This document shows, in pieces, positions 1 to 64,000 of a stretch of 64,000 nucleotides of DNA. How positions within the stretch are numbered: the stretch's first letter is position 1; each line of letters starts with the position of its first letter. This DNA comes from Candidatus Binataceae bacterium (GTDB taxonomy: Bacteria > Desulfobacterota > Binatia > Binatales > Binataceae). The stretch spans positions 751 through 64,750 of the forward strand of contig JASHOJ010000078.1 of NCBI GenBank assembly GCA_030041155.1, in the 5' to 3' direction. The translations under genes were made by a program, and so were the position numbers. The notes beneath the pieces were generated by a model. That model searched no databases. It had not been told where the DNA came from and saw only the letters and a program-made list of their open reading frames with translations.

Positions 1-1010
1 GTGATATCGAAACGCTCCGGACTTGCGAATATCGCGGGATCGCGATTGGCCGCCGCCAGAATCACGAACATCCCGGTCTTCGCCGCAAGCGGCTTTCCGC
101 CGACCTCGCAGTCGCGCGTCGCGGTGCGAAAAGTGGATTGCACCGGACCGTCATACCGCAGCATTTCCTCGATCGCGCCGCCGAGCAGCGACGGAGTTTT
201 GCGCAGCAGTTCGAGCTGATCGCGATGCCGCATCAGGGCGAGCATGCCGTTGCCGATGAGATTAGTGGTGGTCTCGTTGCCCGCGAGTAGCAGCAGCACC
301 ACGAACTGGAGCAGTTCGCCGGCGCTCAGCGCCTCGGCGGTGTCGTGCGCGGCTACCAGGGCGCTCACCAGGTCGGGGCCGGGCGTCTTGCGCCGCAGCT
401 CGATTTGGACCGCGAAATAATCCGACAGCTCCTTGAACGCGGTCTTGATATCGTCCGGTATCGGCATGCCGGGCAGAGTATTGTCGGATTCGACCACCTT
501 GTCCGACCAATGCTTGAAACGCGGATACATCTCGGGCGGCACGCCAAGCATCTCCGCGATCACCATCACCGGCAGCGGATTGGCAAGATCCGCCATTACG
601 TCAAACGAACCCTTTGCGGAGGCGCGGTCGAGCAACTCCTTCGCAATCTGGCGGATTCGCGGCTCCAACTCGCGTATCCGGCGCGGCGTGAAATCGCGCG
701 AAACCAGCCGCCGAAGCCGCGTGTGCACGGGCGGATCGGATTGAAGCACGGTGGGCGCGTCGGCCAGGATATCGTTCTGGTCGCCGAGCGCGTTCTCCGT
801 GGGCAGCACGCTTGAAAACGTCGCGGCATCGAGCAGCACCGACTTCACATCTGCATAGCGGGCGACCAGTGCGACCGGCGCCAGCAAATCGATCGTGCGC
901 GGCGCACCGTTATATAGAGGCAGATAGTGCGGGTATGGATTCGCGCGAAACGCTTCGTCCCACGGATTGAAGTAAAAGTCCTGCGCGGGGGCTGCCTGGA
1001 TCTCGCTCAT
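1..1010 (-). CDS. Cytochrome P450 (3' end runs off the window; not in ORF track)
   Basis: Manual translation from ATG at 1010 (RBS AAGGAG): MSEIQAAPAQDFYFNPWDEAFRANPYPHY...DPPVHTRLRRLVSRDFTPRR...LLLAGNETTT (I-helix)...EEMLRYDGPVQ (ExxR)...AANRDP. Paralog of 41674-42870. Confidence 0.95.
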   Translation of the reverse strand, partial: MSEIQAAPAQDFYFNPWDEAFRANPYPHYLPLYNGAPRTIDLLAPVALVARYADVKSVLLDAATFSSVLPTENALGDQNDILADAPTVLQSDPPVHTRLRRLVSRDFTPRRIRELEPRIRQIAKELLDRASAKGSFDVMADLANPLPVMVIAEMLGVPPEMYPRFKHWSDKVVESDNTLPGMPIPDDIKTAFKELSDYFAVQIELRRKTPGPDLVSALVAAHDTAEALSAGELLQFVVLLLLAGNETTTNLIGNGMLALMRHRDQLELLRKTPSLLGGAIEEMLRYDGPVQSTFRTATRDCEVGGKPLAAKTGMFVILAAANRDPAIFASPERFDI

Positions 1011-1036
1011 CGCAATACTCCTTTCGGTTCACCGGC

Positions 1037-1654
1037 TCACAATTCCATCGCCCGCAACATCACCACAGCGATCGACTTGAGCATCCGGATAGCGTTGGTA
1101 AAAACCGGCGGATCGTCGTCTTCCGTGTAAAGAATCCGCTCCATCGCCAGCGCTTCAAGCTGCCCGAAAATCAACCATACAAGCTGTTCCAGTTCGACCG
1201 CTCGATTCGACGGACAATCCAGCAGATTCGCAATTCCGGTCAGCACGCCCTCGGTCAGACGGTCGCTCGCCGCGCGAACCGCGCTCTTAAGCGCCGGGTC
1301 AGTGCGGCTGGCCACGACCAATTCCAGCCACGCGTAAAAGGTCGGACCCTTGCAAATCGGCCATAGCAAATCGATGAAAGCGATCAGCCGCGCTTCGCGA
1401 TCGCCGGGCGGCCGCTCGGCGGTAAGCGCGTGTAGCTCCTCGATCCGCCGGTTGAAGACATAGTTGAGCGCGCTTATGACCAGCTCATCCTTGTGCGGAA
1501 AGTGATGCAGTTGCGCTCCGCGCGAGACTCCCGCGCGGGTCGCGATTTCGGTGGTGGTGGTTCCGACGTAGCCGCGCTCGTAGAGGCAGTCGACCGTCGC
1601 ATCCATCAGACGGCGGCGGGTTTCCGCGCTGCGTTCATCCTGCAATGAGGACAT
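1037..1654 (-). CDS. TetR/AcrR family transcriptional regulator
   Basis: N-terminal HTH: TRRRLMDATVDCLYERGYVGTTTTEIATRAGVSRGAQLHHFPHKDEL; ATG at 1654 preferred over TTG at 1669. Confidence 0.93.
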   Translation of the reverse strand: MSSLQDERSAETRRRLMDATVDCLYERGYVGTTTTEIATRAGVSRGAQLHHFPHKDELVISALNYVFNRRIEELHALTAERPPGDREARLIAFIDLLWPICKGPTFYAWLELVVASRTDPALKSAVRAASDRLTEGVLTGIANLLDCPSNRAVELEQLVWLIFGQLEALAMERILYTEDDDPPVFTNAIRMLKSIAVVMLRAMEL

Positions 1655-1701
1655 ACTCGGAATCTCCAAAGTCGGAACCTAGCAGGCAATCATCACTGAT
1701 G

Positions 1702-1717
1702 CAAGCAGTCTTGCTTG
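1702..1717. promoter_or_regulatory. Candidate TetR operator upstream of tetR-P450
   Basis: Perfect inverted repeat CAAGCA-GTCT-TGCTTG about 50 bp upstream of the TetR start in an AT-richer spacer; function inferred. Confidence 0.5.
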
Positions 1718-1758
1718 TTTGTTGTTTTAAGTCGCGTTTTGACCGTCTCGACTCCGCG

Positions 1759-2565
1759 TCACAGATTCCGGCCGCCTGCCGCGTCGACGAAGCCTCGGAC
1801 GCCGATGCCGCCCTCGCAGATGATCACGCCGCCGGTCGCGGTCGAGGAATTCTCCGCCGAGGCGAGTAGTACGTACGGACCCGTGTAGTCACCGGGTTCA
1901 GGCAGTTTGCCGAGCGGCAGTCCGCGCTCGACCGCTTCCTTGAGCGGGATTTGCGCGATCGATCGCTGTGCCATCGAAAGCGATGACGGTCCTCGCAAAT
2001 CAGTCGGGATAGCGCCGGGCGCAACTCCATTGACGCGGATCTTCGGCGCAAGCTCATACGCGAGCTGGCGAATCAGTCCCACGACCGCGTGTTTGGACGC
2101 CGTGTATAGCGGCCCGCCACCGCATGGATAGAAGCCCGCATTCGAGACAGTGAAGACGATCGAGCCGCGAGTTTTAGCAAGTTCACGATAGGCCGCTTTG
2201 GCCCCGAGCAGATAGCCTTTGACGTTGATGCCGAACAGCTCGTCGAATGCGGCGCCGATTCGATCTTCGGGCAAGTCAACCAGCGCCATGTTGAAATCCC
2301 AGATCCCGGCATTACCGACGAAGCAATCGAGTTTTCCGTAACGCTTTACTGTTTCGTCGACCGCACGGCGATTGTCGGCAGGGATAGTTACGTCGCCGAC
2401 GATTGTCGCGATTCCCAACTTCGATGCGAGCTGTTCGCTGCGCTCGCGCGATCGGTCCAGGATCGCGACTTTCGCGCCTTCCTGGAGAAATCGCTCCACG
2501 ATCGCCCGTCCCAAGCCGGACGCTCCTCCGGTAACCAGCGCGACTTTGTTTTCCAGCCAGCCCAT
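1759..2565 (-). CDS. cis-dihydrodiol dehydrogenase (BphB/HcaB-like SDR)
   Basis: MGWLENKVALVTGGASGLG, GNAGIWD, YTASKHAVVGL, LAYELAPKIRVNGVAPG; directly follows the dioxygenase beta subunit. Confidence 0.9.
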   Translation of the reverse strand: MGWLENKVALVTGGASGLGRAIVERFLQEGAKVAILDRSRERSEQLASKLGIATIVGDVTIPADNRRAVDETVKRYGKLDCFVGNAGIWDFNMALVDLPEDRIGAAFDELFGINVKGYLLGAKAAYRELAKTRGSIVFTVSNAGFYPCGGGPLYTASKHAVVGLIRQLAYELAPKIRVNGVAPGAIPTDLRGPSSLSMAQRSIAQIPLKEAVERGLPLGKLPEPGDYTGPYVLLASAENSSTATGGVIICEGGIGVRGFVDAAGGRNL

Positions 2566-2567
2566 AT

Positions 2568-3113
2568 TCAGAAGAAATTGCTCAGGTTGCGTGACAGCAG
2601 CACGGTTTGTTCGAGAAAGATCTTGCGATCGGCGATCTGAAACGATTCTCCCGCACGGCGCAGCACGTCGCGGCGCGATCCGATCCACGAAGTTTCTTCG
2701 GAATGGAGCCGCGTGCGATAAAGATGGAAGTTGCACTCCACTTCGAGCGTGCGGCCGTCATCTCTAATGACCCGAACATTCGTAATCAGGTGCCGCGTGC
2801 GAGACGGCGGATCCTCGGCCCACGCGCGGCCGGTCTTGAGTTTGGCGACCCGCGCCGCGAGCTGCTCTCTCGTGTCATCGAAGAATGCCATCTCTCCCGG
2901 CCGAGTAAATTCCTTGTCCAGTTCCCGTTGAGTACGGGTACGCCGTATCGGCATGAAGTAGTGCGCGTCGTCCGCAAACAGCGCAAGCCACTCCTCATAG
3001 CGATGGGCGTCGAGGAGCGCGGCCTCGTCGTAATAGAAGCGTTCGACTTCGCGATCGCGCAGCATCGCCGCGATGCGGCTATCGCTCGATCTCGCTTCGT
3101 TATCGTTCGGCAT
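2568..3113 (-). CDS. Aromatic ring-hydroxylating dioxygenase beta subunit
   Basis: FYYDEAALLD..RYEEWL, WAEDPPSRTRHLITNV, C-terminal LLSRNLSNFF. Confidence 0.93.
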   Translation of the reverse strand: MPNDNEARSSDSRIAAMLRDREVERFYYDEAALLDAHRYEEWLALFADDAHYFMPIRRTRTQRELDKEFTRPGEMAFFDDTREQLAARVAKLKTGRAWAEDPPSRTRHLITNVRVIRDDGRTLEVECNFHLYRTRLHSEETSWIGSRRDVLRRAGESFQIADRKIFLEQTVLLSRNLSNFF

Positions 3114-3127
3114 CGGAGTGCGCTCGC

Positions 3128-4492
3128 TCACATGCAATCACCAGGTGTAGTCGCGTTCTTGAGTTCATCCCAAGGTAAACCTTTCATCCATTGCGCCCAC
3201 GAATGATAGGTCCACAACTGAGCGTACTCGCTGGTAAGCCCTTCGATTCGCGATAGACCACCCTCCTTCTTGATCCTGCCCCGGCCCAGGCCCATGCCGA
3301 GCAGATGCTTCATCCGCCGGCTCGCGACACCACGGGTTTGAGCCGTGGCTTGCGCCCAATTTTCGCCGTCGTCCTGCTCAAGCAGTCCCGCGGCACCGAA
3401 GATCCGATTCGCGAACGAGATCAAAATGTCGCGCGACTCGCGCGGCATGTTGCGATCGACCAATGTAAACCACCAGATCTCGGTGCGGCCTGGTTCGCGC
3501 GGGATGCGGAGCGAGATCTGCTGCCCGGTAGTCACCCAGGTGGTCGGAAAGAGATTTGGATGCCCCGCCACGTTGATCCCGACCGGACCGAGCGCGGCCT
3601 TGGCTTGCGGCGTATCGCGCCACTCCGGGAATAGCTCAAAGTAACCGGATGAAGAGGTTGAGGGGCCGCCAATCGCATGTCCATATTCGCCGAGCACCAC
3701 GACCGTTTCAAATTTCGAGCCTATTATACCCCCCGCGGCAAGCTCCAGGTTGGCTCCGCTCTGCATGTTAACGTCGGACATATCGATTTTTCCGCCGTCC
3801 CGGCGCTCTCCCACCCTTGGCAGAACGTTGGACTCGAATGCGGACGCGTGGGTTATCTGCGGATGGTACCAGTCGAACAGGTTGTCGACCGCGATTTTCC
3901 AGTTGCACTCGATCACGAATTTCTGGATGCCCGGTACGACCTCCATGTCCCCGCGCATCGCGATCAAATCGAGCCCGAGCCGTCCGGTTGCGCCCAGATA
4001 TTCCTCCAACGGCGGCGCGGAAGCGTCGTGGGTGCCGAAGATGAACCCCTTGTAGTTGGCAACTTGAGCCACCTGCGCCAGCCCATGTCGTGATTTGTCG
4101 AGCTGTCCATTGTAGAAGGTGCCGTGTCCCGGAACGCCGTTCAGCCGGCCGTCAATTCCATACGACCAGCCGTGATAGGTGCATAGAAAACTCCTCGCGT
4201 TGCCTTCTTCCGCGCGGCAGACGGCGTTGCCGCGATGCGCGCAGGTGTTGAGCATCGCTTTTATCGAGCGATCCTTCTGCCGAACGACGAGGATGTTGTC
4301 GCGGCCCATCACCGATTGGAAAAAGTCGCCAGGCTCGGGAATCTGCGACTCGTGACAGAGGAACAGCCAGGCGCGCGCGAAGATTCGCTCCATTTCGAGT
4401 TCAAAGATCGCCGGGTCGCTGTAAATGCGCCGGTCTATTTCACCTCGTTCGAGCGAAACCAGCTTGTCTATCTCGCCGTTTGCCAAAGCCAT
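3128..4492 (-). CDS. Rieske aromatic ring-hydroxylating dioxygenase alpha subunit
   Basis: Rieske motif CAHRG...CTYHGW; mononuclear Fe ligands NWK..VDNLFDWYHPQITH and EQDDGENW. Confidence 0.95.
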   Translation of the reverse strand: MALANGEIDKLVSLERGEIDRRIYSDPAIFELEMERIFARAWLFLCHESQIPEPGDFFQSVMGRDNILVVRQKDRSIKAMLNTCAHRGNAVCRAEEGNARSFLCTYHGWSYGIDGRLNGVPGHGTFYNGQLDKSRHGLAQVAQVANYKGFIFGTHDASAPPLEEYLGATGRLGLDLIAMRGDMEVVPGIQKFVIECNWKIAVDNLFDWYHPQITHASAFESNVLPRVGERRDGGKIDMSDVNMQSGANLELAAGGIIGSKFETVVVLGEYGHAIGGPSTSSSGYFELFPEWRDTPQAKAALGPVGINVAGHPNLFPTTWVTTGQQISLRIPREPGRTEIWWFTLVDRNMPRESRDILISFANRIFGAAGLLEQDDGENWAQATAQTRGVASRRMKHLLGMGLGRGRIKKEGGLSRIEGLTSEYAQLWTYHSWAQWMKGLPWDELKNATTPGDCM

Positions 4493-4549
4493 GTCGGTTT
4501 CTCCCTGAAAAGAGTTCTATCGCGACCGGCAAGCTTTTTGGAATGACTT

Positions 4550-5350
4550 TTACTTGCCCTTGAAGACCGGGCGGCGCTTCTCGATGAAGGCGCGCACGCC
4601 TTCGCGATAATCCTCGCTGTCAAAGCATCGCGCGACCAGTTCACGCACCGAGTCCGAGTCCCGATCCGCGTGATCCTTGAGCGCCTCGCCGATTGCGCGC
4701 TTGGCCGCCTGCATCGTCAGCGGAGCATTACCCGCCATCCGAGTCGCGTAATCGCGGACATTCGCCTCAAGCTCCGCGCCCTCGACCACTCGATTCACCA
4801 GCCCCATCTGGAGCGCCTCGTCGGCCTCGAACAACCGCGCCGATATCAGGATTTCGCGCGCGTTGGCGTGCCCGACCGTATTCATCAGCATCGTCACGCC
4901 GTCGAGCGGATACGCGAGGCCAAGCCGCGCCGCCGGGATGCCCATGCGGGTGCCGCGCGCCGCAATTCTGACGTCGCATGAGAGCGCGACCTGCACCCCG
5001 CCGCCAATACATACGCCCGAAATCATCGCGACGATCGGCTTCGTGCAGTTAAGCATCGCGCTGATTGCGTTGCCCGGCGCGTCGCGATAGGAGCGCGCCT
5101 GCGCGGCGTCGGCGCGCAGGCTCGGGAACTCGCTGATATCGGCGCCGGAGATGAACGCCTCCGGCGTTGCGCCGCGCATCACCAGCACCCGCACGGAATC
5201 GTCGGCCTCAAGCTCGGCGACCGCTTCCGCGATTCTCTGCCAGCTTCTAAGATTGAGCGCGTTGCGCACCTGCGGCCGATTTAGCACGATCCATCCAAGC
5301 GGCGCTTCGTGCCGGACAATCAATGGGTCTGAGGAATCGCTTTTAGTCAT
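4550..5350 (-). CDS. Enoyl-CoA hydratase/isomerase (crotonase) family
   Basis: LNRPQVRNAL, AFISGADISEF, CIGGG, EDYREGVRAFIEKRRPVFKGK. Confidence 0.93.
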   Translation of the reverse strand: MTKSDSSDPLIVRHEAPLGWIVLNRPQVRNALNLRSWQRIAEAVAELEADDSVRVLVMRGATPEAFISGADISEFPSLRADAAQARSYRDAPGNAISAMLNCTKPIVAMISGVCIGGGVQVALSCDVRIAARGTRMGIPAARLGLAYPLDGVTMLMNTVGHANAREILISARLFEADEALQMGLVNRVVEGAELEANVRDYATRMAGNAPLTMQAAKRAIGEALKDHADRDSDSVRELVARCFDSEDYREGVRAFIEKRRPVFKGK

Positions 5351-5398
5351 GATGCTTTCTACCTGGAGCGTTGATTTGCGCTGGAGCTTTGAATTGCG

Positions 5399-5824
5399 AT
5401 GGTGATTATCGATCGGGCTCTAAGCGGGGATTTTGAGCACATTTGCGAGCTGGACGAAATGGTCCGTAGCGAGCCGTCGCGGCGCGGATTTATCGGCCGC
5501 GCGCTCGCTGAGCGGCGATGCGCGGTCGCGCGGGTCGACGGCGCGATACGCGGATACGTCATCGTCGGCGAATTTTTCAGCCACGCGTTTATCGAGCTGT
5601 TGCTGGTGCATCCCGATTTCCGGCGCCGCGGTATCGGCGCTTCGCTCATCCGGTCCGCCGAGATCGACGCGCCGACCGGGAAGCTCTTCACCTCGACCAA
5701 CGAATCGAACCTGCCGATGCAGCGGCTGTGCGAGCGCGCGGGATTCGTCCGCAGCGGCATGGTCGAGAATCTGGACGAAGGCGACCCCGAGATTTTCTAC
5801 TTCAAGCGCCTTGCGCCCGCGTAA
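5399..5824 (+). CDS. GNAT family N-acetyltransferase
   Basis: Motif A LLLVHPDFRRRGIGASL; STNESNLPMQRL..RAGF. Confidence 0.88.
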   Translation: MVIIDRALSGDFEHICELDEMVRSEPSRRGFIGRALAERRCAVARVDGAIRGYVIVGEFFSHAFIELLLVHPDFRRRGIGASLIRSAEIDAPTGKLFTSTNESNLPMQRLCERAGFVRSGMVENLDEGDPEIFYFKRLAPA

Positions 5825-5884
5825 TCGTCCCGCGCCGAATTTCCTCCAACCCGAAAAACAGCTCCGCTCGATGTCGGAAATTGG

Positions 5885-5917
5885 CGAGATCTCGTCAGCG
5901 GAATTGACGAGATCTCG
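5885..5917. repeat. 13-bp perfect inverted repeat built from two CGAGATCTCG palindromes
   Basis: CGAGATCTCGTCA-GCGGAAT-TGACGAGATCTCG read directly. Confidence 0.8.
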
Positions 5918-6020
5918 TTATCGCCCGCCCATCCGCCCAACCGTCATCCAAACGCGATTCGCGGGATGCGAACGTTTCGCGGAAAGCGAAGGCGGAAGAT
6001 TCCACACCGAGCAAGCTTGA

Positions 6021-6041
6021 TATTTAGTTTAGTACTAAATA
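6021..6041. promoter_or_regulatory. Candidate MarR operator overlapping the promoter of marR-emrA-emrB
   Basis: TATTTAGT-TTAGT-ACTAAATA perfect 8-bp inverted repeat overlapping TTGATA (-35-like, 6017-6022); RBS AGGAGG before 6076. Confidence 0.7.
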
Positions 6042-6075
6042 ATCAATGGCATGACTATCGCAACAGGAGGCTAGC

Positions 6076-6567
6076 ATGAAGTCGCCCGTTTCCTCGGAAC
6101 CATCTCTTTTAGCGCAGACAATCGGGCCTGAAGATCGACCATACATGGATGCCGCGCGGGCGCTGATCAGGCTGGGGTTCCTCTTTTCCAGTTATCCCGA
6201 GAGCGTCTTTCGGGCATTCGATCTTAATCTCGCGCAGATTGACGTGCTGGTCGCTCTGGCTAACGCGCCGGAGGCGACGCTCCGATGTTCTGAAATTGCC
6301 CAGAAGACCCTGATCACCAAGGGCGGCATCACTGGGGTTCTGGACCGGCTTGAGGCCCGTGGGTTGGTCAGACGAACGCCCGCCCGCGACGACCGGCGCA
6401 GTGTGCTGGTTCGATTGACCGCGAAAGGAATCGAATTCTTTCGGAAGTTCTATCCGAAACTGGTGGCCGGCAAGCGGACGTTGTTCGAAAAAGCCTTTCG
6501 ACCCGAGCAGATGAAGGAGTTCGGCACATTTCTGGAACTCCTAACCCGCACTGTGGAGGCCGAATAG
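6076..6567 (+). CDS. MarR family transcriptional regulator
   Basis: wHTH: SEIAQKTLITKGGITGVLDRLEARGLVRR...DDRRSVLVRLTAKG. Confidence 0.93.
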   Translation: MKSPVSSEPSLLAQTIGPEDRPYMDAARALIRLGFLFSSYPESVFRAFDLNLAQIDVLVALANAPEATLRCSEIAQKTLITKGGITGVLDRLEARGLVRRTPARDDRRSVLVRLTAKGIEFFRKFYPKLVAGKRTLFEKAFRPEQMKEFGTFLELLTRTVEAE

Positions 6568-6599
6568 CGGGCGCGAATCCATGCAATTGGAGTTCAGCG

Positions 6600-7883
6600 A
6601 TGGATACGGACCGATTTGATCAGGCAACCGGCAACATAGTGGCTCAAGAACAGCGGTCCTCGGATCACGATAGCGCGGTCCGACCGAAGTCCTCGCCGCC
6701 AAAGGAACCATGGAATGTTTCCGAGAAGATAAGAGAGCTCCTGTCGGAACTGGAAAGGCTGCGTGCTCAGCAATCTGCGTTGCAGCGTGCTCCGCAGCCG
6801 AACGCGCCGAAAATCGACGACGACGATGCTCCCTATGAACAAACCGACAGCTTACATCGCGGCGACGCGACCGTTCGTAGCCGAGTCAGCCGCCGCGCGC
6901 GCAGCCTGACAATCGCGCTCTTCGCCGCTGCTTTACTGTGCGTCGCGGGACTTCGGCTTTGGAATTACATGCAATCGTACGAGTGGACCGACGACGCCGA
7001 AATCGACGGCCATCTCGATCCGATCAGCACCCGAATCAACGGCACGGTTGTTGGCGTGAAGGTCGAGAATACTTACCACGTCAAGCGGGGCCAGACGCTG
7101 GTCTATCTCGATCCCCGCGACTACCAGGTTGCGATCGAGAACGCGGCGGCCGATCTCGCTGAAGCGCAGCAGGGAGTGAAAGCCGCGCAGCAAAATTACG
7201 CTCTCAGCGTAGCCAATCTCGCCGCGGCTGTCGCGACGAATGCCAAGGCTCAGCTCGACGTGGCGCGCTATCGAGAACTGTTCAATCAGCAGGTCATCGC
7301 GCGCGAGAGGTATGACGAAATAATCAAGGTCGGCAAGGTCGATGCCGCGGCGGTCAATTCGAATCGCGCCGCCGTAGTCGCCGCCGCTCGGATGACCGGC
7401 CAGGCCGAAGCTGCTGTTGAGGCTGCACAGGCTTCGCTGGATCAGGCCAAACTCAACCTGAGCTATACGCATATCCTCGCGCCGGCCGACGGAGTTGTAG
7501 GGGATAAAACCGTTCAGGTCGGCCAGCGGGTTCAACCGGGCGAGCAACTGCTTACCGTTGTTCCGCTCAACGACATCTGGATCACCGCGGATTTTCGTGA
7601 AACGCAGCTTCGCCGGATGCATCGCGGCCAGCCCGTCACGGTTCATGTCGACACGACCGGACGCGACTATAAGGGCTACGTCGAAGGATTGCCGGGCGCG
7701 ACTGGCGAACTTTACAGCCTGCTCCCTCCCGAAAACGCCACCGGCAACTACGTGAAAGTCGTACAGCGATTGCCGGTGAGAATTCGTCTCTACTCCGGAG
7801 AGGATCCCGACCATCGCTTACGTCCAGGAATGTCTGTGGAATCCACAGTATGGCTGGACGGCGGACCTCGCAGCCTGTGGTGA
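6600..7883 (+). CDS. emrA: EmrA/HlyD family membrane fusion protein
   Basis: TDDAEIDG, LSLLPPENATGNYVKVVQRLPVRI-type signature, LRPGMSV; single TM helix after a long N-terminal extension. Confidence 0.9.
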   Translation: MDTDRFDQATGNIVAQEQRSSDHDSAVRPKSSPPKEPWNVSEKIRELLSELERLRAQQSALQRAPQPNAPKIDDDDAPYEQTDSLHRGDATVRSRVSRRARSLTIALFAAALLCVAGLRLWNYMQSYEWTDDAEIDGHLDPISTRINGTVVGVKVENTYHVKRGQTLVYLDPRDYQVAIENAAADLAEAQQGVKAAQQNYALSVANLAAAVATNAKAQLDVARYRELFNQQVIARERYDEIIKVGKVDAAAVNSNRAAVVAAARMTGQAEAAVEAAQASLDQAKLNLSYTHILAPADGVVGDKTVQVGQRVQPGEQLLTVVPLNDIWITADFRETQLRRMHRGQPVTVHVDTTGRDYKGYVEGLPGATGELYSLLPPENATGNYVKVVQRLPVRIRLYSGEDPDHRLRPGMSVESTVWLDGGPRSLW

Positions 7884-7894
7884 GGTGATGAGCA

Positions 7895-9508
7895 ATGGGC
7901 GCCGCGGCTAAGATAGGAACTCAACGGCAATTTGCGGCAAAGCCCTCCGGGCGGATCAATCCCTGGATAATCGCGGCGGTCGTCTCGTTGGCGGCGTTCA
8001 TGGAAGTGCTCGACACGAGCATCGCCAACGTGGCTTTGCCCTATATGGCGGGCGGACTGGCGGCCAGCGTCGATGACGCCAGTTGGGTCCTGACTTCCTA
8101 TCTTGTCGCGAACGCGATCGTACTTCCTATCAGCGGATGGCTGTCAGTGCGCTTCGGGCGCAAGCGCTACTACATGGCGTCGGTAGCGGTGTTCACCGCC
8201 AGTTCATTTCTATGCGGAATAGCGCCATCGCTCGGCATGCTCATCATGTTTCGGATCCTGCAAGGCGCCGCTGGCGGCGGATTGCAGCCCGTGTCGCAGG
8301 CGATCCTCAAGGATACCTTTCCCGCCGAAGAATTGGGCACCGCCTTTGCCGTGTATGGAATGGTCGTAGTCCTGGCGCCCGCCATCGGGCCGACGGTTGG
8401 CGGCTGGATTACGGATCATTACCAGTGGCGATGGATCTTCTACATGAACGTGCCGATCGGGATCATCTCGCTGATGCTCGTCTCGCGCCTTATCGAAGAT
8501 CCGGCTTATCTTCGCGAACAGATGAGAAAGGTGCGCGGCTTTCTGCGCTTCGATTACATCGGAATTGGCGTGCTCGCGCTTTGTCTGGGTTCTTTACAGG
8601 TCATGCTTGACAAGGGCCAGGAAGACAACTGGTTTTACTCGCCGCTGATTTCGACATTGGGCGTGATCTTTCCGATAGCGCTCGTGTTGTTTCTGGTATG
8701 GGAATTGACGCGCCGGAAACCCATGATGGATTTGCGGATGTTCAAGAATCCCAACTTTGCGGCGGCGGCGGCCATGATGTTCGTCTACGGTATCGAAGTA
8801 TACGCCATCACGGTCTTTACCCCGCAGTTCGTCCAGGCGTTTATGGGATACGACGCGGAGCTGGCCGGTCTTACGCAGGCGCCTGGAGCCGCGCTGCTCA
8901 TCGTGCTGATGCCGATGGTCGGAAAGCTGGTGAAGAAGGTCGAGGCGCGCTGGCTTATCGGGTTGGGTTTTGTGTTTAGCGCTCTGGCCCTGTTTCAAAT
9001 CAGCACGAATCTCGATCTCCAGATCAGCTTCTGGACCGCCGCAAATTACCGCGTGTACCAATCTCTAGGTCTTGCGCTGCTGTTCATTCCAATCAACACG
9101 GTGTCGTACGTAGGTGTACCGGAAGAAAAAGGCGGCGACGTTTCCGGCACGATTAATCTGCTGCGCAATATCGGCGGCAGCGTGGGCATTTCACTGGTCG
9201 AAACGATGCTCGCGCGCCGCGCGCAGTTCCATCAGGATGAGCTGATAACTCACGTTACCCGCGCCCAGCAATCATTTCGCACTCTGAGCGGCGGCTTAAG
9301 CGCGCAACTGCTTCATCGCGGCCTAAGCCAGCCTCACGCTATGAGTCAGAGCTACTTACGCATCTATGACTCGGTGATCACTCAGGCGACGGTGCAGTCG
9401 TACATGGACGTGGCGTGGCTAATCGCGGTGATCTGCCTGGCGATGGTGCCGATCATTTTTCTGCTCAAGAAGAACAATCCAAATGCGGCGCACGTGAGCG
9501 TGGAGTAA
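7895..9508 (+). CDS. emrB: EmrB/QacA (DHA2) MFS efflux transporter
   Basis: FMEVLDTSIANVALP, WVLTSYLVANAI, WRWIFYMNVPIG, LDKGQEDNWF. Confidence 0.93.
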   Translation: MGAAAKIGTQRQFAAKPSGRINPWIIAAVVSLAAFMEVLDTSIANVALPYMAGGLAASVDDASWVLTSYLVANAIVLPISGWLSVRFGRKRYYMASVAVFTASSFLCGIAPSLGMLIMFRILQGAAGGGLQPVSQAILKDTFPAEELGTAFAVYGMVVVLAPAIGPTVGGWITDHYQWRWIFYMNVPIGIISLMLVSRLIEDPAYLREQMRKVRGFLRFDYIGIGVLALCLGSLQVMLDKGQEDNWFYSPLISTLGVIFPIALVLFLVWELTRRKPMMDLRMFKNPNFAAAAAMMFVYGIEVYAITVFTPQFVQAFMGYDAELAGLTQAPGAALLIVLMPMVGKLVKKVEARWLIGLGFVFSALALFQISTNLDLQISFWTAANYRVYQSLGLALLFIPINTVSYVGVPEEKGGDVSGTINLLRNIGGSVGISLVETMLARRAQFHQDELITHVTRAQQSFRTLSGGLSAQLLHRGLSQPHAMSQSYLRIYDSVITQATVQSYMDVAWLIAVICLAMVPIIFLLKKNNPNAAHVSVE

Positions 9509-9556
9509 AAGCAAAACGCGTGAAGGCTCAGAGAGCGAAATGGCCCGGCCGCCGCG

Positions 9557-10423
9557 TCACAGCTTCGCCAGGACCTCGCTCGCCAGCTTTTCGAGTCCGC
9601 GGGTCAGGCTTTCCTTGTCATTGCCCGGCGGCGCTACAACCACCCGCTTGATGCCCATGTCGCGCTGCGCTTTCAGCAGGTCGAGCTTAGGAGCGCCCAT
9701 GCATGACAGCTCGATCGCGGCTGGATTGCGCCCGGCCTTGCGCGCCTCCGCTTCGACCATCGCAAACAACTCCTTGAGCTTCGACGGGTCGCCGATCGCC
9801 GGAAAAAATCCGTCGCCGAACCGGCCGGCGCGCCGCGCCGCTGCCGGCGAATGTCCGCCCACGATTATGGGCACGGTTTTTCGCACCGGCTTGGGAAAGC
9901 ATTTCACCGGACCGAAATTGAAATGCTTGCCGTGAAAAGATGACGCGCCATCACTCCATAGCGATCGCATCGCCTGGATCGCTTCGTCGGTGCGCCTGCC
10001 GCGCTGATGGAAATCGAGCCCGAGCGCCTGAAACTCCTCTTCCAGCCATCCGCTGCCGATTCCAAACAGCACGCGCCCGCCCGACAGCACGTCAAGCGTC
10101 GCCACCTGCTTTGCCACATACAGCGGATGCCGCTGCGGAAGAATCAGCACGCCGGTGCCGAGCTTGAGATTTTTTGTGATCGCGGCCGCATACGCGAGTG
10201 GCAGCAGCGGGTCGGGTATCGGAACCTCTTCGGGCCCGGGAATTTTGCCGCTTTGCGAGTACGGGTACGGCGATTTGTAATCCTGCGGAATAACCACGTG
10301 CTCGACTGTCCAAATCGATTCGAAGCCGCATCGCTCCGCGGTTTGCGCAAGATGCGCAAACAGTTGCGGATCGGAAAATGGCCCCGAGTTGGCGAACATC
10401 AGACCGACATTCAATGACGGCAT
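9557..10423 (-). CDS. LLM class oxidoreductase, probably F420-dependent (Rv2161c-like)
   Basis: GFESIWTVEHVVIP, LGTGVLILPQRHP, ATLDVLSGGR, GGHSPAAARRA; cofactor inferred. Confidence 0.85.
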   Translation of the reverse strand: MPSLNVGLMFANSGPFSDPQLFAHLAQTAERCGFESIWTVEHVVIPQDYKSPYPYSQSGKIPGPEEVPIPDPLLPLAYAAAITKNLKLGTGVLILPQRHPLYVAKQVATLDVLSGGRVLFGIGSGWLEEEFQALGLDFHQRGRRTDEAIQAMRSLWSDGASSFHGKHFNFGPVKCFPKPVRKTVPIIVGGHSPAAARRAGRFGDGFFPAIGDPSKLKELFAMVEAEARKAGRNPAAIELSCMGAPKLDLLKAQRDMGIKRVVVAPPGNDKESLTRGLEKLASEVLAKL

Positions 10424-10547
10424 GGCGCAATCGACCTCGCGCGCTCGATTTTTTCGCTGCGGCGCGCTTTCAATCTATCGCGCGTGCCTGCCCGATGAAA
10501 AACGCTTTTCGCTTGTCCCGATGCGCGGACACAGCTAATGGTTGCTC

Positions 10548-11438
10548 ATGGAACTCGGAAAAGTCGGAATGTGGTTCTTCCTGGACGCGATGACCGCGCA
10601 AGAGAGCGCCGCGTACACGAAGAAAGTCGAAAGCGCCGGATACAAGACCATGTGGATTCCAGAAGCGGTCGGACGCGAACCGTTCGCGCACGCCGCTTAT
10701 CTGCTGTCCCATACCGATCGCCTGAACCTCGCCACTGGAATCGCGAATATCTGGGCGCGCGACGCGGTGACCATGTCCGCGGCGGCAAAAACCGTGGCTG
10801 AGCTTTCCGGTGGCCGATTTCTGCTCGGGATTGGCGTAAGCCACAAACCGCTGGTCACCAATCTACGCGGCCATGCCTATGAAAAGCCCTACAGCTACAT
10901 GAAGGAATACCTGCCCAAGCTGAAAGCGGCCCGCTATTTCGCTCCGATGCCAAAGGAGCCGGTGCCGATAGTGCTGGCGGCGCTGCATCCGAAAATGCTC
11001 AAGCTTGCCGCGACCGAAGCCGACGGAACCCATACCTATTTCGTTCCGCCGGAGCATACCGCGAAGGCGCGCGCCGCAATCGGACCCAAGCCGCTCATCT
11101 GCGCCGCGCAGGCGATTATCCTCGAAACCGACGCATCCAAGGCGCGAGCTGCCGCGCGCGAGTATATGAAGACCTACGTTCCGCGCCTGCCCAACTACAC
11201 GAACAATCTGAAGGCGCTCGGATGGGCCGACGCGGAGTTCGAAAACGGATGCAGCGATCGGCTGGTCGATGCGATTGTCGCGTGGGGAACCGAGGACAAG
11301 ATCCGCGACCGTATCGAGGCGCATCTGAAAGCGGGCGCGTCGCAGGTGTGTATCCTGCCGATTCGCGCGGACAACGCTGCCCTGCCCGACATGCGCGCGG
11401 TTGAGGCGTTCGGCAAGCTCGCGCAGTCAAAGAGATAG
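10548..11438 (+). CDS. LLM class oxidoreductase, probably F420-dependent (MSMEG_4141-like)
   Basis: WIPEAVGREPF, ATGIANIWARD, GRFLLGIGVSH, LAALHPKMLKLA, LPNYTNNL. Confidence 0.87.
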   Translation: MELGKVGMWFFLDAMTAQESAAYTKKVESAGYKTMWIPEAVGREPFAHAAYLLSHTDRLNLATGIANIWARDAVTMSAAAKTVAELSGGRFLLGIGVSHKPLVTNLRGHAYEKPYSYMKEYLPKLKAARYFAPMPKEPVPIVLAALHPKMLKLAATEADGTHTYFVPPEHTAKARAAIGPKPLICAAQAIILETDASKARAAAREYMKTYVPRLPNYTNNLKALGWADAEFENGCSDRLVDAIVAWGTEDKIRDRIEAHLKAGASQVCILPIRADNAALPDMRAVEAFGKLAQSKR

Positions 11439-11490
11439 ACGGCGCGCTGATTTCACCCGCAAGACGACCAGACCAGGAGAATCGCCCGCG

Positions 11491-11991
11491 ATGCGCACAC
11501 CGCCTGCACGCCGCCTCACACCGATAACCGCGCTGCTCTTGCCTGTAACCGCGCTGCTCTTGCCTATAACCGCGCTGCTCGTGCTTTCCGTCGCGCTGTC
11601 GGGATGCTTCCTGTCCGGGCAGGAGCAGCAGGCCGAGCGGGCCGAGGACGCTGCGTCAAAAGCGCAGGAGTCCGCCGCGCGTGCCGAAGACGCGGCGGCC
11701 AAGGCTCTGGTTTCCGCGCAGCAGGCGTCAGTAGCCGCGGATAAGGCCGCGGCCGCGGTCGAGGACGCGACGCGAGAACTCAATCAAGCCTCCGATCGTC
11801 TGGAGCAGATGCAACGGCGGCGCGAAGCAGCAACGCGGCATCGGCGCCGTCGGGTTGCGGCACGAAAACCGTCCGCGCCCGCCGCGATGGCCTCGAACGC
11901 GGCCCCGGCGACCGCGGCCGGCGCCGTATCCACACCATCCGCCGCGCCGAAAACACCGCCCGCCGCCGCGTCCGCGCCGCCCGCGGATTAG
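11491..11991 (+). CDS. Ala-rich coiled-coil lipoprotein (alanine-zipper-like) with basic and Pro/Ala tail
   Basis: RBS AGGAGA; lipobox LSGC; repeated RAEDAA segments; RHRRRR then PAA-rich tail. Confidence 0.7.
   Translation: MRTPPARRLTPITALLLPVTALLLPITALLVLSVALSGCFLSGQEQQAERAEDAASKAQESAARAEDAAAKALVSAQQASVAADKAAAAVEDATRELNQASDRLEQMQRRREAATRHRRRRVAARKPSAPAAMASNAAPATAAGAVSTPSAAPKTPPAAASAPPAD
11521..11583 (+). repeat. Three 21-bp tandem repeats inside the lipoprotein signal peptide
   Basis: CCGATAACCGCGCTGCTCTTG / CCTGTAACCGCGCTGCTCTTG / CCTATAACCGCGCTGCTCGTG encoding PITALLL-PVTALLL-PITALLV. Confidence 0.92.
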
Positions 11992-12056
11992 TGGCGGGTA
12001 ATCTCCTGCCAATCCCGCTAGAATAATTGTCCAGGCAAGGGCCTGGACGAAACCCT

Positions 12057-13058
12057 GTGGCGGAACCATCGCGCAAGAAAACCGACGCCGAGATTCGCGC
12101 GGAAATCGCCGCGACCCCGATCAGGCGGCATGCATGGATCAATATCGCAGGCCCGATCTGCGCGGTGATCCTGGGAATCATCTGCGCCGCGTTTTATCTG
12201 AAACCAATCGGCACGCTCAGATGGGTTCAGCAGACGCGGCTTGCATGGAGCGGCGTCACCCAGAATGAAATCGCGCTGGACGACGGCCTGATGACCTACT
12301 ACATCACCGGCGGCTACTGGGACCAGGACCCGGTGGTGATGGTGCACGGGCTCGGGCCGAACGCGGCGCTGGTATGGCGCGGCGTGATCGAGCCGATCTC
12401 CACCGCGCATTACAAAGTGGTCGCGCCCAATCTGTTCGGTTTCGCTTCATCGGAACACAAGCAGGTGAACTACACCATCGCATACCAGGCGGGCGCGCTC
12501 GCCCAATTGATCGACAAACTCCAGATCGAGCACGTCAACCTGATCGGCTCCGACCTGGGCGCCGACGTGGTGCTCTATTACGCGGTCGAGCATCCGAACA
12601 ACGTCGAGCGGATAATCCTGGTCAACGGCGGACTCTTCGGCTCCTCCGGCGCCGAGCGGCTGCGCAAGGGAATGCTCCCGACCACGCCCGACGAAATGCA
12701 GCAATACGTCGCGCAGAGCTTTTTCGATCTGCCGCCGATGCCGCAGTTCATGAACGACCGGATGCTCGCGGCGCTGGCCGACGATCGGCAGGCGCAGACC
12801 GACATGTTGAACTCGATCCCTCGCGACGAGGCGCACATCCGCTCCAAGCTCGGGCAAATCTTCAACACGCTTACGATCGTGCTCTACAGCGGGCACGATC
12901 CGTATTACTCGCCGGGGCAGGCGGAGGCCCTGCATTCGGCGCTGCCGGGATCGGCCACTGTGAAGTTCAAGACTTCAGGCGCGTTTCCACAGCTCGAGTA
13001 TCCCGATGACTTCACCGAGTCGGTGGTTTTCATCCTGAAGCAAACAGAAGGCAGCTAA
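12057..13058 (+). CDS. Membrane-anchored alpha/beta hydrolase fold protein with atypical catalytic residues
   Basis: N-terminal TM; VMVHGLG; APNLFGFASS; nucleophile elbow GSDLG; C-terminal SGAFPQLEYP. Start (GTG 12057) uncertain. Confidence 0.82.
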   Translation: MAEPSRKKTDAEIRAEIAATPIRRHAWINIAGPICAVILGIICAAFYLKPIGTLRWVQQTRLAWSGVTQNEIALDDGLMTYYITGGYWDQDPVVMVHGLGPNAALVWRGVIEPISTAHYKVVAPNLFGFASSEHKQVNYTIAYQAGALAQLIDKLQIEHVNLIGSDLGADVVLYYAVEHPNNVERIILVNGGLFGSSGAERLRKGMLPTTPDEMQQYVAQSFFDLPPMPQFMNDRMLAALADDRQAQTDMLNSIPRDEAHIRSKLGQIFNTLTIVLYSGHDPYYSPGQAEALHSALPGSATVKFKTSGAFPQLEYPDDFTESVVFILKQTEGS

Positions 13059-13246
13059 GTCTCGGACACTTCTCGCGACCGCCGACAAAGAGCATCCTCT
13101 GCGCCGCGGCACTGTTTGTCGTTCTCGCGCATCTCAAGTTGTTCCGGCGCGCGAGGAATCCCGGCGCCGACGTCTTATCGAGTTGTATTTGCACTCGCAA
13201 TGTAATAATTATTTCCTTAATCCTCTTTCGCTGGAGCGTAAATCCA

Positions 13247-13645
13247 ATGAGTTCAATCGTGCCCAACCCGGATGCTTTCCAGGCGCTCGCCGCCGACCCC
13301 GACCAGGGCCCGCTCGTGATGCTCAATCTGCTCAAATTCAAGCCGCGCGCCGACGGCGAAGCCGGATCCGGCGCCGACGCATACCGCCGCTATGGAGAGG
13401 CGGCGCAAAAGATGATCGAAGCGCGCGGCGGCCGCGTGCTATGGATGGGCCGTCCCGCGCATCTGCTGGTCGGCGAGGAAAGCGACCGATGGGACGCGGT
13501 CGCGATCGTTCAGTATCCGAGTCCGCGGGCATTCATGGAGATGGTCACGAGCACCGATTACCAGCGCATTCATGCGCATCGCGAGGCCGGCCTCGAACGC
13601 ACCGCACTAATCGCCTGCCGCACGATCACCACGATTCAAGGCTGA
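13247..13645 (+). CDS. DUF1330-like dimeric alpha/beta barrel protein
   Basis: GPLVMLNLLKFK, DAYRRYG, WDAVAIVQYPS, YQRIHAHREAGL. Confidence 0.8.
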   Translation: MSSIVPNPDAFQALAADPDQGPLVMLNLLKFKPRADGEAGSGADAYRRYGEAAQKMIEARGGRVLWMGRPAHLLVGEESDRWDAVAIVQYPSPRAFMEMVTSTDYQRIHAHREAGLERTALIACRTITTIQG

Positions 13646-13673
13646 ATTCTTCTGAACTCTTCGCGGGGAACCG

Positions 13674-15251
13674 ATGGGACGGAAAATCCTGTTCATCACC
13701 ACCGACCAGCAGCGCTACGATGCGCTGAGATGCAACGGCGGCAGGATCGCGCGCACGCCTACTGCCGACGCGCTCGCGGCGCACGGCATCAATTATCGCC
13801 GCGCTTACAATCAGAACACCGTCTGCACGCCCGCGCGCTCCACGATGATCACCGGGCAGTACGTGCGCACGCACGGCGTTACCGCCAACGGCGTTCCGCT
13901 TCCCGCCGATGCGCCGAGCGTCGCAGCGCTGCTGCACGAACGCGCGGGCTATCGCACCGCGCTTATCGGCAAGGCGCACTTCGAGCCGCTGTTCGATCCC
14001 GCGCAGCGTTTTTTCGAAAATCGAATGGCCGACGAGGGGAAATTCGGTCCGTACCGCGGCTTCGAGTACATGGAACTCGCGATGCACGGGCCGCTTGGCC
14101 GGTGGCACTATACGAAATGGCTGCGCGAGAACTTTCCGCGCGAGGCCGATGGCTTCCTGGTCATGATGCGCTCGGGGCCAGGCGGCGACACCGGCGCTAT
14201 CGAGACGAATTACAATCCGGTGCCGCGCGGCCATTACCATACAGATTGGATTGCGGACCGCACTATCGCCTACATGGATCGGCTCGCGGCCGACGACGAC
14301 TGGTTCATCTGGATGAGTTTTCCCGACCCGCATCATCCGTGGGACCCGCCCGAAAGCGAAGCACGCCGCATCAACTGGCGCGACCTGGATCTTCCGCCTG
14401 GGCATCCGGGCTCTCGCGAGAAGATCGAAAAAATCCTCGCGCAGAAGCCGCGCCATTGGCTCGACTGGTACCAGGGGCGCTATCGCAATGACGAAGGCGG
14501 TCCGATGGCTTTCGTGCCGTGCGAGATGACTCACGACCAGGTGCGGGAAATCAATGCGCTGATCCACGTTAAGAACGAACTTATCGATGAGGCGTGCGGG
14601 CGCGTGATCAAACGGATCGCCGAGCGCGGATGGGATCGCGACACCGACATCTTTTTCACCACCGATCACGGCGAACTGCAGGGGGACTTTGGCCTGTTGT
14701 TCAAGGGACCGTACCACGTCGATGCGCTGATGCGGGTGCCGCTTATCTGGCGGCCGGCGCCGTCGGCAAACGTCGCGCCGGCGCAGATTTCGGATCCAGT
14801 GGGGCACGTCGATCTGGCGCCGACCTTCTGCGAGATCGCCGGAGTGCCGCGCGCCGAATGGATGCAGGGCGCGCCACTGCCGCGTTCTTCAAACTCAGGC
14901 CGCCAGCGCGCGATCACCGAATGGGACAGCCAATTCGCGCAAATCGGGATGCATCTGCGGTCGATCTATCGCGACGGATGGATGCTCACGGCGTACGAAA
15001 AATCGACCCGCGATATCGGCTTCGATCTGTCGTTCCTTTACCGGGCGTTGCAGGAAAAGCGCCCGCTGCCGGATATCCGCTACGACGGCACCGAGGGCGA
15101 ACTCTACAATCTTACCGAAGACCCGCACCAGTGGCGCAATTTGTGGAACGATCCCGCGCGAGCAAAAATCAAGTCGGACCTGATCGCCGATCTCTACGAC
15201 AATCTTCCGCCCGCGCGCGTTCCAGCGCTCGCGGTTGAAGCGCCTGCCTGA
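13674..15251 (+). CDS. Cys-type (formylglycine) sulfatase family protein
   Basis: ILFITTDQQR, CTPARS (CxPxR), IGKAH, SFPDPHHP, FTTDHGE. Confidence 0.93.
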   Translation: MGRKILFITTDQQRYDALRCNGGRIARTPTADALAAHGINYRRAYNQNTVCTPARSTMITGQYVRTHGVTANGVPLPADAPSVAALLHERAGYRTALIGKAHFEPLFDPAQRFFENRMADEGKFGPYRGFEYMELAMHGPLGRWHYTKWLRENFPREADGFLVMMRSGPGGDTGAIETNYNPVPRGHYHTDWIADRTIAYMDRLAADDDWFIWMSFPDPHHPWDPPESEARRINWRDLDLPPGHPGSREKIEKILAQKPRHWLDWYQGRYRNDEGGPMAFVPCEMTHDQVREINALIHVKNELIDEACGRVIKRIAERGWDRDTDIFFTTDHGELQGDFGLLFKGPYHVDALMRVPLIWRPAPSANVAPAQISDPVGHVDLAPTFCEIAGVPRAEWMQGAPLPRSSNSGRQRAITEWDSQFAQIGMHLRSIYRDGWMLTAYEKSTRDIGFDLSFLYRALQEKRPLPDIRYDGTEGELYNLTEDPHQWRNLWNDPARAKIKSDLIADLYDNLPPARVPALAVEAPA

Positions 15252-15252
15252 A

Positions 15253-15858
15253 TTATCTTCGCGCCTTTACGATCGCGAGCGGCGCCTGCTCCCATGCGCA
15301 CTCCACGGATTCAAACCCCGCCTGCTTAATCGCGCTCAGATGCTTCTCAACCCCGCCCGCGACCGCGAATAAATCGCAATCCAGAAATAGAGCGCCGGGT
15401 TTCAGAATCCGGCGGATGCCGCGATAGCATTCCTCGATAAATTTCATCCCGCGCAAATTGTGAATCGCAATTGCCGAGACCGCGAGATCGAAGCTCTTGC
15501 CAATCCTATCCGGCCATGACTTGTCGCACAGGTCGGATTGCACGAAATCTACCCGATCCGCATGCGCCGAAAGCCGCGTCCGGGCCCGCGCGAGCATCGG
15601 CTCCGAGTAATCCTGCAGCGTCACGCGCGCATGCGGAAACGCGCCGAGCACTTCCTCGGTGACCACGCCGTAGCCGCCGCCAACGTCGAGGACTGAGATC
15701 GCGGCGTCGCGCTGACACTCAGCAAGCGCGAGCATCCTGCGCAGAATCGGACGGCGCTGCGCGTCGCGCTGGATGTCCTTGTCGATCCATTGCTGGACGT
15801 ACGTTTCGGAATGCCAGTCATGCTCTGTAACCGAAATGTCTTCGCGTTTCTTTTCCAT
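15253..15858 (-). CDS. Class I SAM-dependent methyltransferase
   Basis: VLDVGGGYG, QDYSEPML, FDLAVSAIAIHNL, ILKPGALF; RBS GGAGG. Confidence 0.88.
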   Translation of the reverse strand: MEKKREDISVTEHDWHSETYVQQWIDKDIQRDAQRRPILRRMLALAECQRDAAISVLDVGGGYGVVTEEVLGAFPHARVTLQDYSEPMLARARTRLSAHADRVDFVQSDLCDKSWPDRIGKSFDLAVSAIAIHNLRGMKFIEECYRGIRRILKPGALFLDCDLFAVAGGVEKHLSAIKQAGFESVECAWEQAPLAIVKARR

Positions 15859-16072
15859 CGCGAAACCTCCTCGCGCCGGTCGCGGGCGGTAAACCGCGTG
15901 CGGCATGCCAATGGACCACGAAAGCGCCTGAAGTTATCGACATGCTTCACCATCGCGCCGCACGATCGCATTCCGATCTTCATCGCGAGCTAATTTTCCT
16001 TTCACAAAACTCCTTTATACGCCGTAGCGCAGAGTTGAAAACGGCAGCACCGCTGCCCTTTTGGGAGGACAT

Positions 16073-17710
16073 ATGCGCCATCGACAGAAGTTCAAGAGAA
16101 TCGTCGCGACAGCCACCAGCGCGGCCCTTCTGTGCCTGACCAGCGGCATCGCCGCGGCACGGCCCGGAAGCAGTCCCAAAGAGCCGCCCACCGCAACTCC
16201 GATCAAGCATCTGGTCGTCATCTTTCAGGAAAACGTCTCCTTCGATCACTACTTTGCAACCTATCCTATCGCGGCTAACCCCTCCGGCGAGCCGCGGTTC
16301 AATGCCGCGGCGGGGACGCCAACCGTTAATGGACTCAGCGGAGGACTTCTGACCAACAACCCGAATCTCCTGAACGCAACCAACGGCACCGGCGCCACGA
16401 ACCCGTTCCGGCTCGATCGATCGCAGGCGGCAACCGCCGACCAAGATCATGATTACGAGCCCGAGCAGGAAGCATTCGATCACGGCCTGATGGATTTGTT
16501 TCCGTTTTCGGTCGGCACCGCCGGCACTCCGCCCAACCCGCCGCCGAACGCGGTCACCACGACCGGCCTGACGATGGGTTACTTTGACGGCAACACCGTG
16601 ACCGCGCTCTGGAATTACGCGCAGAACTTCGCGCTGAACGATAACGCGTACGGTACCACCTTCGGCCCGTCCTCGCCTGGCGCGATCAATCTGATCTCCG
16701 GTCAGACCAACGGAGCGATTCCGGGAAAAAATATCAGCGCGGTCACCGTACCCAACACCGACGGCTCCTTTACTCTTATCAGCGACGCCGACCCGTCGGG
16801 CGACGTTTGCTCGACGTCGAGCAACCAGGTTTCCATCACCGGCTTAAATATCGGCAACCTGCTCAGCGACGCGGATATCACCTGGGGATGGTTTCAAGGC
16901 GGTTTCGATCTGAGCCTCAAAAACGCGAACGGAACCACCGGATGCATGCGCAGCACCACCTCGCAAGTAACCGGCGAAACCGAGAACGACTACATTCAGC
17001 ATCACGAACCTTTTCAGTTCTACGCCTCGACCGCCAATCTGACTCATGCCCGTCCTTCCTCGCTGGCGGCAATCGGCAGCAACAACGACGGCGCAAATCA
17101 CCAGTACGACATCAATGACTTTTTCAGCGCGGTCAGCGCCGGCAATTTTCCCGCTGTCAGCTTTCTCAAAGCGCCCGGCTACGAGGACGGCCACGCGGGA
17201 TACTCGGATCCGCTGGACGAGCAGACCTTTATCGTGAACGTGATCAACTTTCTTGAAACCCAGCCGGAATGGGACGAGACCGCGGTCGTAATCAACTGGG
17301 ACGACTCCGACGGATGGTACGATCATCAGATCGGGCCGATCCTCAACCAATCGACCAGCGCCTCCGACGCGCTCACCGCGCCCGGCGCCTGCGGCAACGG
17401 CGATAGCGCCCTGCCGGGCGTAAATGCTGCGCTTGATCATGCGCAGGGGCGATGCGGCTACGGCCCGCGTATCCCGATGTTGGTCATCTCACCGTACGCT
17501 CGCGTCAACTTTGTCGATCACACACCCCTCAGCCAGACTTCGATCATCCATTTCGTCGAGGACAACTGGCTCGGCGGCGCGCGTATCGGGCAGGGTTCCT
17601 ACGATGCGATCACCAACTCGATTGACGGAATGTTCAACTTCAATCAGCGTCAGCTCGCCGGCACTCTGTTCCTGGATCCGGATTCCGGCGAGCCGGCGAA
17701 GGGTCATTGA
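16073..17710 (+). CDS. Secreted phospholipase C / AcpA-type phosphoesterase
   Basis: Signal peptide; IKHLVVIFQENVSFDHYF; WDDSDGWYDH; GPRIPMLVISPYA. Confidence 0.92.
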   Translation: MRHRQKFKRIVATATSAALLCLTSGIAAARPGSSPKEPPTATPIKHLVVIFQENVSFDHYFATYPIAANPSGEPRFNAAAGTPTVNGLSGGLLTNNPNLLNATNGTGATNPFRLDRSQAATADQDHDYEPEQEAFDHGLMDLFPFSVGTAGTPPNPPPNAVTTTGLTMGYFDGNTVTALWNYAQNFALNDNAYGTTFGPSSPGAINLISGQTNGAIPGKNISAVTVPNTDGSFTLISDADPSGDVCSTSSNQVSITGLNIGNLLSDADITWGWFQGGFDLSLKNANGTTGCMRSTTSQVTGETENDYIQHHEPFQFYASTANLTHARPSSLAAIGSNNDGANHQYDINDFFSAVSAGNFPAVSFLKAPGYEDGHAGYSDPLDEQTFIVNVINFLETQPEWDETAVVINWDDSDGWYDHQIGPILNQSTSASDALTAPGACGNGDSALPGVNAALDHAQGRCGYGPRIPMLVISPYARVNFVDHTPLSQTSIIHFVEDNWLGGARIGQGSYDAITNSIDGMFNFNQRQLAGTLFLDPDSGEPAKGH

Positions 17711-17875
17711 TGCTGGCGGGCGGGGCCAATAAATCGCGAGAGCTGTAGCATCGGCCCGCACGCTCGATAAATGAGTAAGGCGAAGCGGCGGAGGGCGCGC
17801 TCTAAGCGTGTCCTCCGCATTTTGCCACTTGCGCATTTTTCCTTCTGCGCACTCTGCAATTTATGAGAATAGACT

Positions 17876-19561
17876 TTGAAATCGAAAACTGAATTGATCA
17901 CGCGCCGGAAGTTCCTGCGCGATACCGCGCTGGCCGGCGCCGCGGCGATTGCCACCGGCGCAAGCCTGACAATTTATCCCGGGCACGTCTTCTCACAATC
18001 CGTCTTTCCTAAATCCGTTCTGCCGCAGCCTGTTTTCCGCTCGATGCTCAATGCGAACAAGCTGGCGCGATTCGTCGATCCGCTGCCCATTCCACCTCGC
18101 GCCAGAAGCAAGGGATCGCGACCCAGTCCGCAAAACCCTTCTACCCGCCTGCCGTACTATCGGCTCGAGATGCGCGAGTTCCAAACCCGGCTTCACCGCG
18201 ATCTGAAGCCCACGCGCCAATGGGGCTTCGAAGGCGTTGCGCCCGGTCCGATTTTCGAAGTGCAAGGCGGACAGGAAATCCTGGTCGAATGGGTCAACCG
18301 CCTGCCCGCCGTTCACTTTCTGCCAATCGATCACTCGATCGCGGGCGCAGAAGCGAAGACACCCAGCGTCCGCACGGTCGTGCATCTGCACGGCGCTAAA
18401 ACGCCGCCGGCGAGCGACGGCTTTCCGGAAGACTGGTTCCAGCCCGGAGCGTCGGCGCTCTGTCATTATCCAAATCAACAGGACGCCGCGATGCTCTGGT
18501 ATCACGACCACGCGATGGGGATTAATCGCCTCAACATCTATGCGGGATTGGTTGGAGCGTACGTGATTCGGGACGACGTGGAAACGGCGCTCAAGCTTCC
18601 CGCCGGCCCTTACGAAATTCCGCTGGTGATCTACGATCGATCCTTCGACCCGCAGGGGGCGCTCTATTACCCGGTCTCCGGCAAACCCGGCCATCCGTGG
18701 GTGTCCGAATTTTATGGCGATGCGATGCTCGTCAACGGCAAGGTGTTTCCCTATCTGGAAGTCGAGCCGCGCAAGTATCGCTTCCGAGTCCTGAATGCGG
18801 CCAACGCCCGCGACTTCAACCTGACGCTTTCAAAAAGCCTGCCGATTTATCAGATCGGAACCGATTTGGGCTTGTTGCCGGCGCCGGTGCCCATCAAAAA
18901 TCTGGAGCTGTTTCCCGGCGAGCGCGCCGACTTGATCGTCGATTTCGCGGGCAATTCGGGCCACTCAATCGTGCTTAAAGACGAAAGCATCGAGGTGATG
19001 CAGTTTCGCGTCGGCCACGGTTCTGCCGGCAAAGACTTTTCTCTGCCCGCGACGCTTCGCCCGGTCACCAAATTGCGTGAGACCGACGCCGTCAAGAGCC
19101 GAGAGCTGACGCTGGTTGAGTACAACACATTTGGCGGCAGTTCGTTGGTGATGCTGTTGAACGATACCCATTGGCATATGCCAATTACCGAGAAGCCGGT
19201 GCTCAATTCCGTCGAAATCTGGAACTTGATCAATCTGACCGAGGATGCGCACCCGATTCATCTGCATCTGGTGCGCATGCAGATTCTCGATCGCCGACCC
19301 TTCGATCAGTTCGCCTTCACCATGCACCACAAGCTTCGCTTTCTCGGTCCTCCAATTCCGCCCGCGCCCAACGAAGCGGGATGGAAAGATACCGTTCGAT
19401 GCGAATCGGGAATGGTGACGCGCATTATCGCGCGGTTCGAAGGCTACCCCGGCCGCTACGTCTGGCACTGCCATATTCTAGAGCACGAGGATAACGAGAT
19501 GATGCGCCCGTACGAAGTGATTACTCCGCAGCAGGCCGCTCGCGAACTTGCCTCACGCTGA
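17876..19561 (+). CDS. Tat-exported multicopper oxidase (CotA/bilirubin oxidase-like)
   Basis: TRRKFL Tat motif; Cu motifs VHLHG, WYHDH, HPIHLH, WHCHILEHEDNEMM. Confidence 0.94.
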   Translation: MKSKTELITRRKFLRDTALAGAAAIATGASLTIYPGHVFSQSVFPKSVLPQPVFRSMLNANKLARFVDPLPIPPRARSKGSRPSPQNPSTRLPYYRLEMREFQTRLHRDLKPTRQWGFEGVAPGPIFEVQGGQEILVEWVNRLPAVHFLPIDHSIAGAEAKTPSVRTVVHLHGAKTPPASDGFPEDWFQPGASALCHYPNQQDAAMLWYHDHAMGINRLNIYAGLVGAYVIRDDVETALKLPAGPYEIPLVIYDRSFDPQGALYYPVSGKPGHPWVSEFYGDAMLVNGKVFPYLEVEPRKYRFRVLNAANARDFNLTLSKSLPIYQIGTDLGLLPAPVPIKNLELFPGERADLIVDFAGNSGHSIVLKDESIEVMQFRVGHGSAGKDFSLPATLRPVTKLRETDAVKSRELTLVEYNTFGGSSLVMLLNDTHWHMPITEKPVLNSVEIWNLINLTEDAHPIHLHLVRMQILDRRPFDQFAFTMHHKLRFLGPPIPPAPNEAGWKDTVRCESGMVTRIIARFEGYPGRYVWHCHILEHEDNEMMRPYEVITPQQAARELASR

Positions 19562-19833
19562 TCCCGCTCAGGCGGGATTATCGGCGGTAAAACGGCGCGA
19601 TTTTGCGCAGGCCACGATTTGGATGTCGATCGATCGAAGGCCGAATCGCGGATGGCAAAAGTGCATGAATTTCAGGCACTATTCGCGTGGATCGGGCTGG
19701 GTCGGCTACCTAACGACTGTTAGGTTTTTTGCCAATTTTGTTCATGGCTGAACTGTTCAGCCTTACGCAATCAGCATCGATACGCTAAGGTGTGCGGCGA
19801 TGAACCACGGCGAAAAAACAGGACAATTTTGAG

Positions 19834-20631
19834 ATGCCGCGACAAAGAGTCAACGACATAGAAATCTACTACGAAATTCACGGCGGCGGTCCGCAAACGC
19901 TGGTGATGATTCGCGGACTCGGGTCGAATTTGACCGCGTGGTACGAACAGACGCCCGAGCTCGCGCGCCACTTCCGTGTGCTGGTGTTCGATAATCGCGG
20001 CGCGGGACGCACCGACAAACCCGATTCGCCGTACTCGATTCGGCAGATGGCGGATGACACGGCGGGTCTCGTCGCGGCGCTCGGCATTAAGCGCCTCGCG
20101 CTGCTCGGCATCTCGATGGGCGGGATGATCGCGCAGGAATTCGCGCTTAAGTATCAGCACATGCTCTCGTGCCTGATTCTGGGATGCACGATGTTCGGCG
20201 GCTCGGACGCGATTCGCGCCGCGCCGGAAGTTCTGGACGCGTTGCTTGCGGGCGATAAGGCAACCCCGGCGCAGCGGCGCGTGCAGCAGCGGTCGGTATT
20301 CACCGATCACGCAATCGATTCACGTCCCGAACTGATCGCAAATCACGAACGAATCGCGATGCAGTATCCAATTCCTCCGTTCGCTTACCAGCGGCAGATT
20401 CAAGCGGTAATGGGATTCGACGCGAGTGCGCGACTGGGCGAAATTCATGTGCCTACGCTGGTGATGACCGGACGCGACGATATCTTGGTGCCGCCAGAGA
20501 ACTCGCGCAAAATCGCCGAGCGCATCGCGGACGCCGAGTTGAAAGAGCTTCCCGGTGGGCATCTGTTCTTCACTGAATATCCCGCCGAATTTAACACTGC
20601 GGCGATCGCATTCATAAAGGCGCACCCGTAA
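19834..20631 (+). CDS. Alpha/beta hydrolase (PcaD-like)
   Basis: FDNRGAGRT, GISMGG (GxSxG), GRDDILVP, GGHLFF. Confidence 0.9.
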   Translation: MPRQRVNDIEIYYEIHGGGPQTLVMIRGLGSNLTAWYEQTPELARHFRVLVFDNRGAGRTDKPDSPYSIRQMADDTAGLVAALGIKRLALLGISMGGMIAQEFALKYQHMLSCLILGCTMFGGSDAIRAAPEVLDALLAGDKATPAQRRVQQRSVFTDHAIDSRPELIANHERIAMQYPIPPFAYQRQIQAVMGFDASARLGEIHVPTLVMTGRDDILVPPENSRKIAERIADAELKELPGGHLFFTEYPAEFNTAAIAFIKAHP

Positions 20632-21803
20632 TGAAAACCCGGAAATATTCCTTGAGCGCCGCGGTCGCCACTGTCGTCGCGCTTCTGGTGGCACCGGCAA
20701 TCGCGATTGCGGCGGGCCTGCCGCTCAAGATCGCCGTGATCGCGCGCCCGCAACCGACGATCGTCTTCGAAGGTGACGGCAAGCCGCACGTCGCGTACGA
20801 GCTTTACGTCGCGAACTTCACGAATTCGGTGGTCAGAATCGATTCGCTCACCGCTTCGTGGAAAGCGATTCCGGACGCGTCGATTCCGGCCGCCAGCGTG
20901 AAGTTTTCCGGCGACCAACTGAAAGCGATGTTCAGCTCGATTGGCGGCAACGCGATGAAGCCGCAGGACCCGGTGCTGAATCCAAGCGTCACGGGTGTGC
21001 TGTATGTGTTCCTCAATCAGAATCCGGGCACGCCGATCACGAACCGCCTTGAGGTTGAAGTGAACGGCAAGCCCGACACTAGACAAACCGTGATGCCGCC
21101 GACGCCAATCAACGTGAGCCATCAGCAGCCGATCGTCATCGCGCCGCCGCTGTCCGGCGATAACTGGTGGACGCCGAACGGTCCATCCAACAACTCAATC
21201 CATCGCCGCATCATAATCGCGATGGGTCCGAAAATAATCCTTCCCGAGCGCTACGCCGTTGATTGGGTAAAGCTCGGGCCGGACGGCAACACCTTTCACG
21301 GCGATAAGAGCATCAACAAGAGCTACTACGCGTATGGCGCGAGCATCCACGCGGTCGCGGATGGCACGATCGTCAGCACCCTGGACGGCATCCCCGAGAA
21401 CACGCCGCAGTCGCCGAAGATGGCGGTCACAATTACGCTCGGCAATATCGTGGGAAACGCGATCGTCGAGGATGTGGGCGATGGCCGCTACGCGATGTAT
21501 GCGCATCTGATTCCCGGCAGCCTGCGCGTGCGCAAGGGCGAGCGCGTGACGCGCGGCCAGGTGCTCGGATTGCTCGGCAATTCAGGCAATTCGAGCGAGC
21601 CGCATCTTCATTTCCAGATCTCGAACTCGGCCGGGTATCTTGACGGCGAGGGATTGCCGTTCCTCCTCGACCATTTTACCCGCCGCGATTATCACATGGT
21701 GATGAGGGGCGAGACTCCGGTCAGCATGACCCTTGGCGCATCGCACAATCTCACCGATCAAATCTTCATGAGCGACGACCTGGGGAATTTTTCCGGCAAA
21801 TGA
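20631..21803 (+). CDS. Secreted M23 family metallopeptidase
   Basis: Signal peptide; [34 protein letters not shown]. Confidence 0.88.
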
Positions 21804-21825
21804 CAGCAATGCCGATGCTATTCAG

Positions 21826-22935
21826 ATGAAAGTCAAAGCCGCAGTCGCATTTCGCGCCGAAGCTCCCCTGGAAATTGTCGAGGTCGATCTCGCACCGCCA
21901 CGCGTCGGCGAAGTGCTGATCGAGATCAAGGCAAGCGGCGTATGCCATACCGATGCGTATACGCTTTCGGGCAAGGATCCGGAGGGCCTGTTCCCCTCGA
22001 TCCTCGGACACGAAGGCGCGGGCATGGTCGTCGAAGCCGGCACGGGTGTGGCATCGCTTCGTCCGGGCGATCACGTAATACCGCTCTACATTCCCGAGTG
22101 CCGCAACTGCGAGGCCTGCCTTTCCGGCAAGACGAATCTCTGCATCGCGATTCGCGAGACTCAAGGCAAAGGCGTCATGCCCGACGGGACCAGCCGCTTC
22201 TCGCTGGACGGCAAACCGATTCATCACTACATGGGGACGTCGACCTTCGCGAACTACACGGTCGTACCTGAGATCGCGTTGGCGAAAGTTCGAGCCGACG
22301 CGCCATTTGACAAGATTTGCTACATCGGATGCGGCGTGACCACGGGAATCGGCGCGGTGATCAACACGGCGAAGGTCGCGCCGGGTGATCGGGTGGTGGT
22401 TTTCGGGGTCGGCGGAATCGGGCTTAACGTTATTCAGGGCGCGCGGATGGCGGGCGCGTCGATGATCGTCGCTATCGACTTGAATCCCGCGCGCGAGCCG
22501 ATCGCGCGGAAATTCGGCGCAACCGATTTCATCAATCCAGCCGAACTCAAAAATGACCTGGTGCAGCATCTCATCGGACTCACCCGCGGCGGCGCCGATT
22601 TCGCGTTCGAATGCGTCGGCAGCGTGAAGCTGATGCGCCAGGCGCTGGAATGCTGCCATCGCGGATGGGGCACGTGTGTGATAATCGGGGTGGCGGGCGC
22701 GGGCGAAGAAATCTCCACGCGGCCGTTTCAGCTAGTAACCGGCCGCACCTGGAAGGGCACCGCGTTCGGCGGCGCGCGCGGACGCCGTGACGTGCCGCGC
22801 ATCGTCGATTGGTACATGCAGCGGCGCATCAATATCGACGATCTGATTACCCATACGATGCCAATCGAGAGGATCAACGAGGCGTTCGAACTGATGCACG
22901 CGGGCAAATCGATTCGCAGCGTGGTGACGTTCTGA
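21826..22935 (+). CDS. frmA: S-(hydroxymethyl)glutathione dehydrogenase / class III ADH
   Basis: [61 protein letters not shown]. Confidence 0.95.
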
Positions 22936-22937
22936 TC

Positions 22938-23333
22938 ATGCGATTTTCTGCGGCCGTGGCGCTCGGATGTGCGGTTATGGCGCTCGCGTTATGCGGATGC
23001 TGGCCGTTTCATCATCAACCGACGCCGCAGCAGCAATTTCTCGACGCTCTGAATCACGGTCATTCGGCGGAAGCGAGCCAGATTTGGCTTAAGATGTCGG
23101 AGAAAGATCGCGAGAAATGGGCGCGCGGCCAGGGACTATCGCCACAGTCTTCTCCGGACCAAATCAAAAAACAAATCATGCAGCATTACCAGAACGAAGC
23201 CGGCGGCGAGCAGGAAGGCGAAAGCGGAGTCGTGCAGATTAATCCCGGACCGCCGGCGGGGCTTCAGAACTTGCCGTCGCTGATGCAGGCCTCGCCTTCC
23301 GGCAATCCAGCGCCGCCTGGCACATCCGAATAA
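22938..23333 (+). CDS. Hypothetical lipoprotein
   Basis: MRFSAAVALGCAVMALALCGC lipobox; tightly packed between frmA and the next gene. Confidence 0.7.
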   Translation: MRFSAAVALGCAVMALALCGCWPFHHQPTPQQQFLDALNHGHSAEASQIWLKMSEKDREKWARGQGLSPQSSPDQIKKQIMQHYQNEAGGEQEGESGVVQINPGPPAGLQNLPSLMQASPSGNPAPPGTSE

Positions 23334-23335
23334 CG

Positions 23336-24490
23336 ATGGATTTTGGATTATCTCCCGATCAGGAACTGCTGAGAACAACCCTGCGTGACTTCGCGGCGCG
23401 CGAACTTATGCCGCATTATCAGTCGCGCGATCGCGACGCCGATCTTCCCGCGGCGCTGGTTCGCCGGCTTGGAGACCTGGGCGTGCTCGCGCCGATGGCG
23501 GCGCCGGAGCACGGCGGCGCGGGACTGGATTTTGTCTCGCTTGGAATCGCGCACGAGGAAATCTCGCGCGGCGATTTCAACGCGGCGTATGTGCTGCTGC
23601 TGTCAGCGCTGGTCGGCGCGATCGTGTCGAAAAGCGGTGATGAGACGCAAAAAAAATCGTATCTGCCGCCAATCTGCCGCGGCGAGATAATCGCGGCGCT
23701 GGCGGTTACCTAGCCGGCCGGCGGCTCCGATGCCGCGCACGTGAAACTGAGCGCGCGCCGCGACGGCGATCAGTACGTTCTTAATGGCGAGAAAACCTCG
23801 ATCTCGTTTTCCTCGTCGGCATCGACCGCGCTGATGATGGCGCGGACCGGCACGCCGGAATCCGGCGCGCACGGCGTGAGCGCCTTCTATGTTGATTTGA
23901 ATTCTCCTGGCGTCTCGCGCACGCGATTTCGCGATCTGGGTTCGCGCGCGATTGGGCGCGGATCGTTGTTCTTCGATTCGGTGAAGGTGCCGGTCTCCGC
24001 CCGAATCGGCGCCGAGGGCGCGGGTTTCGTGCAGGTGATGCAAGGCTTCGATTTCAGCCGCGCGCTAATCGGCCTGATGTGTATCGGCGCGGCGCAGCAG
24101 AGCGTGGATGAAACGTGCAGGTTCGTTGCGGAGCGCGAAGCGTTTGGCGGATCGCTCGCGCGCTTTGAGGGCGTGTCGTTTCCGCTCGCGGAAGCCGCGG
24201 TGGAGCTGCGCGCGGCGCGGCTGCTCTGCTACGAGGCGCTATGGCTGCGCGACCGAGGCATGCCGCATGGATGGCTCGCGGCGGGGGCTAAGTGGCTTGC
24301 GCCGGAGTTGTGCGCGCGTGTGCTCCATCAATGCCTGCTTTTGCACGGACACACCGGTTTCAGCCTCGATTTGCCGCATCAGCAGCGCATGCGCGACGTA
24401 ATCGGCCTTGAGATTGGCGATGGCACCGCGCAGATCATGAAGCTGCTGGTCGCGCGCGAGATAATCGGCAAATCCGCCCGCCCTTATTGA
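23336..24490 (+). pseudogene. aliB: Cyclohexanecarboxyl-CoA dehydrogenase (AliB/BadJ-like) interrupted by in-frame TAG at 23711-23713
   Basis: The two track ORFs are one frame: ALAVT*PAGGSDAA, where the family has TEP..GSD; downstream NGEKTSIS, VMQGFDFSRALIGL, IGDGTAQIMK intact. Confidence 0.82.
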
Positions 24491-24502
24491 TTTGCGCGGC
24501 TG

Positions 24503-25528
24503 TCAGCCGTTGGAATCTCCGTCGCCGCTGGGAAACGGCACCGCAACCTTGTGGAGCTTGGTCACGGTACTCGCACACGCGTCGCTGACCCAAAGATCGC
24601 CTTTGGAATCGATCGCCATGTTCTCAGGACATCCGCCCACCTTGTAATGGGCTACCTCGTTGCCCGAGGAATCGAACTTGAACACGTCATTGGATTCCTG
24701 GTTGGCGACAAATATGTTGTCCGCGTGATCGATAGTCACACCACGAGGCCCGAGTCCGACCGGATGGGTTCCCATCGAAGCGAAGGACGGCGAGGCCTCG
24801 AAACCCGCGACGACATCGAGGCTCTGCACTGACTGCCACAGGTTGCCTTCCGAATCGATGCTGTTGCCGGTTGGCTGCAGGCCGACTTCCGCAACAGTCG
24901 AGAGCTCCAGGCCAAGGGCGCTCAGCACCGTGATGGTGCCGTCATAATAATTACCGATCCAGAAATTGCCGGACTGATCGACCGCGATTGCGTGCGGATT
25001 CTTTCCAGTGTTGAAGGTGTTGAGCAAAGCGCCGGAGCCGTTCAGTTCGGCGACTGTGTTGCTGCCTTGATTGGTGACCCAGACGTCGCCCGAGGAATCA
25101 AACTGCGCGTGCTGCGGCGCGTCGCCATCCGTGCAGAACGTTCCGATCAGCGTTCCGCCGGAGTCGAGCGCGGTAACCGTACCCGTCGTGCCGCTCGGAC
25201 ATGCGGGAGCATCGGGACCGCCACCGACAGTATTCTCGACCCAGATATTTTGAGTGTTGCCGCGGTCGATCTTGAGTCCGTGCGGGCGCACGCCTACCGG
25301 GAAGGTCGCAAGAACCTTGCCCGAGTTGCTTAGCTCCGCAACGCTGTTGCTGTATCGGTTTGCGACCCAGACGTTATCTGATGCGTCGACGCCGATTCCT
25401 TCGGGATAATTCCCTCCCGATTTGAATGTCTCGACCGATGCGCTTTGATTCGCGGATGAGCCTCCGCCGCTGCTGCCGCATCCCCACGCGAACACCATCA
25501 GGCAAGCCAGAATTGCCACGCTCCTCAT
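24503..25528 (-). CDS. NHL-repeat (beta-propeller) lipoprotein
   Basis: Lipobox AWGC; repeated P.GI.VD..xNVWVAN units. Confidence 0.85.
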   Translation of the reverse strand: MRSVAILACLMVFAWGCGSSGGGSSANQSASVETFKSGGNYPEGIGVDASDNVWVANRYSNSVAELSNSGKVLATFPVGVRPHGLKIDRGNTQNIWVENTVGGGPDAPACPSGTTGTVTALDSGGTLIGTFCTDGDAPQHAQFDSSGDVWVTNQGSNTVAELNGSGALLNTFNTGKNPHAIAVDQSGNFWIGNYYDGTITVLSALGLELSTVAEVGLQPTGNSIDSEGNLWQSVQSLDVVAGFEASPSFASMGTHPVGLGPRGVTIDHADNIFVANQESNDVFKFDSSGNEVAHYKVGGCPENMAIDSKGDLWVSDACASTVTKLHKVAVPFPSGDGDSNG

Positions 25529-25697
25529 GCCCCACCCCCGTTCGCAGCCGTAAAGAAAACGATAAGAAGTTAAGCGTAGCGCACCGCGACCGCAAGATAG
25601 TCTGCCGCCGGCGGTTAGACTGCGATCCTTACGAACTCTCAAGCTTAAGTGCGATAATCCGCGCCGGACAGTTGTGACGAAGCGAGGCTCGACTGTG

Positions 25698-28121
25698 ATG
25701 AAAGACAAGCGATGGCCGATCGGATGGGACGCGCGATGGATCTGGGCTGCGCCCGCCATAAAACCCGCTTCGCCGATTTCAGCCAGTCCGAATCCGCCGC
25801 CGGAGAGCTGGAACCGGTTCTGCTATCTGCGCAAGACGATCGATTTGCTGGGCGCGCCCGAATCGGCGCCGACGCGGGTGACAGCCGATTCTCGCTTCAT
25901 CCTTTACGTGAACGGCATCGAAGTCGGGCGCGGCCCGGCGCGATCGATTCCTGCACGGCTTGCGTGGAGTGAAATCGACCTCGCGCCTTTTCTGCGTGCG
26001 GGACGCAACGCGATTTGCGCGCTTGCGCGGTTCTATGGAATGGCGGTGCCATGGTGGATTCCCGCGCCGGCGAATTATCAGCTCGGTTTCGGATCGTTCG
26101 CGATCGAAGCGCCGGCAATCGGGCTTAAGTCCGACGGTTCATGGAAAGCAATGGCGGCACCGTATCGGCAGCAGGCCTTCTGGCGCTCCGCGCTCGGGCA
26201 GCCGCCGACCGAAATTGTTGACGGCGCGGCGGCGCCCGAAGGATGGACGAGATCCGATTTCGATGACGCCGGCTGGCAGGCGGCTATCGAACTCAGATCG
26301 GGAACGCTCGCGCCGAACCGCGGCGAAATTCCGGTTGAGCCGTTCACCGCGCCCGAACCCGCGGACATCGCGCCGCTTACCTCGCTCGCGATCGAATTGA
26401 CGGAGATCGCGCGCCCTCAGGTTGCCGCATCCTCCGCCGATTTCCCGCAGGATGCATTCCCGCGCCGCGGCGCATCCGCAAAAGACTCAGTCGAGACCGC
26501 GCTCACCTTTGATGCGGGCAAGATCACGCTCGCGACGCCGTGGGCCGAGGTGCGCGGGCCGCGGGGCGCGGTGATCGACTTTTATGTTGGTGAAGATTTG
26601 CGCGATGACATGCTTGCCGAGATAGCGCCGCGCTTCTATGGGATGCGCTACAGCATTGGCGGGCGGGAGCGCGAGCGAATCGAGGCATTCGAGGCGGTTG
26701 GCTTCCGCTATCTGACGGTGGTGCCGCGAAATGGGGCGCAAATTCTTTCGATCGGAGCGACCGAGCGGCGCTATCCGCGCAGCGGCGACGCCCGTTTCGA
26801 ATGCGACGATCTGCGGCTGAATAAAATCTGGAATGTCGGTGCGCGAACCCTGGATCTCTGTTCCTCAGACGCATTCCTGGATTGCCCCGGGCGCGAGCAG
26901 CGCGCATGGCTCGGCGATTCATACATCCACGCCCTGCTTACGTTCGTGACCAATACTGATTGGGCGCTGGTGGCGCGGCATCTGCGAATCTGCGCGCACG
27001 GCGTTCGAGGCGACGGTTTGCTGGGGATGGTTGCCGCGGGCGACATGACCTTTTCCGCAACCACGATTCCGGATTATTCGCTGCATTGGATTCGCGCGCT
27101 GGCGCGCTACTACCAATACTCCGGGGACCGCGATTTGGTGCGCGAACTGGCGCCTGTCGCGAGCGGCATCTCCGACGCATTCGAGCGTTATCGCGGCGAC
27201 GACGGGCTTATCAGGCGAATGCCGGGGTGGATGTTCGTCGATTGGGCGATGACCGAGCGGTCGGATGTGGTTGGGGCTGTCGACGCGCTTTACGCCGCCG
27301 CCCTCGATGATTTCGCGTGGCTCGCCGAAACGGCGCTGGCGGATAGCCGCGCCGCCGCCGAAGCTCGATCCAAAGCCGCACGCACGCACGCCGCTTTTGG
27401 TCTTCTGTGGAACGAGCTTGCCGGCGCATACGTCGATGCCGCCGACCGCAATGGCCCGCTTCGCAGAATAAGCCAGCAGACGAACGCGATCGCGATCGTC
27501 AGCCGGTGCGCGCCCGCCGATCGCTGGCAGCGGATGCTCGAATGCGTGCTGGACAGCTCGCGGGTGGTGATTACGCCCACTATTTCCGACCAGCCCACGG
27601 CTTACATGCTGCAGCGAATGGACCCGGCGGAATACGGCGATTTCGATCCCGAGCGCAACGTCGTGGCGGCGCAGCCATTTTTCTCGCATCTGCTGCACGA
27701 CGCGATTGTGCGCGCGGGTCGGCGCGACCTAATCGTGGAGCGGTGTCTCAAATGGTGGCCGCAGATCGAACGCGGAGACACCTGCTTTGAGGAATATTGG
27801 GACGCGAATTCGGGCACCGGCAGCCGCTGTCATGCATGGTCCGCCACTCCGACCTACGATCTCACGACTCATGTGCTCGGGGTACGTCCAGCCGCGCCTG
27901 GTTACTCGAGCGCGGAGATCGCGCCGTGGTTCGGTCCGCTGCGGCATCTGGAGGGCGCGGTGCCGACGCCTAAGGGGATGATCACCGTCACTCTGGATCG
28001 CGATCGCGGCGGCGAAATCGCGATTCCCGCCGGCATTGCAGCGTTGGTTCGGTTCGATGACGCGAAGCTGGCAGGAGCGCAGTTGGGTCCGGGACATCAT
28101 CGGATATTGCCCCTCACCTGA
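25698..28121 (+). CDS. Alpha-L-rhamnosidase-like glycoside hydrolase (GH78)
   Basis: TADSRFILYVNG, DCPGREQRAWLGD, FVDW, SRCHAWS, VPTPKG; no signal peptide. Confidence 0.88.
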   Translation: MKDKRWPIGWDARWIWAAPAIKPASPISASPNPPPESWNRFCYLRKTIDLLGAPESAPTRVTADSRFILYVNGIEVGRGPARSIPARLAWSEIDLAPFLRAGRNAICALARFYGMAVPWWIPAPANYQLGFGSFAIEAPAIGLKSDGSWKAMAAPYRQQAFWRSALGQPPTEIVDGAAAPEGWTRSDFDDAGWQAAIELRSGTLAPNRGEIPVEPFTAPEPADIAPLTSLAIELTEIARPQVAASSADFPQDAFPRRGASAKDSVETALTFDAGKITLATPWAEVRGPRGAVIDFYVGEDLRDDMLAEIAPRFYGMRYSIGGRERERIEAFEAVGFRYLTVVPRNGAQILSIGATERRYPRSGDARFECDDLRLNKIWNVGARTLDLCSSDAFLDCPGREQRAWLGDSYIHALLTFVTNTDWALVARHLRICAHGVRGDGLLGMVAAGDMTFSATTIPDYSLHWIRALARYYQYSGDRDLVRELAPVASGISDAFERYRGDDGLIRRMPGWMFVDWAMTERSDVVGAVDALYAAALDDFAWLAETALADSRAAAEARSKAARTHAAFGLLWNELAGAYVDAADRNGPLRRISQQTNAIAIVSRCAPADRWQRMLECVLDSSRVVITPTISDQPTAYMLQRMDPAEYGDFDPERNVVAAQPFFSHLLHDAIVRAGRRDLIVERCLKWWPQIERGDTCFEEYWDANSGTGSRCHAWSATPTYDLTTHVLGVRPAAPGYSSAEIAPWFGPLRHLEGAVPTPKGMITVTLDRDRGGEIAIPAGIAALVRFDDAKLAGAQLGPGHHRILPLT

Positions 28122-28146
28122 TCGCCCGAACCCGGATGCGCTGAAG

Positions 28147-28911
28147 CTAGGAAGCGAGACGCGCGGAAAAACGCAGGCGGATGTAATCCGCCGTCCACCT
28201 TTCGCGCTCGTCGCACAGCACAGGGCGCAACAACTCGACCGCCTCGGCCACGGCGCGTTTGCGATCCGCCGGTTGAAGCGGCTTCAGAAGATTCTCCGCA
28301 AAGGTATCGAGCCATCCTTCAAGACCGGTCGGCAGCGGCGTGGGACGCGGAATCAGCTCGATATAGTCGACCGTAAAGCCCGCTCGTTCGAGCCGCGCGC
28401 GGTAATCCGCCGCGGTCGGAAAATACCACGGAATATGCGCGGCACCGTTGATGCCGCGGCGGGCCAGCACCGCTTCCAGCGCGACAATGATTGCGGCAAC
28501 GCATCCGTGCCCGCCAAGTTCCGCGACAAACCGGCCGCCCGGCTTGAGCGCGCGCGAAACCGCCGCGAGCACGGCGTCCGGCTCGCGCATCCAGTGCAGA
28601 GCAGCATTCGAGAACACCGCGTCGAACTCGCGCTCGAACCTCATCGAATGGCCGTTGGCAAGACGCGCGTCGATGCCGCGCTGGCGCGCCGCCGCGACCA
28701 TCGCTTCTGACGCGTCCACGCCGACAACGATAGCTCCGCTCGCGGCGATCTTCTCGGTCAGCACCCCATCGCCGCATCCGAGATCCAAGATCCGCTCGCC
28801 GGGCGACGGCTGAAGCATCGCAAGCACAGGCGATCCGAGATCGCTTACGAAGCGCGCGTTGCGGTCATAGATATCCGGCTGCCAGGTGTTGAGTTGCTGC
28901 TCTGAATCCAT
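28147..28911 (-). CDS. Class I SAM-dependent methyltransferase (Tam-like)
   Basis: ILDLGCGDG, FDAVFSNAALHWM, LKPGGRFVAE, WTADYIRLRF. Confidence 0.9.
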   Translation of the reverse strand: MDSEQQLNTWQPDIYDRNARFVSDLGSPVLAMLQPSPGERILDLGCGDGVLTEKIAASGAIVVGVDASEAMVAAARQRGIDARLANGHSMRFEREFDAVFSNAALHWMREPDAVLAAVSRALKPGGRFVAELGGHGCVAAIIVALEAVLARRGINGAAHIPWYFPTAADYRARLERAGFTVDYIELIPRPTPLPTGLEGWLDTFAENLLKPLQPADRKRAVAEAVELLRPVLCDERERWTADYIRLRFSARLAS

Positions 28912-29099
28912 CGAAAAAAGGCAGGTCTGAAGCCTCAATCCAATTTGCTATATGTCCTCACGATCCGAGGCAACCGACTGGAGTCGGCGCCCACAGCTCT
29001 GCTCAGGTTGGCGACTCCTTGCTGTATCGGCGCGACGCTAGTAAGCGGATCGTAGCTTCAGGAGCGCCGCCAAACGGAGGTCAGCGAACGGAGGTCGCG

Positions 29100-29867
29100 A
29101 TGTTCACCGGAATCGATCATATCGTGGTGGCAGTTCAGGACCTGGAAACGGCTATCCGAGAGTTCGGCGCGGCCGGATTCACAGTGGTCCGCGGCGGAAG
29201 ACACAACATCGGAACGCATAACGCTCTCATCGCGTTCGCCGACGGAAGCTACATTGAACTGATCGCGTTTCTTACGCCCATACCCGCCCATCCGTGGTAT
29301 CGGGCGCTCGAGCGCGGCGGCGGACTGGTCGATTTCTGTATGCGAACCACCGACCTTGGCCGCGATGCGGAGGTGATGCGGCGCGCCGGTGCGAGTATTG
29401 GCGACGCGGCCGCGATGACGCGCGATCGCCCTGACGGATATCGCCTCGTCTGGAAGCTTGCGATCCCGCAGGCACCGATGAACGGGCAGCTCCCGTTTCT
29501 TATCGAGGATCAAACCCCGCGCGACGAGCGCGTGCCGCGCGAGCGGAGCCATCCTAATGGTGCGATCGGGATCGCTCGGGTGACACTTGCGGTTGAAAAT
29601 CCGGGGACGACAAGCGCGGCGTATGCGCGCGTGCTCGGCAGACCGGGTGCGCCGGCCAATCGCACGGACCTGGATGCATTCGGAGTTCGCTTCACGATCG
29701 GCGAAAACGAGATCGAGCTGGTCGCGCCGAAATCATCGTCAGGGCCGATTCGCGACTGGATCGATTCACGCGGCGCGTCTCCATTTGCGGCGCGCCTTTT
29801 ACTCACCGGCGGCGCGGGGACATCCGAGAGCCGGTTGCTCGAGCGGGCGCGGCTGACATTCGCGTAG
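29100..29867 (+). CDS. VOC/glyoxalase-like protein
   Basis: IDHIVVAVQDL, GGRH..GTHNALI.F.DGSYIELI, LPFLIED; RBS GGAGG. Confidence 0.85.
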   Translation: MFTGIDHIVVAVQDLETAIREFGAAGFTVVRGGRHNIGTHNALIAFADGSYIELIAFLTPIPAHPWYRALERGGGLVDFCMRTTDLGRDAEVMRRAGASIGDAAAMTRDRPDGYRLVWKLAIPQAPMNGQLPFLIEDQTPRDERVPRERSHPNGAIGIARVTLAVENPGTTSAAYARVLGRPGAPANRTDLDAFGVRFTIGENEIELVAPKSSSGPIRDWIDSRGASPFAARLLLTGGAGTSESRLLERARLTFA

Positions 29868-29905
29868 AAAAATCCGCATAGATAAAAATGCTGGGAGAGG
29901 CTGCG

Positions 29906-30880
29906 ATGGCATCAGCACGGGTAAAATTCGGCTTCACGATTCCGCAGCGCGCCGCTTTTTTTGGCGTCGCGACCTGGCCGGAGATGCTCGCGATGGCGCA
30001 CGAGGCTGATCAGATCGCGGCCTTCGACTCGGTGTGGGTGGGAGACAGCGTGATGGCGAAGCCGCGACCGGAGTCGATTGCGCTTCTGGGTGCGCTCGCA
30101 TCGGCAACTTCGCGAGTCAAGCTCGGGGTTGGATGTATGGCCAGCTTTCCGATTCGCGACCCGATCGTGTTCGCGTATCAGTGGGCGACGCTGGACATGA
30201 TTTCCGGCGGTAGGATGTGGCTTGCGGTGTGCACCGGAATAGTTGCGGGCGGCGTGAGCGCGAAGGAAGGCGGCGTGTGGGGAATCAAGGATGGCGCGCG
30301 CGGAAACCGGATGGCGGAGAATATCGAAATTTGCCGCCGGCTGTGGAGCGAGGATGACGTATCGTTCGAGGGCAAATATCACAAGTTCAGCGCGGTGACG
30401 ATCAAGCCGCGCCCAATGCAGCAACCCTGTCCAATCTGGATCGCGGCAAATCCGCAGCCAAATCAGGCCGAGAAGCCGCTGAGACGGGTGGCGAAAATCG
30501 CGGACGGCTGGATGACGGTGAACATCTTCCCGGAGTTGTTCGCGACCAACTGGAAGGCGCTGGAAAAATACATCCGCGACGAGGGCAAGGATCCTGCCGC
30601 TTTTCCAAACATCCTGTATCACAACGTCAACATCAATCCGGATCGCGCGGCGGCGCTGGAGGAATCGAAACGCTTCCTCGACGAGTACTACGGACCGGTG
30701 ATGTCGCCGGTGATGGTCGAGGCGTGGACGGCATCGGGAACGCCCGAGCAATGCGCGGAACAACTCCGCGCCCTGATTCGGGCGGGAGCCAGGGAAATAA
30801 CCCTGCGTATCACGTCCTGGGATCAAGCGGGACAATTCAAGAAACTGATTCACGAAGTGCTGCCGCGGCTGCTCGACTGA
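29906..30880 (+). CDS. LLM class flavin/F420-dependent oxidoreductase
   Basis: FDSVWVGDS, WATLDMISGGR, PRPMQQPCPIWI. Confidence 0.88.
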   Translation: MASARVKFGFTIPQRAAFFGVATWPEMLAMAHEADQIAAFDSVWVGDSVMAKPRPESIALLGALASATSRVKLGVGCMASFPIRDPIVFAYQWATLDMISGGRMWLAVCTGIVAGGVSAKEGGVWGIKDGARGNRMAENIEICRRLWSEDDVSFEGKYHKFSAVTIKPRPMQQPCPIWIAANPQPNQAEKPLRRVAKIADGWMTVNIFPELFATNWKALEKYIRDEGKDPAAFPNILYHNVNINPDRAAALEESKRFLDEYYGPVMSPVMVEAWTASGTPEQCAEQLRALIRAGAREITLRITSWDQAGQFKKLIHEVLPRLLD

Positions 30881-30926
30881 GCGCGCGGATTCAAGTCTCG
30901 CGTGCGAGGAGTAGAGTAGCGGATAG

Positions 30927-32351
30927 ATGGTTGCCCGGCTTTCCATTCCCAGAATCGTGGTCGGCGCGACGGGAAGCGGATGCGGCAAAACCACGGTTAG
31001 CCTCGCGATCGCGGCGGCGCTGCGGGCGCGCGGCATCAAGGTAGCCGCTTTCAAGTGCGGGCCCGATTATCTTGACCCGAGCTATCACGCGCGCGTGCTG
31101 GGACACACGTCGCAGAACCTCGACAGTTGGATGATGGGGCGCGAAGCGGTGCTCGCAACCGTCGCTCGCGCGGCGCGTGGATCCGATCTCGCGATCATTG
31201 AAGGAATGATGGGGCTCTTCGATGGAGCCACACCCGACAGCGACGAGGGATCGACGGCCGAAATCGCAAAATGGCTCGATGCGCCGGTGCTACTGGTGCT
31301 CGATGCGTCGGGAATCGCGAGGACGGTTTCAGCGATCGCGGCCGGATTCGCGGGCTTCGATCGAGCGCTGAAAGTCGCAGGCCTCATCTGCAATCGCGTG
31401 GGCGGCAAGGGCCATCTCGACCTGCTGCGCGCGGCAAATTCGGAAACGCCGATCGTAGGCGGTCTTCCATTCGAAGCCGCGGTCGCATTTCCGGAGCGCC
31501 ACCTGGGACTGATGCGAGCCGATGAAAAATCCGTTCCGGATGGGGTAATAGAACGGCTGGCGGACCTCGGCACACGATGGCTCGACCTGGACGCGGTTGT
31601 CGCGCTTGCGAAATCCGCGCCGCCGCTTGAGGTTCCGGAGCGGGAAGACGCAGGACCGCGCGCGACACCTCGATGCACAATCGCCGTTGCATATGACGAC
31701 GCTTTTCATTTCTACTACGAAGATAATCTGCGCCGCCTCGAAGAATCCGGCGCTGAGCTGGTGCGATTCTCGCCGGCTTTCGATTCAGAGCCGCCGCGCG
31801 CCGACGGTATCTATATCGGCGGCGGCTATCCCGAAGCGCTCGCAAACGAGCTTTCATCGAACCGATCGATGCTCGCGGGAATACGAGAATTCGCGACGGG
31901 CGGGGGACCAATTTACGCCGAGTGCGGCGGGTTGATGTATCTGTGCGAAGGAATTCGCACAATTGATGGGAGGTTGTGGCCGATGGCCGGACTGATTGCG
32001 GGAATCGCTGTGATGCGCGATCGACTGCAGGCGATCGGATACGTGGAAGTTGAGACGCGCGCTCCGACATTAATCGGCGTGGCAGGACTTCGATTTCGAG
32101 GGCATCAGTTTCGCTACTCGGAGCTTCAGCAATCGAGCATTGAGGTCGAGCGCACCATAAAGGCCTATCACGTGGTGTCGCGATGGACCGGCGCAGCGTT
32201 TGAAGAGGGATTCGCTTTCCGCAATGTGCTTGGCTCCTACGTTCATGCGCACTGGGCGTCGAACGGGTTGGCGGCAGAGGGCTTCGTTGAATCGTGCGCG
32301 CGATTTCACCAATCTGGACGTGAGGATCTTCGGGTCCGAAACTTTCGATGA
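30927..32351 (+). CDS. cbiA: Cobyrinate a,c-diamide synthase (CbiA/CobB)
   Basis: SGCGKTT, FKCGPDYLDP, IEGMMGLFDG, ERHLGL, AFHFYY, GGGYPE, YAECGG (GATase Cys), SYVHAH. Confidence 0.93.
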   Translation: MVARLSIPRIVVGATGSGCGKTTVSLAIAAALRARGIKVAAFKCGPDYLDPSYHARVLGHTSQNLDSWMMGREAVLATVARAARGSDLAIIEGMMGLFDGATPDSDEGSTAEIAKWLDAPVLLVLDASGIARTVSAIAAGFAGFDRALKVAGLICNRVGGKGHLDLLRAANSETPIVGGLPFEAAVAFPERHLGLMRADEKSVPDGVIERLADLGTRWLDLDAVVALAKSAPPLEVPEREDAGPRATPRCTIAVAYDDAFHFYYEDNLRRLEESGAELVRFSPAFDSEPPRADGIYIGGGYPEALANELSSNRSMLAGIREFATGGGPIYAECGGLMYLCEGIRTIDGRLWPMAGLIAGIAVMRDRLQAIGYVEVETRAPTLIGVAGLRFRGHQFRYSELQQSSIEVERTIKAYHVVSRWTGAAFEEGFAFRNVLGSYVHAHWASNGLAAEGFVESCARFHQSGREDLRVRNFR

Positions 32352-33199
32352 AAGCCGACCAGGAAAACTCGCTGTCAAAAAGCCGCGACGCGGTTCCGTC
32401 CGCGCCTCTTACGCTCGAAGGCTACGCGATTTTGCATCAGATGTTCCGGATTCGGCGGACGAAGTGGCGCTCCGCGGATAGCAAGGAGCGCGCATCGATA
32501 ATTGCCGAAGCGGAGGCGGCGCTTTCCGCGATGGCGCCTGGGAGCGACGGCGAATCGGCGGCATTCTCAGTCCTCGGCCACAAGAGCGACCTTCTGCTGA
32601 TTCATTTTCGGCGCGGATTCGACGAGCTTGGCGAGGTGGAGCAAGAGATCGGAGCACTTGCGCTAAGCGATTTCCTTGAACCGGTGACATCATACCTTTC
32701 GATGATCGAGATTGGGCTCTACGAGGCGACGGTCGCGATGCACACGCGCCTTGATCGCGAAAACATTCGTCCTCGCACGCCCGAATGGAGCCAGGCAGTT
32801 GCGGCGGAGCTGTCGGCGCAGCGTCAAAAGCTGGGGACGCGGCTGTATCCGAAAATTCCCGCGCGGCGCTACTTGTGCTTCTATCCGATGGACAAGAAGC
32901 GCGAGGGCGACGACAACTGGTATCGCCTGCCAATCGAGGAACGCCGCCGGCTGATGCACGAGCATGGGATGGTTGGGCGGCGATTCGCGGGAGAGGTAAC
33001 TCAGATAATTTCCGGATCGATCGGTTTCGACGACTTCGAGTGGGGAGTGGATCTGTTCGCAGACGACCCGCTGGTGTTCAAGAAACTGATTTACGAGATG
33101 CGTTTCGACGAGGCGAGCGCAGGCTATGCGAAATTCGGCCCCTTCTATGTTGGAATCCGAACCGAGGCGCAGGAACTCGGCGAGCTGATGCCCGCCTGA
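32348..33199 (+). CDS. chdC: Coproheme decarboxylase (ChdC/HemQ)
   Basis: APLTLEG..LHQ, FYPMDKKR (catalytic Tyr), NWY.LP, HEHG (proximal His), QIISGS.GFDD.EWGV, YEMRFDE; ATGA overlap with cbiA. Confidence 0.88.
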   Translation: MKADQENSLSKSRDAVPSAPLTLEGYAILHQMFRIRRTKWRSADSKERASIIAEAEAALSAMAPGSDGESAAFSVLGHKSDLLLIHFRRGFDELGEVEQEIGALALSDFLEPVTSYLSMIEIGLYEATVAMHTRLDRENIRPRTPEWSQAVAAELSAQRQKLGTRLYPKIPARRYLCFYPMDKKREGDDNWYRLPIEERRRLMHEHGMVGRRFAGEVTQIISGSIGFDDFEWGVDLFADDPLVFKKLIYEMRFDEASAGYAKFGPFYVGIRTEAQELGELMPA

Positions 33200-33265
33200 G
33201 CGCCACACGCGACGCTTCGAAATTAACAGCGGTGATTAATTGGCGGAGACCTCAGGCCGTCGCGC

Positions 33266-33496
33266 TTAACGCTTGCGCCGCGACTCGAGCTCATCCTCGA
33301 CTTCATCGCGAATCGGAAAGCGCCCGGTCTTCGCCTTGGAAAAGATAAGGCTGCCGTCGGCGATTACGTCGAACTGGCCTGACTTTCCGGGAGTGATCTC
33401 CACGCTGTAACCGAAGCGATCCTTGATGGATGCGGCCAGACTGGCCGCCTGAGGCTTATAGCCTCAAGCCGAGCAATAGAGAATTTCAATAGCCAT
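33266..33496 (-). CDS. Rdx (SelW/SelT/SelH) family selenoprotein, TGA at 33464-33466 read as Sec
   Basis: MAIEILYCSAUGYKPQAASLAASIKDRFGYSVEITPGKSGQFDVIADGSLIFSKAKTGRFPIRDEVEDELESRRKR*: YCxxU plus G.F.V, IFSK and GRFP Rdx signatures; absent from the ORF track. Confidence 0.92.
33432..33448 (-). promoter_or_regulatory. Bacterial SECIS-like hairpin
   Basis: mRNA GCGGCCA-GUC-UGGCCGC; stem starts 15 nt after the UGA, loop begins GU. Confidence 0.7.
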
Positions 33497-33502
33497 GATT
33501 TG

Positions 33503-33531
33503 AGGCTAGCGCTCTACTGCGATTCCCTCAA
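33503..33531 (-). promoter_or_regulatory. Candidate sigma70 promoter giving a leaderless selenoprotein mRNA
   Basis: TTGAGG-N17-TAGCCT-N6-ATG; no SD at canonical distance. Confidence 0.5.
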
Positions 33532-33568
33532 CGATCGCCGGTGTGTGCGCACCATCAGTGCGCGCGAG

Positions 33569-34132
33569 CTAGCGCCCGTTTGGCAGGTCCACAAAGACCG
33601 CGGCCGCAACCACAGAGGACCACAGGCCATCGCGATCACCTATCGCGGACTGGGTGACATTGCGGGTGGTGATGATCTTATCGGAGAGGCGCCAGACGTC
33701 CTTACGCTCGTCGTAACTCGCGTTAGGATCGAAATCGACGCCCAAGATGGTCGCGAGCATCTGCGCGGCAAGATCCTCAGCATAATCGCCGGCTTTCTGA
33801 TCCGTCTCGCCGAAGCTGTGATGCTCCGAAAGGTAACCGTACTGATCTGGGTTGGCGGGAATCGCGACGCCGACCGAAGCGGCAATGAGCCGATGGGGCT
33901 CGTTGATCGCGTTCTCGCTCATCACCGCATAGACAATCTGGCCGGGGCTCAGGTACTTGAGTCCTTCCTGCTGGCTGATAAGCCGGCAGCGCGGCGGAAA
34001 AATGGATTTTACGCGAACGAGATTGTATTCCGCGATTCCGGCGGAACGCAGCGACATCTCGAACGCGGTGAGTTTCTCGCGATGTTTGCCGACACCTTTG
34101 GTGAGAAATGCGGCCTTCGGAAGCGGTCCCAT
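33569..34132 (-). CDS. pdaD: Pyruvoyl-dependent arginine decarboxylase family protein
   Basis: FLTKGVGKH.EKL.AFE..LR.AGI..YNLVRVKSIFPP, YGYLSEHH, YAEDLAAQMLAT. Confidence 0.88.
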   Translation of the reverse strand: MGPLPKAAFLTKGVGKHREKLTAFEMSLRSAGIAEYNLVRVKSIFPPRCRLISQQEGLKYLSPGQIVYAVMSENAINEPHRLIAASVGVAIPANPDQYGYLSEHHSFGETDQKAGDYAEDLAAQMLATILGVDFDPNASYDERKDVWRLSDKIITTRNVTQSAIGDRDGLWSSVVAAAVFVDLPNGR

Positions 34133-34277
34133 CTACGTTGGTTCTCTCCTGAGTAAGCGGCCTGATCCCGCCGCGCAGCGCTTCATTACGACACGCAATC
34201 CATCAAAACAGCCAATCGAGCGCGCCGGCGATCCGAACCGAGATCGTCTATTATACAATGCCGGGAGCGGGCGCTAC

Positions 34278-35954
34278 TCATAGGGTATTGACGGGCTGAT
34301 ATTCGCCGAACACGCGGCGCATCGCATCCGCGATCTCGCCGAGCGTGCACCATGCGCGCACCGCATCGACGATGGCGGGCATCAGGTTGGTGCCATTGCG
34401 CGCCGCCGCCTCGACGCGCTTCAGGCCGGCGCGAGCCCTGGCACCATCGCGTTCGGCGCGAACCCTGGCGAGGCTTCGCTTCTGTTTTTCCTCCAGCTCG
34501 GGATTCACCTTGAGAATATCCTTCGGCAGCTCGCCGCCGTCGGTGAATTGATTGACGCCGACGATGATTCTTTGTTTCGTTTCGATTTCGCGCTGATAGA
34601 GATACGCAGCGTTCTGAATTTCGCGCTGCTGATACCCGCGTTCGATCGCTGCGACCGCGCCGCCCAGGTCGTCGATACGGGAAAGATATTCGCGGGCGCG
34701 CGCTTCCAGCTCGTCGGTCAGCTTCTCGAGGAAGTACGCGCCGCCGAGCGGATCGATCGTGTCCGCGACGCCGGATTCGTAGGCGATCAACTGCTGAGTG
34801 CGCAGGGCGAGCAACACCGAAGATTCGGTTGGCAGCGCCAGCGCCTCGTCGCGGGAGTTGGTGTGCAGCGACTGCGCGCCCCCAAGCACGGCCGCCATCG
34901 CCTGCATCGCAACCCGCACGACGTTGTTGTCAACCTGCTGGGCCGTCAGAGTTGACCCCGCAGTTTGCGCATGAAACCGCATCATCATCGAGCGCTCGTC
35001 GGCGGCGCCGAAGCGTTCTTTCATAATCCGCGCCCACATCCGGCGGGCGGCTCGGAATTTCGCAATCTCCTCGAAGAAATTGTTGTGAACATTGAAAAAG
35101 AACGAAAGCCGGCTTGCGAAGCTGTCGACCTTGAGCCCCGCTTTAACCGCGGCGTCGACATACGCGATCGCATCGGCGAGCGTGAACGCCAGCTCCTGTG
35201 CCGCGGTCGAGCCCGCCTCACGAATGTGGTACCCGGAAATCGAAATCGTGTTCCAATTCGGCACTTCCTTCGATGCGAAGCTGAAGATGTCGGTGATTAT
35301 CCGCATCGAGCCGCGCGGCGGATAAATATAAGTGCCGCGCGCAATGTATTCTTTCAGCAAATCGTTCTGGATGGTGCCGTTCACCTTGTCCCACCCGACT
35401 CCGCGCCGCTCGGCCGCGACCAGATAGAGCGCCAGCAGAATCGAGGCGGTCGCGTTTATCGTCATCGAGGTGGAAATTCGATCGAGGGGCAAATCCGAGA
35501 GCAGCGTCTCCATATCGGCGAGCGATCCGATCGAGACGCCGACCCGCCCCACTTCGCCGGCGGCAAGTGGATGATCCGAATCGCGGCCCATCTGGGTCGG
35601 GAGGTCGAACGCTACCGACAGTCCGGTCTGCCCCTGCTCGAAGAGGTAGCGGTAGCGGCGGTTCGATTCCTCAGCGGTACCGAAGCCCGCGTACTGGCGC
35701 ATCGTCCACATACGTCCGCGATACATGGTGGGCTGCACGCCGCGGGTAAAAGGATACTGGCCGGGAAATCCGAGCTCGGTCGCGTAGTCGAAACCATCTA
35801 GATCGGCGGGATCGTAGGTCCGCTTAATCTCGATATCCGAGCTGGTGGTGAATTTTTCCTTGCGCTCCTTGCCGCGTTTGAGGGCGGGCGCGAGTTTCTG
35901 TTCCTGCCACTGTTTGCGCGCGGAGTCGAGCGCCTTGGATTTGGGATCAGCCAT
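34278..35954 (-). CDS. Methylmalonyl-CoA mutase large (substrate-binding) subunit, no B12-binding domain
   Basis: [22 protein letters not shown] (Tyr specificity residue), [36 protein letters not shown]. Confidence 0.94.
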
Positions 35955-35980
35955 TGCTCTTCCGCTAGTTGATTCCTGCG

Positions 35981-36484
35981 CTATTCGATAACGATCAGGA
36001 GCTCGCCCTTCTCCACGGTCTGACCCGCCACAACTCTGACCTCGATCACCTTGCCGTTCTTTGGACTCTTGAGCTCATTCTCCATCTTCATGGCTTCGAT
36101 AGTAACAACTCCAGCGCCTGATTTAACGGTATCTCCCGCCGCGACCAGCACGTTGACGACTCGTCCCGGCATCGCGGCCTTGATTTCCGCTCGGCCGCTG
36201 ACCTCGCGGCCGGATGACGCAGCTTTGCGCCGTCTGCGCGCGGCGTCCACCAGCGTAAGACGCGTCGCGCCCGCTCTTGATGCAACCACTATCTCTTCGC
36301 CGTCGCGCGCAACATCAAAATCGAACGAGCGTCCGTTCACGATCACCGAAAACGCCTCAGGCCCGACCTTTCGCAGGTCCGCTTCGAATCGATGCGCACC
36401 GAAACGAATTTCGAAGTTACCGGCGGAGAGTTCCTCGACCTCGATCTCGTGCTCCCTCTCGGCAAGCATGGCCAGGTAGCGCAT
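35981..36484 (-). CDS. Biotin carboxyl carrier protein
   Basis: [16 protein letters not shown]. Confidence 0.93.
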
Positions 36485-36497
36485 GGATATAACGTTC

Positions 36498-38012
36498 CTA
36501 TCTTCGCAGCGCGTCAATTCGGGCGAGATTGCGCCACGGCGACATCGCGGACTGAGCAGGGCGCGCGGGCATCTGGCCGTTAGAGTGGTTGGCGCCATTC
36601 TGCGACGCTATGGCGGCCAAAAAAATGGCAGCCGTCCGCGCAGGATCTTCGGCGTTCGGCGCCGCGCTAGGATGGAATTCCTGGCTGATAAAGTTGGTAT
36701 CGAAATCGCCGTTCAAAAACCGCGGGTGACGCAGAATCCATCTGTGAAACGACAAATTGGTCACGAGCTCGCCGGTGATGATGAATTCATCGAGCGCGCG
36801 GCGCATACGATCGGCGGCTTCGGCGCGATTGGCTCCCCAAGCCGCCAGCTTGGAGATCATCGGGTCGTAAAACATCGGCACTTCAGAACCCGCGTACACG
36901 CCCGCGTCATTTCGAACTCCGGGACCCTCGGGAAATCGCAGAGTCTGGATTTTCCCCGGTGCCGGCACGAATCCGGCATCGGGGTCCTCGGCGTAGATGC
37001 GGCACTCGATTGCCCATCCGCGCTGCGTGAGATCCGACTGCTTCCAGCCAAGTTTCTTACCTGCCGCAATCTCAATCTGCGCGCGCACCAGGTCGATGCC
37101 GGTGACCATCTCGGTTACCGGATGCTCAACCTGGATACGCGTGTTCATTTCAAGAAAGTAGAAGTTCCGGTCTGCGTCGGCGAGAAACTCGACCGTTCCG
37201 GCGCTCGTGTAACCTACCGCTTTCGCTGCCTGCACCGCGACCGCGCCCATCTTCGCGCGCATCGCGGGCGTCACGAATGGCGACGGCGACTCCTCGACGA
37301 CCTTCTGATGGCGCCGCTGAATGGAACATTCACGTTCGAAAAGATGGATGGTGTTGCCGTGCTCGTCGGCAAGCACCTGCACTTCGATGTGGCGCGGCTT
37401 GCGCACGAACTTTTCAACATAGAATCTGCCGTCGCCGAATGACGATCTTGCCTCGCTCGAAACAGTGCGCACGATCGACCCGAGATCCTTGTCGGACTCG
37501 ACCATCCGCATTCCCTTGCCGCCACCGCCGGCAGCCGCCTTGATCATGATCGGAAATCCGATCTGGTTCGCTATTTCACGCACCTGGGCTTCGGTTTCGA
37601 GTGTCCCCGGAGAACCGGGAACGACCGGCACGCCTGCATTCGCCATCAGCTTTCGCGCCTCGACCTTGTCGCCCATGTGCTCGATCGCGTCCGGCGGCGG
37701 CCCGATCCAAACCAGTCCAGCATTCCTGACGGCGCGCGCGAATTCGGCATTTTCGGAAAAGAATCCATAGCCCGGATGCACGGCGTCGGCGCCGGTCTTC
37801 CTGGCGGCCTCGAGAATCCGATCGATTCTGAGGTAGCTCTCGGCGGCCGGCGCCGCACCGACCAAGGCGGCGTAATCCGCCTGGCGAACGTGCAGCGCAC
37901 CGCGATCCGCCTCGGAGTAGATCGCGACGGATTCGAGACCCAACTCGCGGCACGCGCGAATAATCCTGACCGCGATCTCGCCGCGGTTGGCAATTAGAAC
38001 TCGCTTAAGCAT
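36498..38012 (-). CDS. pccA: Biotin carboxylase subunit of acyl-CoA (probably propionyl-CoA) carboxylase
   Basis: LIANRGEIA, HPGYGFFSEN, GGGGKGMR, ERECSIQRRHQK, FLEMNTRIQVEHPVTE. Confidence 0.93.
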   Translation of the reverse strand: MLKRVLIANRGEIAVRIIRACRELGLESVAIYSEADRGALHVRQADYAALVGAAPAAESYLRIDRILEAARKTGADAVHPGYGFFSENAEFARAVRNAGLVWIGPPPDAIEHMGDKVEARKLMANAGVPVVPGSPGTLETEAQVREIANQIGFPIMIKAAAGGGGKGMRMVESDKDLGSIVRTVSSEARSSFGDGRFYVEKFVRKPRHIEVQVLADEHGNTIHLFERECSIQRRHQKVVEESPSPFVTPAMRAKMGAVAVQAAKAVGYTSAGTVEFLADADRNFYFLEMNTRIQVEHPVTEMVTGIDLVRAQIEIAAGKKLGWKQSDLTQRGWAIECRIYAEDPDAGFVPAPGKIQTLRFPEGPGVRNDAGVYAGSEVPMFYDPMISKLAAWGANRAEAADRMRRALDEFIITGELVTNLSFHRWILRHPRFLNGDFDTNFISQEFHPSAAPNAEDPARTAAIFLAAIASQNGANHSNGQMPARPAQSAMSPWRNLARIDALRR

Positions 38013-38119
38013 CGGTGTTTCAACCAGTCTGTCCGTAGAGGAACAGGGCGCTCCTGCTTAGCCTGTTTATACTCAATCGCGCGAGATCTCGCGACATTTG
38101 TCGCGCTGCACCCGCTCCA

Positions 38120-39670
38120 TCAGAGAGGGATGTTGCCGTGCTTGCGCGCGGGATTGGTCTCACGCTTGTTTTCCACGGCGCGCAGCGCGCTGATGAGGCG
38201 CGGGCGCGTATCGCGCGGAAATATCACCTCATCAACGTAGCCCAACTCGGCGGCCTTGAACGGATTGGCGAACCGGGCGCGGTAGTCCGCGGTCAGGCGC
38301 GCTCTTTCCGCGGCAACGTCTTTGGCGTTTGCGATTTCGTTTCGGAACACGATGTTGATCGCCTGCTCGGGGCCCATCACGGCGATCTCCGCGGTCGGAT
38401 AGGCAAAGTTGAAATCGCCGCGGATATTCTTCGACGACATCACATCATATGCGCCGCCGTATGCCTTGCGCGTGATTACCGTCACCTTGGGAACAGTCGC
38501 TTCGCAGAAAGCAAACAGCAGTTTCGCGCCATGGCGAATTATTCCGCTGAACTCCTGGCCGGTGCCGGGCAGAAAGCCTGGCACGTCAACCAGTGTCACC
38601 AGCGGAATGTTGAACGAGTCGCAGAAGCGCACGAATCGAGCGGCCTTGACCGACGCGTCGATGTCCAATGCTCCGGCGAGAAAAGCGGGCTGGTTTGCGA
38701 CAATACCCACGGAATAGCCACCGAGACGCGCAAATCCGATCAGGATATTGCGTGCATAGTCGCGCTGGATTTCGAGGAAATGACCGTCATCGACAACCCG
38801 CCGGATTATTTCGCCCATGTCATACGGTTTGCTGGGATTCTCGGGAACGATCGAGTCGAGCGCGGCGTCAGTGCGATTAATATCGTCGCTGGTCGCGACG
38901 AACGGCGGATCTTCGACGTTGTTGGACGGAATAAAAGACAGCAGTTCGCGCAGCACCAGCAGGGCGCTCTGATCGTCTTCCGCCTCCAAGTGGCAAACGC
39001 CTGATTTCTGCGAGTGTGTATCGGCCCCGCCCAGCTCCTGCATCGTAACTTCTTCGTGAGTTGCCGCCCGGATCACGTCCGGTCCGGTCAGGAACATGTA
39101 CGACGTGTCGCGCACCATCACGACAAAGTCCGTGATCGCTGGTGAATAGACCGCGCCGCCAGCGCATGGCCCCATGATCGCAGAGAGTTGCGGCACCACG
39201 CCCGAGGCCATCACGTTGCGCAGAAAAATATCCGCATAGCCTGCGAGCGACACGACTCCTTCCTGAATCCGTGCGCCGCTGCCGTCATTGAGTCCAATAA
39301 CGGGGCATCCGGTCTTGGTGGCCAGATCCATCACTTTGCAGACTTTCTCCGCGAACGCTCCGGACAAGCTTCCGCCAAAAACCGTGAAATCGTGTGAGAA
39401 GACGCAGACCTGGCGGCCCTCGATCGTGCCGTATCCGGTCACGACCCCATCGCCAGGGATCTTCTTGCCGGCCATGTCAAAGTCCGTAATGCGATGGGTC
39501 TTGAACTTGTCGAGTTCGACGAACGAGCCGCGATCGAGCAGAAAGTCGACTCGTTCGCGCGCGGTGAGGCGGCCATTCTGGCGCTGCTTCTTGAGCCGCT
39601 CTTCGCCCCCGCCAACCTCTGCCTCGCGGGAGAGTTTACCTATCCGATCGATGTTTTCTTTAAGACCCAT
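38120..39670 (-). CDS. pccB: Acyl-CoA carboxylase carboxyltransferase subunit
   Basis: [53 protein letters not shown]. Confidence 0.94.
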
Positions 39671-39827
39671 GCGCAGTTTCCATCCGGCAAATGAACGAGA
39701 TGCAAACGATCACGGAATGATACGGCAGGCCCGCCCGCTCGCGCAACGCCGAAGAAGACGGCGCGCGAGAATGCGGCAACATGAGGATACAGCAATGTAG
39801 GGCCAGCGGCGTTTGCTGGCTTATTCG

Positions 39828-40289
39828 TCAATCCTGCGCTCGAGGGACGAATCCGCTGAATTTCAGATAATCACCCGCTGTCACGTGATGACGTGCGCAG
39901 AAGCCGCCGTTCACCTCAAGAACATAACTCGCATCGGCGTCGACACCGCGGGAACTCTCGTCATAAGGCCGCGCATTCTCCACGATACCGACGATCTTGC
40001 CGGAAGGATCAGCGAAAATCATGTCGAGCGGAATCTCCGTGTTCTTCATCCAGAACTTAAGCCGCGAGGGCGCCGCGAACACGAAGATCATACCTGCGTT
40101 TTCGTCCAGATGGCTGCGGTACATCAGACCTGTCTCTCGCTTCGGGTTGGTGTCCGCGATTTCAACCTTCACCGACTGAATCGGCTTGCCATCGGGTGTG
40201 ATGATGTCGACGCGCGGTCCATCCGAGCACGCAAACAAGGCAAATGCGAGGATAAGGATCAGGGCACGAAGCTTCGTGGTCACTTGCAT
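39828..40289 (-). CDS. DUF192 family lipoprotein
   Basis: Lipobox LFAC; VEIADT...RETGLMYR, FWMKNTEIPLDMIF, YVLEVNGG. Confidence 0.88.
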   Translation of the reverse strand: MQVTTKLRALILILAFALFACSDGPRVDIITPDGKPIQSVKVEIADTNPKRETGLMYRSHLDENAGMIFVFAAPSRLKFWMKNTEIPLDMIFADPSGKIVGIVENARPYDESSRGVDADASYVLEVNGGFCARHHVTAGDYLKFSGFVPRAQD

Positions 40290-40308
40290 CGACAAGACGG
40301 GACGATGA

Positions 40309-41655
40309 TCAATGCGCTGGATCAACAACCGATGGCATTTTCTCGGGCGATATATTCTCAAGCTCCTGGCCGGCCGTTTCCGGAAATCCGAAGTACATCA
40401 CAAACGGCGCCATCGCCCAGAACACGGTCAACATGCTGACCGAGGTCCAGTGCGAATGGAAGTACGAGTACAGCACGCCCTCAAGCAGCAATCCGATTGC
40501 GCCGCCAGTTGTTCCCGCAACCGAGAGCGCGCTGCCGGCGGTCGATCGATGCGAAGTCGGAAACAGCTCCGCGCTATACGCGGTCACGATGGTGCTCGAC
40601 GCAGTATCGAAAAACAGTTCGATAACCCACGCGGCGATTACGAACGTGCCCGAGGTGTTATAGATCCAGACGGTAAGAAGCGGCGCAAGCAGATAGCACG
40701 CTGATCCCATTGTGCGCCGCCCGATCCTGTCGCTCAACCGACCCGCGATGATGTTGCCCAAAATGCCGATGCCGCCGCCGATAAGATAGAGCAGCGACAC
40801 GTTGCTGGGCGAATAGTGATGAACTTCCTGGAGGTATTTCGGGAAGAACATTCCCGCCGCGTTGCCGCCCATGCTGCCCAGGAAAGAAACCGACATGAGC
40901 AGCGCGAGCCGCCCCGGATACGCCTTGAACAGCGCGACAACCGGCCGCAGCGGATTTGAGCTGTGCTCCTCATCGTCGTGCGTGGTGTCTTCGAAACGGT
41001 GGCTTTCGGGCAGCGCACGGCGCAGCGGTATTATCAACACCAGCGGAATCAGCGCGAGCGCATATAAGCCGCGCCATCCGTAGGGCATGACGTTAATCAG
41101 CGCGAACACCCCTGCCGCCGCTCCGTAGCCGCAGGCGGTCAGCGCGCCCAGCAGGCCGACCGTCCATCCGCGAACGTCCGCGTCGACTTCCTCGACCAGG
41201 ATAACGAGCGCCACAGTCGCCTCGGCCCCGGCGAACGCGCGCGCGAGAATCTGAAAGATCACGAAGCTGCGCTCGCTGGGCGCCAGCGCGCTTATGCCGG
41301 TGAAAATTGTGTAACCGAAAATGGTATAGAGCAGCAGCCGACGGCGTCCGAAGACATCAGCCAGGGGCGTCAGCAGAAAGGTCAGGATGTAGCCAAACCG
41401 GATGAACGAGAGCATCGCGCCCAGCCGGTCCTCGGCAATATCAAGCCCCTTCTGAATCTGTTTGAGCGCAAGACTGAGCAGCGCACGGTCGTAGTTGTCG
41501 AAGAATCCGGCGGTGCACGCGATCAGAAACACCCGCCATTGGCGGCGAGTAAAGGGCGGGGTTCGACCGAAAAAACCCAGCGAGATCCGCTCGCGAGCCT
41601 CTGAAGCCCCGTCCGACTCGGTGGATACTACGACGCTCTGTTGTGAGTCGGCCAT
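40309..41655 (-). CDS. MFS transporter
   Basis: FFDNYD, LADVFGRRRLL, GRLSDRIGRR, AELFPT..RST, PETAG.ELE. Confidence 0.92.
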   Translation of the reverse strand: MADSQQSVVVSTESDGASEARERISLGFFGRTPPFTRRQWRVFLIACTAGFFDNYDRALLSLALKQIQKGLDIAEDRLGAMLSFIRFGYILTFLLTPLADVFGRRRLLLYTIFGYTIFTGISALAPSERSFVIFQILARAFAGAEATVALVILVEEVDADVRGWTVGLLGALTACGYGAAAGVFALINVMPYGWRGLYALALIPLVLIIPLRRALPESHRFEDTTHDDEEHSSNPLRPVVALFKAYPGRLALLMSVSFLGSMGGNAAGMFFPKYLQEVHHYSPSNVSLLYLIGGGIGILGNIIAGRLSDRIGRRTMGSACYLLAPLLTVWIYNTSGTFVIAAWVIELFFDTASSTIVTAYSAELFPTSHRSTAGSALSVAGTTGGAIGLLLEGVLYSYFHSHWTSVSMLTVFWAMAPFVMYFGFPETAGQELENISPEKMPSVVDPAH

Positions 41656-41673
41656 GATTACGCTTCGCGTCCG

Positions 41674-42870
41674 TCAAGCTATCATCATAGTCAGAGACTC
41701 GAGGCCGCGAAGAAAATACGAGCCTTTATACTTTAAGGGACCGCCCGGGAGCTTGATATGAAGCGCCGGAAAACGGCGCAGCGTCTCGCCTATCGCGATT
41801 GCGCCTTCGAGTCGAGCAAGCGGCGCGCCGATACAGAAATGTATTCCTTCGCCGAACGCCACGTGGTCACGCGGCTCGCGCGTGATATCGAACTTCTCGG
41901 GCTCCGAAAATTGCGCCGGATCGCGATTCGCCGCCGCCAACACAACGAAGCACAGGGTTCCCGCGGGAATACTCGTACCTCCGATACTCACAGCCTCCGT
42001 GCTGATTCGCGTGGTCGACTGGACTGGACCGTCGAACCGCAGGATTTCCTCGATCGCGCGCGGCATCAGTGCGGGATCGCGGCGCAGCAGATTCATCTGC
42101 TCGGGGTTTCGCGACAGAGCGAGCATTCCATTGCCAATCAGATTAGTGGTGGTCTCGTTACCCGCCAGGAGCAGAAGAACGACGAATGCGAGCAGCTCTT
42201 CCGCGGTCAGCGCTTCGCTATCTTGATGAGCGGCGACAAGAGCGCTCACCAAATCGGAACCGGGACGGGCTCGCCGCTTCTCAATTTCGATTGAGAAGTA
42301 GGCGCGCAGTTCATCGCCCGCAGCTTTGACCTCGGGCGGTATCGGCTGTCCTGGGAGTGCGTTCCCGCCGCCGATAACGACGTCCGACCAGTGTTTGAAC
42401 CGCGCATATTCCGCAGGGGGCACACCGAGCATCTCCGCTATCACCATGACCGGCAGAGCGTTCGCCAAATCGCTCATGACTTCGAGCTCGCCCTTGCGCG
42501 CGGCACTATCCAGAAGTTCAGTCGCGATTGCGCGAATCCTGGGTTCGAGATCGCGAATCCGGCGCGGCGTGAAATCGCGCGCGACCAACCGTCTGAGTCG
42601 CGTGTGGACCGGGGGATCCGAATCGAGCATCGTCGGCGCTCCCCGAAACACCCCTTCATTGCGAACTTCGGGTGTGATCGGATCAACGCTGGAAAAGCGC
42701 TGCTGATCTTTCAGAACCGCGCATACGTCCGCATACCGGGCAATCAGGGCGGCAGATCCGAAGAGTTCGATAATCTTCGGGGGACCATTCAGAATAGGGC
42801 CATAATGTGGATACGGGTTTGCTCGGAATTCAGGATCCCAGGGATTGAAGTAGATCTGCGATTCGCTCAT
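41674..42870 (-). CDS. Cytochrome P450
   Basis: AGNETTT, EEILR, FGEGIHFCIGA heme motif; RBS GGAGG before ATG 42870. Confidence 0.96.
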   Translation of the reverse strand: MSESQIYFNPWDPEFRANPYPHYGPILNGPPKIIELFGSAALIARYADVCAVLKDQQRFSSVDPITPEVRNEGVFRGAPTMLDSDPPVHTRLRRLVARDFTPRRIRDLEPRIRAIATELLDSAARKGELEVMSDLANALPVMVIAEMLGVPPAEYARFKHWSDVVIGGGNALPGQPIPPEVKAAGDELRAYFSIEIEKRRARPGSDLVSALVAAHQDSEALTAEELLAFVVLLLLAGNETTTNLIGNGMLALSRNPEQMNLLRRDPALMPRAIEEILRFDGPVQSTTRISTEAVSIGGTSIPAGTLCFVVLAAANRDPAQFSEPEKFDITREPRDHVAFGEGIHFCIGAPLARLEGAIAIGETLRRFPALHIKLPGGPLKYKGSYFLRGLESLTMMIA

Positions 42871-43322
42871 TTCGACCCCTCCAGGAAAAATCTGTTCGCC
42901 CGCTTTTGCCCGCTTTTTCTGTTGCGCAGCGCTCATTCGCTGCGAGCAACGGAGATGCCAGTATCAAACCATCGCAAACTCGCTGAATAATCAGTTGCTG
43001 CATACTCCTGCATGCAGTCCTTCAACTGCACTGATCGGTAGCGTGAGGTCAAACAGGCGGAACGCGAGAAGACACTTAAGCGGAATTATCATTTACTAAT
43101 GCAGCTCGGCACTCGTATTCTGATCTTAACAATCGGGCGCGAAGTCTCGGTGTGCCGCCAGCGTCGCCGGCGAGAGTAGCTATTACACCACCACTAGGCT
43201 TTGGCCAGTTCCTAATAGATATAAACGAGTGTTAATTCTCCTAATACAGCTTTTATATGCTATATTTTCTGCCTCCGTGGCTTCTTTCCTGCCGCTGAAC
43301 CTCTGATGAAGGAGAAACCCTT

Positions 43323-44879
43323 GTGGATCGTAGCCGGATAGCCGTCATCGGCGGCGGGCTGGGTGGGATTCTGACCGCTTATTTCATTGAAGCGCGAACC
43401 AAAGTTGCCTGTGATATTACTGTTTTCGAGGCGACCCATCGCCTCGGCGGGAAAATAGTTACCCGGCAGTTCGATTTCGCGCCCGTCAGCTACGAAGCGG
43501 GAGTCGCCGAGCTTTATGACTACTCCCAGTTGGGTCCCGACCCATTGCGGCAACTAATTGCGGATCTCGGTCTTTCGACTCTGCCTATCGAGGGTCAAAC
43601 AGTTGTTCAGGACGGCCGAATCCTGAGATCACCAGCCGACCTTGGCCGCGAATTCGGAGACTTGGCCGAGGGAGCGCTTGCGCGATTCGATGCGAGGGCT
43701 AAAGCCGCGATCAGCCCTTCGGTGTACTACGAATCCGATTGGACATCCGGCACCCATAGTTCCCTAGCCTACCGCACGTTCCGCGACCTGCTGGAAAGCA
43801 TCGACAACCAGGCGGCGCGCCGATATCTCGACATAATGATCCATAGCGATCTGGCCACGGAGCCGCATCTGACCAGCGCGATCTACGGTTTGCAGAACTA
43901 TCTGATGAACGATCCCAACTACATGCGTCTTTATACGATCGAAGGAGGTATTGAGCAGTTGCCTTTGGAACTTGCCAGGCGTATCCGGGCGCAAGTTCGT
44001 TTGGAACATTGTGTAACCCGGATAGAAAAGACCAGCGAAGGTAACTATCGGACCTTGGCACGAAATAACGGAAGGCTCATTCAGGATGAGTTCGACTACA
44101 TAGTCGTGGCTTTGCCGAACAATTGGCTAACGTCGATCTCCTGGGGAGATGACAAGCTTAGCAGCGCGATACATGAACATCATGTGTACTACGACTATCC
44201 CGCTCACTATCTACGGGTGAGTATCTTATTCAGCGAACCTTTCTGGCGTGAACAGCTCGCCGGGTCCTATTTCATGCTCGACGCGTTCGGCGGTTGCTGT
44301 GTCTATGATGAAAGCTATCGAAATCACGCTTCGAAATACGGCGCGCTTGGATGGCTGCTAGCCGGCGATGCGGCGATGTCGATGGGGAACCTCGACGACC
44401 AAGCACTAATAAAAGCAGTGCTGGATTCACTTCCAGCATCGCTGGCGCATGGTCGGGCGCGCTATCTGGAGGGCCGCGTTCACCGCTGGGTGGGCGCGGT
44501 AAACGGAATGCCGGGCGGACGCCCGCCGCGCGATCCGGATTCACGTCATCAGCCTGAGCCCGAGGAGCATCAGGATGTGCTGCTGGTCGGTGATTATCTG
44601 TTCGATTCGACCATTAATGGCGTGCTGGACTCCGCCGATCTCGTCTCGGATTGGATAGTTGAGTGCGTGCAGGAAGACGCCGAGCAACTAACGCTCTCAG
44701 ATCAGTCGCAGCTTACGGTGAATGGACGCGCAAACGGTCTCGCCTATGAGGCGAACGGTAATGGCGCTAACAGAAACAGCGGTTGCACCAGTGAGAACGG
44801 CTTTGACCGGCACGACGAACGTGACCCGGCGGCCTTCTCTGAGGCACGCGATCTTTCCAAGCGGCTTCCATCAGGATGA
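43323..44879 (+). CDS. FAD-dependent oxidoreductase (flavin amine oxidase family)
   Basis: IAVIGGGLGG, FEATHRLGGK, YTIEGG, LVGDY...STINGVLDSA; RBS AAGGAG; polar C-terminal tail. Confidence 0.85.
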   Translation: MDRSRIAVIGGGLGGILTAYFIEARTKVACDITVFEATHRLGGKIVTRQFDFAPVSYEAGVAELYDYSQLGPDPLRQLIADLGLSTLPIEGQTVVQDGRILRSPADLGREFGDLAEGALARFDARAKAAISPSVYYESDWTSGTHSSLAYRTFRDLLESIDNQAARRYLDIMIHSDLATEPHLTSAIYGLQNYLMNDPNYMRLYTIEGGIEQLPLELARRIRAQVRLEHCVTRIEKTSEGNYRTLARNNGRLIQDEFDYIVVALPNNWLTSISWGDDKLSSAIHEHHVYYDYPAHYLRVSILFSEPFWREQLAGSYFMLDAFGGCCVYDESYRNHASKYGALGWLLAGDAAMSMGNLDDQALIKAVLDSLPASLAHGRARYLEGRVHRWVGAVNGMPGGRPPRDPDSRHQPEPEEHQDVLLVGDYLFDSTINGVLDSADLVSDWIVECVQEDAEQLTLSDQSQLTVNGRANGLAYEANGNGANRNSGCTSENGFDRHDERDPAAFSEARDLSKRLPSG

Positions 44880-44882
44880 CTC

Positions 44883-45758
44883 ATGAACGAGCCGACCGTC
44901 ATGGTTGCTGATCGCGCGGCCGTGGAGAGAGGCGGCCCAGCGCTCGACGTGTGTCAGGTCCGGTTTGTTGCGGATGCTCCTCCGAACGCGATCGTGCTGC
45001 GGCGCTACCTTCAACCGCGTCTGTGCTTCGCGGTTGAAACCGCGCTCGACTCGCAAAATCTTCCGGCGCAGAGCCAGGAGCCTGAGCCGACAGACAATCT
45101 GACGGTTATCCTGATTCCCGCGTCCGAGGCAAAGGGATCGGCTAAGGAACTAGCCGAGAGATGGATGACACGTCCGCCGCGCGCCGAGGCGGTTGCCACC
45201 GTTGAGGTGAACCACAGGTCAAATCGAATACAATGGCGTCCCGGCCGCGCGCTCGTCCAGGGACCACCGGAGGGGTTCCCGTCGGCGCTGGCAGCTCTGG
45301 CGGATTTCGCGTTCTACGAAGGCGAGCTGCGTCAGCTGGAAGATGATCTCGCCAGCCGCGAGGTACAGGCTCAGGCAGACGCGCTCCGGGCGCATCGGAT
45401 TCGGCTTCGCGATCGAAAGCATTGGAGTCGATTTGGAGAGTCAATCGAGCAGTTCTATCGTATGAGGCTCAACTACGCGCGGCTGCAACCGCATCTTGCC
45501 AGCGCGTCGCGCGCGCTTGGGCCGGATGCGCGTTCGATAATGAAGCGCTTGCTGCGCGAGGCTGATATGGACACCAGGCTGGAAGCGCTCTCCAACCGGC
45601 TCGAGGTTTGCGAAGATCTGTACGAGGGCGCTAACGACAGAGTTTCCGATTTTAGATGGTACGTCGCGAGTCAGTGGCTGGAGGTTACCATTATCGTGTT
45701 GCTGCTGATCGAAATCGCGATACTGGCCACTGAGTTCTATTCTCGACACGCGCATTAG
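44883..45758 (+). CDS. Hypothetical protein with helical core and one C-terminal TM (RMD1/DUF155-like tail)
   Basis: ..RLEVCEDLYE...WLEVTIIVLLLIEIAIL; 3 nt after the oxidase stop. Confidence 0.65.
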   Translation: MNEPTVMVADRAAVERGGPALDVCQVRFVADAPPNAIVLRRYLQPRLCFAVETALDSQNLPAQSQEPEPTDNLTVILIPASEAKGSAKELAERWMTRPPRAEAVATVEVNHRSNRIQWRPGRALVQGPPEGFPSALAALADFAFYEGELRQLEDDLASREVQAQADALRAHRIRLRDRKHWSRFGESIEQFYRMRLNYARLQPHLASASRALGPDARSIMKRLLREADMDTRLEALSNRLEVCEDLYEGANDRVSDFRWYVASQWLEVTIIVLLLIEIAILATEFYSRHAH

Positions 45759-45808
45759 CTGTTTCTCTCCACTCCGCACGCGGTCCGATACGCGGGAGGT
45801 CAGCGGTT

Positions 45809-46708
45809 GTGCCACGCGGCAGGCTTAAGATTTCGGCGATCGATCTCGTCGCTGCCTGCGCGCTGATGCTTTTTGTCCAGGTAACCAAAGCGGCGGCAAC
45901 CGGCCAACTCCCGCTTATTTCCGAAGATCCGAGCAGCCCCTGCGCCCAAACCCTCAACACGGACGTGGCCTACTCGCTCGACCTTGTCGGTCCCGGGCGC
46001 GATCAGCTTGGACGGCAACAATTCAGAAGCCACGTCGATATGTCCGCGCCTATCGTGCAGCTCAACTACGGCATCACGGGCCGTGTGCAAGCCCGGGTTG
46101 AGAGCGAGAACGCGGTTACCACCGTGGCTCCGGACAACGGCGGGCTTGCGACTGGAATCGGCGATACGACAGTTGGACTCAAGTACCGCTTCATGGATCA
46201 GAGCGGCGGGTACGAGTTCAGCGATGCCTGCGATCCTCATCAGAGCGACGCGGGCTTTGGTCTGGTCGGGCCGGTCTCACTCTCGATTTTTCCGCAGTTT
46301 ACGTTCCCTTCAGGCTCCGAAAGGCAAGGACTGGGCGCGGGTGAGTATGAAGTGGAGTTCCCGCTTGATGTCGCCTGGGAGATCGGAAATTGGTACCTGG
46401 TCGGAGAAGGCGATTTTATCTGGAACTATCACGACCGAACGTCGCCAAACGAATTCGATTTTGGTATCGCGGCGTACTACTCAATAACCGACAACCTGGA
46501 CCTTCTCGGCGAGCAGCGGGTGGATATTGAGACTGCGGACCGCGGACCAACCGTCTGGCTGATGAATCTGGGCGCTTCGTATCAATGGACCGATCGCCTC
46601 GGCATCTTCGGCTCGGTAGGAACCAGCGTTGGCGCAACATCGACCGTTGCGGCTTCATATGTGATGACGATCGTTGGGGTTGTGATCACCGAACCAGTCC
46701 CGTGGTAG
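45809..46708 (+). CDS. Putative outer-membrane beta-barrel (phenol_MetA_deg-like) protein
   Basis: Signal peptide; GIGDTTVGLKYRF; amphipathic aromatic-rich strands; terminal Trp. Confidence 0.7.
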   Translation: MPRGRLKISAIDLVAACALMLFVQVTKAAATGQLPLISEDPSSPCAQTLNTDVAYSLDLVGPGRDQLGRQQFRSHVDMSAPIVQLNYGITGRVQARVESENAVTTVAPDNGGLATGIGDTTVGLKYRFMDQSGGYEFSDACDPHQSDAGFGLVGPVSLSIFPQFTFPSGSERQGLGAGEYEVEFPLDVAWEIGNWYLVGEGDFIWNYHDRTSPNEFDFGIAAYYSITDNLDLLGEQRVDIETADRGPTVWLMNLGASYQWTDRLGIFGSVGTSVGATSTVAASYVMTIVGVVITEPVPW

Positions 46709-46780
46709 CGCTCCCATTCGGCTCGCGCGAGGCATGCGTTCGGGTTGACGCGCGGATGAATCGCGGCCTTTAATGCGCTC

Positions 46781-48190
46781 ATGACCGGAATCGTTTCATA
46801 TGGCTCATACATTCCTTACCGGCGTCTGAAGCGTGCCGCGATCTCTCAGGTGCTCGGCGTCGCAGCCTCCAAGGGCGAGCGCTCGGTCGCAAGCTTTGAT
46901 GAGGACTCGGCATCGATGGCGGTTGAGGCGGTGCGATCGGCGCTGAAGGCTGCGCCCGCCGCCACCTTCGGCACCCTCCTGTTCGCGACGACAACCCCGC
47001 CCTATGGCGAGAAGCTCAATGCGGCTATCGTCGCCGCGGCGACGCGGATGCCGCGAAATCTGCGCGCGCTGGATCTGACCGGCTCGGTGCGCGCCGGAAT
47101 CTCCGCCATCCTGCAGGGCGTCGACGCGGCAGCGAACTCGAATTTGTGCGCCGTCGTCGCGATAAGTGATGCCCGCCTCGGCGCGCCTGAGGGCAAAGCC
47201 GAGCAGCAGAACGGCGATGGCGCCGTCGCTTTCGTGCTCGGGACCGAAGGGGTAATTGCCGAGATCGAGGCTTCCGCTTCTCTGACGCGCGAATTCATGG
47301 ATACCTGGCGCGCCCCAGGCGAGCGATTCGCACATTCGTGGGAAGAACGCTTCACGATAACCCAGGCGTATTCGCCCTTGCTCGGCAAGGCTATCCAGGA
47401 CGTTCTTGCCAAAGCCAAGCTGACGCCGGGCGACCTCGCCAGAGTCGTAATTGATTCGCCCAACCCCCGTGCGGTTGACGAGATAGCCCGTTCGATGAAG
47501 CTGGACCCTGCGAAGCTCGCTGACAATTTCGCCGTGACTATCGGTCAGACCGGCGCAGCCCACGCCGGTCTGATGCTTGCGGGCGTAATGCCTACGCTAA
47601 AGCCGGGCGATCGCGTGCTGGTTGCCGCAGTGGCCGACGGAGCTGACGCGATGGTGCTGCGCGCAACACCGGCGATTGCCAGCTTCAAGCCGGCGAAATC
47701 CGTCGGCAGACAGATTGAATCCAAGGGCGACGTCAGCTACGGCAACTATCTGAAATGGCGGGAGATTCTTCCGACCGAACCGCCTCGCCGCCCCGATCCG
47801 GATCGTCCCGCCGGACCGCCGATGCTCCGCTCGCAATCGTGGAAATTCGGGTTCGTAGGTTCCAAATGTACCGCCTGCGGCACTCCGCAGCTTCCGCCAC
47901 AGCGGGTATGCGTCCATTGTCGCGCGTTCGACAATATGGAGCCGTACGAGTTCGCCGACCGCTCAGCAAAAATAGCCACTTACGCAATCGATCGCCTCGC
48001 ATACTCGCTTAATCCCCCCACGATCAATGTTGTGATAGACTTTGAGGGCGGTGGCCGCTTTCTGTCCGAGATGACCGACTGCGAACCGGAAAAGGTCGCA
48101 ATCGGCGATGAGGTTGAAATGACCTTTCGCCGCCTCTTTACTGCCGACGGCGTTCATAATTATTTCTGGAAAGCACGGCCCAAGCGCTAG
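46781..48190 (+). CDS. HMG-CoA synthase/KAS III-like domain fused to DUF35 (Zn-ribbon + OB-fold)
   Basis: MTGIVSYGSYIPYRRL, FDEDSASMAVEA, GDGAVAF; C-terminal CTAC..CVHC and IGDEVEMTFRR...YFWKARP. Confidence 0.9.
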   Translation: MTGIVSYGSYIPYRRLKRAAISQVLGVAASKGERSVASFDEDSASMAVEAVRSALKAAPAATFGTLLFATTTPPYGEKLNAAIVAAATRMPRNLRALDLTGSVRAGISAILQGVDAAANSNLCAVVAISDARLGAPEGKAEQQNGDGAVAFVLGTEGVIAEIEASASLTREFMDTWRAPGERFAHSWEERFTITQAYSPLLGKAIQDVLAKAKLTPGDLARVVIDSPNPRAVDEIARSMKLDPAKLADNFAVTIGQTGAAHAGLMLAGVMPTLKPGDRVLVAAVADGADAMVLRATPAIASFKPAKSVGRQIESKGDVSYGNYLKWREILPTEPPRRPDPDRPAGPPMLRSQSWKFGFVGSKCTACGTPQLPPQRVCVHCRAFDNMEPYEFADRSAKIATYAIDRLAYSLNPPTINVVIDFEGGGRFLSEMTDCEPEKVAIGDEVEMTFRRLFTADGVHNYFWKARPKR

Positions 48191-48208
48191 ACCCTCAGGA
48201 GGGACTTC

Positions 48209-49393
48209 ATGGCAAGCAGAGGAATAAAGGATCGCGTCGCGATTATCGGCATGGGATGCACCAAGTTCGGAGAGCATTGGGACAAAGGTCCCGAAGATCT
48301 CCTCTGCGAAGCCGCTTATGAGGCGTATGCCTCCGCAGGCGTGCAACCCGACGACATCGATGCGTATTGGCTCGGGACGATGGGCTCTGGCGTGTCGGGG
48401 CTGCTTCTCTCGGAACCGCTCAAGATCCAGTACAAGCCCGTCACCCGAGTCGAGAATATGTGCGCGACTGGTTCCGAGGCGATGCGCCAGGCGTGTTATG
48501 CGGTCGCTTCCGGCGCCTTCGACATCGTGATGGCGATCGGGGTCGAGAAGCTTAAAGATTCCGGATACTCGGGTCTGGTCGGCAACGCGCCGCCCAACGA
48601 CGGCACCGAAGGCAACATGACCGCGCCGGCATCTTTCTCGCTGCTCGCGCCCGCGTACTTCAAGAAGTACGGACTCGATCCCGACAAGGGAAAGGATGTT
48701 CTCTCGCGCATCGCGTGGAAAAATCACCGCAACGGCGCACGTAATCCGAAGGCTCAATTCCAGAAAGAGGTCCCGATCGAGACCATCAAGAATTCGCCTA
48801 AAATAGCCGATCCGCTCGGAATAATGGATTGCTCCGGCGTCTCAGATGGCTCGGCGGCAGCAATAATCGTTCGAGCCGAAGACGCGCACAAATACTGCAA
48901 GAAACCCATTTACATCAAGGCGCTGTCGTTCGTCGCCGGACCGGCCGAGGGTCCGCTTTCGTCCGACTATGATTTCACCACCTTCCGCGAAGTGGTTGCG
49001 TCGGCCAAGGACGCGTACTCGCAAGCCGGGATCACGGACGCGCGAGCACAGGTCAGCATGGCCGAGGTTCACGACTGCTTTACTCCGACCGAGTTGGTGC
49101 TCTACGAGGATCTGGGGTTCAGCAAGCGCGGTACCGCGTGGCAAGACGTACTCGACGGTTATTTCGATCTCGAAGGCAAGCTGCCGGTCAATCCTGACGG
49201 CGGGTTAAAGTCGTTCGGGCATCCGATCGGAGCGTCGGGCCTGCGGATGATGTACGAGATGTGGTTGCAGTTCCGTGGCGAAGCAGGACCGCGCCAGATA
49301 AAGGATCCAAAGATCGGGCTGACTCACAATCTCGGCGGAGCGCCAGGCAGATGCGTCAGCTTTGTGTCAGTGGTCGGCAAGAATCTCGGCTGA
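48209..49393 (+). CDS. Thiolase (SCP-x / acetyl-CoA acetyltransferase type)
   Basis: VENMCATGS, VSDGSAA, EVHDCF, GHPIGASG, THNLGG. Confidence 0.93.
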   Translation: MASRGIKDRVAIIGMGCTKFGEHWDKGPEDLLCEAAYEAYASAGVQPDDIDAYWLGTMGSGVSGLLLSEPLKIQYKPVTRVENMCATGSEAMRQACYAVASGAFDIVMAIGVEKLKDSGYSGLVGNAPPNDGTEGNMTAPASFSLLAPAYFKKYGLDPDKGKDVLSRIAWKNHRNGARNPKAQFQKEVPIETIKNSPKIADPLGIMDCSGVSDGSAAAIIVRAEDAHKYCKKPIYIKALSFVAGPAEGPLSSDYDFTTFREVVASAKDAYSQAGITDARAQVSMAEVHDCFTPTELVLYEDLGFSKRGTAWQDVLDGYFDLEGKLPVNPDGGLKSFGHPIGASGLRMMYEMWLQFRGEAGPRQIKDPKIGLTHNLGGAPGRCVSFVSVVGKNLG

Positions 49394-49419
49394 CCGCTTT
49401 TCAACCGTTTGTGAGCTAC

Positions 49420-49451
49420 AGGGCGATCCTACTCGGATCGCCCTTTTTTTT
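49420..49451 (+). terminator. Rho-independent terminator
   Basis: AGGGCGATCC-TACTC-GGATCGCCCT followed by a T run. Confidence 0.88.
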
Positions 49452-49732
49452 GGTTCGCCACATGTAGCTTCTACCAGACAGTCCCCGCGTCGAGCATAAT
49501 CGCGACCGGCACTCATCCCAGTTCGATCCTGATTGCGATCGGTTCGCTTCCGAAGCAGTTTGCAGAATCGCGATGAATCGGTTGGACGGGTTCTCCTGGA
49601 CCGCGACCTCTCCCTAGAATCTTCTGGCCGAGATTCGCGGCTGAAATTGAACTTGTCGCGCGTCTTGACATCCGGCGCAGCGTTCGCGATCCAGCCGGCG
49701 CGGCGGCGAGAGTTGATACGCCAACGTGCCGC

Positions 49733-50029
49733 TTAAGGATTAGCGCCGCCGCGCTGAACGAAGATGCTGCCTTTGGGGCCTGTCCGCACGCAATTAACGT
49801 CGGTGCGAACGAACTCCGGTGTACAGATCGGCTCATCAATAGCCGGACACTTGTACAGATTTGCTTCGAGCTGCTGGCACTTATCAAGCCTCAAGTTCAC
49901 CGCCACGGGTGAGGAGGTTGGCTGGTCCGCGCCCTGTGACCAGCACCCTCCGAGCGCAAACATCCCGATCGATGCGAATACGGCTGCTCCAAGCAGTAGG
50001 CGCCGCTTGAGATCATTCGCGATTACCAT
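49733..50029 (-). CDS. Small Cys-rich lipoprotein
   Basis: RBS GAGGGG; signal ending LGGC; four further Cys in about 70 mature residues. Confidence 0.68.
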   Translation of the reverse strand: MVIANDLKRRLLLGAAVFASIGMFALGGCWSQGADQPTSSPVAVNLRLDKCQQLEANLYKCPAIDEPICTPEFVRTDVNCVRTGPKGSIFVQRGGANP

Positions 50030-50604
50030 TTTTCGTCCCCTCATCGAGTTCTCCTCCCATTCTGTCTCAGGCTGCTATCCGCGTGTCTCACAGCATTTGC
50101 GACCGACGCGATTCCGCCAAAGATAGTGCTTCCGGGGCGATAACCGCAACCCAGTCTGGCCGCCAGACCCTGTGCCCCGAACGCGGGTTGCAGACGGCAG
50201 CATCGGATCTGAAGCGACTGGATCAACCAGGAGTCAAGCGCGCGTTCGTTATCTTCAATAACTGCTGTCAGAACTTCGCTGTGATAAAACGCGGCAGCCA
50301 TGGCCGCTATCTTGCGGAATCGATAAGCGCGAACAGCGTCTACCCAGAGCTTGACGAACCGCCAGTATCTCTGAGTTGATCGCGATTGGCTTCGTAAACC
50401 AGTGCGCATGGGATGTTCAATGATACTTGAGGGTAAAGTTGCACTGATAAGCGGTGTCGGGCCGCGCCGCCTAGATTCTGTTTGCCAGGGAAGGTGCGAA
50501 AATCCTTGGCTGCGATAGTGGTCGACGGCGGCATCACCGCGCACTAGGCTTGGGAATCGGGATTCGTCCGCTCAAAACGGAGGATCTGCCCGGGAGATTT
50601 GCGA

Positions 50605-51897
50605 ATGAAATTTCACTGGTTCGCTGAAGTTACCTATCCGCATCTGCCGCAGGATTTCCGGGAAAGTTATCCGTCCGCATGGGTCACGCCCCCGGCTCAT
50701 CTGATCGATCCAGTTAAGATGGGAGAGACCTATCGGATGTTCATCCGCCTGATGCAGCTCGCGGATAAGGTTGGGTTCGACGGACTTACCGTGAATGAGC
50801 ATCATCAGACGCCGCTGGCGGTAACACCGTCACCCAATCTGCTCGCGGCGAGCCTCGCCTCGACCACCAGCAACGCCGCGATAACGATCGTTGGCAACTC
50901 GCTCGCGCTCTACAATCCGCCGACCCGAATCGCGGAGGAATACGCGTATATCGATTGTCTCTCGGGCGGCCGGCTGACCGCTGGATTCGTGCTCGGCACT
51001 CCGATGGACTCCACTTTCTCCTATGGGATGCCGCCGGTTGAGATGCGCGAACGATTCGAGGAGGCGCGCCAGCTCATTCTGCGCGCGTGGAACGAACCGG
51101 AGCCGTTCGCGTTCAACGGCAAATACAATCAGCTTCGATACATCAACATCTGGCCGCGTCCGATCCAGAAACGCCTGCCCATATGGGTGCCGGGCGGCGG
51201 TGGCAGTGTCGAGACGTGGGACATGGTGATCGACCATGATTATTGCTACGGCCACCTCTCCTTTTCGGGACTCTATTCTTCCAAGCCGCTGGTTGACGCG
51301 TTCTGGGAATATGTGGCGAAGCGCGGCGGCACCATGAATCCTCATCGGATGGCGTTTACGCAGGTCGTGTGCCTGGCGAATACCGACGCCGAAGCTGAAA
51401 AGCAGTATTACGAGGCGGTCAGATACTTTCATCGCAACGCGGCGCCCTCGGCGGGCTTTCTCAACCCGCCCGGCTACACGACCCTGCGCTCCATAAAAGC
51501 GATGGGCGAGATGCAGAAGATCGGGCGGACAAAACTCACGCCTGAAGATCGAATTCGCGCCGGCAAGGGCGAGATGAGCTTCTGGGAATACGATGAAAAG
51601 GGCTACATTATCGCCGGCACTCCCGCCCGAGTTCGCCAGCGGCTGCGCGAGTTGATCAAGGATCTGCGGGTGGGGCAGCTAATCGCAACGCCGCACGTCG
51701 GCAATCTGCCCGAGGAAATGGGAGCCGAGAACACCCGCCTGTTCGGATACGAGGTAGCACCCTACTTGCGGGATCTATGGGCCGACGAACCCGATCACTG
51801 GACTCCGGCCGCAAGTCAAAAGCTGGTCGCCGCCAATGCTCCCAGGCAAGGAGCCGGAAACGGACGCGAGTCCGCATCACAGACTCAAGCCCGTTGA
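50605..51897 (+). CDS. LLM class flavin-dependent monooxygenase
   Basis: GFDGLTVNEHHQ, PSPNL, RIAEEYA..D.LSGGRL, NIWPRPIQ. Confidence 0.9.
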   Translation: MKFHWFAEVTYPHLPQDFRESYPSAWVTPPAHLIDPVKMGETYRMFIRLMQLADKVGFDGLTVNEHHQTPLAVTPSPNLLAASLASTTSNAAITIVGNSLALYNPPTRIAEEYAYIDCLSGGRLTAGFVLGTPMDSTFSYGMPPVEMRERFEEARQLILRAWNEPEPFAFNGKYNQLRYINIWPRPIQKRLPIWVPGGGGSVETWDMVIDHDYCYGHLSFSGLYSSKPLVDAFWEYVAKRGGTMNPHRMAFTQVVCLANTDAEAEKQYYEAVRYFHRNAAPSAGFLNPPGYTTLRSIKAMGEMQKIGRTKLTPEDRIRAGKGEMSFWEYDEKGYIIAGTPARVRQRLRELIKDLRVGQLIATPHVGNLPEEMGAENTRLFGYEVAPYLRDLWADEPDHWTPAASQKLVAANAPRQGAGNGRESASQTQAR

Positions 51898-51960
51898 ATT
51901 TGGCGGGTTGCTTGTCGCGCGGGCGCTGACCCGAGCATGGCACTGACCACGGAGGAAAGC

Positions 51961-53103
51961 ATGAGCTCTGGACCTTTCTCCGACATTCTGGTCGTGGATC
52001 TAACCCATATTCTGTCCGGACCGTATTGCACGATGTATCTTGCGGAGCTCGGCGCGCGAGTGATCAAGGTCGAGCACGCTGGCCACGGCGACGATACCCG
52101 CGCCTTCTCGCCCAAGCACGAGGGCATGTCGATCTTCTTCGCGTCGGTCAATCGGGGCAAAGAATCGATCGCGCTCGATTTCGAGCAGCCCAACGATCGC
52201 GCGCTGCTGCTAGAGATGATTCGCCGCGCCGACGTGCTGGTTGAAAACCTCCGCTTTGCAACTATCGAGCATCTGGGCCTCGACTATCAGCAGTTGCGGA
52301 CAATCAACCCGCGCCTCATCTATGCGGCTATTTCCGGGTTCGGCCAGAGCGGACCGATGAACAACCGGCCCGCCTACGATCCTATCATTCAGGCGACGGG
52401 CGGTTTGATGAGCCTGAACGGCCAGCCCAATGATCCGCCGACCAAGGTCGGAGTTTCGGTGGTTGATTACATCAGCGGACTGTTCTGCCTGGCCGGAATC
52501 GAGGCAGCGCTCTATCAGCGCGAGCGGACGAATAAAGGAACCCGCATCGATATCGCGATGCTCGACGCGCAGGTCGCGATGTTGGAAGCCGCTCTGAATA
52601 ACGCGCTCAACGGCGAACCTGCCATCACGAGGGTCGGCAGCCGCCATCCGGTGGTGACCCCATCGGATTTGTTCGACACCGCCGACCGGCCGATCTATCT
52701 CATCGGCGCAAACGATGAGATGTTTGCGCGCCTGTGCAACGCGATTGGCCGTCCCGAGCTCAAAAGCGATCCGCGCTTTACGACCACCGCCAGCCGCACC
52801 GTGAACGAGCGCGCTCTCAAAACCGAGATCCAGAATGCGCTGAGCGCGCGGCCGGCTGCCGAATGGATCGGAATCTTGAACGATGCTCTGATACCTTGCA
52901 GTCTGGTCAATTCAGTCGAGGAGATGACCCAGCTTCCTCAGATTTCCGAGCGCAACATGATCGTGAGCGCCGGCGGCATCCGCATGGCCGGCAATCCAAT
53001 TAAGATGATCAATCTGCCCGACAACCCCACTCGGTCCGCCGCCCCAGCACTTGACGCCGACGGCGATCGCATCCGCGCCGAGTTCCTTCCAAAGAAGAGT
53101 TGA
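51961..53103 (+). CDS. CoA-transferase family III (CaiB/BaiF)
   Basis: DLTHILSGPYC, LGARVIKVE..GDDTR, NRGKESIALD, SVVDYISG (catalytic Asp); RBS GGAGG favours ATG 51961 over 51937. Confidence 0.93.
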   Translation: MSSGPFSDILVVDLTHILSGPYCTMYLAELGARVIKVEHAGHGDDTRAFSPKHEGMSIFFASVNRGKESIALDFEQPNDRALLLEMIRRADVLVENLRFATIEHLGLDYQQLRTINPRLIYAAISGFGQSGPMNNRPAYDPIIQATGGLMSLNGQPNDPPTKVGVSVVDYISGLFCLAGIEAALYQRERTNKGTRIDIAMLDAQVAMLEAALNNALNGEPAITRVGSRHPVVTPSDLFDTADRPIYLIGANDEMFARLCNAIGRPELKSDPRFTTTASRTVNERALKTEIQNALSARPAAEWIGILNDALIPCSLVNSVEEMTQLPQISERNMIVSAGGIRMAGNPIKMINLPDNPTRSAAPALDADGDRIRAEFLPKKS

Positions 53104-53159
53104 CAAATATCGACGTGCGGATTTCCATGAATTTTCCATTTGCGCAGTGAGATGCCCCG

Positions 53160-54353
53160 ATGAACCAGATCCATACCGAACGCGAGCAGCGCTTCATCGA
53201 TCTTGCCGCCACTCTTGCAGACGATTTCGCAACCCGCGCCGCGGTTCACGATCGCGACGCTTCGTTCCCGCACGAGAACTATGCGCGGATGAAGGATAGC
53301 GGTTACACCGTCCTCACTATCCCCGATAAATTCGGCGGCATGGACGCGACGCTCCTTGAGCGAATCAAGGCGCAGGAGCGGCTGGCCCAGGGATGCGGCG
53401 CAACGGCGCTCGCGATCAACATGCATTTCAATACAATAGGCTTGTTGTGCGACTTGTATCGCAAGTTCAAGGCGCCCAATGTCGAGGAGAAGCTCTATCG
53501 GATCGTCAAAGATCGCCTGATTTGCGCCGGATCTGGATCGGAACCGGACAATGCCGTGATTAATCTGCGGCCGCGCACCGTCGCGCGCCGGGTCGATGGC
53601 GGATGGATCGTTAACGGACGCAAGATTTTCGGCACCCAGAGCATCGCGGCTGATTTGTTTTTCTTCGAAGCGCTGTGGGAGGACGCTCCCGAGCGCGCAA
53701 CGATCATCACCTGCTTCATCGCGCCGCGCGAAACGCCTGGACTCTCGTTCAAGGACGATTGGGACGTAATGGGGATGCGATCGACGCAGTCGCGCAGCTC
53801 GGAGCTGAAGGATGCTTTCGTGCCGGAGTCCGATGTTGTGTTGGAGCGTCCGGTTTCGCGCAGCGGACGCGTGACTAAGGTGTTTGCCAAGGCGCCATTC
53901 GCAATCGGTGCGCCATACATCGGCATCGCGGTCGCGGCGCGCAATTTCACGGTCGATTTCATGCGCGATCGCAGGCGCTATCCGCTGAAACACCCGATGA
54001 GCCATCTGCCGAGCGTGTATAACAAGGTCGGCGAGATGGATTTGCTGATTGAAGGCGCACGCGCCGCGATGTGGAAGGCGGCCGCGGAGGTCGATCGCGA
54101 CGATCCGATAAGCTGGTCGCGCAAAGCGGTCGCCGCTCGGATGATCGCGGTTGAAAATTCAGTTCGGGTGGTGGATCTGGCGCTGCGCGCGGTCGGCGGC
54201 GCATCGTATTTCCGGCGTCTGCCGCTGGAGCGTCTGTTTCGCGACGTGCGCGCCGGCCTTTATCATCCCCTGGACAGCGATGAGAGCCTTGAGTTTCTCG
54301 GCCGCAGCGCCTTCGGACTGACCGAAGTGCTGGGCTCCTCCGAAGAAAGTTGA
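53160..54353 (+). CDS. Acyl-CoA dehydrogenase family flavoprotein (YdbM/DszC-like)
   Basis: TALAINMH, GSEP, VNGRKIFGT, WDVMGMRSTQS, LERLFRDVRAG. Confidence 0.88.
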   Translation: MNQIHTEREQRFIDLAATLADDFATRAAVHDRDASFPHENYARMKDSGYTVLTIPDKFGGMDATLLERIKAQERLAQGCGATALAINMHFNTIGLLCDLYRKFKAPNVEEKLYRIVKDRLICAGSGSEPDNAVINLRPRTVARRVDGGWIVNGRKIFGTQSIAADLFFFEALWEDAPERATIITCFIAPRETPGLSFKDDWDVMGMRSTQSRSSELKDAFVPESDVVLERPVSRSGRVTKVFAKAPFAIGAPYIGIAVAARNFTVDFMRDRRRYPLKHPMSHLPSVYNKVGEMDLLIEGARAAMWKAAAEVDRDDPISWSRKAVAARMIAVENSVRVVDLALRAVGGASYFRRLPLERLFRDVRAGLYHPLDSDESLEFLGRSAFGLTEVLGSSEES

Positions 54354-54398
54354 TCCAGGAAGTCCGAGCGGCGGCGCCGATGCGCGCGCGTCGCTTTC

Positions 54399-55190
54399 TC
54401 ACCATTCCGGTCCGGTACCGCTGAGACTCGGCATCCCGGTGTGCGCCCATAATCCGCCGTCCGCGACCACGTATGCTCCGGTCACGAACGATGCTTCGTC
54501 TGAGGCTAAGAACAACACCACATTGGCGATTTCCTGAGGCTCGCCAAGCCGGCCCATCGGAATCGCCTCACGCACTCGGCCGACAATTTCCGGCCGCGCC
54601 TTTTCCATGCGCAAGAGTGGCGGCGTTCCGATCGGCCCCGGACAAACCGCGTTGCATCGAATTCCCTTGCGCGCGTATTCGATTCCGGTCACGCGAGTCA
54701 GGTTCACGACGCCGGCCTTGATAGCGTTGTACGCTCCCAACCCGTAATCGCCGGCAAGCCCCGAAACCGAGGCGGTATTGACGATCGCGCCGTATTTCCG
54801 AGGCAGCATCGCGCCGATCGCGCATTTGGTCGCATACCAGTACGCGGTGAGACCCACATCGAGCGTCTTCTGCCAGCCTTCGAGCGTCAGATCGCCGACA
54901 TGCCCCGCCGTCGTGAACACGGCATTGTTGTGCAGAATGTCGAGGCGGCCGAAATGGCTGGTCGCAAACCCGATCATTGCCTCAACTTCGCGCGGATTGC
55001 CGACATCGGCACGATAAAATTCCGCGGTGCCGCTCCGACCGCGAATCTCCGAAACAACGCGGCTGCCACCCTTCTCATCAAGGTCGACCACGACCACTGC
55101 CGCCCCCTCGCGTGCGAATGTCTTTGCGGTAGCCTCGCCGATACCCGATCCCGACCCGGTGATAAGCGCAACTTTGTTTTCCAGCCGCAT
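54399..55190 (-). CDS. Short-chain dehydrogenase/reductase
   Basis: TGSGSGIG, HNNA, YNAIKAG, IRCNAVCPG. Confidence 0.93.
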   Translation of the reverse strand: MRLENKVALITGSGSGIGEATAKTFAREGAAVVVVDLDEKGGSRVVSEIRGRSGTAEFYRADVGNPREVEAMIGFATSHFGRLDILHNNAVFTTAGHVGDLTLEGWQKTLDVGLTAYWYATKCAIGAMLPRKYGAIVNTASVSGLAGDYGLGAYNAIKAGVVNLTRVTGIEYARKGIRCNAVCPGPIGTPPLLRMEKARPEIVGRVREAIPMGRLGEPQEIANVVLFLASDEASFVTGAYVVADGGLWAHTGMPSLSGTGPEW

Positions 55191-55220
55191 CGCGCCTGAC
55201 CGATCGGCCCGAGCCGTGTA

Positions 55221-56318
55221 TTAGATGCTTATCCCATACAGTTCGGCGCAATTATCGTGCAGCACGTAGTCCTTCTCCCGGTCGCTGAGTCCGGTGGTGT
55301 GCTTGCTCAGGATTTCCTGCGACCACGGCCACGTCGAATCGCTATGCGGGAAGTCATTCGCCCACATCAGCCGGCGAATATTGCACATATCCTTCATCTG
55401 GAACGCGACCCAGTCATCCTGAAAAGTCGTGTAGATGTTCTCGCGAAAATATTCGCTCGGCATTTTCGAGAGCGCTCCGGCCGGAAGCCAATAGCGATGC
55501 CGGTCGTACGCATGATCCATCCGGTACATGTAGTGCGGCACCCAGCCCGCATCCGCTTCCACGCATACGACTCTGAGTTTCGGATGGCGCTCGAAGACTC
55601 CGCCCAGAATGAACGTGCCCATGATGTCCTGGCATCCGCGGATGATCGACAGGAAGCTGTTGAGCTTCGGTCCGCGAGTCCGGAAGTTATCCTGAGAACT
55701 GGTCAGAATATGGAAACTGAGCGGCATGCCGAGATCGATGGCAGCCTCATAAAACGGATCATACGCGGTGCTGTCATAGTCCTCGACCGCGGGATTTCCC
55801 GGCATCATCACTCCACTCAGTCCGAGCTCCTTCATCTTGCGCAGGTCGGCGATACCCTCCTCGACCGATCGCATCGCGGTCTGACCGACGCCGATCAGGC
55901 GATCAGGATGTGTGCCGCAGTACTCCGCGATCCACAAGTTGTAGGCGTCGAAACAGGCTTTCTTGTAATCGAAATCGCGATGGTTACAAAGAATCATCCC
56001 GACGGTTGGATAGATGACCTCGGCGGAGACGCCGTCGCGGTCCTGATCGGCGAGTCGCGCGTTGGGATCCCATCCGCCGCGATGCATGTCCTCGAATTTC
56101 GCGCCGAAGATTCGCAGCTTCTCGGCGTCGAGCCCGGCGGCAGCGGCAAGGCCAATTGTCACCGGTCGGGGAAAATCCTTGACCATGAAAACGTCGCCGA
56201 GCTTCTCGTCGCGCACCAGGTGGGGCGCGCTATCCTTGTACTTGTGGTCGATCCGGTCCACGTAGGTGCCGGCCGGCTCAGTGACATGCGAATCGGCTGA
56301 GATAATTGTCTTTTTCAT
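55221..56318 (-). CDS. Amidohydrolase family 2 protein
   Basis: ISADSHVTEP, DGVSAEVIYPT, GVFERHPKL, WANDFPHSDSTWP. Confidence 0.92.
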   Translation of the reverse strand: MKKTIISADSHVTEPAGTYVDRIDHKYKDSAPHLVRDEKLGDVFMVKDFPRPVTIGLAAAAGLDAEKLRIFGAKFEDMHRGGWDPNARLADQDRDGVSAEVIYPTVGMILCNHRDFDYKKACFDAYNLWIAEYCGTHPDRLIGVGQTAMRSVEEGIADLRKMKELGLSGVMMPGNPAVEDYDSTAYDPFYEAAIDLGMPLSFHILTSSQDNFRTRGPKLNSFLSIIRGCQDIMGTFILGGVFERHPKLRVVCVEADAGWVPHYMYRMDHAYDRHRYWLPAGALSKMPSEYFRENIYTTFQDDWVAFQMKDMCNIRRLMWANDFPHSDSTWPWSQEILSKHTTGLSDREKDYVLHDNCAELYGISI

Positions 56319-56569
56319 TTTTGATCCTCGACTGTTGCGCCTAAGACGTTTGCCGGGAATTTCAATATACAACCGCTCATAGCCGATCCGCGAGCGATTT
56401 CAAACCCGCCCGCGTCACCCGTATCGGTCCAGAATATGCGAATCCGGCCACCCGCCATCCCGAAACACGCTGGATCGCTTGCGGGCGAAAATTGCGCCTG
56501 CCTGACGGCTTGAACGAAACGCGCCAGAGCGCTTTTAGGCCACCGACCCGTGTATACTTTTACCCATAA

Positions 56570-56587
56570 AAAGCGTTGCAACGCTTT
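56570..56587. repeat. Perfect 18-bp palindrome in a divergent intergenic region
   Basis: AAAGCGTTGCAACGCTTT. Confidence 0.85.
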
Positions 56588-56821
56588 CTGGGGCATTTCT
56601 GACCCCTTGGCGGGCCATCCCCGACTCGGTTGCCAACCGTAAAACCCGGTTCTCGGACCATCGGGATTCCCGAGCACCGGAAATGCGGCGTTTGTCCGAC
56701 TGTATCGATTGTGGAATAAGGGGGATCATAGAGCGTGAACGATGAGCTCACTTCCAAGGTTAGAGCCCACGCGACGCCGCATCGCGCTTGCGCCTGCACG
56801 CGCTGAGGGCACGGAGGATTC

Positions 56822-58534
56822 ATGTACGACATAATCGTTCGCAATGGCAGCGTGATTGACGGTTCGGGAATGCCGCGTTTTCGCGCCGACGTCGGTATCG
56901 CGAATGGAAAGATCGCCGCGATCGGAAAAATCCGCGATTCCGCGCGCGAAACTATCGATGCCGAGGGGCATATCGTTTCGCCCGGAATTGTCGATGCCCA
57001 CACCCATATGGATGCCCAGGTGTTCTGGGACCCGATCGGCACCTGCTCCTGCTGGCACGGCATCACGTCCGTGGTGATGGGCAACTGCGGCTTCTCGCTC
57101 GCGCCATGCGCCGAGAAGGACAAGCTCCTGGTGATGCGAAATCTCGAGCGCGCGGAAGATATCGCGCCCGAAGCGATGGAAGCCGGCATCAAATGGAGTT
57201 GGGAAACCTTCCCGCAATACCTCGACGCGGTCGAGCGCACTCCCAAGGGCATCAACTACGCCGCCTACATGGGGCACTCGGCATTGCGCACCTATGTGAT
57301 GGGCGAGCGCGCGTTCGACAGCGAGGCCAATTCCGAAGACCTGTCGGCGATGAAGCGCGAGGTGCGCGCGGCGGTTCGCGCCGGCGCGATCGGCTTCACC
57401 ACATCGCGCACCCGCAACCATCAGACTCCCGATGGGCATCCGGTTGCGAGCCGCCTCGCGAATTGGGACGAAGTTCGGCAACTTGTCGGCGTGATGGGTG
57501 AGGAAGGCGCGGGCGTGTTCGAGATCGCGGGCGAGGATACCGGGATGAATCCCGACAATATCAAGGATTATCTCGGCCGCCTGAAAGCGCTGGCGGTGGA
57601 TACTGGAGTTCCCGTCACGTTCGGGATGTTCGGCTCTCGGCGCGCGCCTGACTACTGGCGTCCGTTCTTCAAGCTCGCCGACGAGACCGCGGCTGCCGGT
57701 GGCCGCATGTTTATCCAGGTTCACAGCCGGTCGCTGAACCTGGTGCTATCGTTCGAGACTGTAACGCCGTTTGATCGGATGCCGGTGTGGCGCGAGGTTC
57801 GCAAGCTGCCGCTTGCCGAGCAGGAGGCGGCGATGCGAAATCCTGAAACGCGCCGCGCGATGGTTCAGGCGACCCGCGAGAACGACGCGCGTAATCGAGA
57901 GGCGGTCGGCGCCGAGCCGCGCGGCGTGAATTTCAGATATTTGTACCTGATGGATAAAGCGACGCCGCCGTGGCGCTCGATCGAGGAGATTGCGGCGGAA
58001 GCCGGCAAGGATCCGGTCGATGCTTTTATCGATCTCGCGCTGGCGAAGAATCTCAAGCAGTTCTTCCTGCAGCCGCTCGCCAACGAGAATCAGGATCACG
58101 TGCTCGAGATGATGCGGCATCAGCGATCGGTGGTGACCTTCTCCGATTCGGGCGCGCATGTCTCCCAGATCATGGATTCGTCGCTACAGACGCACGTACT
58201 GAGTCACTGGGTGCGCGACAAGCAGGCGTTCTCGCTTGAAGAGGCGATCCGGCTGCTGACTCTGGTGCCCGCGTCATATTGGGGATTGAAGAATCGCGGA
58301 ATGCTGCGCGAGGGGTGGGCCGCGGACGTGATCATCTTTGATGGGGACAAAATCGCGCCGATGCTGCCGGTGCTCGATCACGATCTTCCCGCCGGCGCGC
58401 GGCGCCTGAAGCAGAAAGCGACCGGACTTAAAACCACCATCGTCAATGGCGAAGTGCTGCTTCGCGATAACGAACACACGGGCGCGCTGCCAGGTAAATT
58501 GTTGCGTGGCCCGCTCGCTGCCACACGCGCCTGA
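56822..58534 (+). CDS. N-acyl-D-amino-acid deacylase family amidohydrolase
   Basis: IRNG-like start, PGIVDAHTHMD, HGITSVVMGNCG, SDSGAH, ADVIIFD; RBS GGAGG. Confidence 0.92.
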   Translation: MYDIIVRNGSVIDGSGMPRFRADVGIANGKIAAIGKIRDSARETIDAEGHIVSPGIVDAHTHMDAQVFWDPIGTCSCWHGITSVVMGNCGFSLAPCAEKDKLLVMRNLERAEDIAPEAMEAGIKWSWETFPQYLDAVERTPKGINYAAYMGHSALRTYVMGERAFDSEANSEDLSAMKREVRAAVRAGAIGFTTSRTRNHQTPDGHPVASRLANWDEVRQLVGVMGEEGAGVFEIAGEDTGMNPDNIKDYLGRLKALAVDTGVPVTFGMFGSRRAPDYWRPFFKLADETAAAGGRMFIQVHSRSLNLVLSFETVTPFDRMPVWREVRKLPLAEQEAAMRNPETRRAMVQATRENDARNREAVGAEPRGVNFRYLYLMDKATPPWRSIEEIAAEAGKDPVDAFIDLALAKNLKQFFLQPLANENQDHVLEMMRHQRSVVTFSDSGAHVSQIMDSSLQTHVLSHWVRDKQAFSLEEAIRLLTLVPASYWGLKNRGMLREGWAADVIIFDGDKIAPMLPVLDHDLPAGARRLKQKATGLKTTIVNGEVLLRDNEHTGALPGKLLRGPLAATRA

Positions 58535-58560
58535 CGAATTTTCAACTACGAGCATGAACG

Positions 58561-58591
58561 GCCGGCCGGGATTGTTCCCGGCCGGCTTTTT
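58561..58591 (+). terminator. Rho-independent terminator
   Basis: GCCGGCCGGGA-TTGT-TCCCGGCCGGC followed by TTTTT. Confidence 0.85.
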
Positions 58592-58637
58592 CGTGCTATC
58601 GATGCAATGAGGCTATGGCTCGGAAAGGACGACTCAC

Positions 58638-59879
58638 ATGAGTAACCGCATGATCTCCGTTGGCACCAGCGCCGGTCAGATCGAAGGCGAATGCGATCCG
58701 AAATTCGAGGGCGTTCTGCACGCTTTCGTTGAGAATTTCGAGCGGCGCGACGAACTGGGTGCAAGCGTCTGCATCTCAATTGAAGGGCGTCCCGTGGTCG
58801 ATTTGTGGGGCGGCAAAGTAACGGAGAGCGGCGCGCCGTGGAAGCGTGACACCGTGTCAATCGTGTTTTCCGCTACTAAGGGTGCAACCGCGCTCTGCGC
58901 GCATATGGCCGCGGATCGCGGGCTGCTCGACTTCGATGCCCCCGTCACGCGCTATTGGCCCGAGTTCGGACAGGCGGGAAAGGAAGGCGCGCTCACCTCG
59001 ATGATACTCGATCACTCGGTCGGAGTGCCTCATCTGCGCGAACCGCTCAAGAACGGCGCGTTCTATGACTACGATCACATGATCGGTCTTATTGAGCGCG
59101 AGCGTCCGTTCTGGGAGCCCGGCACGCGCAACGGCTATCACGGTATCACGCTCGCGTGGACAGCCGGCGAGTTGGTACATCGCACGAGCGGAAAGCGGCT
59201 CGGCGAGTTTTTTCGCGATGAGGTCGCGAAACCGCTCGGAATCGATTTCTGGATCGGGCTGCCAGAGGCAATCGAATCGCGCGTCGCGCCGATGATCTTT
59301 CCTCCAGTGACCGACGATGTTCGCAACAGCCGTATCTCGCAGGCCGCTGCGCGCGAAAAGGATTCCGCGACTCACTATTTCATCTTCAACATGGGCGGCT
59401 TCAATCCCAACTCGCGCGAGGCGCATGCCGCCGAGATAGGATCGGCCAATGGCATCTCGAATGCGCGCGGACTCGCTGGAGTCTACGCGCCGCTCGCCAA
59501 TGGCGGAGAGCTGGGCGGCGTACGGCTGGTGAGTCGCGACGCACTGGTGCGGATGAGTCTATGCTCGGTCGCAACGCACGAGGACGTAACGCTCAGAATT
59601 CCGACCCGCTTTTCGCTTGGCTTCATGAAAGCGATGGATAATCGGCGGCTCGAAAACGCAAAACATTGCTCGCTCTTAATCTCCGACTCCGCATTCGGGC
59701 ATGTCGGCGCGGGCGGCTCGATTGGCTTCGCGGATCCGGCATGCCGCATGAGCTTCGGTTATTCGATGAACCGGATGGGCTTCGGAATCCTGATGAACGA
59801 TCGGGGTCAGTCCTTGATCGATGCGGCTTATCGCGCGATCGGCTACCGTTCTGACGCGGGCGGCGTGTGGGCGAATTAG
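58638..59879 (+). CDS. Serine hydrolase, class C beta-lactamase/family VIII esterase fold
   Basis: VDLWGG, FSATK (SxxK), WEPG..GYH, AFGHVGAGGS..FADP. Confidence 0.92.
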   Translation: MSNRMISVGTSAGQIEGECDPKFEGVLHAFVENFERRDELGASVCISIEGRPVVDLWGGKVTESGAPWKRDTVSIVFSATKGATALCAHMAADRGLLDFDAPVTRYWPEFGQAGKEGALTSMILDHSVGVPHLREPLKNGAFYDYDHMIGLIERERPFWEPGTRNGYHGITLAWTAGELVHRTSGKRLGEFFRDEVAKPLGIDFWIGLPEAIESRVAPMIFPPVTDDVRNSRISQAAAREKDSATHYFIFNMGGFNPNSREAHAAEIGSANGISNARGLAGVYAPLANGGELGGVRLVSRDALVRMSLCSVATHEDVTLRIPTRFSLGFMKAMDNRRLENAKHCSLLISDSAFGHVGAGGSIGFADPACRMSFGYSMNRMGFGILMNDRGQSLIDAAYRAIGYRSDAGGVWAN

Positions 59880-59946
59880 ATTAAGAGTCCGAGATCAGCC
59901 GCACTAGCAGGCCTCCTCGCAGGCAAGTGAACCGGAGACATTAAAG

Positions 59947-60561
59947 ATGATAACGCTGCCAAGCCGCGTTGAATTTCTTTCCGACGAATGGCTCGACGAG
60001 GCACGCGGATTTCTCGAACGGGAATGCAGGAACCGCAAGGACCAACTCGCGGGAAGTGCTTTCTCGCTAAGCGAGCGATTCACCTCCGCTCCGCCGCATC
60101 TCAAGCTGGAATCGGACGTGGCGGCATGGACGATGCGCTATGACGGAGAAAACGTGTCGGCCTCGCGCGGCTTCGATCAGCGCGCCGACCTGACTGTAGA
60201 GGGCGATTATCAGGCGGCGCTTTCAGCGGTGCAGTTCGTCGGGGTGCTCGCGCCCGGAGCCATGGAGGCGATGGCGCGCGAGGTCGCGGTCATGTTCGGC
60301 AAAGACGCGATCCGAATGAAGGGCGCGCTTCGCGGCGAAACCGCGGGCGAGATCGTGGCATTACTGCACGATCACATGGGCCGCCGCACGGTCGAGAATC
60401 CCGACCTCGCCCATCGCGCCGCCCGGCAAGGACTTACCGGCAAGATCCGCGAGATGGAGGAGAACGGATACACCATCCTGGAGCATGCCATCTCGCCGCA
60501 ATTCGCGGATCAGGTGCGCAGCGCAACGCTGCGCCTCGGCTCAGCGCGCGATCAGGAGTAA
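59947..60561 (+). pseudogene. SCP2-like domain followed by an apparently truncated PhyH-family dioxygenase start
   Basis: EFLSDEWL...ADLTVEGDY N-terminal domain; IREMEENGYTILEHAISPQFADQVR resembles a PhyH-family N-terminus, then stop within about 12 residues. Confidence 0.55.
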
Positions 60562-60630
60562 CAGCGTGGGCAGTATCACGATCTTAAAGCTGCTGATCGA
60601 AGCACCTAGAGACAAGGCGCGGCGGCTACG

Positions 60631-60930
60631 ATGACTCATCGGGTCGACTACGACAAAATCGCGCCTACCTTTGACGCGCGGTACTCGGGTGGAGGTTATC
60701 GAGACCTGCTGCGGAAGATGCGCTCGAAGATCCTTGCCGCCAATCCCGCATACACACTTGAGGTTGGTTGCGGCACGGGCTATTGGCTCTTCGGGCTCGG
60801 CGATCTGTTGCCGCATGTCTATGGCGTAGACTATTCGCTTCAGATGCTGCGCCAAGCCCGCGGCAGAGATCCTAATATCCAGGTAAGCGTCGATATAGCG
60901 ATGATGTCGGTGCACGCGATCGTCGCTTAG
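60631..60930 (+). pseudogene. Truncated class I SAM methyltransferase
   Basis: YDKIAPTFD, LEVGCGTG, GVDYSLQML present; later motifs missing; ends at the lptE stop. Confidence 0.65.
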
Positions 60931-61583
60931 ATTCCCCACGCCATGTCGGTGTAAAGCTCGCTTGCAAGGCTCTGCATCATTCGCTGCTTACCAACGGCCT
61001 GCTGAGTTGCCGCAACCTGCATGTCCGGCATTTTCGCAAGATCCTGCCCGCGCAGATTCTGCTGGAGCATCGCCGGGGTAGTGGGAATGATCGCCTGACT
61101 TATAACCGGGATGCTACCGCCGCGGCTGGCGATACCGGGGGTGCTCCACACGACTTTTTTGGTCTTGCCATCGAGCAGCTTCGCGGTGATCGTCAGGGTG
61201 TCCACATAATCGAGCGGCTCCGCAATCGCGTTCGTGGTCTTTGCCGCGGTGCCATAATAAAGAATGGTACCGGTCAGGATCAGATCTGCGTCGGACTTAT
61301 CCGAGACCACCACCAGCCGCCCGCGTGACGAGATCTCCTGCTTGATCGCAAGAGTCATCTGATCGTCGACACCCGGCACCCGCGTATTATTAACGAAGCG
61401 TTCAACATAAATGGTTTTTTCCGAGTCAGGCAAGGTTCCGTTCGCGGCTATGCTGAGACTGCATCCCTGAACCACGATAATGGTGAGCAAGGCCAGCAAG
61501 CCAATTGAAAAAGTCATGAACTTCAGAAAGCCGGGCTTGGAATATGCGCCAGCAACGATGCCATGAACCAGGTTATTCATCAT
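60927..61583 (-). CDS. lptE: LptE family lipoprotein
   Basis: Lipobox VQGC; TIYVERFVNNT, ADLILTGTI, KVVWS; adjacent to lptD. True start may be downstream (about 61517). Confidence 0.78.
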   Translation of the reverse strand: MMNNLVHGIVAGAYSKPGFLKFMTFSIGLLALLTIIVVQGCSLSIAANGTLPDSEKTIYVERFVNNTRVPGVDDQMTLAIKQEISSRGRLVVVSDKSDADLILTGTILYYGTAAKTTNAIAEPLDYVDTLTITAKLLDGKTKKVVWSTPGIASRGGSIPVISQAIIPTTPAMLQQNLRGQDLAKMPDMQVAATQQAVGKQRMMQSLASELYTDMAWGI

Positions 61584-64000
61584 CGGATCTCCGGCGACGG
61601 AGCCTGAATGGTCGGTTGTTCAGGAGCGCGCGCCATCGGCAGAAGACCCATGGCCTGAAATGGGTTTAGGCCAAAGGGTGCTTCGCCTATCGAACCCAGT
61701 CCGCCCAGAGTTACTTGAAACGAAACCGTGGTGTCGTTTGGGTTGTAGGTCTGAGTAAATCCAAGATCCAGGAACCAGCAATCACAAGCCGACTTGAGTC
61801 GTACTCCTATGATATCGTCCAGCAGGCGATGGGCGTCCACGTCGTAGACGGGAGCAAAGTATGCACCGAAGTAATGCGTCAGGTCTGTATAAGCCCGCGC
61901 GGTTACCATTGATGTAGCATTAGTCGAGGAACTTGGCGCCTGCAGCACCGCGTTGGGCGCCGCATAGGTGTATGATATTTGCAGATAGCTGCCGATCGAT
62001 TCATGACCGATATAGATATTAGGAACGCTCTGGCCGGGAGGTTGAAATTGAAGCCCGAAGCTGGCCGCGTCGAGTCCCTGCGGCGAACGTGGGCTCCAGT
62101 CGACGCTGGTAACACCCGAAATCAGCCGATTAGGAAAAACGTTAAAGCCAGCAGCGATGTCTGACAGCCGCGCTCCATCCGGCGCTATCTGATAGTGGGT
62201 GTCGTAAGCCTCCTCGACACTGAAGCGCAGAAGCTCCGCGGTTCGGCCGCTTTCGGTGCTGAAGCTTGGTCCTACAAGACCTCGCGCGATGCTGTTGGAG
62301 TTGTTGGTGGCGGTCAGATCTTCGCTGGTGCTGCTTCCGCTGGTCATGAATATTCGCGTCGAGAATCCATAAAAGACGATGCTCCGTGCGTTGATGCGGT
62401 CAGTCTCGTCGAACAGAGGAAAGCGGGTCTGATCAACGGGCGGAATGTATTGGTACTCGACGGTTGGCACAGTCAGAGTGGTTATTTTGCCTAGCCCAAT
62501 CGAGCTTAGATCGGAACGCCCCAATATAGCGGTGCGCACACCGGCATCGACGTCTGGCACTACCTTCCCCATCAACCCTCCTTGCTCAAGCGGCCCCAGA
62601 GCAAGGTTGTTGTTGTAGATTCTCCCATGAGTGCCTACCGGAATGATTTTGACCTCATGGCCCGATACGTCATAACCGGTCGCGTCGAAACCGCCCGTAA
62701 CCCAGCCATCAAGATAGTGGCTCAACGTCAACGGTATAGTCAGTTGCGGATCGGCATCGACGCGGTATCCATCGACACCTTCCTGGCGCCAATAATCCAC
62801 CGCCGATGCGGTGTAGGTCAGATATGCCAGACCGTTGGCGAGATTCTGATAGCCGTTCCAGTTGTAGCCTGGTAGTGTCTGCAGCGCGAATCTCTGAGGC
62901 TGAATCAGGTCCTGGTTCCAGACCCCGCCAAGCTGCATGTAGCTATTATCAAACGACTGATGCAGCCCCAGATCGGACACCGCTTCACGGGTCGTGAGCC
63001 AGTTGCCGGTGTTCCATCCATAAAGGCCCGATAACGCGGGGGTAGCCGCCTCGCGAAAGAAAAGACTGTCACCTGAAGAGGTCGCGGTCCCATACGCATA
63101 CAGGTCTGGGGTAAGGTGTTCCTCCATCAATCCTACAATCCCCCAACGATTGATCGGGATGGTTGGATTAGCAATTTGCGGGTCTACGATGTCGCTTTGG
63201 CGATTGGCGTCGGAGCGAAAGCTCTCATTGTAGTAGCTGGTGGTGAACTGCAGGAAATCGTCCTTGCCATCAACCCTCCGATATTCCAACAAAGCCCCTG
63301 CGCGCGCCGAGCTCTCGAAATCGCCCGCGATGGTTATGTCCTGATTCGGCGCCAAATCGATATAGTACGGCTCCAGCAAAGTGAATCCGCGCAGTGTCGA
63401 GTAACTGAAAGAGGGGCTCAGGAATCCGCTGTGCCGCTCCGAACTGGTGTTGTATTCAAGATACGGCAGCGGAATGGCCTCACGATTCAGAATGTTGAAC
63501 TGGCCGTCAGTGCCCGTCATCATGCCATTGACCGTCAGGTTCATCTGCTTTGCGCTAAGGCTCCAGTCCGGACGAGTGCTATTACATGTGCAGGTGGTGA
63601 TGGTCGCGTTTTCTGCGTGATAATTCTGCCCTAGCGTCTTCGTGAGCTTGCTTCCGGTCAGGTAATAGCTGTTGTCGAGCGCCGCAACTCTGGCGTGGTA
63701 CATGGTTGCTTCTTCAGTCGTCAGGTCCAGCGTCCCTTCCGTCGCATAGATATTTGAACTCGGATCGGTCAGATGGACGTTGCCCAGGGCGTGGACTTTC
63801 GTCCCGTTCCGAAACTTGATCGTATTAGCGGTCACTGTGGTTGGACCCTCGGTAACCTTCGCCTGTCCCGAGACAGTCCATAGATTGAGTTTTCGATCGT
63901 AGACGATGGTTTTGCCGCTTATGAAAACCGGTTGCCGCGCTTTGCTACTTGCCTCCAGCGGCTGAAGCTTCTGCTGAATGATCCCGGATGCGGTGGGCAA
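61580..64000 (-). CDS. lptD: LptD LPS-assembly protein (5' end outside window)
   Basis: OstA-like N-domain, ITTCTC..PDWSLSA, RHSGFLSP, PYYID, C-terminal CDCW and FQVTLGGLGS. Confidence 0.88.
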   Translation of the reverse strand: MPTASGIIQQKLQPLEASSKARQPVFISGKTIVYDRKLNLWTVSGQAKVTEGPTTVTANTIKFRNGTKVHALGNVHLTDPSSNIYATEGTLDLTTEEATMYHARVAALDNSYYLTGSKLTKTLGQNYHAENATITTCTCNSTRPDWSLSAKQMNLTVNGMMTGTDGQFNILNREAIPLPYLEYNTSSERHSGFLSPSFSYSTLRGFTLLEPYYIDLAPNQDITIAGDFESSARAGALLEYRRVDGKDDFLQFTTSYYNESFRSDANRQSDIVDPQIANPTIPINRWGIVGLMEEHLTPDLYAYGTATSSGDSLFFREAATPALSGLYGWNTGNWLTTREAVSDLGLHQSFDNSYMQLGGVWNQDLIQPQRFALQTLPGYNWNGYQNLANGLAYLTYTASAVDYWRQEGVDGYRVDADPQLTIPLTLSHYLDGWVTGGFDATGYDVSGHEVKIIPVGTHGRIYNNNLALGPLEQGGLMGKVVPDVDAGVRTAILGRSDLSSIGLGKITTLTVPTVEYQYIPPVDQTRFPLFDETDRINARSIVFYGFSTRIFMTSGSSTSEDLTATNNSNSIARGLVGPSFSTESGRTAELLRFSVEEAYDTHYQIAPDGARLSDIAAGFNVFPNRLISGVTSVDWSPRSPQGLDAASFGLQFQPPGQSVPNIYIGHESIGSYLQISYTYAAPNAVLQAPSSSTNATSMVTARAYTDLTHYFGAYFAPVYDVDAHRLLDDIIGVRLKSACDCWFLDLGFTQTYNPNDTTVSFQVTLGGLGSIGEAPFGLNPFQAMGLLPMARAPEQPTIQAPSPEIR

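Follow-up and report, generated by a model that had tools for sequence, protein, structure and literature searches.

Under translation table 11, the interval between chdC and pdaD in the 64,000-nucleotide stretch of Candidatus Binataceae DNA analysed here (hereafter the window) yields open reading frames of 45 and 41 amino acids and nothing longer, which raises the question of whether it is a true gap or a gene interrupted, on paper only, by an in-frame TGA. The original prediction held that this apparent gap is a clean 76-codon minus-strand frame once the TGA is read through, that the TGA belongs to a CxxU motif and that a GU-looped hairpin begins 15 nt downstream; frame and flanking genes, motif and hairpin were all confirmed. 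Translated with TGA as U, the frame runs from ATG to TAA over 76 sense codons, has codon 11 as its sole internal TGA and gives the 76-residue peptide MAIEILYCSAUGYKPQAASLAASIKDRFGYSVEITPGKSGQFDVIADGSLIFSKAKTGRFPIRDEVEDELESRRKR, in which the TGA takes the final position of a C-S-A-U motif (Cys8-Ser-Ala-Sec11) with Y just before it. An in-frame TAG four codons upstream of the ATG fixes the start, which cannot lie further upstream; no Shine-Dalgarno-like motif is visible ahead of this ATG. With a probability of roughly 0.93, we take the locus (Table 1) to be an intact gene for a 76-residue SelW-like (Rdx) selenoprotein, recoded by SelB and a SECIS element, which would act through a Cys8-Sec11 selenenylsulfide couple. 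Family, fold model, recoding signals and machinery form the basis of this reading; the insertion of selenocysteine and the redox chemistry are inferred from knowledge of the family. The further claim that standard callers miss the gene holds only in part: the pieces that are called do begin after the TGA, but public catalogues hold such pieces of 43-57 amino acids under the name 'predicted Rdx family selenoprotein', together with one full-length call from a relative that has W at the TGA.

Table 1. Features of the predicted selenoprotein locus and its neighbours (positions in the window)
Feature	Positions	Strand	Basis or detail
SelW-like / Rdx-family selenoprotein gene (predicted)	33266-33496	-	76 codons + TAA; ATG 33496-33494; frame, HMMs, AF2 model
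Cys8 codon TGC, putative resolving cysteine of CxxU	33473-33475	-	C8 invariant in 77-row alignment A3
Sec11 codon TGA	33464-33466	-	conserved TGA; aligned to second Cys of CxxC in homologues
Spacer from UGA to SECIS stem, 15 nt, codons 12-16 (GYKPQ)	33449-33463	-	sequence
Bacterial SECIS hairpin (predicted)	33432-33448	-	5' arm 33448-33442, GUC loop 33441-33439, 3' arm 33438-33432
pdaD, upstream neighbour, same strand, 72 nt away	33569-34132	-	TIGR00286 118.8 bits vs cut-off 106.95
chdC, tail-to-tail with the selenoprotein gene, 66 nt away	32348-33199	+	NF008913 318 bits vs cut-off 253
Methylmalonyl-CoA mutase (mcm) N-terminal domain gene, upstream of pdaD	34278-35954	-	

The assignment to the Rdx/SelW family, made at first from the letters alone, was upheld by profile searches with the read-through peptide. 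Pfam Rdx (PF10262) matched residues 3-70 with an E-value of 1.4e-17 and 64.1 bits (cut-off 22.6), and NCBIfam TIGR02174 (CXXU_selWTH) reached 54.4 bits against a cut-off of 34.2, both matches spanning the TGA; the narrow equivalog NF041051 (SelTWH_Campy) stayed below its cut-off, with 81.2 bits against 88, and the protein is therefore not filed under it. A six-frame search of the organism's own genome found this Rdx match (56 bits, one TGA inside) as the sole Rdx gene there. The family is said to go back to a founding description by Dikiy et al. in 2007. Sequence matches in the PDB were Rdx-family chains only, namely MIEN1 2ljk (7e-9), Atu0228 2fa8, mouse SelW 2npb, 2p0g, 2oka, 2obk, 2ojl and 3dex, and the CxxC of the PDB homologues aligns to the CSAU of the window protein, with the second Cys of MIEN1 2ljk and Atu0228 2fa8 opposite Sec11. 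The AF2 model, built on the 77-row alignment A3, has a mean pLDDT of 88.1 and the elements E2-7, H14-28, E31-36, E42-46, E49-53 and H63-75, that is b1-a1-b2-b3-b4-a2, with the CxxU between strand 1 and helix 1, the classical position in the thioredoxin fold. Foldseek placed the bacterial SelW-related structures 2fa8, 2p0g, 2ojl and 2obk at the top (TMq 0.80-0.91, rmsd 1.0-1.2 A), followed by mouse SelW and MIEN1 and then by thioredoxins, and the protein is predicted from this model to have a SelW-type thioredoxin-like fold. C8 and position 11 are both invariant in A3, and every invariant or near-invariant position of that alignment is present in the window's copy.

How old and how well kept is the TGA? 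We searched in six frames a close-relative set of 41 genomes (the own genome and 40 relatives) and found the Rdx gene in 29 of them, including 23 of the 24 other same-family genomes. The pairing of Cys and TGA among homologues, which the original prediction had proposed as a check, came out clearly: TGA stands at exactly codon 11 in C-x-x-U in 28 of the 30 loci, with the peptide conserved on both sides, the remaining two (G036 and G032) carry TGT (Cys) at that codon, and the PDB homologues have Cys. When locus L034 from the unpublished genome G010 is set aside, the TGA is found in 27 of 29 loci and the gene in 22 of 23 family genomes, and no claim depends on this locus alone. In two TGA-bearing copies, those of G014 and G018, the frame apparently shifts from about residue 43 on. 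Among the contigs of named genomes that were scanned the picture was the same, with C-x-x-TGA in 55 of the 57 loci from named MAGs and two exceptions that look degraded, one without the motif (L095) and one with Gly at the site (L106). The nearest of these named records are Candidatus Binataceae MAGs, at 78% identity and lower, and the distant ones bear the depositors' labels Myxococcales/Polyangiaceae, Desulfobacteraceae, Actinomycetes/Gaiellaceae, Planctomycetota, Acidobacteriota, Zixiibacteriota, Tectomicrobia and Poribacteria; across phyla the codons before the TGA (M-x-x-x-I-L-Y-C-x-x) are conserved as protein. An even sample of the same GTDB phylum contained an Rdx match in 30 of 151 genomes, and 28 of the 31 matches had one TGA. 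According to PMC1794560, Cys homologues of SelW-like selenoproteins are few or absent in organisms that use Sec, a statement with which the dominance of TGA among the relatives agrees.

The second signal is the hairpin GCGGCCA-GUC-UGGCCGC, which folds in isolation at -12 kcal/mol against a shuffle mean of -4.7, none of 200 shuffles being as good. The bSECIS model, as set out in the legend of Fig. 2 of PMC13188914, has an apical loop of 3-9 nt above an upper stem of 4-16 bp, with a G among the first two nucleotides of the loop (mostly N1-G-[G|U]-N-N2), a distance of 16-37 nt from UGA to loop and an MFE <= -7.5 kcal/mol; applied by hand, all four constraints accommodate the window hairpin, with its 7-bp stem, A-GUC-U loop, 22 nt and -12 kcal/mol. 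The Rfam scan of 32800-34000 (E <= 10) returned no SECIS family, and its match to snoRNA sR2 (13 bits, E 5.3) was put down to chance. A smaller hairpin next to the UGA (33466-33450, UGAGGCU-AUA-AGCCUCA, -10 kcal/mol) was rejected as incidental; it is long only where Pro is written CCU and shrinks to 4 bp in most relatives.

Conservation of the pairing was scored in two alignments, and the helix covaries in both. Among the 27 Binataceae-level sequences of A1, standard pairs fill 95.8% of the pair cells against 27-50% for partners slid 1-3 columns out of register, and two pairs show compensatory change. In A2, which holds 56 sequences from many phyla (53 of them distinct) and was scored over an 8-pair helix, 94.6% of cells pair against 31-48% in the slid controls, 62 cells are changed on both sides, in five of the eight pairs, and 16 further pair types occur; none of 500 shuffles reaches the observed pairing, the compensatory-cell count or the covariation score. 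Because shuffling disregards how the sequences are related, sliding makes the fairer control, and the slid values too lie far below those observed. Double substitutions that alter the protein keep the pairing, as from GCGGCCA/UGGCCGC (AAS-LAA) to GCCGUCA/UGACGG (AVS-LT), which argues that RNA pairing is selected in its own right. As to the loop, among 76 distinct Sec-form sequences its codon is AGT in 67, GGT in six, AGG in two and GGC in one, so that wherever Ser occupies the site it is written AGT (67 of 67), a codon that makes up only 6.5% of Ser codons in the own genome's long ORFs by a crude count over 1307 ORFs. The distance from UGA to loop is 22 nt in 32 rows of A2 and 25 nt in the other 24; homologues with an additional residue behind Sec have the hairpin displaced accordingly, to 25 nt, within the permitted 16-37 nt. 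At least five uninterrupted pairs with a G-containing loop in the allowed range are found in 70 of the 76 distinct Sec forms against none of the Cys forms, of which only four were available (4, 4, 2 and 3 uninterrupted pairs). In the phylum sample, the motif filter took 25 of the 29 loci L117-L145, 24 of them with TGA, and their hairpins lie at the same place as judged by eye. Such hairpins also arise by chance: in the own genome, 1199 of 124675 TGA triplets (0.96%) are followed by one that has a stem of 7 bp or more and a G[GU] loop, and at a chance rate of about 1% in a GC-rich genome the hairpin alone is weak evidence. What carries the case for a selenoprotein is the hairpin taken together with the match to the family, the pairing of Cys with Sec, and conservation.

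Can the organism decode UGA as selenocysteine? Its genome (4.50 Mb in 335 contigs, 94.5% complete, 4.18% estimated contamination) was searched for the sel genes that the original prediction called for, and all four were found over their cut-offs, which supports the use of selenocysteine. The selA match is partial (340.7 bits against 267.9; truncated where contig C152 starts, which leaves positions 179-443 of a 455-position model), selB on contig C275 scores 356.6 bits, selD adjoins selB directly at 378.5 bits, and selC, the tRNA-Sec, has 69 bits against a gathering score of 47 and the anticodon tca (UCA). The selD gene itself contains one in-frame TGA in the context SGUAGK, which we take to be SelD's catalytic Cys/Sec site. 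With 335 contigs and 4.18% contamination, individual sel genes might in principle stem from a contaminating contig. Across the close-relative set selB is over its cut-off in 37 of 41 genomes (36 of 40 without G010), and 25 of the 27 with the TGA form have it; at E <= 1e-60 it was not found in the two fragmented TGA-form MAGs G001 (90% complete, 600 contigs) and G011 (93%, 430 contigs). As for the two Cys-form genomes, G032 (100% complete) is without selB and G036 has it.

Other genes of the genome carry the same signature. An FdhA-like (formate dehydrogenase alpha) gene has an in-frame TGA in the context NQARIUHS, spanned by the family match and followed after 18 nt by a G-loop hairpin; a Redoxin/AhpC-TSA (Prx-like) gene has W-U-G-C (46.8 bits, match over residues 82-192 around residue 115) and a CMD/AhpD-like gene C-P-F-U (38.7 bits, residues 60-123 around residue 80), with G-loop hairpins 20 nt and 17 nt after the UGA, respectively; all three distances fall within the 16-37 nt of the model. 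All three families are listed as bacterial selenoproteins in PMC1794560. The genome scan for a TGA with hairpin and nearby Cys gave 457 candidates, nearly all off-frame, which were ranked by composition; ten were picked by eye, three searched against Pfam and two matched. Scan candidate L148 had no Pfam family match. The scan is not to be read as a selenoproteome census. As far as sequence can tell, there are at least five genes with a putative Sec-type TGA in this genome, for SelD and the FdhA-like, SelW-like, Prx-like and AhpD-like proteins.

Against this background, three other explanations deserve to be weighed. The TGA could simply be a stop, the locus being a dead or never-coding remnant, or one from which just the downstream 45-residue frame, with a GTG at 33403, is expressed. 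The two short table 11 frames would fit, TGA is the commonest stop in the genome, and the frameshifted copies of G014 and G018 show that the gene can decay; but the protein encoded by the ten codons ahead of the TGA is conserved from phylum to phylum, the family HMMs run straight through it, and the window's copy retains every invariant or near-invariant position of A3. The TGA itself persists in 28 of 30 loci in one set and 55 of 57 in the other, and an inactivating mutation would not be so conserved, which makes an ordinary stop extremely improbable. It is also conceivable that the UGA is read through as something other than selenocysteine, either by near-cognate insertion of Trp, Cys or Arg or through a lineage-wide reassignment of TGA, and the public gene call with W from one relative indicates that some pipeline used a TGA=Trp code. 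We regard this as very unlikely, though, in view of a position that pairs with the redox Cys, where Trp or Arg would destroy the CxxC/U motif, of a conserved dedicated hairpin with a SelB-type G-U loop, and of the full Sec machinery in the genome. Of 1376 open frames with 400 codons or more, 722 end in TGA, as do many of the relatives' own Rdx copies, so the codon has not been reassigned.

The third explanation concerns the hairpin and not the residue: it may be a by-product of GC-rich coding for the conserved helix start RAASLAAS, and no functional SECIS, with selenocysteine inserted by way of another element. The palindrome is indeed partly favoured by the Ala-Ala-Ser-Leu-Ala-Ala coding sequence, in which Ala codons naturally make the palindrome GCG-GCC ... 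GGC-CGC; chance alone gives such a hairpin to about 1% of TGAs; and the Cys form L044 retains, at this position, a stem of 4 bp whose loop begins with G. Coding alone would hardly account, however, for pairing that survives amino-acid-changing double substitutions, for the 62 compensatory cells in five of eight pairs of A2 with none of 500 shuffles as high, or for a loop Ser that is always the rare AGT. Nor does it sit well with Cys forms that have at most 4 uninterrupted pairs (n=4) where 70 of 76 Sec forms have at least 5, or with a hairpin that moves to 25 nt, still inside the 16-37 nt range, when a residue is inserted after Sec; we consider a mere by-product highly improbable.

It seems sensible, then, to ask how the SECIS-recoded SelW-like gene would be expressed and what its product would do. 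The 72-nt gap between pdaD and the selenoprotein gene is free of promoter-like and terminator-like sites; a scan of 33000-34400 found no promoter-like site and one terminator-like site, which lies inside pdaD and is within the number expected from shuffles, so that the scan gives no firm indication of operon structure. The gene is probably co-transcribed with pdaD, and the mRNA, probably shared, would be translated from the ATG. At codon 11 the UGA would not be read as a stop: the downstream hairpin would present its A-GUC-U apical loop 22 nt after the UGA, and SelB carrying Sec-tRNA(Sec) with anticodon UCA would bind this loop and deliver selenocysteine to the ribosome. The product would fold as a minimal thioredoxin-like domain with Cys8-x-x-Sec11 between b1 and a1, and most likely would cycle between the thiol/selenolate and the selenenylsulfide, reducing an oxidised thiol substrate. 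For the relative SelT, PMC4840926 reports a Cys/Sec-dependent oxidoreductase activity. The gene order mcm-pdaD-Rdx is kept in most Binataceae-level loci and was not seen in the loci of other phyla, and it therefore reflects shared ancestry, at family level at least. A peroxide-linked role, suggested by the convergent chdC (an H2O2-dependent heme synthase), was set aside as speculation, the synteny stopping at family level.

Compared with what has been described, the predicted protein is in familiar company. Bacterial SelW-like selenoproteins, as described by Zhang, Gladyshev and colleagues for the Sargasso Sea selenoproteome (PMC1088965) and the evolution of Sec use in bacteria (PMC1794560), are likewise small (~75-100 aa) Rdx-family proteins with an N-terminal CxxU, the UGA being closely followed by a SECIS hairpin whose small apical loop contains a G; there is no difference in kind, the window copy being a short 76-aa form in a different host lineage. 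Cys-containing bacterial Rdx structures (Atu0228 2fa8, VcR75 2p0g, BpR68 2ojl, 2obk, 2oka and SAV_2001 3dex) have the same fold, with the motif at the same place, and superpose over 68-76 columns (TMq 0.80-0.91, rmsd 1.0-1.2 A), but they carry CxxC, do without recoding and share only 24-29% identity with the window protein. With the E. coli fdhF-type element and the bSECISearch consensus the predicted hairpin shares a place in the coding region immediately 3' of the UGA and the N1-G-[G|U]-N-N2 loop (here A-G-U-C-U). The stem sequence of the fdhF SECIS is not known to be related to that of the window hairpin, and in contrast to the fdhF type, the loop of the window's family is written by a Ser(AGU)-Leu(CUN/UUG) codon pair (AGT in 67 of 76 sequences). 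Mammalian SelW (2npb) and MIEN1/C17orf37 (2ljk) belong to the same Pfam family and have the thioredoxin-like fold; strand 1 is followed by CxxU in SelW and by CxxC in MIEN1, and SelW is a distant match (E 5e-5, TMq 0.68). The SECIS of eukaryotic SelW lies in the 3'-UTR and has a different architecture (PMC1088965). Table 1 of PMC1088965 gives SelW-like as the most numerous known selenoprotein family of the Sargasso Sea set, with 48 unique sequences, and PMC1794560 has the family in many bacterial genomes.

The window gene is thus an ordinary member of a long-known and abundant bacterial selenoprotein family, and general knowledge of selenoproteins is unchanged by it. The host lineage is another matter, and may be unreported as a selenoprotein user: in the full-text library searched, no paper combines Binatota with selenoprotein or Binatia with selenocysteine, and the one paper that has Binatota and selenocysteine together names selenocysteine only in its references, although the supplementary tables of PMC1794560 and PMC1088965, or the BSepDB database (PMC13326102), may already list SelW-like genes from Binatota/Desulfobacterota_B. 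Taking the observations jointly, it is tempting to propose, at somewhat less than even odds, that the SelW-like gene is a near-universal core gene of uncultured Binataceae (23 of 24 same-family genomes), fixed in the order mcm-pdaD-selW and part of a Sec-decoding trait (selB in 37 of 41 genomes) for which the literature searched holds no Binatota report; that across at least half a dozen phyla the SECIS loop is hard-wired into the Ser(AGU)-Leu pair; and that the window copy may be a short-form allele that came from another genus and replaced the original in place.

The finding is of use chiefly for annotation: the product would be a 76-residue selenoprotein, from a type of gene that standard callers truncate or drop. 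Judging from its genes, an uncultured Binataceae-like lineage would use selenocysteine, which bears on metabolic reconstructions, for instance of formate oxidation and of redox defence involving peroxide and thiols, and on the demand for selenium in the soils and sediments from which these MAGs come. If the hard-wired loop is real, an RNA signal would dictate two of the residues with which helix 1 begins, and a rare codon as well. Finally, models of bacterial SECIS elements could be trained or tested on the broad and clean covariation seen here for a single SECIS type.

Selenocysteine use in the window's organism does not seem confined to the SelW-like (Rdx) gene. In the window's own genome (G000) selD directly adjoins selB, and since its single in-frame TGA lies in the context KASGUAGKLGP and is followed 17 nt on by the start of a G-loop hairpin (loop GGC), SelD itself looks like a selenoprotein. 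A second gene, resembling the alpha subunit of formate dehydrogenase and carried on contig C228, has an open frame of about 1100 aa and a hairpin, GGUGCCC-GGUCU-GGGCGCC, 11 nt past its TGA; it is likely to encode a selenocysteine-containing FdhA/FdnG. The top Fdh-alpha match of the genome lies on another contig (C281) and has no stop. Two more selenoprotein genes are proposed as candidates, one of the Redoxin/AhpC-TSA type and one CMD/AhpD-like, and for both the TGA falls inside the Pfam match.

Coordinates of the features discussed (C, contigs of G000; L, extracted loci)
Feature	Position	Strand	Remarks
cobB-like a,c-diamide synthase gene	window 30927-32351	+	precedes chdC
second hairpin, UGAGGCU-AUA-AGCCUCA	window 33450-33466	-	-10 kcal/mol; includes the UGA itself
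selD, in-frame TGA	L010:2395-2397 = G000:C275:6542-6544	-	KASGUAGKLGP
formate-dehydrogenase-alpha-like gene, in-frame TGA	L110:1828-1830 = G000:C228:20369-20371	-	NQARIUHSASV
Redoxin/AhpC-TSA candidate selenoprotein	L146:1-1074 = G000:C248:10044-11117	+	358 aa; W-U-G-C at residue 115
CMD/AhpD-like candidate selenoprotein	L147:1-636 = G000:C270:15736-16371	+	212 aa; C-P-F-U at residue 80

Within the Rdx gene, the second hairpin is probably incidental, because it reaches its full length only with the Pro codon CCU and shrinks to 4 bp in most relatives. At 76 aa, the window's Rdx protein is a short form (compared with loci L022-L033 and L051). In the tree it groups with L051 from G019, a genome of another genus (support 98/85), and falls outside the clade of 10 rows from its own genus (clade support 94/98). 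Most proteins in that clade measure about 100 aa and include a Pro-rich linker as well as a basic tail ending GFVNRVLGKLRK. The adjacent pdaD shares 91-95% identity with the same genus and only 76% with G019. The window's Rdx copy may represent a local allele replacement, although the sequences are short and the signal is modest.

Several copies in relatives appear damaged: L043 (G018), L045 (G014) and L092 show an apparent frameshift past about residues 43-47, the N-terminal motif has been lost from L095, and L106 carries Gly in place of Sec, all of which may reflect either assembly errors or real decay. The genome of one relative, G002 (79% complete, 4% contamination), holds two full mcm-pdaD-Rdx loci of differing types, L024 and L050, so that two strains or a mixed bin seem more likely than a duplication. 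The Cys form YCTQCRW (L049/L117) occurs in G032, the sole 100%-complete relative with a Cys form and among the four genomes in which selB gave no match; this single case fits a link between the Cys form and absence of the Sec trait.

On the side of the Rdx gene away from pdaD, the last 4 nt of the cobB-like gene are shared with the beginning of chdC (32348), and the two, spanning 30927-33199 on the plus strand, look from this arrangement like a pair of tetrapyrrole genes with translational coupling. In several relatives the same two genes adjoin the Rdx gene.
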